This document shows positions 1-64,000 of a stretch of 64,000 nt of DNA, in pieces. The notes beneath the pieces are model-generated. The model saw only the letters and a list, made by a program, of their open reading frames with translations, did no database searches and had not been told where the DNA came from. Position numbers and translations under genes: made by a program. The stretch lies in assembly GCA_963757655.1 (NCBI GenBank), contig CAVWSQ010000005.1, positions 242,366 to 306,365 on the forward strand, written 5' to 3'. This stretch comes from an uncultured Acidobacteriota bacterium. GTDB lineage: Bacteria > Acidobacteriota > Vicinamibacteria > Vicinamibacterales > CAVVIG01. Positions within the stretch are counted from its first letter, which is position 1. Every line of letters begins with the position of its first letter.

Positions 1-577
1 GCAACAGTCGATCGAGCGGCATCGCCTCTGCGCCGGAGAACTCGATCTCCCTGCGCGATGTGTAGGCCACGGGCATGCCGAACGCCGACGCGCGCGTCGC
101 GACCGCCCGGCCGATCCGACCGACACCGACCAGGCCGAGCTGCTTGCCCCGCAGCTCGGTTCCGAGCAGGAGGTCGAGCGCCCAGCCTTTCCATTCGCCG
201 CGGCGCACCAGGCGCTCCCCCTCCGACAACCGCCTGGTGATTGCGAGAATCAAGGCCCAGGTGAAGTCGGCGACCGACTCGGTCAGCACGTCCGGGGTGT
301 TGGTGACGACGATGCCCCGCGATTTCGCGTATGGCACGTCGATGTTGTTGTAGCCGACCGCCACGTTGGCGATCGCCTTCAGGCTGGCGGCGGCGGCGAT
401 GACGCTTCGGTCGACCGCGTCGGTCAGGAGGCACACGAGCGCATCTTTGTCGGCCACGCGCGATCGCAGCTCGTCGGACGGAATCGCCGCCTCGCCGATA
501 TACAGATCGACGTCCGCGACCGCGCGCAGCTTGGAGATGACAGAGGACGGAAGTCTACGGGTGACCAGGATCTTCAT
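1..577 (-). CDS. D-isomer-specific 2-hydroxyacid dehydrogenase (glyoxylate/hydroxypyruvate reductase-like); N-terminal part only, C-terminus lies beyond the window start
   Basis: Not in the ORF track because there is no in-window stop. Manual reverse translation from ATG at 575-577 gives MKILVTRRLPSSVISKLRAVADVDLYIGEAAI... and, in the same frame, an NAD-binding motif GKQLGLVGVGRIGRAVA (about 100-150). The frame stays open to position 1. Confidence 0.8.
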   Translation of the reverse strand, partial: MKILVTRRLPSSVISKLRAVADVDLYIGEAAIPSDELRSRVADKDALVCLLTDAVDRSVIAAAASLKAIANVAVGYNNIDVPYAKSRGIVVTNTPDVLTESVADFTWALILAITRRLSEGERLVRRGEWKGWALDLLLGTELRGKQLGLVGVGRIGRAVATRASAFGMPVAYTSRREIEFSGAEAMPLDRLL

Positions 578-632
578 GGACTGGGGGACTACGCCGGCAA
601 GAAGGGCGGGATGAATGGATCGCCCATTCTCG

Positions 633-863
633 CTAGTGTCCGAGCGACTGACAAAATCCGCAGTGGGTGCACCGAACAGCCGGCTCGATGATGCACGCGC
701 CATCGTCCTCAGCGCCTCGGATGACGGGGAGACGCTGATGGCTGACATGCGCGCTGAACGCGAGCGCGGGATCGGGCGCGCGGGTGTGGCGTGGCTGATC
801 CGGCACGCCGGCGTGCCGGGCGATGGAGTCTCGAATCATCGCGCGCAGGGCTTCATCAGTCAT
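633..863 (-). CDS. Small (76 aa) BMC-locus protein: amphipathic N-terminal helix, Pro-rich linker, C-terminal Cys cluster
   Basis: ORF track 633..863. N-terminus is MTDEALRAMIRDSIARHAG. C-terminus is CIIEPAVRCTHCGFCQSLGH (C-x8-C-x2-C-x2-C). It lies 14 nt downstream of the last BMC-P gene on the same strand. Confidence 0.6.
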   Translation of the reverse strand: MTDEALRAMIRDSIARHAGVPDQPRHTRAPDPALAFSAHVSHQRLPVIRGAEDDGACIIEPAVRCTHCGFCQSLGH

Positions 864-877
864 CAGTTCATCACTCG

Positions 878-1147
878 TCAGTCGATGGTGATCGAGTCGA
901 CGATGCCGACGATCGCGGCATCGACCGGCGCGGCCTTCTTGCCGAGCGCCTCGCCCGCCGCCCGCCCTTCGAGCACGACCAACACCTTTTCGTCCACACC
1001 TGCGCCGACCCCGTCCACCGCGAGCAACGCATTGCCGCGCGGCGTCTCGTCGATGTTCAGCGGCTGCACCAGCATCAGCTTGGCGCCCTCGAACTTCCTG
1101 TTCTTCTGGGTGGCCACCACGGTGCCGATGACTCTACAGATCTGCAT
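878..1147 (-). CDS. BMC-P pentameric vertex shell protein (EutN/CcmL family), paralog 1
   Basis: MQICRVIGTVVATQKNRKFEGAKLMLVQPL...VDAAIVGIVDSI shows the typical EutN/CcmL N-terminal and C-terminal signatures. 89 aa. Confidence 0.9.
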   Translation of the reverse strand: MQICRVIGTVVATQKNRKFEGAKLMLVQPLNIDETPRGNALLAVDGVGAGVDEKVLVVLEGRAAGEALGKKAAPVDAAIVGIVDSITID

Positions 1148-1200
1148 GGCAGAAGTTCAGCACGCGAGGATGGCAGCAAGGAACGATTGAATCCTGCCCT

Positions 1201-1467
1201 TTATCCCAGGTCCCAATGATCGACGATGCCGACGATGCCGGCATCGACCGGCGGCTCGGCGGGGTAGAACGGGAAGCTGGCTTCTTTACCGCGAACGAAA
1301 AACACCTCTTCACCGACCCCCGCGCCGACAGAGTCCACCGCGACCAGCGGGCGGCCGCTGGGTTCGTGCTCGGGCGTGAGCGGCTGAACCAGCAGCAGTT
1401 TGATCCCGACGAGAGTTTCGTCCTTGCGCGTCATGACAACGTCGCCGATCACCCGCGCTAGCTGCAT
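1201..1467 (-). CDS. BMC-P pentameric vertex shell protein (EutN/CcmL family), paralog 2
   Basis: MQLARVIGDVVMTRKDETLVGIKLLLVQPL...VDAGIVGIVDHW; 88 aa. ATG verified at 1465-1467. Confidence 0.9.
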   Translation of the reverse strand: MQLARVIGDVVMTRKDETLVGIKLLLVQPLTPEHEPSGRPLVAVDSVGAGVGEEVFFVRGKEASFPFYPAEPPVDAGIVGIVDHWDLG

Positions 1468-1483
1468 GGTGCCACTGGCCTGG

Positions 1484-1753
1484 TCATTCGTTGAGGTCTA
1501 CCGTGTCGATGATGCCGACGACGGCAGCGTCGACCGGGCAGTCCTTGAGGCCGGACGCCATCCGCGCCGAGCTGCCGCTGACAACCAGCACGGTCTCTCC
1601 GACGCCAGCGTCGACGGTGTCGATTGCCACCAGATAGCTGCCTTCGGCCTTGCCGCGAGGATCGATCGGGCGGACCACCAGCAACTTGCTGCTGACGAGG
1701 CGCGGATCCTTGCGCGTGGCGACCACTGTCCCCACGATCTTCGCGAGCAGCAT
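1484..1753 (-). CDS. BMC-P pentameric vertex shell protein (EutN/CcmL family), paralog 3
   Basis: MLLAKIVGTVVATRKDPRLVSSKLLVVRPI...VDAAVVGIIDTV; 89 aa. Confidence 0.9.
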   Translation of the reverse strand: MLLAKIVGTVVATRKDPRLVSSKLLVVRPIDPRGKAEGSYLVAIDTVDAGVGETVLVVSGSSARMASGLKDCPVDAAVVGIIDTVDLNE

Positions 1754-1759
1754 CCGGCG

Positions 1760-2053
1760 CTACGCCTTTGCCGTCGTGGCTCGTCCGATCGGGAGCGCGT
1801 CTTCGAGGTTGGCGTGCGGCCGCGGAATGACGTGCACCGAGACCAACTCTCCGACGCGACGCGCCGCTGCGGCGCCGGCATCGGTGGCCGCCTTGACGGC
1901 CGCCACGTCGCCGCGCACGATGGCGGTGACGTAACCGGCGCCGATTTTTTCCCAGCCGACCAGGGTCACCTTCGCCGCCTTGACCATCGCGTCGGCCGCT
2001 TCGATCATCGCGACCAGACCCTTGGTTTCGATCATGCCTAACGCTTCACCCAT
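1760..2053 (-). CDS. BMC-H hexameric shell protein (PduA/EutM-type BMC domain)
   Basis: [60 protein letters not shown]... I trimmed the 117-aa ORF to the ATG at 2051-2053 because GAGGAG sits 6 nt upstream. The longer N-terminus is encoded by a heptamer-repeat spacer. Confidence 0.9.
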
Positions 2054-2065
2054 TACTGACTCCTC

Positions 2066-2107
2066 GTCATGGCTGATGGCTGATGGCTGATGGTCATGGT
2101 CGATGGC
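2066..2107. repeat. Tandem heptamer array (GGCTGAT-type, about 6 units) in the aldolase|BMC-H spacer
   Basis: GTCATGG CTGATGG CTGATGG CTGATGG TCATGGT CGATGGC, read directly. Confidence 0.8.
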
Positions 2108-2142
2108 GGCCATCTTCCATCGCCCTGAGCGATGAGCCCTGT

Positions 2143-3051
2143 CTAGCGCAAGCTCCGTATGGCGTCTTCGATGAGCGCCGAAAGCTCACGGTATGTTAGC
2201 CGAATTTCTCGTTCGCCATCCGCCCTCGACGCAGGCCCCGGCGAGACCTCGCCGTGGCTCGCTGAGCCGTCTCGCGCGAGCTGAGGCGGGTTGGTCTCAG
2301 CCACCTGGTTCACCAACTCTGGAATCAGACGGCGGCCGTCGCCGCTGGGCGCCCGGACAACCTGACACGACTCGTCCTGGCCGGTGTCGGCACAAATCGG
2401 CGCCGGCGCCTTGATGCCGTAGGTGCCACGCAGATCCTGCAGTCGGGTGACTTCCTCGCGCGACAGCAGGTTCTCGCGACCAAGCAGCCGCGCGACGAGA
2501 CTGATCTTCGCGAAATGCTCGATCGTCTCCATCTTGTAGTACGCCGCGAACAGGTCGGTTCCAACGGTGAGCGCACCGTGGTTTGCCAGCAGCATGCCGT
2601 CGTGCGCCCTGATGTACTGCCGCACCGCTTCGGGCAGCTCCTTGGTGGACGGCGTCGCGTATTCAGCGATCGGAATGCTGCCGAGCGTCGTCAGCACCTC
2701 CGCGAGCACGGCGCGGTCGAGCGGAATGCCGGCGACCGCGAATCCCGTCGCCGTCGGTGGATGCGCGTGCACCACGGCGTGAACGTCCGGGCGCTGGCGG
2801 TAGACCTCGAGGTGCATCAGCGTCTCGGACGAGGGATCGCGATCCCCCTGCAGCTTGCGTCCCTCGAGGTCGGTGATGCACATCATGTCGGGCGTCATGA
2901 ACCCCTTGCAGACGCTTTTCGGGGTCATGAGCAGGCGGCCGGCGTCGATCCTGACGCTGATGTTGCCGTCGTTGGAAGCGGTGTAGCCGCGCGCGTACAT
3001 CCGACGGCCCACTTCGACGATGTCGGCGCGGAGCGAGGACTCGGTGCTCAA
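2143..3051 (-). CDS. Class II aldolase/adducin-family enzyme (fuculose/rhamnulose-phosphate aldolase-like) with an approx 85-aa C-terminal extension
   Basis: Core motifs GNISVR and HAVVHAHPP. The C-terminal tail ends ...[22 protein letters not shown] (amphipathic). The start is TTG at 3049-3051, overlapping the TGA of the upstream gene (TTGA). Confidence 0.85.
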
Positions 3052-3317
3052 GCGGTCCGCGCCTGATACTTGGCGCGGCAGGCGTCGGAACAGAAGAACA
3101 GCCGCGCGCGGCCGTCGACCAGCGTCAACGCGTGGTCGGGGAGGATGAAGGTGCCACAGACGGGATCGCGCACCATCTGAACGCCGCGGGTCGGCACCTG
3201 GCCGCGGCGGCGCGGCGGACGGCCGCCGATGCCCTCGACGATGCCGTCAACGAGACGCCAGAAGGCGCGCGCGACGATGACGGCGAAGATCACGAACAGG
3301 ACGAGGCGCAGCAGCAT
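3048..3317 (-). CDS. Small membrane-anchored TRASH/YHS-type metal-binding domain protein
   Basis: N-terminal TM segment LLRLVLFVIFAVIVARAFW. C-terminal CGTF...(21 aa)...CSDAC gives C-x21-C-x3-C. ATGA overlap with the upstream TPR gene and TTGA overlap with the aldolase. Confidence 0.7.
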   Translation of the reverse strand: MLLRLVLFVIFAVIVARAFWRLVDGIVEGIGGRPPRRRGQVPTRGVQMVRDPVCGTFILPDHALTLVDGRARLFFCSDACRAKYQARTA

Positions 3318-3928
3318 CAGACACCAGGCTTACGCGCCGCGCCGGCGTGCGCGGACTGGAGACCGTCGAGCGCTCGCCTGGCGGCCTGACCTTCAGGGCT
3401 GTCGGGCGCGATGGCCAGCACCTGCTTCCACGCCGCCTCGGCGCCGTCGAGATCCTGCTTGCCGAACGCCTTGACGATGCCGACATTCAACAGCGTCTTG
3501 GCATGCTTGGGATCCAGCTTCAACGAGCGATCGAACTGCGCCAGCGCCTTGTCTGGTTGATTCGAGTAGTAGTAGGAAACCCCGAGGTCGGTACTGACGT
3601 TGACGTCGTTTGGCGCGAGCTTCAACGCGTCGCCGTACCACTTGATGGCATCGTCGTAGCGCTCGGCGTCGAAATAGAGATTCCCGAGCTCGACCCGCGG
3701 CGTCGCGTTGGAGGATTCCCGCTCGGCCACCGTCTTGAGCGCGTTGACCTGGGTCTGGTCGAGAACCGCGGCGCGCGACGTGGCGCCGGCGGTCGCTGTC
3801 GACGCCTGTGGCGCCGCCGGCTGCGCCGCCGGCGGCCTGGCGGTGGCCTGCTGCGAGCCGATGATCCAGCCGGCGATCAGGCCGAACAGGATCCCGGCGA
3901 TTCCAAAGGCGACGGCGTCGGATTTCAT
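3317..3928 (-). CDS. Membrane-anchored TPR repeat protein
   Basis: I trimmed the 326-aa ORF to the ATG at 3926-3928 (MKSDAVAFGIAGILFGLIAGWIIG...). The upstream part overlaps pdxJ in another frame. There is one TM segment, an Ala/Pro linker, then TPR-like repeats (LGNLYFDAERYDDAIKWYGDALKLAP...). Confidence 0.75.
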   Translation of the reverse strand: MKSDAVAFGIAGILFGLIAGWIIGSQQATARPPAAQPAAPQASTATAGATSRAAVLDQTQVNALKTVAERESSNATPRVELGNLYFDAERYDDAIKWYGDALKLAPNDVNVSTDLGVSYYYSNQPDKALAQFDRSLKLDPKHAKTLLNVGIVKAFGKQDLDGAEAAWKQVLAIAPDSPEGQAARRALDGLQSAHAGAARKPGV

Positions 3929-3947
3929 GGCGTCGAGATATCGCTGA

Positions 3948-4712
3948 TCATAGCGCACCGACGCTGCGGCCGCTGAGCAGCTGCAGATACTCGCCGACCA
4001 CCGTCGCCAGCCCGACATGGAGCGCGCGCGAGATGATGGCGTGGCCGATCGAGACCTCGTCGAGATACGGCAAATCGCGAAACAGCGTGAGGTTCGACAG
4101 GTCCAGGTCGTGCCCGGCGTTGACGCCGAGGCCGAGAGCGTGCGCGAGCTCTGCCGCCTGCGCGTACAACGCATAGGAGCGCACGCCCTCATCCGGGCTG
4201 CGCTCGAACGCCCGCGCGAACGGCTCGGTATACAGCTCGACGCGATCGGCGCCGGTCGAAGCCGCCCAATTGATCGGATCGGGCGACGGGTCGACAAACA
4301 GGCTGACGCGTATTCCCGCCGCGTGCAGACGCTTGACGATGTCAGGCAACGATTCGGCCTCGCGCCCGGGCTGCCATCCCGCCTGGCTCGTCACCTCACC
4401 CGGCACAACCGGCACCAGCGTGCACTGATCGGGCGCCACCTCCTCGACCAGATCCAGCAGTTCGGGGCGCGGATCGCCTTCGATGTTGTATTCGATGCGC
4501 GTCGGCCGGCCGCGCAGCGCCTGCGCGATCGCGCGGACATCGTCAGGCGTGATGTGGCGTCGATCGGCGCGCGGATGCACGGTGATCCCGGGGGCGCCAG
4601 CCCCGAGGCACACCTCGACCGCCTCGAGGACGCTCGGCTCGCGTCCGCCACGCGAGTTGCGCAGGGTCGCGACTTTGTTCACGTTCACGGAAAGGCGGGT
4701 CGTGCGGGTCAT
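3948..4712 (-). CDS. pdxJ: Pyridoxine 5'-phosphate synthase
   Basis: LSVNVNKVATLRNSRGG...GITVHPRADRRHI...; 254 aa, typical PdxJ. Confidence 0.9.
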   Translation of the reverse strand: MTRTTRLSVNVNKVATLRNSRGGREPSVLEAVEVCLGAGAPGITVHPRADRRHITPDDVRAIAQALRGRPTRIEYNIEGDPRPELLDLVEEVAPDQCTLVPVVPGEVTSQAGWQPGREAESLPDIVKRLHAAGIRVSLFVDPSPDPINWAASTGADRVELYTEPFARAFERSPDEGVRSYALYAQAAELAHALGLGVNAGHDLDLSNLTLFRDLPYLDEVSIGHAIISRALHVGLATVVGEYLQLLSGRSVGAL

Positions 4713-4736
4713 GGACGTTTGGCGTGAGCCCTGACC

Positions 4737-4764
4737 GACGAACCGCGAACGACGAAAGACGAAC
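4737..4764. repeat. Tandem heptamer array (GACGAAC CGCGAAC GACGAAA GACGAAC) in the glmM|pdxJ spacer
   Basis: Read directly; four contiguous 7-nt units. Confidence 0.8.
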
Positions 4765-4769
4765 GTCGC

Positions 4770-6113
4770 CTATCCAAGATGCTCTTTGACGACATCGACG
4801 ATTTCCTGCGCCCAGCCGCGAATCTGGTCCTGGTGCTGGCCCTCGAGCATGACGCGGAGCAGCGGCTCCGTCCCGGAGTAGCGGATCAGCAGCCGGCCCT
4901 GGCCGGCGACGCGCGCTTCGACGCGGGCGATGGCGTCGGCGACCGCCGGCACGCCCTGCAGATCCACCTTCTCTCGCACCCTGACGTTGAGCAGCACCTG
5001 CGGATATGTCGTCAGGTCGGCGGCCAGGTCGGCGAGCGTGCGGCCGGCCAGCGCCATCGTCCGCAGCACGTTCAGCGCGGTGCACAAGCCGTCGCCGGTG
5101 AAAAGGTAGTCGGAGAAGATGATGTGTCCCGACTGCTCGCCGCCAAGCGACAGGCTTCGTTTCTGCATTTCCTCCATCACGTACTTGTCCCCTACCGAAG
5201 TGCGCACCAGGTCGATGCCGAGCGGCTTCAAGGCGAGCTCGAGGCCGATGTTGCTCATGACGGTGGCGACAATCGCGTCGCCGTGCAGCCGGCCTTCCCG
5301 CTGCAGCTGCCGCCCGCACATCAGCAACACCGCGTCGCCATCGACGACCTGACCGCGATGATCGACGAAAATCGCGCGGTCACCGTCGCCGTCGAACGCG
5401 ACCCCCATGGCGCAGCCACGCGCCACCACGGTCTGGGCCAGTTGCTCGGGGTGGGTCGACCCGCAGCGCAGGTTGATGTTGCGACCGTCCGGACGGTTGC
5501 CGATGACGATCGTTTCGAAGCCGAGACTGTTGAACAGCTCGGGCGCTACTGTGGTGGTGGCACCGTTGGCGCAGTCGAGAACGATGGGAAAATGCGTGAT
5601 CCTGGACGCCTCGGGAAACACCGCGCGCAGGTGATCGAGATAGGCGTCGACGAGATCGGCGCGCGGGACGGCTCCGGCCACGCCGCCATGGGCGCTCCAC
5701 GAACCATCGGTCACGATCGCCTCGACCTCGCGCTCGATGGCTTCGGTGAACTTCTCACCTTTCCCCGAGAACACCTTGATGCCGTTGTCCTCGTACGGAT
5801 TGTGCGAAGCCGAAATGACCACGCCGGCATCGTAGGTTCCGGTGCGGGTCAGGAACGCGACCGCCGGCGTCGGCACGACACCAGCGCTGGTGACCGAGGC
5901 TCCCTCGCCACAGGCGCCGTGCGCGAGCTCCGCCTCGATCCAGGTGCCGGATTCACGGGTATCGCGGCCAATCAGGAACTGTGGCGACGCCATGCCGTGA
6001 GGGAGGGCGCGCACCAGGGCCGCTCCGAGCCGCCGCACCGTCGGCGCGTCGAGTGGAGGGCTGCCCGCGGTGCCGCGAACGCCGTCGGTGCCGAACAATC
6101 TAGCGTTTGCCAC
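4770..6113 (-). CDS. glmM: Phosphoglucosamine mutase
   Basis: FGTDGVRG N-terminus and active-site SASHNPYEDNGIK; 447 aa. GTG start at 6111-6113. Confidence 0.95.
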   Translation of the reverse strand: MANARLFGTDGVRGTAGSPPLDAPTVRRLGAALVRALPHGMASPQFLIGRDTRESGTWIEAELAHGACGEGASVTSAGVVPTPAVAFLTRTGTYDAGVVISASHNPYEDNGIKVFSGKGEKFTEAIEREVEAIVTDGSWSAHGGVAGAVPRADLVDAYLDHLRAVFPEASRITHFPIVLDCANGATTTVAPELFNSLGFETIVIGNRPDGRNINLRCGSTHPEQLAQTVVARGCAMGVAFDGDGDRAIFVDHRGQVVDGDAVLLMCGRQLQREGRLHGDAIVATVMSNIGLELALKPLGIDLVRTSVGDKYVMEEMQKRSLSLGGEQSGHIIFSDYLFTGDGLCTALNVLRTMALAGRTLADLAADLTTYPQVLLNVRVREKVDLQGVPAVADAIARVEARVAGQGRLLIRYSGTEPLLRVMLEGQHQDQIRGWAQEIVDVVKEHLG

Positions 6114-7041
6114 TGGTAATCCGTACCTGGACCGAGTCCGGCGTCACGTGCGTCACACCCGCGTCGCGCGAGGAGTCGGCGTGAACCGTCAGCGAGTACT
6201 GGCCGGGACCAAGCCCGACGAGGTCGACGAAGGCGGTGAGATCGTCCACCGCCACGCGACCGAGCGAGTCGCGATTTCCTCGCAGCGTGAGCTCCACCAC
6301 CGAGGGCACCGCTTCCGCCTGCAGGTGGGTGCCGAGGTTGCGCAAATGGACCGGCGCGTTCTGCAGCGTCCGTTCGAGCGGCGCCTCGAGGATCTGGACC
6401 GTGACCATCGCCGAGCGCGCGGCTTTCAGGCGCAGCGCCGGATCGAGCAGCCCGAGGATGGTCGACTGCTTGACCGTCGCGCGGGCGCCCGCCACTGAGA
6501 TCGGCTCGGTGACCACTTCGGTGGCGCGCTTGACCGCGCTCTCGGGCCCGATCACCTCCGCGATCCGGGGCTCGGACGACAACGAGCCCACCACGAACCC
6601 CGGCGCGGGCAGGCCATCCACCGCAGGGACGATCGGCACCTCGCGGGACGCCGACGGCTCGAAACCCATCGTCACGGCCGACGGCAGCACCTGCACGATT
6701 TCAACGCCGAAAGGCACCCGCACCTGCTCGGGGGTCAGCGGGAACAGGCGGCGTCCGGTCTGCGCGGTGTGCAGGTCGAGCACCGCGACCACGTCACCCG
6801 TCCCGACGCGGCTCAGCGTGCCCGACGCACCACGGACGCGGACGTCGACGGTTGCCGGCACGTCGCCCAGCAGCTCCAGTCCGGCCGGCACCTGCGTCAG
6901 CTCGAGCGGCACGCGCAGGCCTCGTTCAACGGTCTCCTCGCCCGATACCACCATCCACAGGAGGAGCGCCAGCCCCAGCGATAGCAGCTTCAGCCAGATG
7001 TTGCCGAACACCCAGTGGCCGACCCGCCTCGAGATCGTCAC
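6100..7041 (-). CDS. cdaR: YbbR-domain protein (CdaR-like regulator of diadenylate cyclase)
   Basis: I trimmed the 567-aa ORF. GTG at 7039-7041 overlaps the cdaA stop (GTGA). One TM segment (IWLKLLSLGLALLLWMVV) is followed by repeated YbbR-like beta-rich modules. It sits between cdaA and glmM. Confidence 0.7.
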   Translation of the reverse strand: MTISRRVGHWVFGNIWLKLLSLGLALLLWMVVSGEETVERGLRVPLELTQVPAGLELLGDVPATVDVRVRGASGTLSRVGTGDVVAVLDLHTAQTGRRLFPLTPEQVRVPFGVEIVQVLPSAVTMGFEPSASREVPIVPAVDGLPAPGFVVGSLSSEPRIAEVIGPESAVKRATEVVTEPISVAGARATVKQSTILGLLDPALRLKAARSAMVTVQILEAPLERTLQNAPVHLRNLGTHLQAEAVPSVVELTLRGNRDSLGRVAVDDLTAFVDLVGLGPGQYSLTVHADSSRDAGVTHVTPDSVQVRITSGKR

Positions 7042-7847
7042 GTGTACTGGACCTCCCGCTTCGGCGGAGTGTCGGAACGCTGCAGCACGAGCGATCGCAG
7101 CCGCGCGCGCACCTGATCGCTGTCCAGGCCACGCTCGATCTGCCCGTCCACGACGATGGACAGGCTGCCGGTCTCCTCGGAGACGACGATGGCGACCGAG
7201 TCGTTTTCTTCGGTCAGGCCAATCGCCGCACGGTGACGGGAGCCGAGCCCCTTGCTCAGCCTCGGGTTCACTGTCAGCGGCAGGAAGCAGGCGGCGGCGG
7301 CAACACGATCTTCCTGCACGATGACCGCGCCATCGTGCAGCGGTGAAGACGGCAGAAAGATGCTCTGGAGCAGATCGTAGGTGAGGATGGCATCGAGACG
7401 GATGCCGCCCTCGATGTAGTTGCGCAGGCCGATCTGGCGTTCGACGGCGATGATCGCCCCGATCCGCTGCGTCGACAGCAGGCTCGAAGCCACCACCAGC
7501 TCCTCGATCGAATCCTCGACCGAAGGCGCGTTGGCCAGGTAGCGGAAAAATGGCGCGCGTCCGAAGTGCGCGAGCGCGCGCCGGATGTCGGACTGAAACA
7601 GCACGATGAAGGCAAACACGAGGTAGCCGATCATGTTCCGGACCAGCCAGTTCACCGTCTCGAGATGAAGCCATCGCGATCCGTAGAACAGGCCGACCAT
7701 CACGCAGGCGCCGAGCGCCATCTGCACCGCGCGCGTGCCGCGAATCAACTTGAGAAGCTCGTACATCAGCACCGACACCACGAGGATGTCGGCCAGATCC
7801 CACCAGCCGATGGGAGGACGGCGCAGTAATGAAGTAAACCAGATCAT
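7038..7847 (-). CDS. cdaA: Diadenylate cyclase (c-di-AMP synthase), membrane-anchored CdaA type
   Basis: Three N-terminal TM segments plus a DAC domain (DGAVIV..., RHRAAIGLTEENDSVAIVVSEETG). 269 aa. Confidence 0.9.
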   Translation of the reverse strand: MIWFTSLLRRPPIGWWDLADILVVSVLMYELLKLIRGTRAVQMALGACVMVGLFYGSRWLHLETVNWLVRNMIGYLVFAFIVLFQSDIRRALAHFGRAPFFRYLANAPSVEDSIEELVVASSLLSTQRIGAIIAVERQIGLRNYIEGGIRLDAILTYDLLQSIFLPSSPLHDGAVIVQEDRVAAAACFLPLTVNPRLSKGLGSRHRAAIGLTEENDSVAIVVSEETGSLSIVVDGQIERGLDSDQVRARLRSLVLQRSDTPPKREVQYT

Positions 7848-7850
7848 GAA

Positions 7851-7916
7851 CAGGGCTCAGGGCTAGGCGCTCAGGGCGGGCTCTCGGAAGCTCTCAGCCC
7901 TCAGCCTTCAGCCCTG
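7851..7916. repeat. Two inverted heptamer arrays in the folP|cdaA spacer: (CAGGGCT-type x4) and (CTCAGCC-type x3), forming an imperfect long hairpin
   Basis: CAGGGCT CAGGGCT AGGCGCT CAGGGCG at 7851-7878 and CTCAGCC CTCAGCC TTCAGCC at 7893-7913. The terminal units are exact complements. The right arm overlaps the last codons and stop of folP. Confidence 0.8.
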
Positions 7917-8743
7917 CGGATCTCCTCAGCCACCCGCACCACCTGCGTCATCTCCGCCACGGCATGGACGCGGACGATGTGTGCGCCGGCCAGAACGGCG
8001 GCGGTCACGGCCGCGGCCGTGCCCCAGTCGCGCTCGGGGGCCGGCCGACCGCCGACCGCCTCGCGCAGAAACGACTTGCGCGAAGGCCCGACCAGCACGG
8101 GCCGGTCGAGCGCCGGCGCGAGCTCGGATAACCGGGCCAGCACACCATAACTGTGCCACGAGCGTTTGGCAAACCCGACGCCGGGGTCGACGATGACCTG
8201 CTCGAGCCGCACTCCTGCCTCAGTTGCGCAGCCAAGGCCGCTGCGCAACGCCTCGATCACCTCCGCCACGACATCGACGTACTCCGCCTCTGCGTACATC
8301 GTCTTCGACGAGCCGCGGCCGTGCATGAGGATCAGCGCCGCTCCGGTTTCGGCGACGGTTCGCGCCATGTCCGGATCGCGCCGCAAACCGCTGACGTCGT
8401 TGACGATTGCCGCGCCGCCGACGATGGCGGCTCGCGCGACCTCGGCCTTCGTCGTATCGATCGAGATCGGCACGGCGAGCCGTCCCTTCAAGGCGTCGAG
8501 AACGGGCAGGACACGCGAGAGTTCCTGGTCGGATGAAATCTCTTCGGCGCCCGGGCGACTGGACTCCCCCCCGACGTCGATCAGATCGGCACCGTCGGTC
8601 TGCATGTCCAACGCGGCAGCCAGGGCCTCGGCCGGATCGAGCAGCGAACGAGCGTCGGCAAACGAGTCGGGCGTGAGGTTCAGGATCCCCATGACGAGGC
8701 AGCGCTCGCCAAGCTGGAGCGCGTCTCGACCGGCGAGGGGCAC
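7901..8743 (-). CDS. folP: Dihydropteroate synthase
   Basis: [14 protein letters not shown]...[17 protein letters not shown]. The start is uncertain: I chose GTG at 8741-8743, with the ATG of MGILN about 50 nt downstream as the alternative. The 446-aa ORF N-terminus overlaps ftsH and is rejected. Confidence 0.85.
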
Positions 8744-8794
8744 GGTGTAGGAAGGGCGCGAAGAGAAGCAAGTCACAATGGGCAAATGACAATT

Positions 8795-8820
8795 GACAAA
8801 GAGAGAGTGATCTCTTTGTC
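8795..8820 (-). terminator. Perfect 10-bp hairpin in the AT-rich ftsH|folP spacer
   Basis: GACAAAGAGA-gagtga-TCTCTTTGTC. It lies 28 nt downstream of the ftsH stop on the minus strand. There is no strong U-tract, so the terminator role is tentative. Confidence 0.4.
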
Positions 8821-8847
8821 CAGTGTCACTTCCAAATTGTAAATTGC

Positions 8848-10751
<1,904 letters not shown>

Positions 10752-10755
<4 letters not shown>

Positions 10756-12182
10756 GCAGAGCCTCCCAAGACCTTTAGGGTCAAGATTATCATTTCTTGC
10801 GCGCGGTCGGTTACCCGAAACGCCTCGTCAATTCCGTAGCCGGCAACCCAGACGATCCGATCGGCGCTGTCCACGACCAGGGGCACGGCGTCGCGTTGGT
10901 TCCGGGCAACTTTCCGGTCGACGAAGTAGTCCTGCAGCTTCTTCCGTCCGTCGAGCCCGACCGGCCTGAACCGGTCGCCCGGGCGCCGATTTCGTACGGC
11001 CAAACTTCCGCCACAACGGTCGCGTCGAACCTGGACGACATCCATTGCGGCAACGTTGCCCACCGTTGCACCGCTCACGACCTCGGCAGACAACACCCAG
11101 CCGGCCGCCGGCAACGCCACCACTCCAGGGATAGACAACGGAAAACGAAAAGAGTTCGATCGCTCGGCTGGTGGCTGTCGTCCAGCGGCGCCGGCTACCC
11201 TACCGGTTAAGACGACGCGAGAGCCGATGCGTTCCAGCCGCTGGCCGGGGAAATCGATCCGGATGTCCCCGCGCTCTGCCATTAGACGGAGCGCAGCGTC
11301 AACATGGCCAAACGTGATCGAACGCCGGCCGGCGAGCTCGCTCATGACCTGCCACAGCAAGGCCCGCCGCAGCGCAATCGGCGCATCGGACAGCGTGGCG
11401 ACGTCGATGTCGCAGACCGGCGCGCCATTCAGGTCGGACCAACGCCGGACGCTGCGTGCGTCGAGGTCGGACGCCCTTGCCGCCATCCACGCCCAGGTCT
11501 CGCGCGAGACGTCCGCCTGATCGGCGAGCACGTGGACAATGCCCTTGTTGAATCGCGCCTCGAGCAGCGGGATCAATTCGGCCCGAACGCGATTGCGCGG
11601 GATGCTGACATCCTGATTGGATTCGTCTTCGCTGAACGGCTGCGACCGCTCGGCGAGCCACGCCCTCAGCTCCTCGCGGCGGCAGGCGAGCAGCGGCCGT
11701 ACGATGGCGCCATTCTTCGGGTGCATGCCGCCCAGACCGCGCAGACCTGCGCCGCGCGTCAGCCGCAGCAACACGGTCTCGGCCTGGTCGTCGCGAGTGT
11801 GCCCGAGTGCCACGACATCAGCGCCTGACGCGGCTCGGGCGCGCGCGAGGAATTCATGGCGCGCGGTCCGCGCCGCGTCCTCGAGCGACCGGCGCTCGCG
11901 TCTGGCGCGCGCCGCGACGTCCTCACGATCGGCGATGAACCGCAGGCCGAGACCCCGCGCGAGGTCGGCGGTGAAGCGCTCGTCAGCGTCGGCGGATGGA
12001 CGCAGCTGGTGATTGAAATGCGCGACGCCGCTCAGGCTCAGTTCGCCGGCGTCGGCGAGCGCCCGCAGGATATGGACGAGCGCGACCGAGTCCGATCCGC
12101 CCGAGACCGCGGCGAGCACGCGGCTTCCGGGCACGATCAGATCGTGCTGGCGGACAAACTGCCGAACGCGGTCGACGAGCAT
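10752..12182 (-). CDS. tilS: tRNA(Ile)-lysidine synthase
   Basis: PP-loop motif [11 protein letters not shown] near the N-terminus. 476 aa. It lies immediately upstream of ftsH, as in many bacteria. Confidence 0.85.
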
Positions 12183-12288
12183 CAGACTGGATGGGTGAGA
12201 CGGGCGGGATGAGCAGGTGCGAACGATCGACGCGAACCGACCGTCCAGCCTTTCCTGCCCTTCCCGCCTATCGTGCCCTGAATTGAAG

Positions 12289-12363
12289 TGCCGGAGGACG
12301 GACTCGAACCGTCGACCCCGCGCTTATGAGACGCGTGCTCTTAACCAACTGAGCTACTCCGGC
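12289..12363 (-). tRNA. tRNA with CAU anticodon (elongator Met-like; Ile2/lysidine substrate not excluded)
   Basis: Manual fold: acceptor GCCGGAG/CTCCGGC, D-arm GCTC..GAGC, anticodon stem CGCGT/GCGCG with loop CTCATAA, T-arm GACGG-TTCGAGT-CCGTC, discriminator A. No encoded CCA. The G1-C72 pair argues against an initiator. Confidence 0.85.
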
Positions 12364-12380
12364 CAGAACTGTCGATTGTA

Positions 12381-13334
12381 TTACTTCGATGCGTCCCGCT
12401 CAACGAGGGCGGCGGCCAGGAGCGGGATCATCAGCTCGTGATGGCCGACCAGCGAATAGCCGCGTCCGGTCCCCGCCGTCGGGCGGGCGACCACGTTGGT
12501 CTGCGGGCGGTAGGAGCGGATGAAATCAAGGTTGACCGTGGACAGCCTGCTCAGTGCGATTCCGCGATTACGCGCGATGGCGACCGCCTTGAGGAAGACC
12601 TCGGGCAGCACCACCGCCGATCCGCAGTTCAAGTACACGCCGTGCTCGAGGCGGGCGACGTTGGACACGAAGTAGCGGAAGTCGCGCAGGCTGCCTTCAC
12701 CCAGCGCCGCGCCGGAAGCGGCCGGATGCATGTGGATGATGTCGGTGCCGATGGCGATGTGCACGGTGACCGGGATGTTGAGCCGGGCGGCAGCCGCGAG
12801 GATGCTCTGCCTGGCGTAGTGCGGCTGCATGGCAGCCAGGAATCGCGTCACCGCCTGACCGATTCCCAGTCCCGCGCCGACCCCGTCGTTGATCGCCGCG
12901 TTGAGCAGGCGGCCGGTCTCGTCCGCCATGCCGAAGCGTCCGGGGCCGAGCGCTTCGTCGACGTCTTCCGAGGTGGCGCCGGCGAGCGCGACCTCGAAGT
13001 CGTGAATCACCGACGCACCGTTGGTGGCGAGCGCCGAGACGAAGCCGCGCTCCATCAAGTCGATGAGGATCGGGCCCAGCCCGGTCTTGATCACGTGAGC
13101 TCCGAGCCCCCAAATGACGCCGGCGTCGGCATGTCTGGCTTCGACGATCGCGCCGACGATCGTCTTGAAGTCGCCGGCAGCGAGCATGCCCGGCAGCGAG
13201 GCGACGAAGTCCCCGATCGAACCGCCTGGTGTCGCCGGCCGGGCAAAGTCCTCGACCCGGGCCTTGCTCTTTCGCGATGTGATCGGATAGGTCCTGATGT
13301 CGGAGAGGTCGAATTCTTCGTAGGTGAAGGCCAT
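12381..13334 (-). CDS. Deoxyhypusine-synthase-like (DHS-like NAD-binding fold) family protein, function unknown
   Basis: GAHVIKTGLGPILIDLMERGFVSALATNGASVIHDFEVAL resembles the DHS core pattern (G..r..i..L....v..lvTTgg..eeD). 317 aa. Recognition is by eye only. Confidence 0.45.
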   Translation of the reverse strand: MAFTYEEFDLSDIRTYPITSRKSKARVEDFARPATPGGSIGDFVASLPGMLAAGDFKTIVGAIVEARHADAGVIWGLGAHVIKTGLGPILIDLMERGFVSALATNGASVIHDFEVALAGATSEDVDEALGPGRFGMADETGRLLNAAINDGVGAGLGIGQAVTRFLAAMQPHYARQSILAAAARLNIPVTVHIAIGTDIIHMHPAASGAALGEGSLRDFRYFVSNVARLEHGVYLNCGSAVVLPEVFLKAVAIARNRGIALSRLSTVNLDFIRSYRPQTNVVARPTAGTGRGYSLVGHHELMIPLLAAALVERDASK

Positions 13335-13338
13335 AGGC

Positions 13339-14403
13339 TCACAGAATCAACATGGCGTCGCCATAGCTGTAGAAATGGTAGCGCTCCGCGATCGCCGCAT
13401 CATATGCGGATCTGACGGCGTCGCGGCCCGCAAACGCCGAGACCAGCAGCAGCAGGGACGACCTGGGCAGGTGAAAGTTCGTGACCAGGCCGCCGACGAT
13501 CTGGAAGCCTGCGCCCGGATACAGGAAGAGATCGGTCTGGCCTGGCCCCGCGACCAGCTCCCCGTGGTGGGCCCGGGCGACGGCTTCGAGCGTGCGGGTG
13601 GTAGTGGTCCCGACCGCGATCACACGCCGGCCCGCGGCGCGGGCGCGGTTGACGGCGGCGGCGGCGGCGGTGCCGACTTCGTAGCGCTCCGCTTCAAGGC
13701 GATGGTCCTCGACGCGATCGACGCGGATCGGCTGGAAGGTGCCATAGCCGACGTGGAGCACGATCTCGGCGATCTCGACGCCGCGATCGGCGAGCGCCGC
13801 CATCAGCGGCGCCGTGAAGTGCAGCCCGGCGGTCGGCGCGGCAATCGAACCGCGCTCCCGCGCGAACACGGTCTGGTAGCGATCGCGATCGCCGGCGCGA
13901 TCCTCGCGCTTGATGTAGGGCGGCAGCGGCATGTGGCCGATGGCGTCCACGGCCTCGTCCACGGTCGAGCCATCGTCTGTCCACAGCCGGAGGGTGCGGC
14001 GACCGAAGTCGCGCCGCTCCAGAATCTCGCCGTGGATGGCGCGGGCGCCGTCGAACATCAGACGCGCCCCGGGCTTCAACTTCTGTCCCGGATGCACCAG
14101 CGCTTCCCACACCGCCAGCGTCGGCGAATCGCCGCGATCGAGCAGGCGTCCGACCAGCAGGCACTCGACGGCGCCGCCGCTCGGGACACGCCGCCCGAGC
14201 AGCCGCGCCGGAAACACCTTGGTGCTGTTGACAACGAGGAGGTCGCCGCGGCGAAGGAGATCGGGCAGCGCAGCGATGCCGGTGTGCGCGATCGATCCAC
14301 TCGTGCGATCCAGGTGGAGCAGACGCGCGCCACCGCGCTCGGCGGGTGGCTCCTGGGCGATCAGCTCAGGCGGAAGCTCGAAGTCGAAATCGCGGACGTC
14401 CAT
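13339..14403 (-). CDS. queA: S-adenosylmethionine:tRNA ribosyltransferase-isomerase
   Basis: MDVRDFDFELPPELIAQEP...RLL N-terminus is typical of QueA. 354 aa. Confidence 0.9.
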   Translation of the reverse strand: MDVRDFDFELPPELIAQEPPAERGGARLLHLDRTSGSIAHTGIAALPDLLRRGDLLVVNSTKVFPARLLGRRVPSGGAVECLLVGRLLDRGDSPTLAVWEALVHPGQKLKPGARLMFDGARAIHGEILERRDFGRRTLRLWTDDGSTVDEAVDAIGHMPLPPYIKREDRAGDRDRYQTVFARERGSIAAPTAGLHFTAPLMAALADRGVEIAEIVLHVGYGTFQPIRVDRVEDHRLEAERYEVGTAAAAAVNRARAAGRRVIAVGTTTTRTLEAVARAHHGELVAGPGQTDLFLYPGAGFQIVGGLVTNFHLPRSSLLLLVSAFAGRDAVRSAYDAAIAERYHFYSYGDAMLIL

Positions 14404-14417
14404 GTCCGCTGTTGATG

Positions 14418-15092
14418 TTAGTGGATCGTCGTCGGCCCGCCGTCCCCGAGCGGCGCCTCGCGCCAGTCTTCGGCCAGGATGGTCCAGAGCGCCTGGTCGT
14501 GATGTTCACCGTGGCGCAGAAACGATTTTCGCAGAATGCCTTCGCGCGTGGCGCCGAGCTTGCGGAGCGCGGCATTGCCGCGTCCGTTCGCCAGCGAGGC
14601 GCGCGCTTCGAGCCGGTGGGTACCGAGCACGTCGAACGCGAACGCAATCGCCATCCGGGCACCTTCGCCGAAGTAGCCGCTGCCCCAGACGTCGGCGGCG
14701 AGCGCGAAACCCCATTCGGCGGTACCGAAGTCCGGCTCGAGCGATCGAATCTGGAACAGGCCGATGGCGGTGTCGGATCCGCGCGGCACGACCGCGAAGC
14801 AGGCGTAGCGACCGGCTGCCTGCTGGCGAAGCGTCCAGGCGATGAACTTCTCGAAGCCCTCGAGCGTCGCCGGCGGCGGCGAGAGGAAACGCGTCACTTC
14901 CTCGCTGGTCAACGCGGCAAACAGCGATAGCGCATCGTCGGCCCGCAGTTCCCGCAGCGTCACGAGGGACCCGGCAAGTGTCGGCAAACCACCGCGCCAG
15001 TCCTGCTTCGCGTTCTGCGACGGTACGACTACCGGTTCGGTGGTCACCACCGTGGCAAGGCCGGCGTGTTCCCGGTACGGCATCTTCTCCAT
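14418..15092 (-). CDS. GNAT family N-acetyltransferase (RimJ/RimL-like)
   Basis: LRELRADDALSLF...AIGLFQIRSLEPDFGTAEWGFALAADVWGSGY...RLEARASLANGRGNAALRKLGATREGILR. I chose the start at ATG 15090-15092; ATG 15081-15083 is also possible. The longer ORF start at 15242 is less likely. Confidence 0.75.
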   Translation of the reverse strand: MEKMPYREHAGLATVVTTEPVVVPSQNAKQDWRGGLPTLAGSLVTLRELRADDALSLFAALTSEEVTRFLSPPPATLEGFEKFIAWTLRQQAAGRYACFAVVPRGSDTAIGLFQIRSLEPDFGTAEWGFALAADVWGSGYFGEGARMAIAFAFDVLGTHRLEARASLANGRGNAALRKLGATREGILRKSFLRHGEHHDQALWTILAEDWREAPLGDGGPTTIH

Positions 15093-15251
15093 TAGCGGGA
15101 CTTTCCCCCGCGCACAGCGCCGAGAGAGGCCAACCGCATTCCACAGGGAATCACGCGCTCTACGGGAGCAAGGGTGTAGCCACGACGGGCCAACTTTCAA
15201 TCGCTGGCTGCAACGGTCTGCGAAATAAATGGTTACAGTCACGGTCTGGTA

Positions 15252-15279
15252 TTGTTATGACTATATAGGACTATATAGT
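15252..15279 (+). promoter_or_regulatory. Sigma-70-like promoter candidate, TTGTTA-N16-TATAGT, facing the TrxB-like operon
   Basis: Read directly: TTGTTA at 15252-15257 and TATAGT at 15274-15279, in a clearly AT-rich 212-bp divergent intergenic region. Confidence 0.35.
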
Positions 15280-15282
15280 CAT
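15257..15282. promoter_or_regulatory. 26-bp near-perfect palindrome / tandem GACTATATAG x2 (operator-like site)
   Basis: ATGACTATATAG-GA-CTATATAGTCAT has 12-bp arms that are exact reverse complements. It overlaps the putative spacer and -10 element. Confidence 0.55.
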
Positions 15283-15306
15283 GTTACTAAATAGGACACA
15301 ATTGCG

Positions 15307-15337
15307 GCCTCTCATGCGGATCAGAGGCATTTTTATT
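15307..15337 (+). terminator. Intrinsic-terminator-like hairpin in the 5' leader (attenuator candidate)
   Basis: GCCTCT (15307-12), a 10-nt loop, AGAGGC (15323-28), then ATTTTTATT. It is flanked by a second imperfect inverted repeat, GGACACAATTG (15294-15304) / CAATTGTCC (15358-15366). Confidence 0.4.
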
Positions 15338-15425
15338 CGTAGATCGCGGGAAAATGTCAATTGTCCTGTTTACGTACGACTGTGCTTCTATCGAACATAA
15401 AGTCCTTAATGAGGAGATCGAATTC

Positions 15426-15455
15426 GTGGTGATGGTCTTGCACCGGTCCAGCTGA
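15426..15455 (+). CDS. Candidate 9-codon upstream leader ORF (V/M-V-M-V-L-H-R-S-S) coupled to the TrxB-like gene
   Basis: GAGGAG at 15411-15416 is the only SD-like sequence here. It lies 9 nt before GTG 15426 and 15 nt before the in-frame ATG 15432. The uORF stop TGA at 15453-15455 overlaps the main ATG at 15455-15457 (TGATG). Confidence 0.3.
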   Translation: MVMVLHRSS

Positions 15456-16348
15456 TGTTCGATGTCGTCATCATCGGGGGTGGTCCAGCCGGCTTGAGTG
15501 CGGCGCTGATGTTGGGACGCTGCCGGCGTCGAGTGCTGGTCCTCGACCTCGGACAGCCGCGCAATCGAGGCTCGAAGGCGCTCCACGGCTATCTCACGCG
15601 CGATGGCATCGCACCCTCGTCGTTGATCGAGCTTGGGCGCGACGAACTGGCGCAATACGACGTCGAGCTGCGTCGGATCGGCGCCACCGGCGCGCACCTG
15701 GCTGGCAATCACTATCAGGTGTCGCTCGCCGATGGCGGCGAGGAGCGTGGACGCTACCTGTTAATCGCCACCGGCGTGATTGACGATCTGCCGGCGATTC
15801 CCGGATTCGACGCGTGCTACGGCCGCTCGATCTTTCATTGCCCCTATTGCGACGGATGGGAGCGGCGCGACCGCCCGCTCGCGGCGTTCGGCCGCGGCGC
15901 AGACGTGGTCGGCCTCGCACTCGGACTGAAAAGCTGGAGCGCCGACGTCATTGTCTGCACCAACGGCAGCCGCCTCGAGGGTCGGATGCGGCAGCGTCTC
16001 GAGCGCAACGACATTCGCGTGCGTCGCGACGCGATTGCCAGCCTCGCGCATCGGGACGGCATGCTCGAGCGCATCGTTTTCGAGAGGGGCGAACCGCTGC
16101 CGCGTGAGGCGCTGTTCTTCGCCACCGGGCAGCACCCGCAGTCGAGTCTCGCGGTTTCGCTTGGATGCGCCATCAACCGACGCGGCACCGTGAACACCGG
16201 CACGGCGTGCGACACCAAGGTGCCGCGTCTCTTTGTTGCCGGCGACGCCTCGCGCGATGCGCAATTCGTCGTCGTCGCCGCGGCCGAGGGCGTGAAGGCG
16301 GCCTGCGCGATCAACAAAGCACTGCAACTCGAGGAGCTGAAGCCATGA
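15455..16348 (+). CDS. NAD(P)/FAD-dependent oxidoreductase, thioredoxin-reductase-like
   Basis: MFDVVIIGGGPAGLSAALMLGR (FAD GxGxxG) and the redox motif CPYCDGWE. 297 aa. Confidence 0.85.
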   Translation: MFDVVIIGGGPAGLSAALMLGRCRRRVLVLDLGQPRNRGSKALHGYLTRDGIAPSSLIELGRDELAQYDVELRRIGATGAHLAGNHYQVSLADGGEERGRYLLIATGVIDDLPAIPGFDACYGRSIFHCPYCDGWERRDRPLAAFGRGADVVGLALGLKSWSADVIVCTNGSRLEGRMRQRLERNDIRVRRDAIASLAHRDGMLERIVFERGEPLPREALFFATGQHPQSSLAVSLGCAINRRGTVNTGTACDTKVPRLFVAGDASRDAQFVVVAAAEGVKAACAINKALQLEELKP

Positions 16349-17568
16349 TTCCCAAGGCGGTTGCCAGCCCGCCGCCGGCCGGCGACACGGCGGCGAAGGC
16401 CCAGGATGCTGTCGAAGACGCGAGCCGCGCCCGCCAATCGCCGCTGGACCGGTCCAATTCCGACGAACCGCTGGCGATCCGGATGCCGGTCGACATCCGC
16501 AACGCCGCGCTCACCGTGCTGGCGGGGCTCGCCATCGTGCTGGTGCTGCAGTATGCCCAGGCGATGATCATCCCGATCGTGCTGGCGCTCCTCATCAGCT
16601 ATGCGCTCGAACCGGTGGTGGCGTGGCTGGTGCGCCGTCGCGTGCCGCGCTCGCTCAGCGCCGCGATCGTGCTGTTGACGCTGGTCGCCTCTGGCGGCGG
16701 GATGCTCTACGGCCTGCGGTCCGAGGCCAGCGCGATCGTCGAACAGCTGCCGCAAGCCGCCCGGCGACTGCGTCAGTCCATCGAAAGCAATCGGCCGCAG
16801 GCCGCGAACGCGATTCAACAGGTGCAGAAGGCGGCGACCGAGCTGGAGAAAGTCGCCAATGCGGCGGCGCCTCCGGCGCCGCGCGGAAACGTTCAGCGCG
16901 TCCAGCTCGAAACGCCCGGGATCAACATCAGCGACTACGTGATGTGGGGGTCGCTCGGTGTCGTCGCGGCGGCGGGCCAGCTCGTGCTGATCCTCTTTCT
17001 CGTGTTCTTCCTGATCTCGTCCGGCGATCTCTATCGCCGCAAACTGGTCAAGATTGTCGGACCGTCGCTGACCGACAAGAAGGTGACCGTACAGATCCTG
17101 GAAGAGATCGATCGCCAGATCGAGATGTTTCTGGTCGTCGAGCTGTTCACCAGCCTCGTCGTCGGAACCGCCAGCTGGCTCGCGTTCCGCGCGCTCGGCC
17201 TCCAGCAGGCGGCGCTCTGGGGAGCGCTCGCGGGCCTGTTCAACACCATCCCCTACTTCGGACCGGTGATCGTGACCGCCGCGACCGCGGTCGTGGCCTT
17301 CCTTCAGTTCGGCAGCGTCTGGATGTCGATTGTGGTCGGCGGCGCCTCGCTGGTCATCACCAGCCTCGAAGGATTTCTGCTGACGCCGTGGCTCACCAGC
17401 CGCGCGGCGCGGATGAACGCCGTCGCCATCTTCGTCGGACTGCTGTTCTGGGGGTGGGTGTGGAACGTGTGGGGCATGCTGCTGGCCGTGCCGATGCTGA
17501 TGGTGATAAAGGTGATCTGCGATCACGTCGAGGACTTCAAGGGCATCGCCGAGTTACTCGGCGACTGA
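16345..17568 (+). CDS. AI-2E family transporter (PerM/UPF0118)
   Basis: I trimmed to the ATG at 16345 (ATGA overlap with the upstream stop). It is multi-TM, with the characteristic C-terminal region ...IPYFGPVIVTA...FVGLLFWGWVWNVWGMLLAVP. Confidence 0.8.
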   Translation: MIPKAVASPPPAGDTAAKAQDAVEDASRARQSPLDRSNSDEPLAIRMPVDIRNAALTVLAGLAIVLVLQYAQAMIIPIVLALLISYALEPVVAWLVRRRVPRSLSAAIVLLTLVASGGGMLYGLRSEASAIVEQLPQAARRLRQSIESNRPQAANAIQQVQKAATELEKVANAAAPPAPRGNVQRVQLETPGINISDYVMWGSLGVVAAAGQLVLILFLVFFLISSGDLYRRKLVKIVGPSLTDKKVTVQILEEIDRQIEMFLVVELFTSLVVGTASWLAFRALGLQQAALWGALAGLFNTIPYFGPVIVTAATAVVAFLQFGSVWMSIVVGGASLVITSLEGFLLTPWLTSRAARMNAVAIFVGLLFWGWVWNVWGMLLAVPMLMVIKVICDHVEDFKGIAELLGD

Positions 17569-18219
17569 CGCTTCGCGCTCAGGCCATGCGCCCGCCTTCT
17601 CAACGCACCAGGTCGTCATGCAGCGCTGCTGCTGCACGTTGGTGGTTTTGATTGGATCGAGCAGCGCGCCGCCGAGACGCTGCGTGCGCTCGAGCAGCAT
17701 GCTCTCGTCGACAACGAACCGATCCGATCCATCTGGCAGCCGCACGCTTCGTCCGGCGGCCCCGACCATCGCCTCGATACCGATGTTCGAGGCCAGCCGG
17801 GCGAACAGCAGCCCGCCCGGCGCCAGCACGCGCCACATCTCCTCGACCATGCGATCGAAATGCGCCTGGTCGGAGGCGAAATGCAGCACGGCGCTGCAGA
17901 CGATGGCATCCATGCTGCCGGCGTCCCAGGGCAGCCGATCGATCGCGCCGGTGCGGAAGTTCTGCGGCGGCAATTCCGGCGCCAGCTGCGCGGCCAGGTC
18001 ACGCAGACGCGCGATCGCTGCGGGGTCGCGATCGATGCCGAAGCAGGTGAACCGGCGGCCAAGCAAGTAGACCAGGTTGCGGCCCTCGCCGCAGCCGGCA
18101 TCGAGGATGCGCTGACGGCGATCGAAGCGGCCGCGCAGCAGCTGATCGAAGAGGTAGATGTCGATCGCGCCGAAGGTCTGGCGCAGATCGATTCCGGGTG
18201 GCGCCAGCTCCGCCGCCAT
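17554..18219 (-). CDS. Class I SAM-dependent methyltransferase
   Basis: Motif I ILDAGCGEGRNLVYL. I chose the start at ATG 18217-18219, overlapping the stop of the upstream DUF885-like gene (ATGA). Confidence 0.75.
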   Translation of the reverse strand: MAAELAPPGIDLRQTFGAIDIYLFDQLLRGRFDRRQRILDAGCGEGRNLVYLLGRRFTCFGIDRDPAAIARLRDLAAQLAPELPPQNFRTGAIDRLPWDAGSMDAIVCSAVLHFASDQAHFDRMVEEMWRVLAPGGLLFARLASNIGIEAMVGAAGRSVRLPDGSDRFVVDESMLLERTQRLGGALLDPIKTTNVQQQRCMTTWCVEKAGAWPEREASVAE

Positions 18220-19526
18220 CAGCGCAGGCCCGAGGGCAGGCGAGGCGACGCGAGCAGGCGCACGAACTCGTCCCATCGCTTCGCCGCCGGCGCACCAGCC
18301 CCGGCACGCGACTCGACGTAGTGCTTCACCAGATCCTTACCTAGGTTGTAGTTGATCACGTAGCTGCGGTAGGTGTCGAAGAAGCGCGTCCGCTGCTCCG
18401 CCCGCACCGGCGCCATCATCGCGTACTGCGACAGCCAGGCGGTGGCCCGTTTGCGATCGGATCCGCCGTTGAGATAGGCGCGGGCGGCTTCGTTGCCGGC
18501 GTAGGAGACCCGATCGACCAGCATCTGCACGCGCGCGTAGGCCGCCGCCTGCGCCGGATCGAGCCCCGCCTCTGGATACAGCACGTCGCGCTCGAAGGCC
18601 GCCCGCTCGCCGCCGGGGAACGCCACCTCGATGCCGTAATTGGCCGTTCCTTCCGCGATCAGCGATTGGGGCGAGAACAGCGGGTAAATCGTGAACTCCA
18701 CCCAGCCGCGGTCGCGCACCAGGTGCTGTTCGAGCAGCGCGTTGTAGACGTGGTGACCGGGGTAGCCTTCGTGACATGCCAGATCGATCGCGCGATCGAT
18801 GTAGATCGGCAGATCGGTGTTGACCTGAATCAGGCTGTGGTAGTTGCCCTGGTACCAGTTGTATCCGCTCCACGGCTTGTTGGTCACGTACTCCACCGTG
18901 AAACTCTCGGTGGGCGGCAGTGGCACATGGCGCAGCGTGCGCGCCCGGCATTCGGCGATGGCGCGGTCGAAGACGCGTCCGAGGCGGGCCGGCGGGATGA
19001 TGAACTTCTGCCGGAATGCGTCGTAGCGACCGACCAGCGGCGCCGCGCCGGGGAGCAGCCGGTCGAGCTCGGACAGCATCTCGGCAAAGTACGACTCGGG
19101 ATGGACAGGGGCGACCGCGTCGTAGAGCGCCTGCGACTCCTGATCGAAGGTCAGTCTGGCGCCCTGAAGCATTTCCACCCGCGTGCGCAGCGCCTCGAGC
19201 TGGCGCTTCAGATACTCGCGCCGGAGGACGACCTGGTCGTCGTGACGATCGGCCTCCGACAGCGCCGGAATGTCGGCGAGGAGGCGTCCGGCGGCGGTGT
19301 CGATATCGCGCAGCGGAAGCTTCGCGCGCTCGGCCTCGCTTTTCCATTCGGCGGGGCCGTAGAACGCGTCGACATAGTCGGCATCGTGCTGGCCGACCGC
19401 CAGCACGAGCTTCACGTAGCGCTCGGCGATGGTGTTCATGAGGACGGGCTTGGCGGGTTGCGCAATCACGGGGACGCTCACCACGACCACGATGGTGGCG
19501 AGTCGCCCAAGACTGAGGCTGCTCAC
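18219..19526 (-). CDS. DUF885-like secreted protein (putative metallopeptidase fold)
   Basis: Signal-like N-terminus MSSLSLGRLATIVVVVSVPVIAQP and motif CHEGYPGHH, which resembles the HE.xPGHH signature of DUF885. 435 aa. Confidence 0.6.
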   Translation of the reverse strand: MSSLSLGRLATIVVVVSVPVIAQPAKPVLMNTIAERYVKLVLAVGQHDADYVDAFYGPAEWKSEAERAKLPLRDIDTAAGRLLADIPALSEADRHDDQVVLRREYLKRQLEALRTRVEMLQGARLTFDQESQALYDAVAPVHPESYFAEMLSELDRLLPGAAPLVGRYDAFRQKFIIPPARLGRVFDRAIAECRARTLRHVPLPPTESFTVEYVTNKPWSGYNWYQGNYHSLIQVNTDLPIYIDRAIDLACHEGYPGHHVYNALLEQHLVRDRGWVEFTIYPLFSPQSLIAEGTANYGIEVAFPGGERAAFERDVLYPEAGLDPAQAAAYARVQMLVDRVSYAGNEAARAYLNGGSDRKRATAWLSQYAMMAPVRAEQRTRFFDTYRSYVINYNLGKDLVKHYVESRAGAGAPAAKRWDEFVRLLASPRLPSGLR

Positions 19527-19541
19527 TCCGGCATTGTACCG

Positions 19542-20468
19542 TCAGATGAACTGCGACAAATTGAACCGTCCGCGCCTCGCGAGCAGCGGCTTCCACACGT
19601 CGCCGAGCGCGGCGACGCGGGCCGGAACGTTGCGCACCGTGAAGTCCTCGATGCGGATGCCCTGCTCCACTTCCTCCCAGCTGACCGGCGTCGATACGGT
19701 CGCCTCCGGTCGCGGGCGCACCGAGTAGATCGATGCCAGCGTGCTGCCCCACCGGTTCTGGTTGTAGTCCACCAGTACGCGGCCGCGCGGACGCTTCGAC
19801 ACCCGGTACTCGGCCGTGATCAATGCCGGATGGCGGCGCGCGAGCTCCTGCGCCAGCACGTGGGCGAATGTCCGCACCTCACCCTGCTCCGGACCGCGCA
19901 CGATGGGGACGTAGACGTGGAGGCCTTTCGATCCCGTTGTCTTCACCACCGATGGCATCTTCAGCGCGTCGAGCGCCTCGCGCACCACCAGAGCGGTCTC
20001 GAGCACGCGCTCGAAGCTCGCCCCTGGGCCGGGATCCAGATCGAAGTGCACGTAGTCGGGCCGGTTGACGTCGTCGCAGGTGGCATACCACTGGTTGAGA
20101 TCGATGCAGCCGAGGTTGATGACCCACAACAGCGAGGCGCGATCCTGGATCATCGGAAAGTCGATGACGCCCTTCGAGCCATGGTCGATCGCGCAGATGG
20201 CGACCCAGGCGGGACGCGGCGACGGCGCACGCTTCATGAAGAAGAACTCGCCGGCGGCGCCGTGCGGATAGCGTTTCATCACCATGGCGCGATCGCGGAG
20301 GTGAGGAAGCAGCACCGTGGCGACGTCGGCGTAGTACTGAAGCAGATCGCCTTTGGTGAGCCCGAGCTGCGGCCAGAAGATCTTGCGCAGATTGGTCAGC
20401 CGCACGTCGTTCCCGCCGACGGTGAGGACGACATTGTCCTGATCGCGTGGAATCTCCAGGCGGGTCAT
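19542..20468 (-). CDS. LigD-type primase-polymerase (NHEJ polymerase domain), stand-alone
   Basis: LTNLRKIFWP..GLTKGDLLQYY...VMKRYPHG...FDLDPGPG...KTTGSKGLHVYVP...VLVDYNQN are typical LigD Pol/PrimPol motifs. I trimmed to the ATG at 20466-20468. Confidence 0.8.
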   Translation of the reverse strand: MTRLEIPRDQDNVVLTVGGNDVRLTNLRKIFWPQLGLTKGDLLQYYADVATVLLPHLRDRAMVMKRYPHGAAGEFFFMKRAPSPRPAWVAICAIDHGSKGVIDFPMIQDRASLLWVINLGCIDLNQWYATCDDVNRPDYVHFDLDPGPGASFERVLETALVVREALDALKMPSVVKTTGSKGLHVYVPIVRGPEQGEVRTFAHVLAQELARRHPALITAEYRVSKRPRGRVLVDYNQNRWGSTLASIYSVRPRPEATVSTPVSWEEVEQGIRIEDFTVRNVPARVAALGDVWKPLLARRGRFNLSQFI

Positions 20469-20602
20469 GATCGCCCGGCCACAATCGATGACAGTTGCTG
20501 GTGGCGCAACGGCGTCAGCCGAGCTCGAGCCATCGTGTCGCACGGCATCGCGCGGCTGCAGCCATGGTGCGACATCCTGAACGGAGGGTGCGTCTGGTCG
20601 CG

Positions 20603-21259
20603 CTACACCGTTTCACAGGGCGAAGGCCTCAGCCGAGCCAGGGGGGCGAGCTTCGGTGGCCGTGCGCCGTGGCGCTGCGCGCCGAGCACCGGCACATAGT
20701 CCAGCTCGACGCCATCGCTGGCATGGCGCAGCAACAGTCCGCCGCGGCTCATGTCGCCGCGGCCGACAAAGTCGATCGGGAACTGCAGCCCGGCGCCGAA
20801 GATGTTGGTGAGGATGTCGACGTACTTCGGCGAGGCGACGCTGCCGAGCAGCACGACCTCGCAGTCCGACCCGATCTCGGCCAGCAGCGCGCGCGCGCTG
20901 GCCTCGAGCGGACGCCGGTAGGAGGCGTTGTCCACGTCGATCTCTCCCCGTCCGAACGCCTGCACGGCCGCACGCGTGACAAGGGTGTCGGGGCTGCGCA
21001 ATCCGGCGTTGGCGGTGATGATGTGGATGCCGGACCCGACCACGGGATTGTCCGGCTCCGCCGGACTCGCGAAGCGGCGAGCATAGGTGAGCTTGCCGCG
21101 GAAGTACAGCCCGCTCATGAAGCTGAAGAGATCGCCGAGCGGTGCGCCGACTGGCGATCGCAGTGCCACCGCCAGCGCGAATGTCGCCGTCGGCGACAGC
21201 GCCTGCTTCGCGCGCATCCCTCCGCAGTTTGCGGGTGAGAGAAGAAAGATGCGAGCCAT
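20603..21259 (-). CDS. Conserved-looking hypothetical protein (218 aa), family not recognised
   Basis: I trimmed to the ATG at 21257-21259 because the longer ORF overlaps fabH out of frame. Sequence: MARIFLLSPANCGGMRAKQAL...VVLLGSVASPKYVDIL...GRGDMSRGGLLLR. Confidence 0.5.
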   Translation of the reverse strand: MARIFLLSPANCGGMRAKQALSPTATFALAVALRSPVGAPLGDLFSFMSGLYFRGKLTYARRFASPAEPDNPVVGSGIHIITANAGLRSPDTLVTRAAVQAFGRGEIDVDNASYRRPLEASARALLAEIGSDCEVVLLGSVASPKYVDILTNIFGAGLQFPIDFVGRGDMSRGGLLLRHASDGVELDYVPVLGAQRHGARPPKLAPLARLRPSPCETV

Positions 21260-21276
21260 TGAACCCTGGAATCTTC

Positions 21277-22299
21277 TCAAAAGCTCCATCTGAGAAGTAT
21301 CGCGCCCACCGTGAAGCCGGCGCCGACCGATGCGAGCAGGACCAGCTGCCCCTTCTTGAGCCGACCGGACGTCAACGCATCGTTCAACGCGAGCGGAATC
21401 GTGGCAGCCGTGGTGTTGCCGAATCGCTCGATATTGATGATCACCTTTTCTTGATCGACGCCGAGTTTCTCGGTCGCCGCCAGGATGATGCGCCGGTTCG
21501 CCTGGTGCGACACGAACAGATCGATGTCGGCGGCGGTGAGCCCGTTGCGATCCAGCAAGCGCCGCGCGATCTCCTCGGTCTTCCGCACCGCAAACTTGAA
21601 GACCGTCTGGCCGTCCTGCTTCACGTAGTGCAGCCGCTGCTCGACCGTGTCGTGCGACGCCGGATGCAGGCTGCCGCCGGCCGGCATGCACAGCGCCGCG
21701 CCGCCGCCGCCATCGATCTCGTGCTCGAAGTCGAGAATCTGGGGATCGCCGGGCTGCGCCGCCGAGACCACCACCGCGCCGGCGCCGTCGCCGAAGATGA
21801 CGCAGGTGGCGCGGTCTTTGTAGTCGATGATGCTCGACATCACGTCGGCGCCCACCACCAGGACGTGCTCGTGCGCGCCGCTCGCCACGAACTGGCACGC
21901 CGTTGTCAACGCGTAGGTGAAGGCCGAGCAGGCCGCGCTGAGATCGAAGCCCCAGGCGTTGTGCGCGCCGATCTTGTGCTGGATGAGGCAGGCGGTGCTC
22001 GGGAACATCATGTCCGGCGTCACGGTACCGACGATGACGACGCCGATGTCGGCCGGCGTGAGGCCGGCATTGGCAATTGCCTGAAGCGCCGCCTCCTTGC
22101 CCAAGTCCGAGGTCGCGACGCCGGGATCGACGATGTGCCGCTCGCGGATGCCGGTCCGCTGCAGAATCCAGTCATCGGTCGTGTCGACCATTTTCTCGAG
22201 GTCCGCGTTGGTCAGCAGGCGCGGCGGCACGAACGTCGCCAGCGACGCGATCGTCGTCGGCCGTCCGCCGATTCGTGGAGCCTTGCGCTCGATCACCAC
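21277..22299 (-). CDS. fabH: Beta-ketoacyl-ACP synthase III
   Basis: [15 protein letters not shown] and active-site context [10 protein letters not shown]. 340 aa. The GTG start (22297-99 or 22294-96) overlaps the ruvB stop. Confidence 0.9.
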
Positions 22300-23321
22300 A
22301 GTCGTGAGTCCCTTCGTTGGTCGGCGGGCGCCACCAGCCCGAAATAGCCGTAGGCCAGCGACGTGGCCACCCGGCCGCGCGGCGTCCGGTCGAGGAAGCC
22401 GACTTGAATCAGGAACGGCTCGTAGATGTCCTCGATGGTGTCTTTCTCTTCGCTGATGGCCGCGGCGATCGTGTTCAACCCGACCGGTCCGCCGCCGAAT
22501 TTCTCGATGATGGTCCGGAGCAGCCGGCGGTCGACCTCGTCGAAACCGTGCTCGTCCACTTCGAGCAGTTTCAGCCCGGCGTGGGCGACCTCCACGGTGA
22601 TGGTGCCGGCGGCACGCACCTGAGCGAAGTCGCGCACCCGCCGCAGCAAGCGGTTGACGACGCGCGGTGTGCCGCGGGCGCGTCGGGCAATCTCCACCGC
22701 CGCGGCAGCCTCGATCGGCACGCCGAGAATCTTGGCCGAGCGGCGGACGATTTCCTCGAGATCCGTGGCGCCATAGAACTCGAGCCGGTGCGTGATCCCG
22801 AACCTCGATCGCAGCGGCGACGTCAGCAGGCCCGTGCGGGTGGTGGCGCCGATCAGGGTGAAATGCTCAGTGGGAATCTTCACCGTGCGCGCGCTCGGTC
22901 CCTGGCCGATGACGATGTCGACCTCGTAGTCTTCCAGCGCCGGATAGAGCATCTCCTCCACCGCCGGCGACATCCGGTGAATCTCGTCGATGAATAGCAC
23001 CTCGTTCTTCTTCAGATTCGTGATGATGCCGACCAGATCGCCCGGCTTCTCGATCGCCGGCCCCGAGGTGGCGCGCACCGGCACCCCCATCTCGTTGCCG
23101 ATGACGTAGGCCAGCGTCGTCTTGCCGAGCCCGGGCGGACCGTGCAGCAGCACGTGATCGAGCGGTTCACCGCGCTGCTTCGCCGCGTCGATCGCGACCT
23201 GGAGGTTCTCGCGGATGCGATCCTGGCCGATGTACTCGTCGAGCAGACGCGGGCGGAGTCCCGCCTCGTACTGCGCGTCTTCGTCGACGCGCGCGGCGGT
23301 CACCAGGCGGTCATCCGTCAC
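22293..23321 (-). CDS. ruvB: Holliday junction branch migration helicase RuvB
   Basis: [19 protein letters not shown], Walker [22 protein letters not shown] start overlaps the ruvA stop (GTGA). Confidence 0.95.
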
Positions 23322-23926
23322 TTGGCCACTTCCCGTAGTGCCTGTCTCAACGTGCGCTCGAAGCTGGCGTCGGATGCCGATCCGACGGTCTTGATCGCCG
23401 CTTCGACGGCTTTCTCGGCGAGAGGCCGATGATACCCCAGGTTCACGAGCGCCGAGACCACGTCGTCGCGCAGTGCAGGCGCTTCGGGCGCAGCGGCGCC
23501 GCTGGCTGCAGCCGCCGGGTGCGTGCGGGGCAGCCGATCCTTCAGCTCGAGGACGATGCGCTCCGAGGTCTTCTTGCCGACACCGGGAATCGCGGTGAGC
23601 CTGGCCAGATCGCCGCGCTCGATGGCGCGGATGAACTCCTGCGGCTCGATTCCCGACAGCACCGCCAGGGCGACCTTGGGTCCGATGCCGCTGACGCCGA
23701 TGAGCCGTTCGAACAGATCCTGCTCGAGTTGGGTTGCGAATCCGTAAAGCACCAGCGCGTCTTCGCGCACGTGGGTGTGAACGCGCAGCGCAATCGCCGT
23801 GCCCGGTTCGCCGAGACCGTAAAAGGTCGACAGCGGCACGAACACGTCGTAGCCCACACCGTTGACATCGATCACGATCCGGTTCGGATGTTTTTCGAGA
23901 ATGGATCCGCGAAGGTGCGCGATCAT
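23318..23926 (-). CDS. ruvA: Holliday junction DNA-binding protein RuvA
   Basis: I trimmed to the ATG at 23924-23926: [35 protein letters not shown]..., with HhH motifs [12 protein letters not shown] and [12 protein letters not shown]. Confidence 0.9.
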
Positions 23927-23968
23927 CTGGTCCTGGGGCCTTGGTTCGTGGACCTTGGTCCAGGGGAC
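23927..23968. repeat. Tandem heptamer array filling the whole ruvC|ruvA spacer (CTGGTCC TGGGGCC TTGGTTC GTGGACC TTGGTCC AGGGGAC)
   Basis: Read directly; six contiguous 7-nt units between the ruvA ATG (23926) and the ruvC stop (23970). Confidence 0.8.
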
Positions 23969-23969
23969 A

Positions 23970-24515
23970 TCAGCGTTGCGGTCGGTGCTGGCGCCAGCTC
24001 GTCGCCTTGCTGCGCGCCGGCTGCACGGCGCCGAGCGTGCGCGAGGGCGCCTGCGCGTGCACGTGGCAGATGGCGACAGCGAGCGCGTCTGCCGCATCGT
24101 GCGGCGACGGCACCTCGGCGAGCCCCAGCAGCAGCTTGATCATCTGCTGGACCTGCGGCTTGTCGGCGCGGCCGTAGCCGACCACGGCGCGCTTGATCTC
24201 GGCCGGCGTGTACTCGAACACCGGCACCCCGGCTTCCACCGCCGCCAGCATCGCTACACCGCGGGCGTGCCCCAGCTTCAGCGCGCTGCGGGCGTTGACC
24301 GAATAGAAGACGTTCTCGATGGCGACGCAGGTCGGGCGGCACTCGGCCAACACGATCGTGAGCTGGGCGTGGATACGATGGAGCCGGTCGGGAAACGACG
24401 TGACCGTAGGACAGTGGATGGCGCCGCACACCACGATCCGGTGGCGCGACCCGTCGGTCTCCACGCAACCGTAGCCGGTGCGTTCGGAGCCGGGGTCGAT
24501 GCCGAACACCCTCAC
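23970..24515 (-). CDS. ruvC: Crossover junction endodeoxyribonuclease RuvC
   Basis: VRVFGIDPGSERTGYG... is typical. GTG at 24513-24515 overlaps the yebC stop (GTGA). Confidence 0.85.
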   Translation of the reverse strand: MRVFGIDPGSERTGYGCVETDGSRHRIVVCGAIHCPTVTSFPDRLHRIHAQLTIVLAECRPTCVAIENVFYSVNARSALKLGHARGVAMLAAVEAGVPVFEYTPAEIKRAVVGYGRADKPQVQQMIKLLLGLAEVPSPHDAADALAVAICHVHAQAPSRTLGAVQPARSKATSWRQHRPQR

Positions 24516-25261
24516 GCGAGCGAGGCCTCGATCTCCTGCTCGGATATGTCGAAGTTCGACCACACCTGCTGCACGTCGTCCTGATCGTCGAGCGCTTCCA
24601 TGAGCTTCAGCATCTGCTGCGCGACTTTGCCTTCGAGCTTGACGTAGTTCTGCGGAATCATCGAGACCTGGGCGCTGGCGGGTTCGACGCCAAGCTGCTT
24701 GACCGCGTCGCGGACCGCCTGGAACGCCTCCGGCGCGCTCAGCACTTCCCAGTTGTCGTCGTCGTCCTGCATGTCGTCGGCCCCGGCCTCGAGCACCGCG
24801 CCGAGCAGCTGCTCTTCGTCGGCCTTGGCCTTCTCGACGACGATGTAGCCCTTCTTGTTGAACATCCAGGCGACGGCGTTGGTGGAGGCGAGGTTGCCGC
24901 CGTGCTTCTCGAGCATGTGGCGCAGTTCGCCGACGGTGCGATTCTTGTTGTCGGTCAGCACGTCGATGATGACGGCGGCGCCGCCGGGTCCGTAGGCTTC
25001 GTATTGCGCCTCTTCGTACGACACACCCGGTTCCTCGCCGGTCCCTTTGCGAATCGCCCGCTTGATGTTGTCGGCCGGCATGTTCGCTGCCTTGGCATCG
25101 GCGATGACGGAGCGCAGGCGCGGGTTCATGTCGGGATCGCCGCCGCCGTTGCGGGCCGCCACCGTCAGCTCCTTGATGAGCCGCGTGAAAATCTTGCCGC
25201 GTTTGGCGTCGAGCGCGCCCTTCTTATGCTTGATTGAGGCCCATTTGGAATGGCCGGACAT
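24512..25261 (-). CDS. yebC: YebC/PmpR family DNA-binding transcriptional regulator
   Basis: MSGHSKWASIKHKKGALDAKRGKIFTRLIKE... I trimmed to the ATG at 25259-25261. Confidence 0.9.
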   Translation of the reverse strand: MSGHSKWASIKHKKGALDAKRGKIFTRLIKELTVAARNGGGDPDMNPRLRSVIADAKAANMPADNIKRAIRKGTGEEPGVSYEEAQYEAYGPGGAAVIIDVLTDNKNRTVGELRHMLEKHGGNLASTNAVAWMFNKKGYIVVEKAKADEEQLLGAVLEAGADDMQDDDDNWEVLSAPEAFQAVRDAVKQLGVEPASAQVSMIPQNYVKLEGKVAQQMLKLMEALDDQDDVQQVWSNFDISEQEIEASLA

Positions 25262-25262
25262 G

Positions 25263-26057
25263 TCAAACCCCCGAAAAAATATACTTCTTTTTCGCCATGA
25301 TGATCCAGACATCGGCGCGATCGTCCCACGCACGTCCCCGATAATCGCCCAACACCGCATCGACGTGAAATCCGGCGCGTTCGAGCTGCCTGGTCATCTG
25401 GCGGACCGACAGCGTCCGAAACGTCAAATCGAAACGATGCTCGCGCGTGTGCCGGCCCCGGCGCTCGACGTAGGTCTGCTCGAAGGTCGTGAGATGGCGC
25501 TTCGGATCCTGCCGGACGGACTCAATGAGCGTGAGCTGGGCGCCGCCGGCTCGCCCGCGCAGCTGGACCCGGTTCTCGTACTCACGCCACTTGGGCACGT
25601 CGGGCACCAGATCGATCCCGAAGGTCCCGCCCGGCGCGACGACGCGCGCGACCGAATCGAGCGTGGCGCTCAGATCGCGCGGCCGGATCAGCGACTGCAG
25701 AATGCCATAAGGGGCCAGCACCATCGGGAACGTCTCGTCCCCGAACGGCAGCGAGCGGATGTCGCCGCGGACGAGACGGAGGGATTTGAGGATTTGTGGA
25801 TTTGAGGATTTGAGGATCTGGCGGCTCGCGCGTTCCAGCATCGGCGCCGATCGATCGACGCCGACCAGATTCACGCCGGCGCGCGCCAGCGGCAGCGAGA
25901 CGCGCCCGGTGCCGCAGCCCAGCTCCAGCACCGGCCCGCCCGCGCCGGCCGCGACGCGGCGCCAGAACGACACGTCGCGCCGGCCCAGCGTCTGCGCGTT
26001 TTCCCAGTCGTAGAACGGCGCGTACGCGTCCCATCCCTGCCAGCCCTCGCGTTTCAC
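25263..26057 (-). CDS. Class I SAM-dependent methyltransferase carrying an in-frame octamer-repeat insert
   Basis: Motif I VLELGCGTGRVSLPLA. The loop RQILKSSNPQILKSLRL is encoded by five tandem 8-nt units at 25782-25821. Confidence 0.8.
   Translation of the reverse strand: MKREGWQGWDAYAPFYDWENAQTLGRRDVSFWRRVAAGAGGPVLELGCGTGRVSLPLARAGVNLVGVDRSAPMLERASRQILKSSNPQILKSLRLVRGDIRSLPFGDETFPMVLAPYGILQSLIRPRDLSATLDSVARVVAPGGTFGIDLVPDVPKWREYENRVQLRGRAGGAQLTLIESVRQDPKRHLTTFEQTYVERRGRHTREHRFDLTFRTLSVRQMTRQLERAGFHVDAVLGDYRGRAWDDRADVWIIMAKKKYIFSGV
25782..25821. repeat. Tandem octamer array (GGATTTGA GGATTTGT GGATTTGA GGATTTGA GGATCTGG) inside a methyltransferase CDS
   Basis: Read directly. It translates on the minus strand to QILKSSNPQILKS. 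Confidence 0.8.
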
Positions 26058-26077
26058 TGGCGCGTATTATAGGGGGC

Positions 26078-27262
26078 ATGAGCGACCTCCAGCGCTGGCG
26101 CGACGAGTTTCCCATCCTGTCGCAGTCCGTCTACATGATCAGCAACTCGCTCGGCGCGATGCCGCGGCAGACCGCGCGCAACCTCGCGGACTATGCCGAG
26201 ACCTGGGCGACCCGAGGCGTGCGTGGCTGGGAAGAACGCTGGTGGGAAATGCCGTTGGAAGTCGGCAACAAGATCGCGCGCGTCATCGGCGCCGCGTCCG
26301 GCACGGTCAGCATGCACGAGAACGTCACCACCGCGCAGATGGTGGCGCTGTCGTGCGTCCGCCCGTCGCCGACCCGCAAGCGGATCGTCTGTTGCGCGAT
26401 GGACTTTCCGTCGATGATTTATCTCTACCGGGCCCAGCAGGCTGCGGGCTTCGAGCTGCGGATGGTGCCGGCTGAGGACGATCTCACCGTGCGCACCGAC
26501 CGCGTGCTCGAGGCGATCGACGAATCGACGGCGGTGGTCGCCTTTTCCCACGTGCTGTTCCGGACCTCGTACATCATGGACGCGGACGCGATCGTACAGC
26601 GGGCCCGCCAGGTGGGCGCCGTCACTATTCTCGACACCTATCAGTCGGCCGGCATCATTCCTGTGGACGTCGCGTCGCTGGGCACCGACTTCGCCGTCGG
26701 CGGCTGTCTCAAGTGGCTGTGCGGCGGCCCGGGGAACGCGTTTCTCTACACGAGGCCCGACCTGCTGAAGGGAGAGCGGCCGGCATTCACAGGCTGGCTG
26801 TCGCACGAGCACCCGTTCGACTTCGACATCGGGGCGCCAGATCTCCGATCGGACGCGATGCGCATGATGAACGGCACGCCCGCTATCCCGGCGTACTATG
26901 CCGCGCTGGCGGGGCTCGACATCATCGACGCGGTTGGCGTCGACCGGATCCGGGCTGCATCGCGGGACTTGACGGCTCGGCTGCTGATGCTGATCGACCA
27001 GTACGGGTTCACCTCCGCAGCCGCGCGCGATCCCGATCGCCTGGCAGGCACTGTCGCCATCAACCTTCCCGATGCGGCGTTGGTGTCCCGCGCCCTGAAG
27101 GCGCGCGATTTCATCGTCGACTACCGCCCGCCGGTCGGCGTACGGATCTCGCCGCATTTCTACAACACCATGGACGAGATCGATCGCACGATGGCGGAGA
27201 TCGCGTCGATCGCGGCGAAGAAGGACTACATCGACGCAGGTCCGTCGAGCCGGGTGACCTAG
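26078..27262 (+). CDS. Class V aminotransferase-fold PLP enzyme, kynureninase-like
   Basis: YMISNSLGAMPRQ...ETWATRGVRGWEERWWEMPLEVGNKIARVIGAASGTVSMHENVT matches the kynureninase N-terminal pattern by eye. 394 aa. Confidence 0.65.
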   Translation: MSDLQRWRDEFPILSQSVYMISNSLGAMPRQTARNLADYAETWATRGVRGWEERWWEMPLEVGNKIARVIGAASGTVSMHENVTTAQMVALSCVRPSPTRKRIVCCAMDFPSMIYLYRAQQAAGFELRMVPAEDDLTVRTDRVLEAIDESTAVVAFSHVLFRTSYIMDADAIVQRARQVGAVTILDTYQSAGIIPVDVASLGTDFAVGGCLKWLCGGPGNAFLYTRPDLLKGERPAFTGWLSHEHPFDFDIGAPDLRSDAMRMMNGTPAIPAYYAALAGLDIIDAVGVDRIRAASRDLTARLLMLIDQYGFTSAAARDPDRLAGTVAINLPDAALVSRALKARDFIVDYRPPVGVRISPHFYNTMDEIDRTMAEIASIAAKKDYIDAGPSSRVT

Positions 27263-27294
27263 GGCGCGATCGATTTCGTGTCGGTCGCGCAGCC

Positions 27295-27322
27295 CCTGGA
27301 TCCTGGTTCTTGGTTCCTGGTC
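27295..27322. repeat. Tandem heptamer array (CCTGGAT CCTGGTT CTTGGTT CCTGGTC) in a convergent spacer
   Basis: Read directly. It has the same unit family as the ruvC|ruvA spacer. Confidence 0.8.
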
Positions 27323-27373
27323 CGTCCGCTGGACGGCCGGCGTCCTGAGTCCCTTGTCCACGCGCGCGCACGA

Positions 27374-27408
27374 CGGACTGCGGACTGCGAACCGACGAAA
27401 GAACCAAG
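27374..27408. repeat. Tandem heptamer array (CGGACTG CGGACTG CGAACCG ACGAAAG AACCAAG) in the same convergent spacer
   Basis: Read directly. The last units are complementary in type to the 27295-27322 array (AACCAAG vs CTTGGTT). Confidence 0.7.
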
Positions 27409-27419
27409 GCCTCAGTGGA

Positions 27420-28316
27420 TCAGTGCGCCACGAGCTGTCGATCGAGGTAGTTGAGCTTGTCCGGATTCCTGATCACGCGGATCGCGGCGATCGCCCCGTC
27501 TTCAACCGTCATCACGTAGACGCCGTCGAGCCTGCCGTCGACGCGCAGCACCAGGGCCTGTTCACCGTTGACTTCGGCCATGTCGACGCTGACGGATTCG
27601 AGCGGGACGCCGACCGACGGAGCCGCCCGGACAAAGCCCGCCAGCATATGAGCCACCCGCTCGCGGCCGAACACCGGCCGCCGCGCCGCGAGCACCTTGC
27701 CGCCGCCATCGCTCCAGAAGCCGACGTCCGCGGCCAGCACCCGCGTCAGCTCCTCTTCACTGGCGGCGCGGAACGCGCTCAGGAAGCGTTCGACCAGCGG
27801 GCGCTTCTCGTCGAGCGCGGCGCGAAACCTCGGCTTGCGCTCGGCGATCCGGACATTGGCGCGGTGGAACAACTGGCGACAGTTGCTGCTGGTGGTCTCG
27901 AGCATCGAAGCGATCTCCGCGTACTCGTAGTCGAACACTTCACGCAGCAGGAACACCGCGCGCTCTTCCGGCGACAGCGTTTCGAGCAGGACCATGAAGG
28001 CAAGCGTCACCGACTCGGCCTGCGCCAGCGACTGCTCGGGCTGACGCCGATCGTCGGTGACGACCGGCTCGGGCAACCATGGCCCGACATATTCCTCGCG
28101 TTTGGCGCGGGCCGACTTCAGACGATCCAGGCACAGCCGTGTGACGATGGTGGTGAGGAAGGCCTTGACCGATCGGAGGTCGGCCGGCTGCGCTGCCGAG
28201 AAGCGCAGCCACGCGTCCTGCAACACGTCCTCGGCATCGGTGGCGCTGCCGAGCATGCGGTAGGCCACGCCGAAGAGCGCGGGACGGTGGGCCTGGAACA
28301 GATCGATCTCGGCCAT
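27420..28316 (-). CDS. ECF sigma factor with C-terminal SnoaL-like extension (ECF41/SigJ-like)
   Basis: Region 2 LFGVAYRMLGSATDAEDVLQDAWLRF, region 4 EERAVFLLREVFDYEYAEIASML, then an extension of about 110 aa. The start is ATG 28314-28316; ATG 28328 is the alternative. Confidence 0.8.
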   Translation of the reverse strand: MAEIDLFQAHRPALFGVAYRMLGSATDAEDVLQDAWLRFSAAQPADLRSVKAFLTTIVTRLCLDRLKSARAKREEYVGPWLPEPVVTDDRRQPEQSLAQAESVTLAFMVLLETLSPEERAVFLLREVFDYEYAEIASMLETTSSNCRQLFHRANVRIAERKPRFRAALDEKRPLVERFLSAFRAASEEELTRVLAADVGFWSDGGGKVLAARRPVFGRERVAHMLAGFVRAAPSVGVPLESVSVDMAEVNGEQALVLRVDGRLDGVYVMTVEDGAIAAIRVIRNPDKLNYLDRQLVAH

Positions 28317-28382
28317 TACTCTCGTCATCCTGGTAAGACGACGGCAGGCGGCAGCGTGTGACACGACCGCACTGGAGGTCAG

Positions 28383-29093
28383 CTAATCGGAAATCGCAAT
28401 CTCCCCGGGAACGATGGGCCGTGTGCGCGGTAAACGGCCGAGCCGGGCGAAGTTCCCGACAAACGCCAGGATCGCCAGAAACACGATCAGCTTCAAGGTA
28501 TCGCCCGCTGTCGTTCGCGGCACGACCTTCCACAGCATCCACAACGCCGGCTGTGCCCAGCAGACCGCCCAGACCGATCCGTAGAAGTATCGGCGCTCGT
28601 GCCCCTCCCCCTTGGTCGAGGCCTTCACCCGCGGCAGCTGGCCGATCGCGCCCAGCAGCCAGATCGTGCCGGCGATCGGGAAATAGGCGTACCGGTAAAT
28701 CTGCTTCAGATACCACTGTCCCGTCGCGATCGCGACAACAAGCCCGCAGATGTTCAACACCGCGAAGGTCACGACCTCGCTCCAGGCAAACGTGTAGCAG
28801 ATGCGCCGGTAGAGCGGGTTGGGACGATCCTCGGTGAAGCGGATGATGTAGGGCCTGGGCTCGACGCCGGGCAGCGCGCCGCGCAGTCCCGCGATGCCGG
28901 TGCCGACCAGGACCGCGCCGAGCCAGACCGCCATGCGTGCGTCGAAGCCGCGGTCGAACAGGTCAAACGTCAGCGGCCCAGGGGCGATGAAGAAGACGAA
29001 GATCCAGATCGGCCAGTGATTGAACCGGTAATGCAGCTTGTTGTATTCGCGAATCTTGCGCTGCGACGCATATTCGACAGGGACAGCGTTCAC
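28383..29093 (-). CDS. Polytopic membrane protein, unknown function (236 aa)
   Basis: GTG at 29091-29093 overlaps the SNase-like gene's TGA (GTGA). It has several hydrophobic segments (WPIWIFVFFIAPGPL, MAVWLGAVLVGTGIAG, VVTFAVLNICGLVVAIA, LKLIVFLAILAFVG). Confidence 0.6.
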   Translation of the reverse strand: MNAVPVEYASQRKIREYNKLHYRFNHWPIWIFVFFIAPGPLTFDLFDRGFDARMAVWLGAVLVGTGIAGLRGALPGVEPRPYIIRFTEDRPNPLYRRICYTFAWSEVVTFAVLNICGLVVAIATGQWYLKQIYRYAYFPIAGTIWLLGAIGQLPRVKASTKGEGHERRYFYGSVWAVCWAQPALWMLWKVVPRTTAGDTLKLIVFLAILAFVGNFARLGRLPRTRPIVPGEIAISD

Positions 29094-29668
29094 GGTTTCT
29101 TTGTGCGCGTTTTGCGGCGTTTCGACGCCGGAGTTCTGGTTCGGGACGTGGGAGGCCGGCGGGCCGTCGAAGGCCGAGTATAACTCGGCGCAGGGGCTGG
29201 CGCGGCGCTCCCCCACATGCCGCGCCGAAACGCGCGGGCCTCCGCCTCCGCCCGCTGGAGCTCGGGCAAACGGCTCACGGCTGCGCCCGGGGCGACGCGT
29301 GCCAGGCCATCGCGGACGAGCGCGGCGTTCACGAACACGCCATCCTCCGTGAGCACGTAGGCGACATGCCGTCCGCGACCCGCGACGAGCGCTCCCTCCG
29401 CCTCGAGCCGCACCCACCGATGCAGCAGCAACTGCGCCAGCCGGTCGCGTGCCTCGATGCCGAATGGCGCGAAGGCGCCTTCAGCGCGCCGGATTCTCGG
29501 CGCGTCGATGCCGAGCAGCCGCACTCGGCCGAAGCCGGCGACGTCGATGGTGTGGCCGTCGACAACCGATCGGACCAGCACCGGATCGGAACGCGTGGCG
29601 CGCCCGCTGAACGATGGGGTTTGAAGTGCGGCAACGCCGGCCAGGGCCACAGTGATCAGAATCTGCAT
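29090..29668 (-). CDS. Secreted SNase (thermonuclease)-fold protein with substituted catalytic residues and a highly basic C-terminal tail
   Basis: I trimmed to the ATG at 29666-29668. Signal-like MQILITVALAGVAALQ. SNase-like blocks: VVDGHTIDV, VRLLGIDAPRIRR, GRGRHVAYV, NAALVRDGLARV, AEAEARAFRRGMW. Tail: ...TRPSTARRPPTSRTRTPASKRRKTRTKKP. Confidence 0.65.
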   Translation of the reverse strand: MQILITVALAGVAALQTPSFSGRATRSDPVLVRSVVDGHTIDVAGFGRVRLLGIDAPRIRRAEGAFAPFGIEARDRLAQLLLHRWVRLEAEGALVAGRGRHVAYVLTEDGVFVNAALVRDGLARVAPGAAVSRLPELQRAEAEARAFRRGMWGSAAPAPAPSYTRPSTARRPPTSRTRTPASKRRKTRTKKP

Positions 29669-29745
29669 ACACGACTCCAGTTGGCGCGGGATGGCGCCGA
29701 TCGCGTACGCGTAGCTGCAAACGGCAAACCAGGAAGACGAATTCG

Positions 29746-30438
29746 TCAGCCGACGAACTTGTAGCCGAGGCCGTGGACGGTGACGATGTATGCGGGAGCT
29801 TTCGGGTTGACCTCGATTTTCTGTCGCAGGCCGGCGACGTGAACGTCGACGGTGCGCGTCAGCGGCGTCTCGTCGTAACCCCACACGTCGGCCAGCAGCT
29901 GGTCGCGCGACAGCGTGGCGCCTCGATGGGCGATGAAATGGCGCAGCAGCTTGAACTCCCGCGCCGACAGGTCGAGCGCAACACCGCCGCGCATCACCTC
30001 CAGCGTTCTGAAATCGACAGCGACATCGCCAAACCGGTAGCCGTCGCCACCCGGCGGCGCGGGTCCCGGCGCGCGTCGCAGCAGCGCCTCGAGCCGCGCC
30101 ATCAGCTCGATGGTCTCGAACGGCTTCGTGAGGTAGTCATCGGCGCCCAGCTTCAGGCCGACCACCTTGTCCACGACCTGCCCGCGCGCCGTCAGCATCA
30201 GAATCGGCGTGGTCACGCCGCGGCGGCGCACTTCGCGGCAGACATCGAAGCCATTCATCCGCGGCAGCATCACGTCGAGGACGATGAGATCGTAGCCATC
30301 GTGAGTCGCCCGCGCGAGGCCGGACTCGCCGTCGCTGGCCGTCTCGACGCTGTAACCTTCGCTGCCGAGACGATCGGTCAGGGTCAAACGGAGGCCCGCC
30401 TCGTCTTCCACGATCAATACGCGCGGTGCGAGGGTCAC
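29746..30438 (-). CDS. OmpR/PhoB-family response regulator
   Basis: Receiver domain RVLIVEDE...DLIVLDVMLP plus a winged-helix domain (LSAREFKLLRHF...VHGLGYKF). GTG start overlaps the kinase stop (GTGA). Confidence 0.9.
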   Translation of the reverse strand: MTLAPRVLIVEDEAGLRLTLTDRLGSEGYSVETASDGESGLARATHDGYDLIVLDVMLPRMNGFDVCREVRRRGVTTPILMLTARGQVVDKVVGLKLGADDYLTKPFETIELMARLEALLRRAPGPAPPGGDGYRFGDVAVDFRTLEVMRGGVALDLSAREFKLLRHFIAHRGATLSRDQLLADVWGYDETPLTRTVDVHVAGLRQKIEVNPKAPAYIVTVHGLGYKFVG

Positions 30439-32330
30439 GACACCGCGCCCGGACGCAGCCGGACGACGGTCGCGCGGTCGGGATCGGCAGACGAGACAAT
30501 CGGCAGGACGATCGTGACCGTCGTACCTGCCCCCGCGCCGCTCTCCACTCGCACGTCGCCGCCGTGCGACTGAACGACATGCTTGACGACGCTCAACCCG
30601 ATGCCGCTCCCGCGCACCTGCGCGTCGACGCCGCGGCGGCCGCGGAAGAACGGCTTGAAAATCTGCGGCAGATCCACGGCGTCGATGCCGATGCCGCGAT
30701 CCGCGACGCGGATGCGCACGACGCCGGCGTCGACCGTATCGGCCGTGATCTCGACCGCGCCACCCGCCACGCTGTACTTCACGGCGTTGCCGACGACGTT
30801 CTGCACCGCCGATCGCAGGGCCTCGAGGTCGCCCATCGTGAGCGGAAGCGGCGCCCGCGATTGCACCGTGATGACGACGCCGCGCTCACGCGCGTCACTC
30901 TCCACGCCGCGCACCGCCGCGGCAATCACCATCGCGATGTCGACTTCCGTACGGACCTGCGTCTGCCTTCCGGAGTTGATGCCGGCAAACCGCAGGACGC
31001 GCTCCACCATGTCGCCGAGCCGGCGTCCTTCCGCTTCGATCAGCGATCCGTAGGTCTTGACGTGCGCAGCGTCCGCGACAACGCCGTCGGCGAGATTCTC
31101 TCCGGCGGAACAGATCACCGCCAGCGGCGTCCGCAGCTCGTGAGAGACCGATGCGACGAATTCCATCTGCTGCCGCGCCAGCCGGCGCTGGCGCTGCGCC
31201 GCCGCGATCACGAGCAGGGACGCCGCCGCCAGCAGGCCGAGCACACTCAGGCCGATGGCCAGATTTCGGCGGCGGGATCGCGCCACGATGCTCTCGAGCG
31301 AGCCGCTGCGATAACGCGCGCGCAGCTGCCACGCGCCCTGGTTGACGCCGCCATTCATCAGACCCCGCGCACCGTCGCCGGCGCGGGCCGAACGCCGCAC
31401 GATCGTGATCGCCACGCGGTCGAGCGCGCCGCCAGACCCCGACGTCACCTGTCCGGCGCTGGCGCCGGTCAGGGGGGTCATCTCCTCCATGCGCAGATCG
31501 AACAGTCCGGCGATCACGTCGGCGCCGCGCTCGTCGACCACCTCTGGCGCCGAGGTGTAGACAATCCGTGACGGCGGGTTGCGCTGCGCGATGGAAATGA
31601 GATATTCGGACGTCGCCCCGGCACCAAAATATTTCGCGACCAGCGGCTCGAGCAACTGCCGCCGCAGACCATCGGCGTCGAGCCAGACGATCACGGCGCG
31701 TGCGGCAGTCCCCGGGTTCTGTACCACGGCGATGTGTCCGGCGCCCTCGTCTAGCTTCTTGAGGAACGGCACGGGAATGATCAGGGCGGGCGCGGCAGCG
31801 TCCACGGCATCGGCCATGAAACCCGGGAGCGCGCCAGCGGCACCGGGTCGTCCGGCATGGCCCGCGCGATCGCGCCAACTGGCCAGCGCCGCCGGCCATT
31901 GAGCCGGCCGCAGTTCGTGGGTCGCAGGATCGAAGCGCTGGAGCTGGCCGGCCTGCGGACCCTGCGCCTCCACGAGAAACATGTCCTTGATCAGGCCTGG
32001 CACGGCTGCCTCCCGGGCCTTCTCGATGCTCGCAGTCAGCGCGCTGGCGGAGTGTGAATCGAATGTGTCGGGCTCACGAAACGCCACATAGATCCGCGTC
32101 AGCTCGCGATCGAACTCCCGAGTGAAATCGGCGGCGCGGCTCTGGAGGCCGGCGCGCATCCGCGCGCGTTCGGCTTCGCCGACTTCGCCGAGCCAGCGGT
32201 ACTGCAGTGTGGCCAACGTGACTAGCAGCCCGGCCAGGATCGCACCCGCGATCAGCCGCCACGGCAGCGCGGCCCGGTCGTGAAAATCAAACCGCACGAG
32301 GATCACTGTACGCGAAATGCCGCGGCGCAC
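30435..32330 (-). CDS. Sensor histidine kinase with a large periplasmic/extracytoplasmic domain
   Basis: Two TM segments flank a region of about 300 aa. H-box FVASVSHELRTPL, N/G boxes NAVKY and DRGIGI...GSGIGLS. The start is uncertain (GTG 32328-30). Confidence 0.85.
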   Translation of the reverse strand: MRRGISRTVILVRFDFHDRAALPWRLIAGAILAGLLVTLATLQYRWLGEVGEAERARMRAGLQSRAADFTREFDRELTRIYVAFREPDTFDSHSASALTASIEKAREAAVPGLIKDMFLVEAQGPQAGQLQRFDPATHELRPAQWPAALASWRDRAGHAGRPGAAGALPGFMADAVDAAAPALIIPVPFLKKLDEGAGHIAVVQNPGTAARAVIVWLDADGLRRQLLEPLVAKYFGAGATSEYLISIAQRNPPSRIVYTSAPEVVDERGADVIAGLFDLRMEEMTPLTGASAGQVTSGSGGALDRVAITIVRRSARAGDGARGLMNGGVNQGAWQLRARYRSGSLESIVARSRRRNLAIGLSVLGLLAAASLLVIAAAQRQRRLARQQMEFVASVSHELRTPLAVICSAGENLADGVVADAAHVKTYGSLIEAEGRRLGDMVERVLRFAGINSGRQTQVRTEVDIAMVIAAAVRGVESDARERGVVITVQSRAPLPLTMGDLEALRSAVQNVVGNAVKYSVAGGAVEITADTVDAGVVRIRVADRGIGIDAVDLPQIFKPFFRGRRGVDAQVRGSGIGLSVVKHVVQSHGGDVRVESGAGAGTTVTIVLPIVSSADPDRATVVRLRPGAVS

Positions 32331-32363
32331 CCCCGCCCTTTACATTTCTTACAAAACGATTGC

Positions 32364-33185
32364 CTAACCAGCGCGCAGCGGCCACCGCAGCGCGTGGAGC
32401 GCGATCCCGGCGGCGACCGCGACGTTCAGCGAATCGACGCCCGGAGCGATCGGAATCCGGACGCGGTAGTCGGCGGCGTTCTCCACTTCCACCGTGAGAC
32501 CGGCGCCTTCGGTCCCGACGATCAGGGCGATTCGCGCCGCCCGCGGCCTGCCAGCAAACACATCGATCGTTTCCGACGGTTCGCGCGGCGTCAGCGCGAC
32601 GGTGGTGAAGCCGGCGCCCGTGATGCGCGACAACACGGACGGCCAGCAGGACGTTTCGGCGCGCGCGAACGGCATGCGCAGTGTGGCGCCCATCGACGTT
32701 CTGATCGCTTTGCGGTACAGCGGATCGCAGCTGGTGGGGCTGAGCAGCACGCCGCCGGCGCCAAACGCCGCGGCATTGCGAAAGATGCCGCCGACGTTGT
32801 CGGCATTGGTCACCGCCTCGATCACGACGAGTGTGGTCGCGGCCGCGACCAGTCCGTCGACCGGCAGAAGCGCCGGCCGCTGAACCAGTGCCAGACAGCC
32901 ACGATGGACGTCATAGCCGGCGATCTCCGCGAGCGTCCTGGCGGCGCTGACGAAGATCGGCACGTCGACGCCGATGCTGGCGAACACTGACTCGAGGTCG
33001 CGCAGCGCCGGCTCGTTGACCAGCACCGACTGAACCCGATACCTTCGGTCCTCGAGCACACGCCGAACAATGTGGCGCCCCTCGGCCACGAAGAGCCCCG
33101 ATGTCCGCGCCAGATCGGCGTCGCGGACGATGCGGTAGCCGGCGACCCGCGGGTCATCCGCACGATCAATCCACACGGGTCTCAT
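32364..33185 (-). CDS. TrmH/SpoU-family RNA 2'-O-methyltransferase
   Basis: I trimmed to the ATG at 33183-33185, which has GGAGG upstream. SpoU motifs: NADNVGGIFRNAAAFG, LIVGTEGAGLT, IPIAPGVDSLNVAVAAGIAL. Confidence 0.85.
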   Translation of the reverse strand: MRPVWIDRADDPRVAGYRIVRDADLARTSGLFVAEGRHIVRRVLEDRRYRVQSVLVNEPALRDLESVFASIGVDVPIFVSAARTLAEIAGYDVHRGCLALVQRPALLPVDGLVAAATTLVVIEAVTNADNVGGIFRNAAAFGAGGVLLSPTSCDPLYRKAIRTSMGATLRMPFARAETSCWPSVLSRITGAGFTTVALTPREPSETIDVFAGRPRAARIALIVGTEGAGLTVEVENAADYRVRIPIAPGVDSLNVAVAAGIALHALRWPLRAG

Positions 33186-33193
33186 TCTTCCTC

Positions 33194-33676
33194 TCAATCC
33201 TCCCCTTGGCGGCCGCCGACGACGTGGCATCGTCGTCGATAGAGCTGCTGCACCACCGTGAGTGAGAATGTGTCGAGGGCGACAACCTCCGCCTCGAGCC
33301 CGCCGTCGGGCGTCGATGGCGACCAGCCGAGCGACTCGACCTGGAGCGGGCGATCGACGGGCGCGATCACCCGCGCGCGCGCCGAGAGACGCTCCCAGCC
33401 GCGCTCGATCGTGAACGGTTCCAGCGCGACCTTTTCGATCCCGATCGCGCGGAACCGATCGGCCGACCACTCGGCGGCGCGTCGATACGACGGCGATCCG
33501 CTCACCCGCGACCCCATCGCGGTGAGCTGGCTGGCGAACGCGAACGACTGGCCGGCGCGAATACTCGACCGGGCCAGCTCGAGCCCATCAGGAACACTCT
33601 CGTTGCCACGCCGCGGCGCGGCAACGATCGGCACCGACACCGCGACGAACAGCCCGGCCAGGCCACGACGACACAT
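33194..33676 (-). pseudogene. Probable 5' remnant of an M28-family (PA-domain) aminopeptidase gene
   Basis: A signal-like N-terminus plus GSRVSGSPSYRRAAEWSADRFRAIGIEKVALEPF resembles the N-terminal part of M28 peptidases. The ORF ends after about 160 aa, before any catalytic domain, directly abutting trmH. Confidence 0.4.
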
Positions 33677-33788
33677 CTGGGCACCTTGCCGCAGCTGGCG
33701 GAGCCAAGTCAACTTGCGAGAGGCCACCCTCGTCTAAGGGGACACGTTCGCCTGATACGCTCGCGCTCCGGGCGGCATTTGGATCACC

Positions 33789-36389
33789 ATGCCACACTTT
33801 GTTCGCGATCTTCGTTACGCATTTCGCGGGCTGACCCGCTCTCCGCTCTTCACCAGCGTCGCGCTCCTGTCCATCGCGCTGGGCATCGGCGCGAACACCG
33901 CGATCTTCACGCTCGTGGACGAGGTGCTGCTGCGGCAGCTGCCGATCAGGCATCCCGAGCAGCTCGTCCTGTTCAACGGCGCGCGAAACCACTACGGCAA
34001 CAACTCCGGCGGGAACATGCTCTCGTACCCGATGTACGAGGACTTTCGGGCCGACTTCGTCGATCGCGGCGCCGCGCCGCCGCCGGCCCGCGTCAGCCTC
34101 GCGGTCGCCAACGGCGCGCCGGCACTCAAGGTGTTCTCCGGGATCTTCGCGCGGCGGCCGATCGCGATGAGCGTCGGCCTCGACGGCCAGACCGAACGGG
34201 TTCCCGGCGAGCTCGTCTCGGGCACTTATTTTCAGGTGCTCGGTGTCGGAGCGGCGATCGGACGCGTGCTCGCCCCGGAGGACGACAAGCGCGGCGACGG
34301 TCCGGTGGCCGTGCTCAGCTACGACTACTGGCGCACTCGTTTCGGCGCCGACCCCAAGGCGATCGGCCAGACCATCACCGTCAACAACAACAAACTCACC
34401 ATCATCGGCGTGTCGCAGGCTGGCTTCGACGGCGTCGACATCGGCTACTCGCCCGGCATCCGGGTGCCGCTGCTGATGAAGGCACAGATGACGCCGAATT
34501 GGGACGACGTGGACAACCGGCGCAGCCGGTGGGTCAACGTCTTCGGGCGCCTCAAGGCCGGCGTCACGCTCGCGCAGGCCAAGGCGGCGCTGCAGCCGTA
34601 CTTCCACGGCATTCTCGAGCAGGAAGTGCTCGACGCCGCCTTCAGCGGCACCACACCCTACACCCGCGAGCAGTTTCTGAAAGGTCAGGTCGATCTGCTG
34701 CCGGCGGCGCAGGGACGATCGCCGCTGCGGCAGCAGCTGTCGCAGCCGCTCTGGCTGCTGCTCGCCATCGTCGGCGGCGTGCTGCTGATCGCGTGCGCCA
34801 ACGTTGCCAGCCTGCTGATCGCGCGGGCGACGGCACGGCAGAAGGAAATCGCCGTTCGGCTCGCCCTCGGCGCGGGTCGCGGCCGCCTCGTCGGCCAGCT
34901 GCTGGTCGAGAGCGTGCTGCTGGCGGCGATCGGCGGCCTCCTCGGGCTGGTGATCGCGTCGTGGACGACGAAGTTCCTGCTCGGTTTCCTGCCGACCACG
35001 GACACGCCGCATGTGATTACGGGATCGATCGACAACCGCGTGCTGATGTTCAATTTTGCGCTGTCGCTGGCGACCGGACTGATGTTCGGGTTGGTGCCGG
35101 CGCTGCGGTCGACGAAACCGGATCTCGCGCCGATCCTCAAGGATCAGGTCGGCGCCGTGGTCGGCGGCGGCGGCGGCGGCGTCCGGCTGCGCAAGGGCCT
35201 GGTGATCGCGCAGGTGATGGTGTCGGTGCTGCTGTTGATCAGCGCGGGTCTGTTCATCCGCAGCCTGCGGAACCTCCGCCTTCTCGATCTGGGCATGAAA
35301 ACCGACAACCTCATCGCATTCAACCTCGCACCGCCGCTCAACGGCTACACCTCGCTGCGATCGAAGCAGTTCGAGAAGCAGGTCGCGGAGCGGCTGGGCG
35401 CAGCGCCCGGAGTCACCGGCGTCGCCTTCGCGCAGATGGGACTGCTCGAGGGCAACGAGTGGGACAGCTCGATGTCGGTGGAGGGCTACGAAGCCAAGCC
35501 GGGCGAGGCGATGAATCCGTTCTGCAATGCAGTGAGCCCCGGCTACTTCAAGACCCTGGGAATTCCACTGCTGGCCGGACGCTATTTCGACGACCGCGAC
35601 GCGAGGTTCGAGGTCGGCGATCCGAACGGTCAGCTGCCGACCTACAAGGTGGCAATTGTCAACGAGAGCTACGCCAGGCACTACTTCGGGGAGCGCAGCC
35701 CGCTCGGCCGCCACATCGGCTTCGGCATGAACCCCGGAACCAAGACACCGATTGAGATCGTCGGTGTGGTGAGGGACTCGAAGTACACCGGCGTGCGCGA
35801 CGAGATCCCGCGCCAGGTGTTCTTCTCCTTCATGGAGAACGACAGCGCCGGCGGTGCGGTCATGTACGTCCGCACCACCAGTGTGCCGGAGGCGGCGTTC
35901 GGATCCATCCGCCAGATCGTGCGTCAACTCGACGCCCATGTGCCGATCTACAATCCTCGCACTCTCGAGCATCAAATCGATCAGTCGCTGCTCAACGACC
36001 GGCTGATCGCGACACTGTCCACGGCGTTCGGCGTACTGGCGACGGTGCTGGCGGTGATCGGTCTCTACGGGGTGATGGCCTTCACTGTGGCGCGTCGCAC
36101 GCGCGAGATTGGCGTGCGGATGGCGCTCGGCGCGGTGCCGGGCGACGTCGTCTGGCTGGTCATGCGCGACGTGCTGGTGCTGGTCGGATCGGGCCTCGCC
36201 CTTGGATTGATGACGTCGTGGGGCCTGGCGCGCCTGGTCGGGAGCCAGCTCTACGGCATCACCGGCGGCGATCCGATGACGATCGGCGGCGCTTGCCTGG
36301 TGCTCGCCTCGGTCGCGGCGCTTGCCGGCTACATCCCGGCGCGCCGGGCCACGCGCGTCAACCCGGTCCTTGCGCTGCGCTACGAGTGA
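33789..36389 (+). CDS. ADOP-type duplicated FtsX/MacB-like ABC transporter permease (orphan; no ATPase or PadR adjacent)
   Basis: N-terminus DLRYAFRGLTRSPLFTSVALLSIALGIGANTAIF and two FtsX modules. C-terminus ...RRATRVNPVLALRYE. 866 aa. Confidence 0.9.
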   Translation: MPHFVRDLRYAFRGLTRSPLFTSVALLSIALGIGANTAIFTLVDEVLLRQLPIRHPEQLVLFNGARNHYGNNSGGNMLSYPMYEDFRADFVDRGAAPPPARVSLAVANGAPALKVFSGIFARRPIAMSVGLDGQTERVPGELVSGTYFQVLGVGAAIGRVLAPEDDKRGDGPVAVLSYDYWRTRFGADPKAIGQTITVNNNKLTIIGVSQAGFDGVDIGYSPGIRVPLLMKAQMTPNWDDVDNRRSRWVNVFGRLKAGVTLAQAKAALQPYFHGILEQEVLDAAFSGTTPYTREQFLKGQVDLLPAAQGRSPLRQQLSQPLWLLLAIVGGVLLIACANVASLLIARATARQKEIAVRLALGAGRGRLVGQLLVESVLLAAIGGLLGLVIASWTTKFLLGFLPTTDTPHVITGSIDNRVLMFNFALSLATGLMFGLVPALRSTKPDLAPILKDQVGAVVGGGGGGVRLRKGLVIAQVMVSVLLLISAGLFIRSLRNLRLLDLGMKTDNLIAFNLAPPLNGYTSLRSKQFEKQVAERLGAAPGVTGVAFAQMGLLEGNEWDSSMSVEGYEAKPGEAMNPFCNAVSPGYFKTLGIPLLAGRYFDDRDARFEVGDPNGQLPTYKVAIVNESYARHYFGERSPLGRHIGFGMNPGTKTPIEIVGVVRDSKYTGVRDEIPRQVFFSFMENDSAGGAVMYVRTTSVPEAAFGSIRQIVRQLDAHVPIYNPRTLEHQIDQSLLNDRLIATLSTAFGVLATVLAVIGLYGVMAFTVARRTREIGVRMALGAVPGDVVWLVMRDVLVLVGSGLALGLMTSWGLARLVGSQLYGITGGDPMTIGGACLVLASVAALAGYIPARRATRVNPVLALRYE

Positions 36390-36392
36390 GCA

Positions 36393-36445
36393 GGAAAAAA
36401 CCGCTGAGATCGCCGAGAGCGTTGTTTTCGTGTTCCGCGGTGTCG
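36393..36445 (+). repeat. Post-stop-codon repeat element, copy A
   Basis: GGAAAAAACCGCTGAGATCGCCGAGAGCG begins 4 nt after the ADOP stop. ACCGC...GCGGT pairing is possible. Confidence 0.5.
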
Positions 36446-36476
36446 GCAACTTCGGACTGGTGTTACAGTGCCGGGC

Positions 36477-37925
36477 ATGTCACGTCAGGTACTGGCCGTG
36501 CTGCTCGCGGCGATCGCCTGTAACGCGTGCGCGACCGCCACGCCGGAGCAACAAATCATCAACGACGCTGCCGCCGCTCTCGGCGGCCGCGATCGTATCC
36601 TTGCGGTCAGGACGCTGATCATCGAAGGCGCCGGGACCAACGGCAACCTGCTCCAGGACATGTCGCCCGAAGCGTCGGGACAGTCATTCCTGGTATCCGG
36701 CTACCGTCGGTCAATCGACATCGCCGGCGGCCGCGCCAGAACCGAGCAGACGCGCACACCGCAATTCGCCTACTTCCAGGGCATGGCCCCGCAGCGCCAG
36801 GTGTTTGGGGTCGACGGCGACGTCGGCTACAACGTTGCCGCGAACGGCGCGGCGACGCGGGTTCTCAACAGCGCCGCCAGGGACCGGCGGGCGGATCTGC
36901 TGCAGCACCCGCTGACCATCGTTCGCGCCGCCCTCGATCCCGCAGCCACCTTGACACACGCTCGCACGGCCGGCGGCGAACGGCTGGTCGACATTACGGT
37001 CGCTGGCCAGTCGACCTGCACGCTGGCGATCGACGCGTCGACCAGGCTGCCGGCGCGCGTCGTCTCGATGACCGACAACGCCAACCTCGGCGACGTCGCC
37101 GTCGAAACCAGCTTCGCGGATTACCAGGACGTAGCCGGCCTGAAGCTGCCGGCGAGACTGACGATGAAGACGGACAAGTACCAGACGGCCGTGCTCCAGC
37201 TGACCCGCCAGCAGGTGAACGCGGACACGGGCAACCTCGCCGCGCCGGCGGCGGCGGCGTCAACCGCGCCAATGGAGGGCGCCCCGGCGCCGGTGGTCAC
37301 CGTCGAGGAGGTCGCGAAGGGGATCTGGCTGCTGGCCGGGCAGTCGCACAACAGCGCGGTCGTCGAGTTCGACGATCACCTGACCCTGATCGAAGCGCCG
37401 CTGAGCGAGGCCCGGACGCTCGCGGTCATCGCCAGGGCGCGAACGCTGCGTCCGGGAAAGCCGCTCACGCAGCTGGTAAGCACGCATTTTCATTCGGACC
37501 ACTCCGGCGGTCTTCGCGCCGCCGTGGCAGAGGGGCTCACGGTCATCACCCACGAGGGCAACGCCGCGTTCTATGCCGACGCCGTCACACGGCCTCACAC
37601 ACTCGCGCCCGACGCGCTCGCGCGCAATCCGAGATCGTTGCAGATGGAGACAGTCGGCGAGGAGCGGGAGTTCGCCGACGCGACGATGACCGTCGAGCTG
37701 TACCACGTCGCGGGGAACCCGCATGCCGATACATTGCTCATGGCGTATTTTCCCAGGCAGCGGGTGCTGGTCGAAGCCGACGCGTTCAGCCCGGGCTTCG
37801 CGACGCAGCCGTACGCCGCCAACCTGCTCGAGAACATTGCAACGCGCCGTCTGAAAGTGGACCGTGTCGTCCCGCTCCACGGAACCGTGACGCCATTCAG
37901 CGAGGTGGTTCGCGCGGCGCGCTGA
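36477..37925 (+). CDS. MBL-fold metallo-hydrolase, probable lipoprotein
   Basis: MSRQVLAVLLAAIACNAC (lipobox-like) and HxHxDH as HFHSDHSGG. GTG 36468 is an alternative start. Confidence 0.8.
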   Translation: MSRQVLAVLLAAIACNACATATPEQQIINDAAAALGGRDRILAVRTLIIEGAGTNGNLLQDMSPEASGQSFLVSGYRRSIDIAGGRARTEQTRTPQFAYFQGMAPQRQVFGVDGDVGYNVAANGAATRVLNSAARDRRADLLQHPLTIVRAALDPAATLTHARTAGGERLVDITVAGQSTCTLAIDASTRLPARVVSMTDNANLGDVAVETSFADYQDVAGLKLPARLTMKTDKYQTAVLQLTRQQVNADTGNLAAPAAAASTAPMEGAPAPVVTVEEVAKGIWLLAGQSHNSAVVEFDDHLTLIEAPLSEARTLAVIARARTLRPGKPLTQLVSTHFHSDHSGGLRAAVAEGLTVITHEGNAAFYADAVTRPHTLAPDALARNPRSLQMETVGEEREFADATMTVELYHVAGNPHADTLLMAYFPRQRVLVEADAFSPGFATQPYAANLLENIATRRLKVDRVVPLHGTVTPFSEVVRAAR

Positions 37926-37934
37926 GAAGTGACA

Positions 37935-37962
37935 AGAAAAAACCGCGGAGATCGCCGCGAAG
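37935..37962 (+). repeat. Post-stop-codon repeat element, copy B (A-rich/ACCGCGGAGATCGCCG core)
   Basis: AGAAAAAACCGCGGAGATCGCCGCGAAG begins 10 nt after the MBL stop and runs into the 22-bp hairpin. Confidence 0.5.
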
Positions 37963-38008
37963 GGTGTCAGACACCGTGGTAAAAGAACCACGGTGTCTGA
38001 CACCCTTC
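37959..38008 (+). terminator. Perfect 22-bp-stem hairpin (6-nt loop)
   Basis: GAAGGGTGTCAGACACCGTGGT-aaaaga-ACCACGGTGTCTGACACCCTTC; I verified the arms as exact reverse complements. Each arm also contains the sub-palindrome GGTGTC-A-GACACC. No clear U-tract follows. Confidence 0.6.
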
Positions 38009-38041
38009 GCCGGCATTCTGACGGCCGGCCTCGCTGCGTGG

Positions 38042-39358
38042 ATGGGCCTGGGCACGCTTCACGACTCCCAGCACGCCGACTCGCTGCTGACGGTGCTGAT
38101 CAGCACGCAGAAATGGACCCCGTTCTTCTGGGGACAGGACCGCTTCGGGATGCTGATCCCGCTCCTGGCGACGCCGATTCGCGATCCGCTGGCCAACCTG
38201 CTGTTCCAGGGGTGGCTCATGACCACGGCCGGGCTGCTTGCGCCGTTCGTGATGGCGCGCTTCCTGTCGGGTCGCGGCGGCTACTGGATCGCGATCGGCG
38301 CGCTGACCAACATACTGTTTCTGCTCGTCGCCACGCCCGCCGTGCAATTCGACTGGTTCGTCACGCAGCCGTACGCCGTGTCGATCACCATCGGCTTTGC
38401 CGCGCTGATCGTGGCGGACGAGCGCGACCGGCCGGGTGCCATCATCGCGGCGTTCCTGCTTCTGCTGATCGCGTGCTGGGTCAACATCGGCGTGGCGGTG
38501 ATGCTGGCGATCGCAGCGGCAATCCAGGGCCGGAGGCGCCTGCGCCTTCTCGCACTCGAGGCGGCTGCCGGCGCACTGGCGTCGCTGGCGGCGCGCGACC
38601 TCGCCGCGTCTCACACCGTGACGGCTCTCGCTCCGGTCCGGGTGTGGGCGAACGGCTGGTGGCAGCTTCTCGAAGGGACCGCCAGCGTGACGGACAGTCC
38701 GGCGGTCGCCATCGGCGCGGCGGTCGCCGCCGCAGGCGCGCTCGCGTGGCTCTGGAAACAGGAACGGCTGCCACCGCTCAGAACACTGGCAGCGATCGCG
38801 GCGCTGGCGATCGGCACGTGGCTGGTCGTCGGCACGTCGCTGTGGGTGGGGATGAACCGCTATGCCTTCCGCTACATGTATCCCACGCTGATGGTGCTCG
38901 GAACCGGCGTTGCCACCATCGTCGCCGCGCTGTTCGCGACGAGAATCCGTGCGCTGTCAATCGCGGCGACGGTCGTGATGGTCGCGCTGGCGGCCGCGCG
39001 CTATGGCCGGCCGTCGCTCGGCCGGGTCGAGCGCGGCTTCGACGATCGCTTCGGACGCACCACCGCGGCGGTGCTGCACAGCGGCGCGACGGTCATTGGC
39101 GGCGACTACTGGCGGGTATGGCCCGCCGTTTTTCACGCCAACCTCACACTCTTTCGCACCCACACCCGCGCGCGCATCTTCGGACTCGCCTACCGGTCTG
39201 AAGAGACCGACCGATTGTGGAAGAGTGCTGGGAACCGGATCCTGATCGCGGCGTGGCCGGACGATTCAACGGTGACCTCGGTGGCCGACGAGCACGGCAT
39301 CCACATCGCGCTGCTGCGGCATCAGCCGGAGATCGATCTCTACACCGGGCAGCAATGA
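38042..39358 (+). CDS. Polytopic membrane protein with C-terminal soluble domain, unknown function
   Basis: I took the in-frame ATG at 38042, just after the hairpin. The 943-aa ORF upstream part is an out-of-frame read-through of the MBL gene. It has many TM segments (LLAPFVMARFL, YWIAIGALTNILFLLVA, IIAAFLLLLIACWVNIGVAVMLAIAAA...). The start is uncertain. Confidence 0.6.
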   Translation: MGLGTLHDSQHADSLLTVLISTQKWTPFFWGQDRFGMLIPLLATPIRDPLANLLFQGWLMTTAGLLAPFVMARFLSGRGGYWIAIGALTNILFLLVATPAVQFDWFVTQPYAVSITIGFAALIVADERDRPGAIIAAFLLLLIACWVNIGVAVMLAIAAAIQGRRRLRLLALEAAAGALASLAARDLAASHTVTALAPVRVWANGWWQLLEGTASVTDSPAVAIGAAVAAAGALAWLWKQERLPPLRTLAAIAALAIGTWLVVGTSLWVGMNRYAFRYMYPTLMVLGTGVATIVAALFATRIRALSIAATVVMVALAAARYGRPSLGRVERGFDDRFGRTTAAVLHSGATVIGGDYWRVWPAVFHANLTLFRTHTRARIFGLAYRSEETDRLWKSAGNRILIAAWPDDSTVTSVADEHGIHIALLRHQPEIDLYTGQQ

Positions 39359-39373
39359 GTCGGTGGACCGCTG

Positions 39374-41614
39374 TCATCGCTCGAAGATTTTCAGCTCGTG
39401 AATCGACCAGAACCAGCGGCGCGTCTGCCCGGTCTGCCTGATGGTCAGCGTGCGCGTCCGGTTGGCCGGCAGGTTGACGATGAGGGTTGGCTGCGCGCCC
39501 GATTCGGCAAGCAGGACGGTATATGGGACGAGCATCGGCGCCTGATAGAGAACCCTCGCCACGCCATCCTCGCCGGCGCTCTCGATCCGCAGTTGCCGCG
39601 GGTAGTCCCCGAAGCTGCGCGACGCGATCTGCAGCGCGAGTGCAGAGACATCGCGCGTCCGATCGAACGCGATTCGGAACCACTCGTCGCCATTCTGCGG
39701 CCGGCCCGTGAGCCACCGCGTATCGACGTCGCCGTCGAGAGCGAGTGCGACCCGATCGCCACCATCGGACGCGTCTGCGCGGAAATCGGTGGCGCGCAGC
39801 GCGTGGCCGTCTGGCGCGGACGGCACGTCCACCACCGCGCCGCCGTCCGCGAGGCGAAACCCCACCGCAGCGTCCGAGCGGAACGCTTCCGATGCCAGCC
39901 GCGGATGAGCGCGAAGGGCCGCCACGATAGCGGCGCCAGCGGAGGCGTCGTCGTAGTCTCGCTGGTGCACCAGGACGTAGCGGACGCCGACCGCTCGCAG
40001 CGCTACGAGCGCCTCGTCGAACCGATCAAGGTCGTTGAGCGGCGACGCCGAGCCGCCGAGAAACTCCTGCAGCGACGATCCGTAGCCGCTGTAGCCGTTC
40101 ACGATCGGGTGACCGTGCGACAGCGTCGCGTACTGGTAGGTGAGCGTCGGTGCGATCGCCCATTCGAGAATCGGCAGCTCGATCGTCCCGCCTGGTGCCT
40201 GCTGCGCGAGCCAGCGGTAGGCGCTGCGATCGCCGGGGCGGCCGCGGGCGTCAAACGGCGCCATCCGTAGCGGCGCGGCCCACCCTTCGGCAAAGATCGC
40301 CACGCCGAGCAGGACCAGTGCGATCCGGCGGAGGCCAGACCGGCAATGCTCCAGCACCCGGGCGGCACCCATCGCGGCGAGCACGCTCAACGCCAGGACC
40401 ACGACGACCGCCAACCGCGCCGGCACGCGTAAGCCGTCCATGCCGGGCACCAGGCGCGCCAGCCAGAGATATGGACCCGAGAACGGCAGCCGATGGGACC
40501 AGGCGGCCGGCTCCGGGCCGAGCGAGAGCACGAAGGCGCTCACCGCCAGTGCCGCATAGAGGACCGTCAACCGGCGCCGGCCGCTCCGCGGCCAGACGGC
40601 CGCCGCGGCGGCGGCCAACACCGTGAACCCCGGAAACAGCTGGCGCTCCGGAAAATCGTCGCCGTGCAGCCACGCCGACCATACACGCAGGTTCGGTGAC
40701 GCCGTCACATACGATCGGACATTGGCGCTGAACACCGACCAGTCGTCGTGGCCGCGTACGAATCCGTACTGGCGGCGCACCGACAGGTACGCCAGGACAA
40801 CGAAGCTCAGACAGGAAAGGATGAGCGCCGCCGCGACGGCGAGTCCGGCGATCGCTCGCCTGCGATCCGCCGCCGACATCCTCGAGGACGCCAGCTCGCC
40901 GATCACTACGAACGCCGACGCGATTGTGAGGTAGTAGAGGAAGTACCCGTTCGAGAGCGCCTCGATCGTGAATGCGGCCGCGAACGCCGCGAGCGCCGCC
41001 GTCGAACGGCGCGTGTGGCGCGAACCCGTGACCGCCGCCATGAAGCGGTGCAATCCCCACAGCGCGATCGGCATCCAGCCCCACGACAGCACCTGCAGGT
41101 GCGAGACGTGTAAAGCCCGCAGCGGCGAGAACGCGAACACCAGCCCGGCGAGGAAGGCGACATCGCGCCGGCCCGTCAATTCGCGAGCCAGGAGATACAT
41201 GCCGGCGCCGGCGATCACGTAGCTGAGTAGGAACGCAACGTCGTAGCCGGCAATCGGATTCCCGCTCAGCCAGATGATCGGTACGACCGGCAGCGCGATG
41301 CCGAGCATATGCTCGGCGAACGCGACCGTAAGGCGGCTGGGAAAAAAGATCGGCGCGTCCCAGAAGCCGTGCAGGCCATGCTTCAGGCGATCGGCGTCCC
41401 ACCCCAGCATCCAGGTGGTGAACAGTGGATCGCCGAGGTCACCGGGTAGCGCCCGGCCGAGGTGAAGGATTAGAGGATAGGTCGCGAGGATCGCCAAACC
41501 GGCAAAGGCAAGGAGCACGAGCGCGGTCTCCGAGGCTTTAGAGCCGATGACGCTTCCGTGTCGCACGCGGGCTGCTCCCGTACCCTCTTGGTGCTTTGTG
41601 CTTGGGCCAGTCAC
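39374..41614 (-). CDS. GT-C-fold-like integral membrane (glycosyl)transferase with C-terminal F5/8 type C (discoidin) domain
   Basis: The N-terminal half of about 480 aa is multi-TM, resembling PMT/ArnT-type enzymes. The C-terminus LALDGDVDTRWLTGRPQNGDEWFRIAFDRTRDVSALAL is discoidin-like. GTG start at 41612-14 is uncertain. Confidence 0.6.
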   Translation of the reverse strand: MTGPSTKHQEGTGAARVRHGSVIGSKASETALVLLAFAGLAILATYPLILHLGRALPGDLGDPLFTTWMLGWDADRLKHGLHGFWDAPIFFPSRLTVAFAEHMLGIALPVVPIIWLSGNPIAGYDVAFLLSYVIAGAGMYLLARELTGRRDVAFLAGLVFAFSPLRALHVSHLQVLSWGWMPIALWGLHRFMAAVTGSRHTRRSTAALAAFAAAFTIEALSNGYFLYYLTIASAFVVIGELASSRMSAADRRRAIAGLAVAAALILSCLSFVVLAYLSVRRQYGFVRGHDDWSVFSANVRSYVTASPNLRVWSAWLHGDDFPERQLFPGFTVLAAAAAAVWPRSGRRRLTVLYAALAVSAFVLSLGPEPAAWSHRLPFSGPYLWLARLVPGMDGLRVPARLAVVVVLALSVLAAMGAARVLEHCRSGLRRIALVLLGVAIFAEGWAAPLRMAPFDARGRPGDRSAYRWLAQQAPGGTIELPILEWAIAPTLTYQYATLSHGHPIVNGYSGYGSSLQEFLGGSASPLNDLDRFDEALVALRAVGVRYVLVHQRDYDDASAGAAIVAALRAHPRLASEAFRSDAAVGFRLADGGAVVDVPSAPDGHALRATDFRADASDGGDRVALALDGDVDTRWLTGRPQNGDEWFRIAFDRTRDVSALALQIASRSFGDYPRQLRIESAGEDGVARVLYQAPMLVPYTVLLAESGAQPTLIVNLPANRTRTLTIRQTGQTRRWFWSIHELKIFER

Positions 41615-41711
41615 CTGCAGCGGATCGAATACGAGTGTACCTTCACCAGCGGCCGCCTATCGTCGCACGGGAACGATTCGAAGCGAATCGACGTATCCCA
41701 CAGTCGGACAC

Positions 41712-42326
41712 GTGACGCACTCCGAACAGCTGGTCCACTGGCTCCGAACCGTCTGTCTCAGCATCGCCTGCCGCCTGGGATCATCCGAGTCGCCATGGGA
41801 GCGGGTGCCGATGGAAGTGCCAGCCACCGCCTTCGGCCCCGGTTCCCGCTGCCAGTTCTCGCGCTATTTCGAAGGCGTGAGCTGCGTCCCCGCCCGCTCC
41901 ATCGACGACATCGTCGGATGGCTGACCACCTGTGAGTACGTCTCGGACGTCGAGCAGTTCCACGAACCGGATCTGTGGCAGGATCCATGCGCGTTCGAGG
42001 GACGGCAGCGCGGCGACTGCGAGGACTTCGCGCTGTGGGCGTGGCGGAAGCTGACCGAGATCGGCCTCGAGGCCGAGTTCTTCGTCGGCCGGGTGCTTGG
42101 CGGCGGCCAGGCGCCAATCGATCGCCAGCATGCATGGGTCGTGTACCGAGCCGGCGACGATGCATATCTGTTCGAGCCGGCCGCTCGCGATCGCCGGCAG
42201 ATGATCCAGCCGTGGTCCGCCGTCAAGCATTGCTACGTGCCGCACTTCGCGGTGGATCACCGGTTCGTCACGTCCGCCTTCGTCGGCTGCATTCTCGATT
42301 CACGTCGCCCGGCGGCAGCGACGTAG
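41712..42326 (+). CDS. Transglutaminase-like cysteine peptidase superfamily protein
   Basis: Catalytic-Cys context RGDCEDFALWAWRKL, followed by HAWVVY and a downstream Asp. The start is uncertain (GTG 41712 or ATG 41811). Confidence 0.6.
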   Translation: MTHSEQLVHWLRTVCLSIACRLGSSESPWERVPMEVPATAFGPGSRCQFSRYFEGVSCVPARSIDDIVGWLTTCEYVSDVEQFHEPDLWQDPCAFEGRQRGDCEDFALWAWRKLTEIGLEAEFFVGRVLGGGQAPIDRQHAWVVYRAGDDAYLFEPAARDRRQMIQPWSAVKHCYVPHFAVDHRFVTSAFVGCILDSRRPAAAT

Positions 42327-42487
42327 TCATCAGCACCAGGCTCATCGTTACGTCCCGCCGCTGCCATGTGCATTGTGCAGATTGGTCACAGGCAAGGCCG
42401 ATGTGGGACTGGCCCCGATCCGACCACAAAGTCGAGAGGGAAGCAGGCGAGGACGCGCTGTAAACTCTTTTGGACTGACAGCGGGGA

Positions 42488-42892
42488 ATGCGGATGAAAC
42501 GCATCTGGACGATCATTGGCGTAAGCAACGTCCCGAGTAGCTTGAAATGGTACCAGTCGCTCTTTGGCCAGCCCGAGACTCGTCCGAGCCATGACCACTT
42601 TGGTCAGATCCTGGATACGGATGGAACGGTCTTGCTCTGCCTCCACCAGTGGGGCGCTCATGAGCATCCCTCGTTGATGAGTCCAGACGCAGCGCCACCT
42701 GGCAACGGGCTTCTCTTGTTCTTCCGGATTGATGACCTCGACATGACACTTAAGAGGGCTCGCGCTCTCGTCACTCGGCTTGAAGAGGAGCCGCACGTGA
42801 ACCCCAATACTCAAACACAGGAGTTCTCCCTCCGGGATCCGGACGGATACTACGTCACAATCAGTGAGCTCGCTGCGCCGCGCAACGAATGA
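42488..42892 (+). CDS. VOC (glyoxalase/bleomycin-resistance) family protein
   Basis: 134 aa, ending ...FSLRDPDGYYVTISE as is typical of VOC modules. It lies in a visibly AT-richer stretch. Confidence 0.65.
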   Translation: MRMKRIWTIIGVSNVPSSLKWYQSLFGQPETRPSHDHFGQILDTDGTVLLCLHQWGAHEHPSLMSPDAAPPGNGLLLFFRIDDLDMTLKRARALVTRLEEEPHVNPNTQTQEFSLRDPDGYYVTISELAAPRNE

Positions 42893-43052
42893 GCAAACGC
42901 GTTGCTCGGCCGACGCCTGGCCGGACATCCCGCCGTCACATTGAGATTGATGAGTCAGTCGGCGGCATTTCGCCCGCTCGCACCACGGCGGGCGACCGAC
43001 GACATCAGACCAGTCCTGGTGGCCATCGCGCGCGTGTCGTATCACTGTGGCG

Positions 43053-43676
43053 TCAGACGTCGTACTGCCGGAACGTCAGGTTGAATCGGCCAGCCAGCGC
43101 AATCTCCCATGGCGCGCTGCCCGGAACGATGCGCGAGACGCCGTGATAGCGCAGGCGCGCCGGGCCGCCGAAGACGAAGGCGTCGCCGGATTCCAGCATC
43201 CGGGTCTCGACCGGATCCTTGCGCCGCAGGCCGCCGAACAGAAACCGCGCGGCATCGCCCAGTGAGATCGACACCACCGGCAGCCCCGCCGCGATCGATC
43301 GCTCGCTCTCGTCCTTGTCCTGGTGCAGCCCCATTTTTCCGTTGGCATCGTAGTAGTTGAGGATGCACAGGTCGGGTGCGAAGGGCATGCCGGCAGCCTC
43401 GGCGACGGCTCGGGCGAGCTGCGCGAGGTTGTCTGAAAGCGGCGGCGCCGGCAGATTGTCGAAGTCGCTCCGGCGCGCCTCGTACTGGTAGGTCTTGCCG
43501 TTCCAGTGGCGGCCGAGACAGAGCATGCGGACGCGCATCCGGCCGCCCCCTCGGACGATCGGCACGTAGGCCGGCACCTCGCCGTCGATCAGCGTGCGGC
43601 ATTGATCGACGAGCGCCCGCTGATCCTCGACGCCCAGATAGCCTGGAAACCAGAAGGCGCCTGGGGCGATCTCCAC
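43053..43676 (-). CDS. alkB: Fe(II)/2-oxoglutarate-dependent DNA/RNA dealkylation dioxygenase AlkB
   Basis: ILNYYDANGKMGLHQDKDE (HxD), then RLRYHG..., and NLTFRQ at the C-terminus. 207 aa. GTG start. Confidence 0.85.
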   Translation of the reverse strand: MEIAPGAFWFPGYLGVEDQRALVDQCRTLIDGEVPAYVPIVRGGGRMRVRMLCLGRHWNGKTYQYEARRSDFDNLPAPPLSDNLAQLARAVAEAAGMPFAPDLCILNYYDANGKMGLHQDKDESERSIAAGLPVVSISLGDAARFLFGGLRRKDPVETRMLESGDAFVFGGPARLRYHGVSRIVPGSAPWEIALAGRFNLTFRQYDV

Positions 43677-43700
43677 GCCCGTACGTTACCATTGCCGGCC

Positions 43701-44792
43701 GTGACACGACGTGGGCGGGAACCGCGGTTTGTTCTGATCGTGCTGGCCGTCTGTCTGTGTGCGCGGCCGGCCTCGGCTCATCCGGCGCCGTTCACGTATC
43801 TCGATCTCCGCCTGTTGCCCGACGCGATCGAAGGCACGTTGATCGCGCACATCTTCGACCTCGGACACGACCTCAACATCGATCCGGCCGAACGCCTGCT
43901 CGAGCCCGCGGTCGCGGCGCAGCAATCGGCGGCGATCGCGCAGTTGTTTGCACGGCGCCTCACGGTTACCGTCAACGGCGTGACGCTGACGCCGCAATGG
44001 TCGGCGGCGCAGCCGCTGCCCGAGCGCCAGTCGTTGAAACTATCCTTGCGCTACACACTATCGGGGCCGCCGGGCACGATGGTCCTCACCACCTCGCTGT
44101 TCCCGTACGATCCGCAGCACCAGACCTTCCTCAACGTCTACGAGGGCAGCACGCTGACCCAGACGATTCTGGACGCGGGACGGACCCGGTTCGAATACTT
44201 CGCCGCGACCCGCCAGGGCGCTCTCGCGGTGGTGCGCCGGATTCTGCCGGCCGGGATCCGCCACATCGTCGTCGGCCCGGACCATCTCCTGTTCCTGGTC
44301 GGGCTGCTCCTGCTCGGCGGCACGATGCGACAGCTGGCGATCTTCGTGACGCTGTTTACGGCCGCGCAGACCCTGACGCTTTCGCTCGCCGCGCTCAACA
44401 TCGTCAGCCCGCCGGCGCGGATCATCGAGCCCGCGATTGCACTGAGCATCGTCTACGTCGGCGCCGACAACCTGCTGATCCATGACGGCCGCGATGTGCG
44501 CGGATGGATCGCACTTGCGTTCGGCGCCATCCATGGGTTCGGCTACGCCGGCGCGCTGCGCGAACTGGATCTCACCCGCCGGGCGCTCGGCTGGTCGCTG
44601 CTCTCGTTCAACCTGGGCGTGGAAATCGGACAACTGGCGGTGGTCGCTGTCGTCGCCACCGCGTTCACCGCGCTGCGGGCGCGGAGCGAAACGGCGGGCC
44701 GCCAGCTGGCGTTCGCGGGATCGATTGTGGTCATGGCGACCGGCGCATTCTGGTTCATTCAACGGGTCTTCTTTCCTGGAGGCATCTCATGA
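43701..44792 (+). CDS. HupE/UreJ_2-like membrane protein with an approx 200-aa N-terminal extracytoplasmic domain
   Basis: I trimmed to GTG 43701; the ORF upstream part is antisense to alkB. Signal-like FVLIVLAVCLCARPASA. C-terminal membrane domain GPDHLLFLVGLLLLGG...HGFGYAGAL...FNLGVEIGQL. Confidence 0.6.
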   Translation: MTRRGREPRFVLIVLAVCLCARPASAHPAPFTYLDLRLLPDAIEGTLIAHIFDLGHDLNIDPAERLLEPAVAAQQSAAIAQLFARRLTVTVNGVTLTPQWSAAQPLPERQSLKLSLRYTLSGPPGTMVLTTSLFPYDPQHQTFLNVYEGSTLTQTILDAGRTRFEYFAATRQGALAVVRRILPAGIRHIVVGPDHLLFLVGLLLLGGTMRQLAIFVTLFTAAQTLTLSLAALNIVSPPARIIEPAIALSIVYVGADNLLIHDGRDVRGWIALAFGAIHGFGYAGALRELDLTRRALGWSLLSFNLGVEIGQLAVVAVVATAFTALRARSETAGRQLAFAGSIVVMATGAFWFIQRVFFPGGIS

Positions 44793-45685
44793 AGCGAGGG
44801 ACTGCACTCGGCGCGCTGCTCCTGATCGGCGCCCTGTCGTACGGCGTCAACGCGTATCAACCGCCGGCCGACGGGCCGAAAGTCGTGCAGGTCGAGAAGG
44901 TGAAGGACAACCTTTACGTCCTGCGCGGCGGCGGCGGCAACACCGCCGTATTCCTCACCGCCGACGGCGTCGTCGTGGTGGACGCCAAGAACCCGGGCTG
45001 GGGCAAGCCGATCCTCGACAAGATCAAGGAACTGACGCCGAAGCCGGTGACGACGCTGATCAATACGCACACCCACGGCGACCACGTCAGCGGCAACGTG
45101 GAGTTCCCGGCGACGATCGACTTCGTGGCGCAGGAGAACACCAAGGCGAACATGGAGAAGATGCCGATCTTCAAGGAGCACAACGGCGTCGGCATGACCA
45201 AGCGGACGTTCAAGGACAGGATGACGCTTGGCAAGGGAGCCGACCAGATCGATCTCTACTACTTCGGCCGCGGCCACACCAACGGCGACGCCTGGGTCGT
45301 CTTCCCCGCGCTGCACGTCGTGCACGCGGGCGATATCTTCGCCGGCAAGTCGGTGCCGCTCATCGACGAGGCCAACGGCGGCAGCATGATGGAAATCTCC
45401 GGGTCGCTGATGAAAGCCTACAACGGCATCAAGAACGTGGACACCATCATCAACGGCCACACGCCGGCGCAGACCACCTGGGCCGACCTGAAGGAGTACG
45501 CAGACTTCAACAAGGAGTTGGTGGCGTGGATGCAGGCTGAGCTGAAGGCGGGCAAGACGCCGGAGCAGGCGGCCGCCGAGTGGAAGCTCCCCGAAAAGTA
45601 CAAAGGATACTCGCCCACCGTCGGCGCGCTGTTTGGCGGCATGGCGGGGCGGATTCAAACCCTGCAGAAGGAAATGAAGAAGTAA
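44789..45685 (+). CDS. Secreted MBL-fold metallo-hydrolase
   Basis: The ATG at 44789 has GGAGG upstream and an ATGA overlap with the upstream stop. Signal peptide MKRGTALGALLLIGALSYGVNA. HxHxDH as HTHGDHVSG. Confidence 0.85.
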   Translation: MKRGTALGALLLIGALSYGVNAYQPPADGPKVVQVEKVKDNLYVLRGGGGNTAVFLTADGVVVVDAKNPGWGKPILDKIKELTPKPVTTLINTHTHGDHVSGNVEFPATIDFVAQENTKANMEKMPIFKEHNGVGMTKRTFKDRMTLGKGADQIDLYYFGRGHTNGDAWVVFPALHVVHAGDIFAGKSVPLIDEANGGSMMEISGSLMKAYNGIKNVDTIINGHTPAQTTWADLKEYADFNKELVAWMQAELKAGKTPEQAAAEWKLPEKYKGYSPTVGALFGGMAGRIQTLQKEMKK

Positions 45686-45738
45686 GAGCGGGCGGCCAAG
45701 CGGCTGCCAACCCTTTCCGATGACCGCTCGTCTAACAA

Positions 45739-45753
45739 GTCTACATAGTAGAC
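45739..45753. promoter_or_regulatory. Inverted repeat GTCTAC-ATA-GTAGAC abutting the padR start codon (operator candidate)
   Basis: Read directly. The 6-bp arms are exact reverse complements, and the ATG follows at 45754 with no room for an SD. Confidence 0.5.
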
Positions 45754-46092
45754 ATGGCCACGGCAGCCTACCTGGGTGAATTCGAACAGCTGCTCCTGCT
45801 GGCCGTGTTGCGGCTGGATGCAAACGCCTACGCCGTCGACATCGCGCGCGAGCTCGAGGCCCGGGCGGGCCGCTCGGTATCGCGCGGCGCGCTCTACACC
45901 TCGCTCGACCGCCTCGAAGACAAAGGGCTGCTGCGCTGGACCGCCGCTACCGGGTCGCCGGCTCGCAACGGACTGCCGCGCCGGATGTACGTCGTCACGC
46001 CGGCCGGCGTGACCGCCTTGCGCGCGGCGCGCGAGATCCTGCGCCGCATGTGGCGCGGCGTCGAGCACGTGCTGAAGGACACGACGTCGTGA
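45754..46092 (+). CDS. PadR-family transcriptional regulator
   Basis: LGEFEQLLLLAVLRLDANAYAVDIARELEARAGRSVSRGALYTSLDRLEDKGLL is a typical PadR winged helix. 112 aa. Confidence 0.9.
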   Translation: MATAAYLGEFEQLLLLAVLRLDANAYAVDIARELEARAGRSVSRGALYTSLDRLEDKGLLRWTAATGSPARNGLPRRMYVVTPAGVTALRAAREILRRMWRGVEHVLKDTTS

Positions 46093-48770
46093 CGTGGCGG
46101 ATGCGGTTCCGGGCGGGAAGGAGCGGCGCCGGGCCGCCCCGACTGGCGGCCTGGCTGCTGCGATCGACGCTGCCGAGGGGCATGCGGGGCGACACGATGC
46201 GCGGCGATCTGATTGAAGAATGGTACGCGCGCGGCGGGACCGGAGCGGCCTCCGTGTGGTATTGGCGGCAGGCGCTTTCGCTCTCGGTGCGCTACGCGCT
46301 CAGGCGCGAGCGTCGTGTTGAACCGGCAGCTGGCGGCAGGAGGATGCGAATGCTGATCGACAACCTGAAGCAGGACTTGCGCCATGCCGTCCGATCGTAC
46401 TTGCGGACGCCGTCGTTCACGCTGGCTATCCTGGTGACACTGGCGCTCGGGATCGGCGCCTCTACCGCGATCTTCTCGATGGTGAACGGCATTCTGCTGC
46501 GGCCGCTGCCGCTGCCGGATGCCGATCGCCTCGCCTACCTCAACGAGTTGGGGCGGGGCGGCAGCCAGATCTCGGTCTCGTGGCCCAACTTCCTCGACTG
46601 GCAATCGCGCTCGCACTCCTTCCAGGGGCTGGCGATTTCGCGCGAGGAGCCGCTCACGCTGACCGGACTGTCCAAACCCGAACGCGTCCGGGCGCGACGG
46701 ACGACCGCCAACTTCCTGCAGGTGGTCGGCGTGCAGGCGAGGCTCGGCCGATCCTTCAACGCTGCCGACGACAAACCTGGCGCCGAACCGACCGTCATTC
46801 TCAGCCACGAATTCTGGCAGACGCGGATGGGCGGAGACGAGAGCGTGCTCGGTCGAACGCTGTTGCTCGACGCGCGGCCGTACGTCGTGATTGGTGTGCT
46901 GCCGCCCGGATTCCGGTATCTGCGCGCGTACGACTTGTTCGTCCCGATGGGGCCGATCGTGGACGATCGGTTTCTGAACGATCGCGGCAATCATCAGGGC
47001 TACAACGTGGTCGGCCGCCTCGTGGCCGGCGCCACGGTGGAGTCGGCGGCCGCGGAGATGGCGGCGATCGGAGTGGACCTCCAGCGCGAGCATCCCGACA
47101 CCAACTCCGGGGTCACGGTGCGGACCGAGCCGCTGGCGACCCGTCTCGTCGCGCAGGTGCGGCTCACGCTGCTCGTCCTGCTTGGTGCGGTCGGCTGCCT
47201 GCTGCTGGTCGCCTGCGTGAACGTCGCCAACCTGCTGATCGCACGCGGCGCGGCGCGGCAGCACGAACTGGCGGTGCGCGCGGCGCTCGGCGGCGGACGC
47301 CTGCGCCTGGCGCTGCAGATGCTGGCCGAGAGCACGCTGGTGTCCGCGGCCGGCGGCGCACTCGGTGTCGCCGTGGCGGCGTGGCTGCTGCGTCTGCTGA
47401 TCGCGGTCGCACCCGAAGGCACGCCCCGCCTCGACGAAGTGCGGATCGACGCCATGGCCTGCGCCTTTGCGCTGGCGGCGGCGGCGATCTGCGGCATGGT
47501 CTTCGGCGCGTTCCCGGCATTTCAGGCCTCCGGCATCCGCGGCCAGGCGGTGGTCACCCGCAACCGCACCGCTGGCGCCTCGTCCGGCTCCCATCGCTTG
47601 CGGCGCGGGCTGATGGCCGTCGAAGTGGCCCTGGCGCTGGTACTGCTGGCAGGCGCCGGCCTGATGATGCGCACGCTGCTGGAGATCACGCGGGTCGAGC
47701 CGGGATTCCAACCCGATCACCTTCTGACCATGCGATTTTCGCTGACCGGCGAACAATGGACGGAACCGCGACGGCAGCGCTTCTATGCCGACGTGCTCTC
47801 GGGCGTCCGTCGCGCTCCCGGCGTGACGCAGGCAGCCCTGGCGTTCTCGTTGCCGATCGAAGGGTCGAACTGGAACTCGGTCTTCATCGCGAGGGACAAG
47901 CCGATCCCGCCGCGCCCGGAACTGCCGAGCGCGGCGTTCTCGCCGGTCAGCGAAGGCTACTTCGAAACAATGGGCACCAGGCTTCTGGCCGGACGGCTGT
48001 TCGACGGCACGGACGCGCCGACGGCCCCCAACGTGGTGATCGTCAACCAGCGGCTGGCAAGAGCCGTGTGGCCCGGCGAGAGCCCGATTGGCAAGTCGAT
48101 CAAGCAAGGCTGGCCCGAATCGCCGGGAACGTGGCGCGAGGTGATCGGCGTGGTGGCTGACGTGAAGTTCGAAGGCATGATTGTGGAGACGCCACAGCAG
48201 ATCTATCTGCCGCTGACACAGGAGTCGGCGCGCGCACTGGCGATCATCGCGCGAACGCCGGCCGAACCCGCCGCGATGACCACTGCGGTGCAAGACGTCG
48301 TGCATCGCTTCGACAAGGACCTCCCTCTCTACGCCGTGCGGACCATGGAGCAGGTGATTGACACTTCCACCGCGCGTCAGCGGATGTCGATGTCGATCTT
48401 CATCGTCTTCGCTGCGGTCGCATTGACGCTGGCGGCGGTCGGACTGTACGGCGTGGTGGCGCACGGAGTGACCGAACGAACCCACGAGATCGGCGTGCGC
48501 ATGGCGCTCGGCGCCGAACCGCGTCATGTCCTGCGCCTCGTCGTCGGGCAGGGGCTGTCGATGGCGCTCGCCGGCACGGCTATCGGCGTCGCCGGCGCGA
48601 TCGCGCTGTCGCGATCGGTGCAGAGTCTGCTGTTTGGCGTGACCGCGACGGATCCAGCGACGCTGGCGGCGGTCGTCGGGTTGCTGCTTGGAGTCGCGCT
48701 GATCGCCTGCTGCGTTCCTGCCTGGCGCGCCACGCGGCTGGATCCGACTGTCGCGCTGCGGGCGGAGTGA
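46089..48770 (+). CDS. ADOP-type duplicated FtsX/MacB-like permease, PadR-associated
   Basis: N-terminal PPRLAAWLL... leader, then DLRHAVRSYLRTPSFTLAILVTLALGIGASTAIF and two FtsX modules. GTG 46089 overlaps the padR stop (GTGA); ATG 46101 is the alternative. Confidence 0.9.
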   Translation: MTWRMRFRAGRSGAGPPRLAAWLLRSTLPRGMRGDTMRGDLIEEWYARGGTGAASVWYWRQALSLSVRYALRRERRVEPAAGGRRMRMLIDNLKQDLRHAVRSYLRTPSFTLAILVTLALGIGASTAIFSMVNGILLRPLPLPDADRLAYLNELGRGGSQISVSWPNFLDWQSRSHSFQGLAISREEPLTLTGLSKPERVRARRTTANFLQVVGVQARLGRSFNAADDKPGAEPTVILSHEFWQTRMGGDESVLGRTLLLDARPYVVIGVLPPGFRYLRAYDLFVPMGPIVDDRFLNDRGNHQGYNVVGRLVAGATVESAAAEMAAIGVDLQREHPDTNSGVTVRTEPLATRLVAQVRLTLLVLLGAVGCLLLVACVNVANLLIARGAARQHELAVRAALGGGRLRLALQMLAESTLVSAAGGALGVAVAAWLLRLLIAVAPEGTPRLDEVRIDAMACAFALAAAAICGMVFGAFPAFQASGIRGQAVVTRNRTAGASSGSHRLRRGLMAVEVALALVLLAGAGLMMRTLLEITRVEPGFQPDHLLTMRFSLTGEQWTEPRRQRFYADVLSGVRRAPGVTQAALAFSLPIEGSNWNSVFIARDKPIPPRPELPSAAFSPVSEGYFETMGTRLLAGRLFDGTDAPTAPNVVIVNQRLARAVWPGESPIGKSIKQGWPESPGTWREVIGVVADVKFEGMIVETPQQIYLPLTQESARALAIIARTPAEPAAMTTAVQDVVHRFDKDLPLYAVRTMEQVIDTSTARQRMSMSIFIVFAAVALTLAAVGLYGVVAHGVTERTHEIGVRMALGAEPRHVLRLVVGQGLSMALAGTAIGVAGAIALSRSVQSLLFGVTATDPATLAAVVGLLLGVALIACCVPAWRATRLDPTVALRAE

Positions 48771-48801
48771 GCCCCGATCGAGGCGGCCTGGCCCGGATCG
48801 C

Positions 48802-50322
48802 TCAGTCGGGGATCCGCAGAACCAGAGGCCTGGCGGCGGTTCCCGGATTGACGTTCTGGCGCGTCGTGACCCGCCGGCCGCCTTTCCCCATCGTCGTCAC
48901 CTCGACGTCCACTCTGGCCGCGCCGGCGGTGGCGACGTGGACCGGCACGACGTTCTGCGAGCAGTAGCCGCCGCCGGTGTCGACGAGCCCCGACGAAATC
49001 AGACGCCGCGTTCCGGCCGCGTAGACGCGCACCTCGGTGCCGGGCTTGGTATGGCGGCCGCGCGCATCGACGACATCCACGGCGAGCGAGCGCCGGGCAG
49101 CGGCAGGTGCCAGCAGGTTCCTGAACAGGTAGTGCCCGCCGGAGGGATCGTTGTTGGTGAGCGCCAGATCCAGGGCCCCGTCGCCGTCGAAATCAACCCA
49201 CTGCACGCCGTGACTGCCGTCGTGTTGGTTCACCAGCTGCGGCAGGGCATCGTGAAAACGGATCCCGCCGGCGCCCGCCATCGAGGTCGACGCCTGCGGT
49301 CGAGCAGCGATCCGGCCGTCGTTGTGGAACAGATGATCCGGATAGTGTGTGACGTTGACGAGAAAGCCGGCCACGTAGAGATCCGGACGGCCGTCGTTGT
49401 CGTAGTCGCCCCATGACGGCGTGGTCGCATGCTGCGCGAAGAACAGGCCGGCGTCCTTCGTGACCTCGACGAACCGCTTGCCGCCGTCGTTGCGGTACAG
49501 CGCGCTGGGGCCGTAGTTGGCGACGAACAGATCGAGATAGCCATCGCCGTCGAAATCGGCGACGGCGGGCCCGACGCCGCCGAACTCCTCTGACGCCCGC
49601 GGCGCCTCGACGCCCCACTCTCGTGCGACGTCCACGAAGCGGCCGCCGTCGTTGCGGAACAGTCCGTTGGTATCACCGTTCTGGTTTGCGACGAACAGAT
49701 CGAGATCGCCGTCATCGTCGATGTCGAACCAGACGGCGCCGACGGTCTTGCGCGCGTCACCGATGCCCGATTCCACGGTGACGTCGGTGAAACGGCCGCC
49801 GTCGTTGCGAAAGAGCCGGTTTGGCTTGTCGCGGAACGCGACGAACAGATCGAGATCGCCGTCGTTGTCGTAGTCGATCCACGACACCTGGCGCGTGACG
49901 CCCACCACATTCACGCCAAGCCGGCCCGCGACGTCGGTGAAATGTCGGCCGTCGCCGTCGTTGCGATAGAGCTTGTTGGGTGTGCCGTCGATGAAACCGA
50001 CGTAGAGATCGACGTTGCCGTCGGCATCGAAGTCGCCCCAGGCCGCGGCGCGGGTCTCGACGCTGTCGGCGAGCCCCGCCGCGGCCGCGACGTCCTCGAA
50101 ACGGCCGTGATCCTGACGGTAGAGCCGATTCGGCCGGCCGCGGAAGCCGACGAACTCGTCGAGATCGCCGTCGTTGTCGAAGTCGGCCCATGCGTTCGGC
50201 TGACCGCCCGTAACCCCGAACAATTCGGGCTGCACCAGCGCGAAACGGGGAGCGACGTCGCGAGGCGCCAGGGCCAGCAGCGCGACGACCGTGATCGCGA
50301 ATGGCTGATAGTTGATGACCAT
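48802..50322 (-). CDS. CRTAC1-family FG-GAP/VCBS repeat protein with C-terminal ASPIC/UnbV domain
   Basis: Repeated FDNDGDLD, FDADGNVDLYVG, YDNDGDLDLFVA and DFDGDGYLDLFVANYG...YRNDGG modules. The C-terminal beta-rich domain is UnbV-like. Confidence 0.8.
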   Translation of the reverse strand: MVINYQPFAITVVALLALAPRDVAPRFALVQPELFGVTGGQPNAWADFDNDGDLDEFVGFRGRPNRLYRQDHGRFEDVAAAAGLADSVETRAAAWGDFDADGNVDLYVGFIDGTPNKLYRNDGDGRHFTDVAGRLGVNVVGVTRQVSWIDYDNDGDLDLFVAFRDKPNRLFRNDGGRFTDVTVESGIGDARKTVGAVWFDIDDDGDLDLFVANQNGDTNGLFRNDGGRFVDVAREWGVEAPRASEEFGGVGPAVADFDGDGYLDLFVANYGPSALYRNDGGKRFVEVTKDAGLFFAQHATTPSWGDYDNDGRPDLYVAGFLVNVTHYPDHLFHNDGRIAARPQASTSMAGAGGIRFHDALPQLVNQHDGSHGVQWVDFDGDGALDLALTNNDPSGGHYLFRNLLAPAAARRSLAVDVVDARGRHTKPGTEVRVYAAGTRRLISSGLVDTGGGYCSQNVVPVHVATAGAARVDVEVTTMGKGGRRVTTRQNVNPGTAARPLVLRIPD

Positions 50323-50414
50323 GGATGGACGCAGCTTAACGATATGCCATCAGTATGAGCCCGCAGCCATCCGGCAGAAGCCCGATCCGAGCCCGAAAAT
50401 CGTCGTGCGCCGGC

Positions 50415-51044
50415 CTAACCACCGATCTTGAAGGGCACCGAGGCCACTGTCTTGTCCCACATGATCGTCAGCTTGCCGCCGGCGTCGCTCATGTCGGTGA
50501 AATCCCAGGTGAGCTGCTCGACCGAGAACGGCAGCGTGCCGAGAGTCATCGGCGCCCGGACCACGTCCTTGTCCGGCGTGTAACCGTAGGCGCCCCAGAT
50601 CTCAGCGGTGTTCTTTGGGTCGTACCGCGTCTGGGCTTTCCAGTTCGACACGATCAGCGTCCAGCTGTTTGGCTTCAGGTCGATGAACATCGTGTAGGTA
50701 CCGGGCGCGACCGTCTTGCCGTTGATCACCATGGGCACTTCGGTCTTGAGCTGCGTCGTGTAGTTCGCGCCCGCGCGCCAGACCGGCGCGTCGGGGTTCG
50801 CAATCTTCCCGTAGTTCGCGCCCTGGCCGCCGAACACGTCTCGACCCCGTCGAATCGGACGGCCGTAGGTGATCTCGATCCACTTGCCGCCCTGATAGGT
50901 CGGCTCGGCGGCTTTGGGATCGTACTTTCCTTTGACCTCGGTGGCCGCCGTGCCAGCCGGACTGGCGGGGCGGCCGCCCTGCGCGAAGAGAAGCGCGGTC
51001 ATCGCCAACGCCGCCGCTCCGCTAGCGATCAGTCTGCGTGTCAT
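50415..51044 (-). CDS. DUF2911-family secreted protein
   Basis: I trimmed to the ATG at 51042-44, with GGAGG upstream. Signal peptide, then ITYGRPIRRGRDVFG...VWRAGANYTTQL...INGKTVAPGTYTMFI. Confidence 0.7.
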   Translation of the reverse strand: MTRRLIASGAAALAMTALLFAQGGRPASPAGTAATEVKGKYDPKAAEPTYQGGKWIEITYGRPIRRGRDVFGGQGANYGKIANPDAPVWRAGANYTTQLKTEVPMVINGKTVAPGTYTMFIDLKPNSWTLIVSNWKAQTRYDPKNTAEIWGAYGYTPDKDVVRAPMTLGTLPFSVEQLTWDFTDMSDAGGKLTIMWDKTVASVPFKIGG

Positions 51045-51195
51045 ACCCTGAGTCCTCCAGTAAAGTCCGTCGGTGCCCACTCGTCCCGACGATGCGACGC
51101 TCGGAGCCACGGCGGCGACGACCGCCGCGCCTGCATCCGACGCCGGTCGTCCGACCACCTCGACCGCCTTCGCGCCCGGCGCGACCATCGCACCG

Positions 51196-53721
51196 CTATC
51201 GTCTCGTCGCCCTGCCCGGCCGCGGCGGCATGGGAGAAGTGTATCGCGCCGTCCATGGATCCTCCGGCCAGGGATGTTTGGGATAGCGTCCGCGAAGTTC
51301 CTTTCTCACTTCCGGATAGGTGCGATTCCAGAAGCTGCGCAGATCGCACGTGACCTGCACGGGGCGACCGTTCGGCGCAAGGAGCGCGAGCACGACCGCC
51401 TCACGCTGACGGCCTACCCGTGGGGTCTCGGCGAGGCCGAACAGCTCCTGGAGCTTCACCGACGCGGACACGGTGCCGTCTTCGTGATACTCGAGCGCCG
51501 CGGACCGCCCGCTGGGTACGACGAGCAACTCGGGCGCATCGCGATCGAGGCTGCGAAGAAGGTCAGGCGCCACGGCCCGCTCGAGGCGCACGTCGTCCAG
51601 CGACCGTACTCCGTGCGCCGCGCTGCGGACCAGGCGCGCGATCTCGACCGTCTGTCCCGCAAATCGCAGCCGCCGCAGCAGATGCACATCCCGATCCTGT
51701 GGACCGCGGGCGAGCCACGCGTCGGCAATCAGCTCGGCGGCAACGTCCGGATCGACGGCGGCCGGCCGTTCTCCGAGTACGAGCGCGTCATAGCGATCGA
51801 CGGTCAGCGCTCGCACCTTGCCGCTGTCGGCATCGAAACGGTGCACGACCTCCGACCCGGTCGGGCGAAGCCAATCGCGTTCGACGATGCTCGCCATTCG
51901 AACGCGCGCGACGGTGGTCGCCTCCAGCGCACGCGGTGCTCTGGGGACGTGCCCCGGTGCGGTCCTGCGTGACCGTAGTCCTGGATCGGGCTGACGGCTG
52001 ACGGTCGACGATGGCTGGCTGACGTCCAGCGCGACGATGAATTCACCGTCGAGAACCCCGCTCTCCGGTCCGACGACCGCTCCGGTACCGGATGCGAGAA
52101 GCAGGTTCGGTGATCCAGGCTCGCGCCGTTGCGCCACCCGGTCGGGATAGCCGGCGAGGATGGCCCGACGAAACAGGTCTTCTTCGCTGTCGGCACTCGC
52201 GTTGGAGCGTTCCGCCAAATCGCCAATCGACGCTGCAGTCGGAGGGCGCCGTGCGGCTTCGGCAAAGACGTCCGCCGCGCGTTTGACGTGCGGCGGCACG
52301 TCATTCCAGCCGTCCAGCGCCGACAGCAGATCGGATGCGGTGGACGCGGTGCGTCGCGGCAACATGTGGCGCTCGGAGAGGAGCGCGCAGGCCTGCGCCA
52401 TTGCGCGCGCGCCCCTGGCCGCCATCAGCATGCGCGCCAGGCGGGGATGCAACGGCAGCCTGCACACCTGTTCGCCGAGCGGCGTCAACTGCACCGCGTT
52501 GGAGATCGCCGATCGAAGTTCCCGGACGACGACGAGGCCGAGCCGGTCGAGCAGCGCCAGCGACGCGTCGAGCGCCTCGTCGGCCGGCCGCTCGAACCAC
52601 TCCAGCGACCGTGGATCGCCGCCCCATGCGACGACGTCGAGCACGGTGCTCGATAGATCGAGGCGGTGGATTTCCGGCTCCCGGTGCAGCCGCAGCCGAT
52701 CGCGCGGGTCCCACAAACGCCGGACGACGCCCGGCGCCAGCCGACCGGCGCGGCCGGCGCGCTGATCGGCGGCATCGAGCGTGATGCGCTCGGTTTCCAG
52801 GCTGTCGATGCCCCGTTCGGCGTCGTAGCGCGCGACCTTCTGAAGACCGGCATCGACCACCGCCGTCACGCCCGGGACAGTCAATGACGTCTCGGCGATG
52901 TTGGTAGCAACGGTGATCCGGCGTTGATTCGAGGGGCGGAGCGCCAGATCCTGTGCCGCGGCGTCCAGCGATCCGTGGAGAGGGACGACTTCGACGCCTT
53001 CGCCCGCCCTGTGCTGTAGCTCGCCGACCGCGCGCCGGATCTCGGCGGCGCCGGGCAGAAAGCACAACACCTGACCGTCGGTCGCGGTCAGCGCGTCGAT
53101 CGCCGCGTCGGCCATCGACTGGCCGGGATGGTAGGTGATCTCGATCGGGTAGGTGCGGCCAGGCACGTCGATCACCGGACAGTTGTCGAGAAAGGCCGAC
53201 ACCGGACCGGTATCGAGCGTCGCCGACATGACAACCAGACGCAGATCGTCTCGTGCCCGCCACGCCTGCCGCGCGAGGGCGATCGCAAGATCGGCGTGCA
53301 CGCTGCGTTCGTGGAACTCGTCGAGGACGATGGTCGTGAAGGTGGACAACAGCGGGTCGCTCTGCAGGCGCGCGGTCAGGATGCCTTCGGTGACCACGAG
53401 GAGCGCGGTGTCGGCGGTGAAATGACGCTCGAAGCGGACCTGCCAGCCGATTTCGCGGCCGAGCATCCAGCCGCGCTCGGCAGCAATGCGCGAGGCGATC
53501 GCTCGCGCGGCAACGCGCCTGGGCTGGAGGAGGATGACGCGGCCGTCTGCCAGCAAGGCGGGCGGCACCCGCGTCGTCTTGCCTGCTCCAGGCGCCGCGG
53601 TGATCACCGCGGCTCGCGACTGGCGGACGCGTGTGGCGATCTCGTCGAGGAAGGGATCGATCGGGAGGGAGATCAGAGGCAAGGAGAAACCGCCGAGAGC
53701 GCCAAGGGCGCAGAGAAACAC
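51196..53721 (-). CDS. hrpB: ATP-dependent RNA helicase HrpB (DEAH box)
   Basis: AAPGAGKTTRVP, DEFHERS, SATL and the HrpB C-terminal domain. About 830-841 aa. The start is uncertain: the GTG at 53719-21 lies inside a repeat element, and TTG at 53680-82 is the alternative. Confidence 0.9.
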   Translation of the reverse strand: MFLCALGALGGFSLPLISLPIDPFLDEIATRVRQSRAAVITAAPGAGKTTRVPPALLADGRVILLQPRRVAARAIASRIAAERGWMLGREIGWQVRFERHFTADTALLVVTEGILTARLQSDPLLSTFTTIVLDEFHERSVHADLAIALARQAWRARDDLRLVVMSATLDTGPVSAFLDNCPVIDVPGRTYPIEITYHPGQSMADAAIDALTATDGQVLCFLPGAAEIRRAVGELQHRAGEGVEVVPLHGSLDAAAQDLALRPSNQRRITVATNIAETSLTVPGVTAVVDAGLQKVARYDAERGIDSLETERITLDAADQRAGRAGRLAPGVVRRLWDPRDRLRLHREPEIHRLDLSSTVLDVVAWGGDPRSLEWFERPADEALDASLALLDRLGLVVVRELRSAISNAVQLTPLGEQVCRLPLHPRLARMLMAARGARAMAQACALLSERHMLPRRTASTASDLLSALDGWNDVPPHVKRAADVFAEAARRPPTAASIGDLAERSNASADSEEDLFRRAILAGYPDRVAQRREPGSPNLLLASGTGAVVGPESGVLDGEFIVALDVSQPSSTVSRQPDPGLRSRRTAPGHVPRAPRALEATTVARVRMASIVERDWLRPTGSEVVHRFDADSGKVRALTVDRYDALVLGERPAAVDPDVAAELIADAWLARGPQDRDVHLLRRLRFAGQTVEIARLVRSAAHGVRSLDDVRLERAVAPDLLRSLDRDAPELLVVPSGRSAALEYHEDGTVSASVKLQELFGLAETPRVGRQREAVVLALLAPNGRPVQVTCDLRSFWNRTYPEVRKELRGRYPKHPWPEDPWTARYTSPMPPRPGRATRR

Positions 53722-53761
53722 CTCTCTCCGCGTGCTCCGCGATCTCGGCGGTCAAACCTCG
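53690..53761 (-). repeat. Post-stop-codon repeat element, copy D (after msrA, minus strand)
   Basis: The minus strand reads GACCGCCGAGATCGCGGAGCACGCGGAGAGAGGTGTTTCTCTGCGCC... Outer stem CCGCCGAGA (53690-98) / TCTCGGCGG (53743-51). Inner stem GCGCAGAGA (53708-16) / TCTCTCCGC (53723-31), 8 of 9 pairs. Confidence 0.5.
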
Positions 53762-54418
53762 TCACGCCGTCACGCCAACGCCGATCGGACAGCTCACGCC
53801 GGTGCCGCCGAGGCCGCAGTAGCCGTCAGGGTTCTTCGCCAGGTACTGCTGGTGGTAGTCCTCGGCGTAGTAGAACTCCGGCGCAGGAACGATCTCGGTC
53901 GTGATCGCGCCAAAGCCGGACGCGGTCAGCTGCTTTTGAAATGCCTCGCGCGATGCCTGCGCGGCGCGCTTCTGCGCCTCGTTCGCGTAGTAGATGCCGG
54001 AGCGGTACTGCGTGCCGACGTCGTTGCCCTGCCGCATGCCCTGGGTTGGATCGTGGTTCTCCCAGAACACCTTCAGCAGCGCCTCGTAGCTGGTCAGCTT
54101 CGGATCGAACACCACGAGAACCACTTCGTTGTGGCCGGTCATGCCAGTGCAGACCTCGCGATAGCTGGGATTCGGCGTCGGGCCGGCGGCGTAGCCGACG
54201 GCAGTGCTGTAGACGCCCGGGAGCTGCCAGAACTTCTTCTCTGCGCCCCAGAAACAGCCCATGCCGAAGACGGCACGCTCGACGCCGTCCGGAAACGGCG
54301 GTGCGATGCGGTGATGGTTGACGAAATGCCCATCGGGCACCGGCATGCGCTCCGGCCGTCCAGGCAACGCGTCGGCCTGAGACGGGATGGTGAGTGGCTT
54401 CTTCGAGAAAATGGACAT
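53762..54418 (-). CDS. msrA: Peptide-methionine (S)-S-oxide reductase
   Basis: I trimmed to the ATG at 54416-18. Active site [10 protein letters not shown], then ...[12 protein letters not shown]... Confidence 0.9.
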
Positions 54419-54420
54419 GG

Positions 54421-55215
54421 CTATTTCTTGGCCGCGAACTCGAACAGCGCGAAGATTGCGCCCTGCGGATCGCTGATGATTGTGAATCGCCCGGTGCCGG
54501 GAATGTCCTGCGGTCCGACCATCGCCTTGCCGCCGAGCTCCTTGGCTCTGGCCGCGCTGGCATCGCAACTGGCGACCTGAAAGTACGGCATCCAGTACGA
54601 CGGGATATGCGCCGGCATGTCCTTCGGCTTGGCCATCATGCCGATGCCCGGAGTGCCGTTCACGCTGAACTCGGTATACTCCATCGGCGTCCCGACGCCG
54701 CCGTGCTTGGCCACCCAGCCGAACAACTTCGTATAGAACGCCTCGGCGGCTTTGGTATCGGTCGTGGTGAGCTCGGTCCAGCAGAGCGCACCCGGCTCGT
54801 TCAGGATCTGCGCGCCGATGCTGCGATTCGCCTGCCAGATCTGAAAGACGGCGCCGGTGGGATCCTGCAGCACGGCCATGCGCCCGGCGTCCATCACATC
54901 GAACGGCGGAGCGAACACCTTCGCGCCCAGCGACTCGGCCTTCTTGGACGCTTCATCGACATTGGCCACCGTCACATAGGAGTTCCAGTGAGGCGGAACG
55001 CCCATCTGCTTCTCGTTCGCCTGCTGCGTGCTCGCAGCGCCGACGGCTTTGCCCCGCATTTGGAACATCGAGTAGACCTCGGTCGGTCCGATCGGCTGCT
55101 CGTTGACGTCCCATCCGAACAACGACTTGTAGAAGGCAACGCCGGCCTTCTGATCGGACGTGGCCAGCTCTGGCCACGTGAATGTTCCCGGCGTATGTGA
55201 TGTGAATTCAGCCAC
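54421..55215 (-). CDS. Two-module VOC (glyoxalase-like) family protein
   Basis: Duplicated pattern [10 protein letters not shown]... / [10 protein letters not shown]..., each followed by ...[10 protein letters not shown] / ...[10 protein letters not shown]. 264 aa. Confidence 0.75.
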
Positions 55216-55270
55216 GGCGAACCTCCATCAAGCGATTGCGGCGACAGCGCCAAAAAGTCAGTATAGCGCC

Positions 55271-57307
55271 ATGCAACTTAGACGCGGTCCGGTGTGGCTG
55301 GTTTCCGCCGCGGTGGCCGTCACGCTCGCGTTACCGGCAGCTCAGGCAGGGCGTCCAATCGGCGTCGACGACCTCATGAGGCTGCGCTCGATCGTGGACG
55401 TGCAGATCGCGCCGGACGGAGAGCGCGTCGCCTATGTCGTGTCGACACCGAACCTGCCGAAGAACGAGCACGAAGGCGCGCTCTTCGTCGTCTCCGTCTC
55501 GGGCGGGACGCCGGCGAGGCTGGGAGAGACAGTGCGCATCTTCAACGTGCCGACCCCGCGCCCGCAGCTGCGCTGGTCGCCCGACGGCTCGATGGTCTCC
55601 GTCATCGGCATCCAAGAGGGACGGCCGGAGGTGATCGGCATACCGCTGTCGGGGACGGCGCCGGTGGCGCTCACCAATGCGCCGGAAGGTGTGTTCGCCT
55701 ACGAGTGGTCGCCCAACGGCAAGAGCCTGGCCTTTCTGACGCGCGATCCGATGGAGCGCGACGAGGCGCGTCAGCGCCAGGACAAGTCGTTCGTCATTCG
55801 CGCCGACGCCCCCGATCGTCCGATCAGGCTGGCGCTGGTCCAAACCGGCCAACCCTCGGCAATGCGGTTGCTGACGCCGCCGGCCGACTACGTCGACGCG
55901 CTATCGTGGTCGCCGGACGGCCGCGAGATCGCTTACTCGGCGGCTCCGCGCACCGGGTTCACTGCCGCCTACGACGCCCGCGTCTATGCCGTGGCACTCG
56001 AGGGCGGCGCGCGCCGGACGATCGTCGATCGCGCCGGGATGAACACCGGCCCGCGTTTTTCGCCGGACGGCAAGTCGATCGCGTTCATCTCGACCAACGG
56101 CCGCAACGACATCATGGCGTCGCGCAGCCTCACGGTCGTGCCGGCCGCGGGGGGCGTCCCGCGAACCTTCATGATGGACGATGCGTGGGTGAACGAGTAC
56201 GTCTGGGCGCCAGACAGCCGGTCAATTTTCCTTCAGGCCAACGACGGCACGTTCGCTCGCGGCGAGCACATGTTTGAGCAGCCGATCGTGCGCCTCTCGG
56301 TGGCCGACGGAAAGGCGACGCGCCTCGGTTCGGAACCAACGGTCGCGTTCTCGATCAGCCGCAGCGCGAACGGCTTACGGCTGGCGTTCAAGTCGGTCGC
56401 GGCGCGGACGATGGGCGAGATTGCGATCATGGAGACGGCAACCGGCCGGCTGAGCACGATCGTTGACGTGAATCCGGAACTGAAGCAGTTCGCCGTTGGC
56501 GATCTCGAGCCTGTGCACTGGCGCTCCTTCGACGGCATGGAGATCTGGGGATTGCTGCTGACGCCCAGCGGCGCCGCGCCCGGCAGGCCAGCGCCGACGC
56601 TCGTCTACGTCCACGGCGGCCCCGGCGGCGGCTTCACGTTCGGCCTCTTCCCCCAGTTCATGCACATCGTCCCCCAGGTGGATCCGTATCCGACAGCAAC
56701 GCTGGCCGGTGCCGGATACGCGATTCTGTTTCCGATGCCGCGCGGCGGTGCGGGTTACGGCGAAGCCGGCCAGCGTGCGATCGTCAACGCGTGGGGCGAG
56801 GCCGACTACAGGGACATCATGGCCGGCGTCGATCAGCTGGTCGCGCAAGGCATCGCCGACCCCAATCGCCTCGGCGTGATGGGCGCGTCATACGGCGGCT
56901 ACATGACGAACTGGATCGTGACGCAGACCGGCCGTTTCAAGGCGGCCTCCGCCGGGGCGAGCTTGAGCGACCTGAGCGACACCTACTATCTGTCGGAGGG
57001 CGGCGCGTTCCTGGTCGACTATTTCAAGCGCCCCTGGGAGAACCGTGACGGCTACGCCGCGCATTCGCCGCTGACCTTCGCCAGCAAGGTGACGACGCCG
57101 CTGCTGATCCAGCACGGCGAAGTCGATCCGCGTGTGCCGATCAGCAACGCATGGAAGTTCTACCGGACGCTCAAAGCGATGGGCAAGACCGTGGAGCTCG
57201 AGGTCTATCCGCGCGGCGGCCACGTGCTGCGCGAGCCGATGCAGCAGCGGGAGCAGATGCGGCGCAACCTCGAGTGGTTCACGAAATGGATTGGCAAGGG
57301 ATCTTAA
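55271..57307 (+). CDS. S9-family serine peptidase (beta-propeller plus alpha/beta hydrolase; prolyl oligopeptidase/DPP-like), secreted
   Basis: I trimmed to the ATG at 55271. Signal peptide present. PD40-like repeats (WSPDGS, WSPNGKS, WSPDGRE, FSPDGKS). Nucleophile elbow GASYGGYM and C-terminal HGEVDPRVP...GGH. Confidence 0.85.
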   Translation: MQLRRGPVWLVSAAVAVTLALPAAQAGRPIGVDDLMRLRSIVDVQIAPDGERVAYVVSTPNLPKNEHEGALFVVSVSGGTPARLGETVRIFNVPTPRPQLRWSPDGSMVSVIGIQEGRPEVIGIPLSGTAPVALTNAPEGVFAYEWSPNGKSLAFLTRDPMERDEARQRQDKSFVIRADAPDRPIRLALVQTGQPSAMRLLTPPADYVDALSWSPDGREIAYSAAPRTGFTAAYDARVYAVALEGGARRTIVDRAGMNTGPRFSPDGKSIAFISTNGRNDIMASRSLTVVPAAGGVPRTFMMDDAWVNEYVWAPDSRSIFLQANDGTFARGEHMFEQPIVRLSVADGKATRLGSEPTVAFSISRSANGLRLAFKSVAARTMGEIAIMETATGRLSTIVDVNPELKQFAVGDLEPVHWRSFDGMEIWGLLLTPSGAAPGRPAPTLVYVHGGPGGGFTFGLFPQFMHIVPQVDPYPTATLAGAGYAILFPMPRGGAGYGEAGQRAIVNAWGEADYRDIMAGVDQLVAQGIADPNRLGVMGASYGGYMTNWIVTQTGRFKAASAGASLSDLSDTYYLSEGGAFLVDYFKRPWENRDGYAAHSPLTFASKVTTPLLIQHGEVDPRVPISNAWKFYRTLKAMGKTVELEVYPRGGHVLREPMQQREQMRRNLEWFTKWIGKGS

Positions 57308-57312
57308 TCCAC

Positions 57313-57370
57313 GAGAAAAAACTGCAGAGAACGTCAAGGCCGCAAAAGAGATGGTCTCGGTGTTCTCTGC
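57313..57370 (+). repeat. Post-stop-codon repeat element, copy C
   Basis: GAGAAAAAACTGCAGAGAACG begins 6 nt after the peptidase TAA. The 9-bp stem GCAGAGAAC (57324-32) / GTTCTCTGC (57362-70) has a 29-nt loop. Confidence 0.5.
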
Positions 57371-57400
57371 CTACTCCGCGTTTCTGCCTGCTTCAGTGCC

Positions 57401-57808
57401 ATGGTGTTCAGCAAACGGCTTCGTGAGAGTGTCCGGCGCGGGAGGATCAGATGCAGCGTCCGCATCTGGAGGCGACTCCAGGTCAAAACGGGCGGTCGCT
57501 ATGCCATGGACGATGGATCGATTGTGGTGGATTCAATCGAGCGCATCCGCATCGCTGGTATCACCCATGATCTCGCTCGCGAGTCCGGGTTCGACAGCGT
57601 GGCTGACCTGCTCGAGACGGCCAGACATGGATCTGGCAAGAAAGTGTTCCTGATCCGGTTCCACTATCTGCCTCCAGGCGCGTGGGAGGCGCCGATATGG
57701 AGAAAGGGACGGCAGACGCCCGGAGAGACGGAGTCAAGAAAACAATCGCAGAGCGCGCCGAGACCGCTGAGACGCCGAAAGGCTGTCGCCGGTGATCGGT
57801 CTGGCTGA
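57401..57808 (+). CDS. ASCH (PUA-like) domain protein with basic C-terminal tail
   Basis: MVFSKRLRESVRRGRIRCSVRIW... resembles the ASCH N-terminal pattern. 135 aa. Recognition is by eye only. Confidence 0.45.
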   Translation: MVFSKRLRESVRRGRIRCSVRIWRRLQVKTGGRYAMDDGSIVVDSIERIRIAGITHDLARESGFDSVADLLETARHGSGKKVFLIRFHYLPPGAWEAPIWRKGRQTPGETESRKQSQSAPRPLRRRKAVAGDRSG

Positions 57809-57864
57809 AGCCGGACGGACACTACGACAAGTCGGACCGAACTCGGACACGACAGCCGCCTCCG

Positions 57865-58305
57865 TCAGCGCCGCGTCGCGTGCGAAACGATCATCACCCA
57901 TCGGCCGTCGCGCTTGACGTAGACACGAGTAAACCGCAACGCGCCGCCCGACGGCTGGCCCTTGTACTCCACCTTCGAATCGCTGAGACCGGCAGCCACC
58001 GCGGTGTCGCCGTAGATGCGGACGCTGAAATCGTCCTGCTTCACGTCGGCGAAGAACTTGCGGTCGCCCGACTTCAGGTCGGCGAGATACTCGGCCTTGG
58101 TATTGATGCTGCCGTTGCCGTGAGTGACCGTCCAGCCGTCAACGAGCAGGCGATCGAGGGCAGCGACGTCGGCGCGCACGCGCGATTCGTTCCACAGCTT
58201 CTCCATCGCGCGAATCTCCCGCTCGGCATCGGCCTGGCCGCGGATGGTGGCGGCGGGCCATGCCGCGACGAACATCAGGATGAGAACGGCGGATCGGCGG
58301 AGCAT
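57865..58305 (-). CDS. DUF4440/SnoaL-like (NTF2-fold) secreted protein
   Basis: Signal peptide, then EREIRAMEKLWNESRVRADVAALDRLLVDGW...FTRVYVKRDGRWVMIVSHA. Confidence 0.7.
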   Translation of the reverse strand: MLRRSAVLILMFVAAWPAATIRGQADAEREIRAMEKLWNESRVRADVAALDRLLVDGWTVTHGNGSINTKAEYLADLKSGDRKFFADVKQDDFSVRIYGDTAVAAGLSDSKVEYKGQPSGGALRFTRVYVKRDGRWVMIVSHATRR

Positions 58306-58312
58306 GGCGCAC

Positions 58313-59353
58313 CTACTGCTTGAAGATATTTTTCGGCAGCCGCACGTGGACGCCGTGATTCGGCTTGTCCACCAGCTGAGTGACGGCGACGTTGCCCGCG
58401 ATGCTGACCAGCTGATAGGCCTGATGCCTGCTCATCTGCCATTTCGCGGCGATGAAATCCACCATCTCCTGGATCGCCATCGTCGTCGCTTTGGTGAGAT
58501 CGGGATCGAAAGCCATGCTGATATAGTCGGTGGCGGTTTCCGCCCGGGGAAAGTTGAGCGGCATGTTCTTGCGCACGGTGAGCTGCAGCCGGCCACGCAG
58601 CGACGTTTCAATCGCCGTCTGATCGACTTCGCCGTCGCCCTGGGCGGCATGGCCGTCTCCGACCTCGAACAGCGCGCCGGGGACGAAGACCGGGATGTAG
58701 AGGGTGCTGCCGGCAACCAGCTCCTTGTTGTCCATGTTGCCGGCGTGCCTGCCGGGCGGATTACTGCTGACGCGGCCGAGCGCCGGGGCCGGCGCCACGC
58801 CCATGCTGCCGTAGAACGGCTTGAGCGGGATCACGATGCCGGGTGCGAACTGCGACGTCATGTTCTTCCGGTCCAGCGTCAGGATCTTCGACGGCGTGCC
58901 GCGCTCGCAGTTTTCCGGGACGAAGCCGTTGCAGCCGTTGTAGCCGTAGTCGATCGGCAGATCAATCGAGAGGACTTTGACCTCGAGCGCGTCGCCCGGT
59001 TCGGCGCCTTCGACATACACCGGGCCGGTCAGGATGTGGCCGCCAGGTCCCCGACGATCGCCGGTGACCTCGGCGGTGATCGCCTTCAGCGACGCCTGGA
59101 TCCTGTCCTCCGCCACGCCCGCGCGGGCCAGGCCGTTCGGGTTGTTGGTCAGCAGCGTGTCGACGTCGATGATGTCTCCTGACGGAATGCGCAGCGCCGG
59201 CTTCGCCTCCGACCAGTAGTAGCCGACGGCGACGGTGGCTGGCGTCGCTTCCAGGCGGTGGGTCTGCGGTGTCTGCGGCTGTCCGGCGAGCGCGGCCGCC
59301 CAGCACGCGGCAACCGCCAACGAACAGGTGATCAACGAACGGCGTGTCTCCAT
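58313..59353 (-). CDS. Acetamidase/formamidase-family amidohydrolase with signal peptide
   Basis: GDIIDVDTL..., GGHILTGPVYVEGAEPGDALEVKV, and GNMDNKEL...LYIPVFVPGALFEVGDGHAAQGDGEV are typical FmdA/AmdA blocks. Confidence 0.8.
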   Translation of the reverse strand: METRRSLITCSLAVAACWAAALAGQPQTPQTHRLEATPATVAVGYYWSEAKPALRIPSGDIIDVDTLLTNNPNGLARAGVAEDRIQASLKAITAEVTGDRRGPGGHILTGPVYVEGAEPGDALEVKVLSIDLPIDYGYNGCNGFVPENCERGTPSKILTLDRKNMTSQFAPGIVIPLKPFYGSMGVAPAPALGRVSSNPPGRHAGNMDNKELVAGSTLYIPVFVPGALFEVGDGHAAQGDGEVDQTAIETSLRGRLQLTVRKNMPLNFPRAETATDYISMAFDPDLTKATTMAIQEMVDFIAAKWQMSRHQAYQLVSIAGNVAVTQLVDKPNHGVHVRLPKNIFKQ

Positions 59354-59354
59354 G

Positions 59355-60641
59355 TCAATTCACAATCGCTTGATAGACCAGGTTGCGGGACAGTCCGTGG
59401 ATGCGCCGGGTGAGTCCCAGGTTGACGTGCTGCACCATGCCGACGAACGCCAGATCCTCGACTGGATCGATCCAGAACCAGGTGCCGGCGATGCCGAACC
59501 AGCTGTAGATGCCGTTCGACACTGAATCGCCGGCGGCTGCGGCGTCCATCACAATCTGGAAGTCCATGCCCCAGCCGGTTCCCGGCGGCATCGTCTCGAG
59601 CGGGTCGGGGTTGACGTGGTTGGTGCGCATCATCTCCACCGTGCGAGGCGCAATCAGGCGCACGCCGCCGAGTTGGCCACCGCCGAGCATCATCTCGCAG
59701 AACCGCGCGTAGTCCATCGCCGTGGAGAAGAGTCCGCCTCCACCGGACGCGCCCAGGGGCACCACCGTGGGATCCGGACGATGCTCGTCCACCACCAGTC
59801 CGTTCGGGCTGCCAATGTGCACCAGGGCGAGCCGCGACAGCTTCTCTTTGGGCACGTAGAACGCGGTGTCCTTCATCCCGAGCGGCTCGAACACGCGGGT
59901 ACGGAGAAAGTCCGGGAACGGCATGCCCGAAAACTTCTCGACCAAATAGCCCTGCACGTCGACGCCGATGCTGTACGACCAGCGCGTGCCCGGTTGCGCC
60001 AGCAGAGGCAGCCCGGCGAGGCCATCGATCATGTTCTTCAGCGGCGCGGCGCTGTTGAGCACGTTGGCATCGATGATCATCTTGTCGACCGGATTGTTGG
60101 CGCTCAGGACGTAGCCGAGCCCCGCAGTGTGGGTCATCAGCTCGCGCATGGTCATCGATCGCTTCGCGTCTTCCAGCTTCGGCGTACCGTCGTCGTTCTT
60201 GCCGGTGTAGACCTTCATCCGCGCGAACTCGGGGATGTAGCGAGCGACCGGATCGTCGATCCGCCACTTCCCTTCTTCGTAGAGCATCATCATCGCCAGT
60301 CCGGTGAGCGGCTTGGTCATCGAGTAGATGCGGAAGATCGAGTCCTTCTGCAGCGGGTCCGCTTTCCGCACGTCTTTCTGACCGACGGCGTTGAACTCGA
60401 CCACTTTGCCATGACGCTCGAGCAGGGTCACCAGGCCGGCCACCTGCTTGTCGTCAACCAGCCTCTTCATCGCCGCATCGATGCGCTTGACGCGTTCCGG
60501 CGAAATTCCGACCGACTCCGGCGTGGCCATGGCCAGGTCGCGGACCCGAGCGGGCGGCGTCGCAGTGTGACTCGACTGCGCGACCGGAGCCAGGGCCAGC
60601 GGCGAGACGACCAGGAGCGCGAGGATCGCGTATCGATTCAT
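59355..60641 (-). CDS. Serine hydrolase, beta-lactamase/PBP (class C-like) fold, secreted
   Basis: I trimmed to the ATG at 60639-41 (ATGA overlap with the upstream stop). Signal peptide present. S-x-x-K as YSMTKPLTG. Confidence 0.85.
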   Translation of the reverse strand: MNRYAILALLVVSPLALAPVAQSSHTATPPARVRDLAMATPESVGISPERVKRIDAAMKRLVDDKQVAGLVTLLERHGKVVEFNAVGQKDVRKADPLQKDSIFRIYSMTKPLTGLAMMMLYEEGKWRIDDPVARYIPEFARMKVYTGKNDDGTPKLEDAKRSMTMRELMTHTAGLGYVLSANNPVDKMIIDANVLNSAAPLKNMIDGLAGLPLLAQPGTRWSYSIGVDVQGYLVEKFSGMPFPDFLRTRVFEPLGMKDTAFYVPKEKLSRLALVHIGSPNGLVVDEHRPDPTVVPLGASGGGGLFSTAMDYARFCEMMLGGGQLGGVRLIAPRTVEMMRTNHVNPDPLETMPPGTGWGMDFQIVMDAAAAGDSVSNGIYSWFGIAGTWFWIDPVEDLAFVGMVQHVNLGLTRRIHGLSRNLVYQAIVN

Positions 60642-61558
60642 GGCTTCTCCCTGACCACCGACTGCCACGCTTCCGCGACTCGAGGGTTGGGAAGCCATGC
60701 GGTCGGATAGTTCGGCACCGGTTCTTCCCCGATCGGATGGAACGTCTTGGCTTTGATGTCGCCCAGGAGGCCGGATTTTTCCGTCAGCGGCTTCAATCCC
60801 GACTCGCCGCCGAGCCGGGCGGCCAGCATCTCGTCGAACAGGACGAGCGCGCAGTCGCGCGATCGGCCGACCACGTGCGCGGCGTTCGGCTCCTCGGCGA
60901 GCGCCCACAGCGCGCCAGCGCGGCGGTTCATCGCAAACAGGCCGGTGATGGCGCTGGTGCGGAACTCCAGATCCTTGCCGCCGGTGAACAGGATCCCCGG
61001 CACCGCCCGCGCAGCCTTTGGCGCCAGCGCGGTGTAGTAGATGTTGCCTTTGTTCACCACGAACGCGACGACGCGCTCGGGTTTCCAGGCGACGAATTCA
61101 TAGTTGAACTCACCGCCGGCCGACATGCCCCACAGCAGGAACGGGGCGGTCGCCAGTTCCGGATGCTTGGCGCGGGTGGCGAACGCGCTCATCGCGTCGA
61201 GAAACGCCTCGCCGCTGCCCTGCGAGACGTTGATGTACTCCTCGATGAACCCCTGGTCGTGCGGCTTGTCGGTCAGCCGGACGCCAACCAGCGCAAGCTT
61301 GTGGCGCACCGCGAACGCCTGCCAGACGGGATCATCGACCTGGCCGCGGCCGTCGCCATTCGATCCGGGTACGAGCACGGCGATCGCCTCGACCGTGGCG
61401 AGGTCCTTCGGCATCCAGAGCTTGAACTCCGCCTTGTCGTAGTTGTGCCCCGGCTCGGCCGATTCTTCCAGCACGGTGCCGGCCGGCGTCTGCGCGAACG
61501 CGGGCCGGCACAGACAAGCGGCGACGAAAACTGCAGCAAGAACGATGGGTGTTCTCAT
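60638..61558 (-). CDS. Secreted alpha/beta hydrolase (esterase-like)
   Basis: Signal peptide MRTPIVLAAVFVAACLCRPAFA and nucleophile elbow GMSAGG. About 306 aa. Confidence 0.7.
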   Translation of the reverse strand: MRTPIVLAAVFVAACLCRPAFAQTPAGTVLEESAEPGHNYDKAEFKLWMPKDLATVEAIAVLVPGSNGDGRGQVDDPVWQAFAVRHKLALVGVRLTDKPHDQGFIEEYINVSQGSGEAFLDAMSAFATRAKHPELATAPFLLWGMSAGGEFNYEFVAWKPERVVAFVVNKGNIYYTALAPKAARAVPGILFTGGKDLEFRTSAITGLFAMNRRAGALWALAEEPNAAHVVGRSRDCALVLFDEMLAARLGGESGLKPLTEKSGLLGDIKAKTFHPIGEEPVPNYPTAWLPNPRVAEAWQSVVREKP

Positions 61559-61609
61559 GACGGCACACGCTACCACAGCCGCAACCGGACGACAGCGAAT
61601 TGAAGACGG

Positions 61610-62746
61610 TCAGCGATTCGAAAACGTGATGCGGCGCACCGGCGGCGGCGGCGCACCGACGGTGTCGGGACCCGACGGCGCCGGTGGCGGCAGCGATCCC
61701 GCGAACACCTCCGGCGGATGGTCCGTGCCCGATCCGACGACGACATAGCGCGTGCCGTCGGCGCTCCATGACGGCGCCCCGACGATCTCGGCGATGCCCG
61801 GGGGCAGGATGGTGACGCGCGTTCCAGTCGCGACGTCGACCACGTCCATGTGTCGCTCTTGGTTTCCCGCCAGCACCATCGAGAGATGGTCTGCGCCCGC
61901 CCACGTCAGCGCGAGCACCGATCCGCCTCCTGCGATCGGGAGGAGCCGGGCGGGTCCGCCATCCGCAGGCGCGAGGAACGCGCGGCCGGCGTGCTGATTG
62001 TCGGCGTCGCCGCTGGTCAGCCAGGCGACGCGCCTCCCGTCGGGCGAGCAGGCGACGTCGGCCGCAGGAGACGAATCGGCATAGACCACTCGCGCCGGTC
62101 CCGACATCGGGACCATGAGCACGCGCGTCGCCGACGCCGCGGTCCGCTCCACCAACGCGACGGCCTGACCGGACGGCGCCCAGCTCAAGGAGGTCACCAG
62201 GCCGACCCCTTCGACGCGACGCGGCGACGGCGCTGTTGGCGACACATCCTGAATCCACAGGTGGCTCGTTGCCCCGGATTCGATCGGGCGTCCCGCGTAC
62301 GCCAACCGGCTGCCGTCCAGCGCCAGGCCGAACACCGACACGTCGGTCAGCGGATTGGTGATCCACGCTCCGGCGCCGCCGCGCGATGGAATCAGCCGGA
62401 CGCGAGCCGGCGCGCCATGTCGTTCACGGGCCAGGAACGCGATCCGCTGACCATCGGGCGACCATCGCGGCTGCGCGTGGTCGACAGCGTCGTCACTCAG
62501 GCGAGCAGGGTCGCCTCCTGCGAACGCCACCCGCCAGATCGTCGCTCCGGCATCGCCCGGTTCGGCGGGAGCGGTCGCGCCGAGGCTGAACACCACGGAC
62601 GATCCATCCGGGGAAATCTGCGCCTCGCGCACCGCCAGCAGCGACCCGCTCGTCGGCTGGGACCGGGCAATCGCGGACACGACGAGCGCGAGCGACGCCG
62701 TCAGCGCAATGATCCCGGGGCGAACCCGGGTCGCGGCACCGATCAT
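61610..62746 (-). CDS. TolB-like/PD40 beta-propeller repeat protein, secreted
   Basis: Repeated ISPDGSSVVF, WSPDGQRIAF, CSPDGRRVAW and WSADGTRYVV blades, with a signal-like N-terminus. Confidence 0.75.
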   Translation of the reverse strand: MIGAATRVRPGIIALTASLALVVSAIARSQPTSGSLLAVREAQISPDGSSVVFSLGATAPAEPGDAGATIWRVAFAGGDPARLSDDAVDHAQPRWSPDGQRIAFLARERHGAPARVRLIPSRGGAGAWITNPLTDVSVFGLALDGSRLAYAGRPIESGATSHLWIQDVSPTAPSPRRVEGVGLVTSLSWAPSGQAVALVERTAASATRVLMVPMSGPARVVYADSSPAADVACSPDGRRVAWLTSGDADNQHAGRAFLAPADGGPARLLPIAGGGSVLALTWAGADHLSMVLAGNQERHMDVVDVATGTRVTILPPGIAEIVGAPSWSADGTRYVVVGSGTDHPPEVFAGSLPPPAPSGPDTVGAPPPPVRRITFSNR

Positions 62747-62762
62747 CGCCGGGACTCCGCCC

Positions 62763-64000
62763 TCATCGACGCGGCTGCGGCACGAGCTCCGGCGGCACGA
62801 TGCGTGGCATCTCGGGGTTCAGACAGTCCAGCAGCGTCGACGTAAGACGCGACAGCATCACGCCATCGGCGTCGGTCAGACCGGTGAAGAGAACGTGCGC
62901 CCAATCGTTGTAGTCGTTCAACGTCGTCAGTGGGGCCAGGCAGGAGGTGTTGTCCACGCCGGTCGACGGGCCCGGGAACGAGCTGATGCGATTCAGATCG
63001 TAGACGATGCCATTTTCGATCGTGCCGCTGAAATTCCAGTCGATCGGCGTCGAGGCATTGACCCCCGCGCTCTCATTCAGGTTGTTCTCGTCGAGTGGGA
63101 TTCGCGTCCCGCGCGAGTAGTCGAGCACGTTGATTTCGCCGTTGCTGCCGATGGCATCGCCGTTGACGTCCACGCCTGGAAACTGGAAGCGATAGTTCAT
63201 CACCGAGTTGTAGTTGGGCTTCCAGTTGCAGCTCTCGTTGCCGCCATGCTGAAGGTTCAGGTTGTGTCCGAGCTCGTGCATGATGGTATTGGCGACGTTG
63301 TTGGTCGAGACAAAGCAGCCGAGCGTCACGATCAGATCGTTGCCGGGTAGCTCCGCTTGTCCCGAGCTGCCGAGAGACGCCGTGTAGTAGTGGGCCATCT
63401 CCACGTAGTGGAAGATGCCGCGACGGTTGGTGGCGAAGTTGGTCGCCTTCACGTTCTGGAAATCGGCATTGTTCACGCCGCCGACGATGTTCGCGTCGTG
63501 CGTGACCAGGCCGCCGCCAGTGAACACTCCGCCCTGCCCGTAGTCGTGAATCATGGTGATGCCGGTGGTCCCGTCAGGATTCAAGACGGGCGAGGCAGCG
63601 AATGAGGCGCTGACCCGCTCCAGCATCGCCTGCGTGGGCCGATGGGTGTGAGCGATGCATGTAGCGGGCTCGCTGTTGTCGTCGAACCAGTCGTATTCGA
63701 GCAGGATGTTCTTCTTCAGCGGATTGGTTCCCATGGCCGGAAGATTGAGACCCGCGATCGTCCCGAAAAGCTCGTCACCATCGTTGATGCCGTCGCCGTC
63801 GGTGTCAGCGACATTGGGATTGGTTCCGGTATTGATCGGGCTGACGTAGACGCCGGTGTTGGTCTCGTAGACATCACAGACCAGATCGCCATCGGTGTCC
63901 ACGCACGCCGTACCGGTGGCGGCCACCGGCGCACTCGTCGCCAGGCGCATGCCGCCGGCATTGAACAGGCGCACTTCGTACGTCCCCGCTGTGCGCGGCA
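62763..64000 (-). CDS. Zinc metalloprotease (HExxHxxxxxH, metzincin-like) with Ca-binding DxDxDG repeats; N-terminus beyond the window end
   Basis: HELGHNLNLQHGG, upstream DTDGDLVCD and DTDGDGINDGDE motifs. The reading frame stays open from 63974 to the window end (…AGTYEVRLFNAGG…), so the listed GTG start is probably internal. Confidence 0.75.
   Translation of the reverse strand, partial: PRTAGTYEVRLFNAGGMRLATSAPVAATGTACVDTDGDLVCDVYETNTGVYVSPINTGTNPNVADTDGDGINDGDELFGTIAGLNLPAMGTNPLKKNILLEYDWFDDNSEPATCIAHTHRPTQAMLERVSASFAASPVLNPDGTTGITMIHDYGQGGVFTGGGLVTHDANIVGGVNNADFQNVKATNFATNRRGIFHYVEMAHYYTASLGSSGQAELPGNDLIVTLGCFVSTNNVANTIMHELGHNLNLQHGGNESCNWKPNYNSVMNYRFQFPGVDVNGDAIGSNGEINVLDYSRGTRIPLDENNLNESAGVNASTPIDWNFSGTIENGIVYDLNRISSFPGPSTGVDNTSCLAPLTTLNDYNDWAHVLFTGLTDADGVMLSRLTSTLLDCLNPEMPRIVPPELVPQPRR

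What the first reader, a model, noticed from the sequence alone, without database searches (positions are those of the whole stretch)
633..863. 76-aa BMC-locus protein combining an encapsulation-peptide-like helix with a C-x8-C-x2-C-x2-C cluster
- **N-terminus:** MTDEALRAMIRDSIARHAG has the length and amphipathic i/i+3/i+4 hydrophobic pattern of known BMC encapsulation peptides, such as the N-termini of PduP/PduD.
- **Linker:** it is followed by a Pro-rich stretch (VPDQPRHTRAPDP).
- **C-terminus:** CIIEPAVRCTHCGFCQSLGH has four Cys plus a terminal His, with spacing suggestive of an Fe-S or metal site.
- **Interpretation:** a tiny lumen-targeted redox or metal module would be a candidate electron or cofactor shuttle for the compartment. 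I do not recognise it as a described BMC component.
Basis: inference. Interest (0 to 1): 0.7.

Follow-up and report, generated by a model that had tools for sequence, protein, structure and literature searches.

The report
Small Cys-rich ACI microcompartment cargo protein
This is a real, strongly conserved 76-residue gene at the end of an Acidobacteria-type bacterial microcompartment operon, pairing a targeting-type helix with a four-cysteine tail that probably binds a metal; the 2021 microcompartment catalogue already noted it, but nobody has characterised it.

Summary
The ORF at 633..863 (- strand) exists as described. One correction: the cysteine spacing is C-x7-C-x2-C-x2-C, not x8. It is a genuine gene. 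More than 4,700 protein clusters match it, 3rd-codon positions vary far more than 1st and 2nd, and the start codon is conserved. In all 91 related loci it sits directly after the third BMC-P gene of an "ACI"-type microcompartment operon (aldolase, BMC-H, 3x BMC-P, this gene, usually a 2-hydroxyacid dehydrogenase).

The architecture is conserved:
- an N-terminal helix in register with the key residues of the PduP encapsulation peptide;
- a linker of 0-81 residues rich in Ala/Pro/Gly/Ser;
- a tail in which the four Cys are invariant and Glu-Pro, Gly and the C-terminal Gly-His nearly so, with no indels.

No Pfam, NCBIfam, PDB-sequence or Foldseek match exists.

The claim that the protein is undescribed is wrong: Sutter et al. 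[quoted passage not shown] The metal (Fe-S or Zn) and the role (redox carrier, adaptor or chaperone) remain untested. Verdict: already known as a feature, function open, moderate interest.

The parts
633..863 (-). Complete ORF (76 codons plus stop) of the small ACI-BMC protein with an encapsulation peptide (EP) and a Cys tail
   Evidence: translation; homologues; purifying selection; conserved position after BMC-P3.
810..857 (-). Residues 3-18 (DEALRAMIRDSIARHA): predicted N-terminal helix, the putative encapsulation peptide
   Evidence: AlphaFold2 predicts a helix at 3-18 with block pLDDT 93-94. R11 is invariant, R7 is unchanged wherever the residue is present, and L6, L/M9, V/I10, I/V14, A15, R16 and H17 are conserved. 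These are in register with the PduP EP residues L6, L9, I10, I13, L14 and R11 (PMC4594438 and PMC12339742). The hydrophobic moment is not significant.
765..809 (-). Residues 19-33 (GVPDQPRHTRAPDPA): variable Pro/Ala-rich linker
Evidence: Across the family the linker is 0-81 residues long (median 21), with A 23%, P 16%, G 11% and S 10%. Some members carry tandem low-complexity repeats.
696..764 (-). Residues 34-56 (LAFSAHVSHQRLPVIRGAEDDGA): conserved middle block with an H-x-S-H motif and an acidic G-x-D-x-D-G turn
   Evidence: H39, S41 and G55 are invariant in the 150-sequence alignment A3. In the most divergent set only S41 stays at 90% or more. AlphaFold2 predicts a short helix at 32-38.
636..695 (-). 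Residues 57-76 (CIIEPAVRCTHCGFCQSLGH): C-terminal Cys4 module, C-x7-C-x2-C-x2-C-x4-H-COOH, the putative metal site
   Evidence: C57, C65, C68, C71 and G75 are invariant. E60, P61, V63, G69 and H76 are at 90% or more even among representatives that are 36-63% identical. 378 of 389 members have identical spacing and distance to the C-terminus. There is no Pfam, PDB or Foldseek match.
878..1147 (-). BMC-P (EutN/CcmL) paralogue 3, immediately upstream of the small gene
   Evidence: Pfam PF03319, E=3.9e-30. There is a 14-nt gap to the small ORF here. In many relatives the two genes overlap by 8 nt (ATGACTGA).
1201..1467 (-). BMC-P paralogue 2
   Evidence: Pfam PF03319, E=1.2e-28.
1484..1753 (-). 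BMC-P paralogue 1
   Evidence: Pfam PF03319, E=5e-32.
1760..2113 (-). BMC-H shell hexamer gene (longest ORF; the real start is probably M21 at 2053, giving 97 aa as in relatives)
   Evidence: Pfam PF00936, E=2.6e-30. Relatives are called at 96-98 aa.
2143..3051 (-). Class II aldolase with a C-terminal extension ending in the [23 protein letters not shown] (2146..2208)
   Evidence: Pfam PF00596, E=4.7e-51. The tail is conserved in 83 loci. Its hydrophobic moment is 0.64, p about 0.002.
2..577 (-). 2-hydroxyacid dehydrogenase (glyoxylate/hydroxypyruvate-reductase-like), cut by the window start; last gene of the ACI main locus
   Evidence: Pfam PF00389 and PF02826, NCBIfam glyoxylate reductase. 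It is followed by nth and PPIase genes in relatives. It is absent in about 7 related loci, where the small gene is kept.

Best explanation
The ORF encodes the small cargo protein of an ACI-type (Acidobacteria) bacterial microcompartment.

Shown:
- It is a translated, purifying-selected gene.
- It is invariably the gene after the BMC-P triplet, and is often translationally coupled to it.
- Its architecture is conserved: N-terminal helix, variable linker, C-terminal Cys4 module.

Inferred:
- The helix (residues 3-18) acts as an encapsulation peptide. It would tether the protein to the shell or to the cargo condensate through its L6 / M9-I10 / I14 face and R11. The same register is functionally important in the PduP encapsulation peptide.
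- The Pro/Ala-rich linker is a flexible tether.
- The last 20 residues fold around one metal centre ligated by C57, C65, C68 and C71, with the invariably C-terminal Gly-His close by.

Most likely, but not shown:
- The centre is an iron-sulfur cluster. The C-x-x-C-G-x-C triad with an invariant Gly is the classic ferredoxin signature, and a fourth Cys a few residues upstream is enough to build a [4Fe-4S] site in designed ferredoxin peptides (my recollection of that literature, not checked here). The protein would then be a minimal redox module inside the compartment lumen.
- A structural Zn(Cys)4 site is the main alternative.

My estimates: about 0.75 that it is an encapsulated metal-binding protein. 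Within that, roughly 0.45 Fe-S, 0.35 Zn and 0.2 other metal or thiol chemistry.
For: - Locus identity. It matches the published ACI description.
- Gene reality.
- Fixed position after BMC-P3: all 84 loci examined, 80 of them species-level genomes. The two most divergent members examined, one of them from a marine metagenome, also keep it.
- Translational coupling: 8-nt overlap with the BMC-P3 stop in many loci.
- Helix: predicted with pLDDT about 94.
- Register match to experimentally important PduP EP residues: L6, L9, I10, I13 and L14, and the E7-R11 salt bridge (PMC4594438 and PMC12339742), set against column composition.
- Linker variability.
- Cys module: four invariant Cys with indel-free spacing and a conserved C-terminus.
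- Retention: the small gene is kept where the neighbouring dehydrogenase is lost.
- Literature: the catalogue authors independently called it an EP-bearing, Cys-containing protein and proposed a metal theme for the locus.
Against: - The hydrophobic moment of the helix is not above shuffled controls.
- An HMM of the aldolase EP from the same loci does not detect the helix (E=36).
- The helix is much more sequence-conserved than typical EPs, which could mean a specific partner other than the shell.
- No ferredoxin Pfam model matches: Fer4_2 hits 2 of 150 members at E=0.61. The classic fourth 'C-P' ligand is absent.
- The only PDB sequence resemblance, itself not significant (E=0.88), is to the structural-zinc lobe of a medium-chain alcohol dehydrogenase, which points to Zn.
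- AlphaFold2 confidence for the Cys module is only 61-77, and Foldseek finds nothing.
- The cultured Vicinamibacteria I know of are aerobes (my own knowledge), which is unfavourable for an exposed cluster.
- PduS/PduT partners are only occasional in ACI genomes.
- Synteny in this clade is so strong, housekeeping genes included, that co-location alone is weak functional evidence.
- There is no direct expression evidence for this ORF.
Confidence: 0.6

Rival explanations
1. It is a zinc-stabilised adaptor or assembly factor rather than a redox protein. The Cys4 module would be a structural Zn knuckle that binds another cargo element, while the N-terminal helix joins the EP bundle or the shell. 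Candidate partners are the conserved two-Cys segment in the aldolase tail and the ~50-aa domain that follows the EP of the satellite aldehyde dehydrogenase. The protein would then cross-link cargo during assembly, in analogy to CcmN.
For: - There is a weak local resemblance of I-E-P-x-V-x-C-x-H-C-x-x-C to the structural-Zn lobe of an MDR alcohol dehydrogenase (5vm2).
- The aldolase tail carries its own conserved two-Cys element.
- The gene is co-translated with shell vertex proteins.
- EPs drive multivalent cargo condensation (PMC12339742).
- The host lifestyle is aerobic (my own knowledge).
- The N-terminal helix is unusually sequence-conserved.
Against: - The resemblance to the ADH lobe is not significant (E=0.88), and the Cys order is reversed (C-x7-C-x2-C-x2-C versus C-x2-C-x2-C-x7-C).
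- No partner interaction has been tested.
- No second copy of the module lies within +-10 kb in 91 loci.
- A monovalent EP protein is a poor cross-linker unless it oligomerises.
Confidence: 0.25
2. It is a lumenal metallochaperone or metal buffer. It would deliver or hold the divalent metal needed by the encapsulated class II aldolase. This would fit a locus-wide metal-handling theme that also includes the membrane-anchored YHS/TRASH-like protein encoded just upstream of the aldolase.
For: - The aldolase keeps the metal-binding His motifs (HAH at residue 95, NHG at residue 157). Class II aldolases are metal-dependent (established knowledge of the FucA family).
- A TRASH-like C-x21-C-x3-C protein is conserved in at least 70 of 92 loci and overlaps the aldolase start.
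- The catalogue notes a metal theme.
Against: - Chaperones normally use exposed, exchangeable sites (for example M-x-C-x-x-C), not four invariant, tightly spaced Cys typical of a permanent site.
- Nothing links the TRASH-like protein, which is membrane-anchored and so outside the shell, to the lumen.
- The idea is entirely inferential.
Confidence: 0.08
3. It is a precursor of a ribosomally synthesised, post-translationally modified Cys-rich peptide. In that reading the conserved N-terminal helix is a leader and the C-terminal 20 residues are the core. Its position in the BMC operon would be coincidental synteny.
For: The layout (conserved leader-like helix, variable spacer, invariant Cys-rich C-terminal core ending at a fixed residue) resembles RiPP precursors. 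Synteny in this clade extends to unrelated housekeeping genes.
Against: - No modifying enzyme, protease or exporter lies in or next to the operon. The only radical-SAM gene nearby sits beside a QueC gene and so looks like a queuosine-pathway gene, QueE by my reading.
- The gene overlaps the BMC-P stop codon.
- It keeps this position in divergent, including marine, lineages.
Confidence: 0.02

Closest known systems
[quoted passage not shown] 2021, Nat Commun 12:3809, Supplementary Data 2)
   Same: Same locus type: class II aldolase with a C-terminal EP, BMC-H, BMC-P triplet, 2-hydroxyacid dehydrogenase, Acidobacteria. Same size, same N-terminal EP, and the same Cys-containing C-terminal domain. 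I consider it the same family.
   Different: The catalogue mentions three conserved Cys. Here four are invariant across 36-88% identity, with a fixed C-x7-C-x2-C-x2-C-x4-H-COOH layout. The catalogue gives no motif, name, structure or function.
Encapsulation peptides of PduP and PduD (Salmonella Pdu microcompartment)
   Same: Terminal helix of about 16-18 residues followed by a poorly conserved linker. Hydrophobic residues at positions 6, 9, 10 and 14 and Arg at 11 coincide with the PduP positions shown by mutagenesis to matter (PMC4594438, PMC12339742).
   Different: Position 7 is Arg rather than Glu and position 13 is Ser or Ala. The hydrophobic moment is unremarkable. The cargo is a 43-residue mini-domain rather than an enzyme. 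Targeting is untested.
Bacterial [4Fe-4S] ferredoxin motif C-x2-C-x2-C-x3-C-P (Pfam Fer4 families) and designed 16-residue 'ferredoxin maquette' peptides (recalled from the literature)
   Same: A C-x-x-C-G-x-C triad with an invariant Gly after the second Cys, preceded by a short hydrophobic stretch. A fourth Cys lies close in sequence, as in the maquettes.
   Different: There is no downstream C-P ligand; the fourth Cys is 7 residues upstream. No Fer4 HMM matches. Cluster binding is unproven.
Structural-zinc lobe of medium-chain (MDR) alcohol, threonine and sorbitol dehydrogenases, for example PDB 5vm2
   Same: Local sequence I-E-P-x-V-x-C-x-H-C-x-x-C and a Cys4 site built from a C-x2-C-x2-C triad plus one Cys seven residues away.
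   Different: The seven-residue spacer is on the opposite side of the triad. The match is not significant (E=0.88). There is no dehydrogenase domain.
BMC-associated Fe-S components PduS and PduT, and other catalogue entries with BMC-specific 4xCys extensions (MIC6 oxidoreductase tail, GRM6 BMC-H tail)
   Same: They are redox or metal sites associated with microcompartments. PduS/PduT pairs occur occasionally in ACI genomes.
   Different: PduS is a large flavo-Fe-S enzyme and PduT a shell protein. This is a free 76-residue cargo protein. No sequence relationship was detected or could be tested for the MIC6 and GRM6 tails.
CcmN (beta-carboxysome adaptor with a C-terminal EP)
   Same: A non-enzymatic protein whose EP links cargo to the shell through a linker of highly variable length.
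   Different: CcmN has a large hexapeptide-repeat domain and a C-terminal EP. There is no Cys motif and no homology.

Membership tests
ACI-type BMC main locus (Sutter et al. 2021) | Class II aldolase (pfam00596) with a C-terminal encapsulation peptide | tested here: met
   PF00596, E=4.7e-51. The 302-aa protein has an approximately 90-aa tail ending in [21 protein letters not shown], with hydrophobic moment 0.64, p about 0.002.
ACI-type BMC main locus (Sutter et al. 2021) | Triplet of adjacent BMC-P genes plus at least one BMC-H | tested here: met
   Three PF03319 ORFs at 878-1753 and one PF00936 ORF at 1760-2113.
ACI-type BMC main locus (Sutter et al. 2021) | 2-hydroxyacid dehydrogenase (pfam00389/02826) in the locus | tested here: met
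   ORF 2..577 matches PF00389 and PF02826. It is truncated by the window edge.
ACI-type BMC main locus (Sutter et al. 2021) | Found in Acidobacteria (subdivisions 4 and 6) | tested here: met
   The closest homologue (88%) and nearly all of the 80 genome loci are labelled Vicinamibacterales, Vicinamibacteria or Acidobacteriota.
ACI-type BMC main locus (Sutter et al. 2021) | Aldehyde dehydrogenase located on a satellite locus, not in the main locus | tested here: inconclusive
   The 64-kb window has no ALDH signature and no further shell genes. This is consistent with a satellite locus, but the satellite itself was not seen.
ACI small EP/Cys protein | About 80 aa, encoded in the ACI main locus | tested here: met
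   76 aa, directly downstream of BMC-P3, as in all 84 loci examined.
ACI small EP/Cys protein | Conserved cysteines in the C-terminal domain | tested here: met
   Four invariant Cys (the catalogue says three).
Encapsulation peptide (definition of Kinney et al. and Aussignargues et al., PMC4594438) | Short (15-20 aa) segment at a protein terminus, predicted alpha-helical | tested here: met
   AlphaFold2 predicts a helix at residues 3-18 with pLDDT about 94 in two independent runs.
Encapsulation peptide (definition of Kinney et al. and Aussignargues et al., PMC4594438) | Amphipathic | tested here: inconclusive
   There is a conserved hydrophobic stripe at positions 6, 9, 10 and 14, but the hydrophobic moment is not above shuffles (p 0.27-0.73).
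Encapsulation peptide (definition of Kinney et al. and Aussignargues et al., PMC4594438) | Separated from the functional domain by a poorly conserved linker | tested here: met
   The linker is 0-81 aa with no sequence conservation, is rich in A/P/G/S, and has low pLDDT.
Encapsulation peptide (definition of Kinney et al. and Aussignargues et al., PMC4594438) | Sufficient to target cargo into shells | not testable with these tools
   This needs a reporter-fusion experiment with ACI shell proteins.
4Fe-4S ferredoxin (Pfam Fer4 clan) | C-x2-C-x2-C-x3-C-P motif recognised by Fer4 HMMs | tested here: not met
   Only the C-x2-C-G-x-C triad is present. The window protein has 0 Pfam hits at E<=10. Fer4_2 is hit by 2 of 150 members at E=0.61.
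MDR dehydrogenase structural-zinc lobe | C-x2-C-x2-C-x7-C loop within an ADH_N domain | tested here: not met
   The spacing is reversed, there is no ADH domain, and the PDB profile match has E=0.88.
RiPP precursor peptide | Adjacent maturation enzymes, protease or exporter | tested here: not met
   Neighbours are shell proteins, an aldolase, a dehydrogenase and housekeeping genes.

The most novel reading that the evidence does not exclude
The protein is a minimal, EP-tethered iron-sulfur (or other redox-active metal) carrier that works inside the lumen of an aerobic soil bacterium's metabolosome. It would be a new class of BMC cargo: the smallest known natural ferredoxin-like module, with cluster ligands confined to the last 20 residues. 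It could provide an electron outlet independent of the usual alcohol-dehydrogenase NAD+ recycling. Alternatively it could pair with the two-Cys tail of the aldolase.
Probability: 0.3. Interest if true: 0.7.

Novelty: already known. Interest (0 to 1): 0.35.

Why it matters
ACI microcompartments occur in a large share of soil Acidobacteria, which can make up a major part of soil communities. Their substrate and chemistry are unknown. By my reading, only three ACI proteins appear to carry an encapsulation peptide: the aldolase and this protein (seen here) and the satellite aldehyde dehydrogenase (reported in the catalogue). This protein is therefore a cheap, tractable entry point. Knowing whether 76 residues bind Fe-S or Zn, and what they touch, would show whether ACI chemistry involves electron transfer. 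It would also provide a very small, naturally targeted metal module for engineered compartments. None of this is new as an observation, because the catalogue flagged it in 2021. What this analysis adds:
- the exact invariant motif;
- the size of the family (more than 4,700 clusters);
- translational coupling to BMC-P;
- retention of the gene where the dehydrogenase is lost.

Tried and rejected
- Family searches. Pfam and NCBIfam on the protein, and Pfam on 150 family members, gave no family, only scattered chance hits.
- PDB sequence profile search. It gave two non-significant hits (E about 0.8-0.9). One, to the MDR ADH zinc lobe, is kept as a lead only.
- Structure. AlphaFold2 was run twice, with 32 and 150 sequences. 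Foldseek against the PDB gave zero matches.
- Shared EP origin. An HMM of the aldolase EPs does not detect the small protein's helix (E=36), so there is no evidence the two EPs share a sequence origin.
- Hydrophobic moment as an EP test. It is not discriminating.
- Second copy or fusion of the Cys module. None was found in the window or within +-10 kb in 91 loci. Longer database hits are frameshifts, chimeras, wrong starts or long repetitive linkers.
- Aldehyde dehydrogenase in the window. None was found, so homology between this protein and the ~50-aa tail domain of the ACI AldDh could not be tested.
- Expression. No run holds this genome. A soil metatranscriptome has contigs from relatives over the aldolase, BMC-H and BMC-P genes. 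The small ORF is poorly covered in RNA and DNA runs alike because its linker diverges, so the result is inconclusive.
- Literature after 2021. No paper characterising ACI compartments was found in the library.
- Rejected readings. Spurious ORF (rejected by conservation and codon statistics). Internal start at M9 (rejected by conservation of residues 2-8 and of the upstream start codon). RiPP precursor (no maturation genes).
Full report
**1. What is in the sequence**

The - strand ORF 633..863 translates to MTDEALRAMIRDSIARHAGVPDQPRHTRAPDPALAFSAHVSHQRLPVIRGAEDDGACIIEPAVRCTHCGFCQSLGH, 76 residues.

The only factual slip is the cysteine spacing. Seven residues (IIEPAVR) separate the first two Cys. 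The motif is therefore C57-x7-C65-x2-C68-x2-C71, followed by four residues and the C-terminal His76.

**2. Surroundings**

Reading the - strand in the direction of transcription, the genes are:
- a membrane-anchored TPR protein (about 3320..3928);
- an 89-aa protein with one transmembrane helix and a weak YHS/TRASH-like C-x21-C-x3-C motif (3048..3317);
- a class II aldolase with a long C-terminal extension (2143..3051);
- one BMC-H (1760..2113; it probably starts at 2053);
- three BMC-P paralogues (1484..1753, 1201..1467, 878..1147);
- the small ORF, 14 nt after the last BMC-P stop;
- a glyoxylate/hydroxypyruvate-reductase-like 2-hydroxyacid dehydrogenase, cut by the window edge (2..577).

There are no further shell genes, no second copy of the small protein's domain, and no aldehyde dehydrogenase signature elsewhere in the 64 kb.

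**3. Is it a real gene?**

Yes.
- A single-sequence search found 182 homologues at 62-88% identity, named only 'hypothetical protein' from Vicinamibacterales and Acidobacteria.
- An exhaustive profile search found 256 representatives at 50% clustering.
- A profile of divergent members recovered at least 4,752 clusters at 90% identity.
- In 86 loci, nucleotide entropy at third codon positions is 1.5 (helix block) and 1.1 (Cys block), against 0.4-0.6 at positions 1 and 2. Uncorrected pN/pS is 0.41 and 0.24.
- An ATG or GTG is found in 84 of the 87 loci examined, 5-9 residues (5 in 64 of them) upstream of the conserved Leu-Arg of the helix. Residues 2-8 are conserved too: R7 is unchanged wherever present, and position 3 is always D or E. 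The protein therefore starts at M1, not at the internal M9 that many automatic calls used.
- In many relatives the start overlaps the BMC-P3 stop by 8 nt (ATGACTGA), which indicates translational coupling.

**4. Context conservation**

- In all 84 loci examined first (80 species-level genomes and 4 metagenome contigs), the order is aldolase, BMC-H, BMC-P x3, small gene. A 2-hydroxyacid dehydrogenase usually follows.
- In about 7 loci the dehydrogenase is missing and endonuclease III follows the small gene directly. The small gene is retained in those loci.
- Gene calls with Pfam labels show that the operon ends there.
- The two most divergent members examined, one of them from a marine metagenome, keep the BMC-H, BMC-P x3, small gene context, and one also shows the dehydrogenase.
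- A caveat: synteny in this clade also covers unrelated housekeeping genes (FtsH, FolP, DAC, YbbR, GlmM, PdxJ). Co-location alone is therefore weaker evidence than the overlap with BMC-P3.

**5. Anatomy of the family**

- Residues 1-18. The consensus is M-T-[ED]-Q-E-L-R-A-[LM]-[VI]-R-[DE]-A-I-A-R-H. R11 is invariant and R7 is unchanged wherever present. AlphaFold2 predicts a helix at 3-18 with pLDDT about 94, with both 32 and 150 sequences.
- Linker. It is 0-81 residues long (median 21), rich in A/P/G/S, not conserved, and sometimes made of tandem low-complexity repeats.
- Middle block. It contains an H-x-S-H motif and an acidic G-x-D-x-D-G turn.
- C-terminal module. The pattern is C-[ILV]-[IV]-E-P-x-V-x-C-x-H-C-G-[FY]-C-x-S-x-G-H. 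Among representatives only 36-63% identical to the window protein, C57, C65, C68, C71 and G75 are invariant. E60, P61, V63, G69 and H76 are at 90% or more.
- Of 389 members, 378 have exactly this spacing and exactly five residues after the last Cys. 342 have exactly four Cys in the whole protein, and 307 of 321 end in Gly-His.

**6. Is the helix an encapsulation peptide?**

The published definition is a 15-20-residue predicted amphipathic helix at a terminus, separated from the functional domain by a poorly conserved linker (PMC4594438).

- Terminal position, helix and linker are met.
- Amphipathicity is equivocal. The conserved hydrophobic positions 6, 9, 10 and 14 form a stripe. However, the hydrophobic moment is not above shuffled controls. 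In contrast, the aldolase EP of the same operon scores 0.64 (p about 0.002).
- An HMM of the aldolase EPs does not detect the small protein.
- On the positive side, L6, [LM]9, [IV]10, [AS]13 and I14 together with R11 are in exact register with the PduP residues L6, L9, I10, I13, L14 and R11. Mutagenesis showed those residues matter for encapsulation and EP self-association (PMC4594438 and PMC12339742).

I therefore accept 'EP-like targeting helix' as the best reading, and note that it has not been tested.

**7. What does the Cys module bind?**

No Pfam, NCBIfam, PDB-sequence or Foldseek relationship exists.

Two resemblances are worth recording as leads:
- C-x-x-C-G-x-C with an invariant Gly is the core of ferredoxin [4Fe-4S] motifs. 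Designed 16-residue peptides with an extra nearby Cys assemble such clusters (recalled, not tested here).
- The stretch I-E-P-x-V-x-C-x-H-C-x-x-C resembles the structural-zinc lobe of MDR alcohol dehydrogenases (PDB 5vm2, E=0.88, not significant). The seven-residue spacer is on the opposite side of the triad.

Fe-S and Zn(Cys)4 therefore both remain open. I lean slightly towards Fe-S. The AlphaFold2 confidence of this part (61-77) is too low to help, and no coordinates were available.

**8. What is known**

The locus matches the ACI type of the BMC catalogue point by point (Sutter et al. 2021, PMC8217296).

[quoted passage not shown] The finding is therefore a rediscovery of a described but uncharacterised component. 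I found no later paper on ACI compartments.

**9. Mechanism, with its status**

- Shown: it is a conserved, translated last or penultimate gene of the ACI shell operon.
- Inferred: it is EP-mediated lumenal cargo tethered by a flexible linker, and its four Cys ligate one metal centre at the extreme C-terminus.
- Speculative: an Fe-S redox module (about 0.3 overall), a Zn-stabilised adaptor that binds other cargo tails (about 0.25), or a metallochaperone for the metal-dependent aldolase (under 0.1).
- Essentially excluded: a RiPP precursor or a spurious ORF.

**10. Verdict**

Novelty is 'already known'. Interest is moderate (0.35), because the function is still open and is easy to test.

Noticed in passing
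window 3048..3317 (- strand): This is an 89-aa protein with an N-terminal transmembrane helix and a C-x21-C-x3-C motif. Pfam matches are weak: YHS, DUF7576 and zf-FCS, E 0.03-0.16. Its stop overlaps the aldolase start. It is conserved upstream of the aldolase in at least 70 of 92 related loci, so the operon seems to include a membrane-anchored TRASH-like metal-binding protein.
   Followed up: partly
window 2347..2409 (- strand), aldolase residues 215-235: The aldolase C-terminal extension contains a conserved two-Cys element (A-P-A-P-I-C, then 8-33 residues, then C-Q-V-V-x-A-P) between the catalytic domain and the linker and EP. A strict pattern finds it in at least 65 of 83 loci. It could be a partner or co-ligand for the small Cys protein.
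   Followed up: partly
window 1760..2113 (- strand): The longest BMC-H ORF is 117 aa, but relatives are called at 96-98 aa. The real start is probably the Met at 2053 ([12 protein letters not shown]...).
   Followed up: partly
L028, L029, L044, L047, L054, L064, L080 (downstream of the small gene): In these related loci the 2-hydroxyacid dehydrogenase is absent, and endonuclease III follows the small gene directly. In L035 and L048 about 2.7 kb is inserted between the small gene and the dehydrogenase, and in L039 about 0.9 kb. The dehydrogenase is thus a dispensable part of the locus, while the small protein is not.
   Followed up: partly
L058 9869..10249: The small gene is split into two frames, with the N-terminal and C-terminal halves in different ORFs. 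This is either an assembly error or a pseudogene.
   Followed up: no
L032, L063, L080 (record titles): Contigs with the typical Vicinamibacterales ACI synteny are labelled Betaproteobacteria, Bifidobacterium or Bifidobacteriaceae MAGs. This is most likely mis-binning rather than horizontal transfer.
   Followed up: no
window about 3320..10755 (- strand) and L001, L085, L087, L088: The block FtsH, FolP (Pterin_bind), DAC, YbbR, GlmM, PdxJ and TPR protein upstream of the ACI operon is syntenic across Vicinamibacteria. The TPR, TRASH-like and aldolase genes overlap by 1-4 nt, so the TPR protein may belong to the same transcript.
   Followed up: partly
window 1..3400, run X20: A soil metatranscriptome contains contigs 85-99% similar to the aldolase, BMC-H and BMC-P genes. 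ACI operons of close relatives therefore appear to be transcribed in soil. The run may also contain DNA, and the small ORF itself is barely covered.
   Followed up: partly
P0139, P0162, P0239, P0257 (family members): Some homologues have linkers of 50-80 residues made of tandem repeats (for example DPGRDPGVNT or SADLQVGxVR). This shows that linker length is essentially unconstrained.
   Followed up: no
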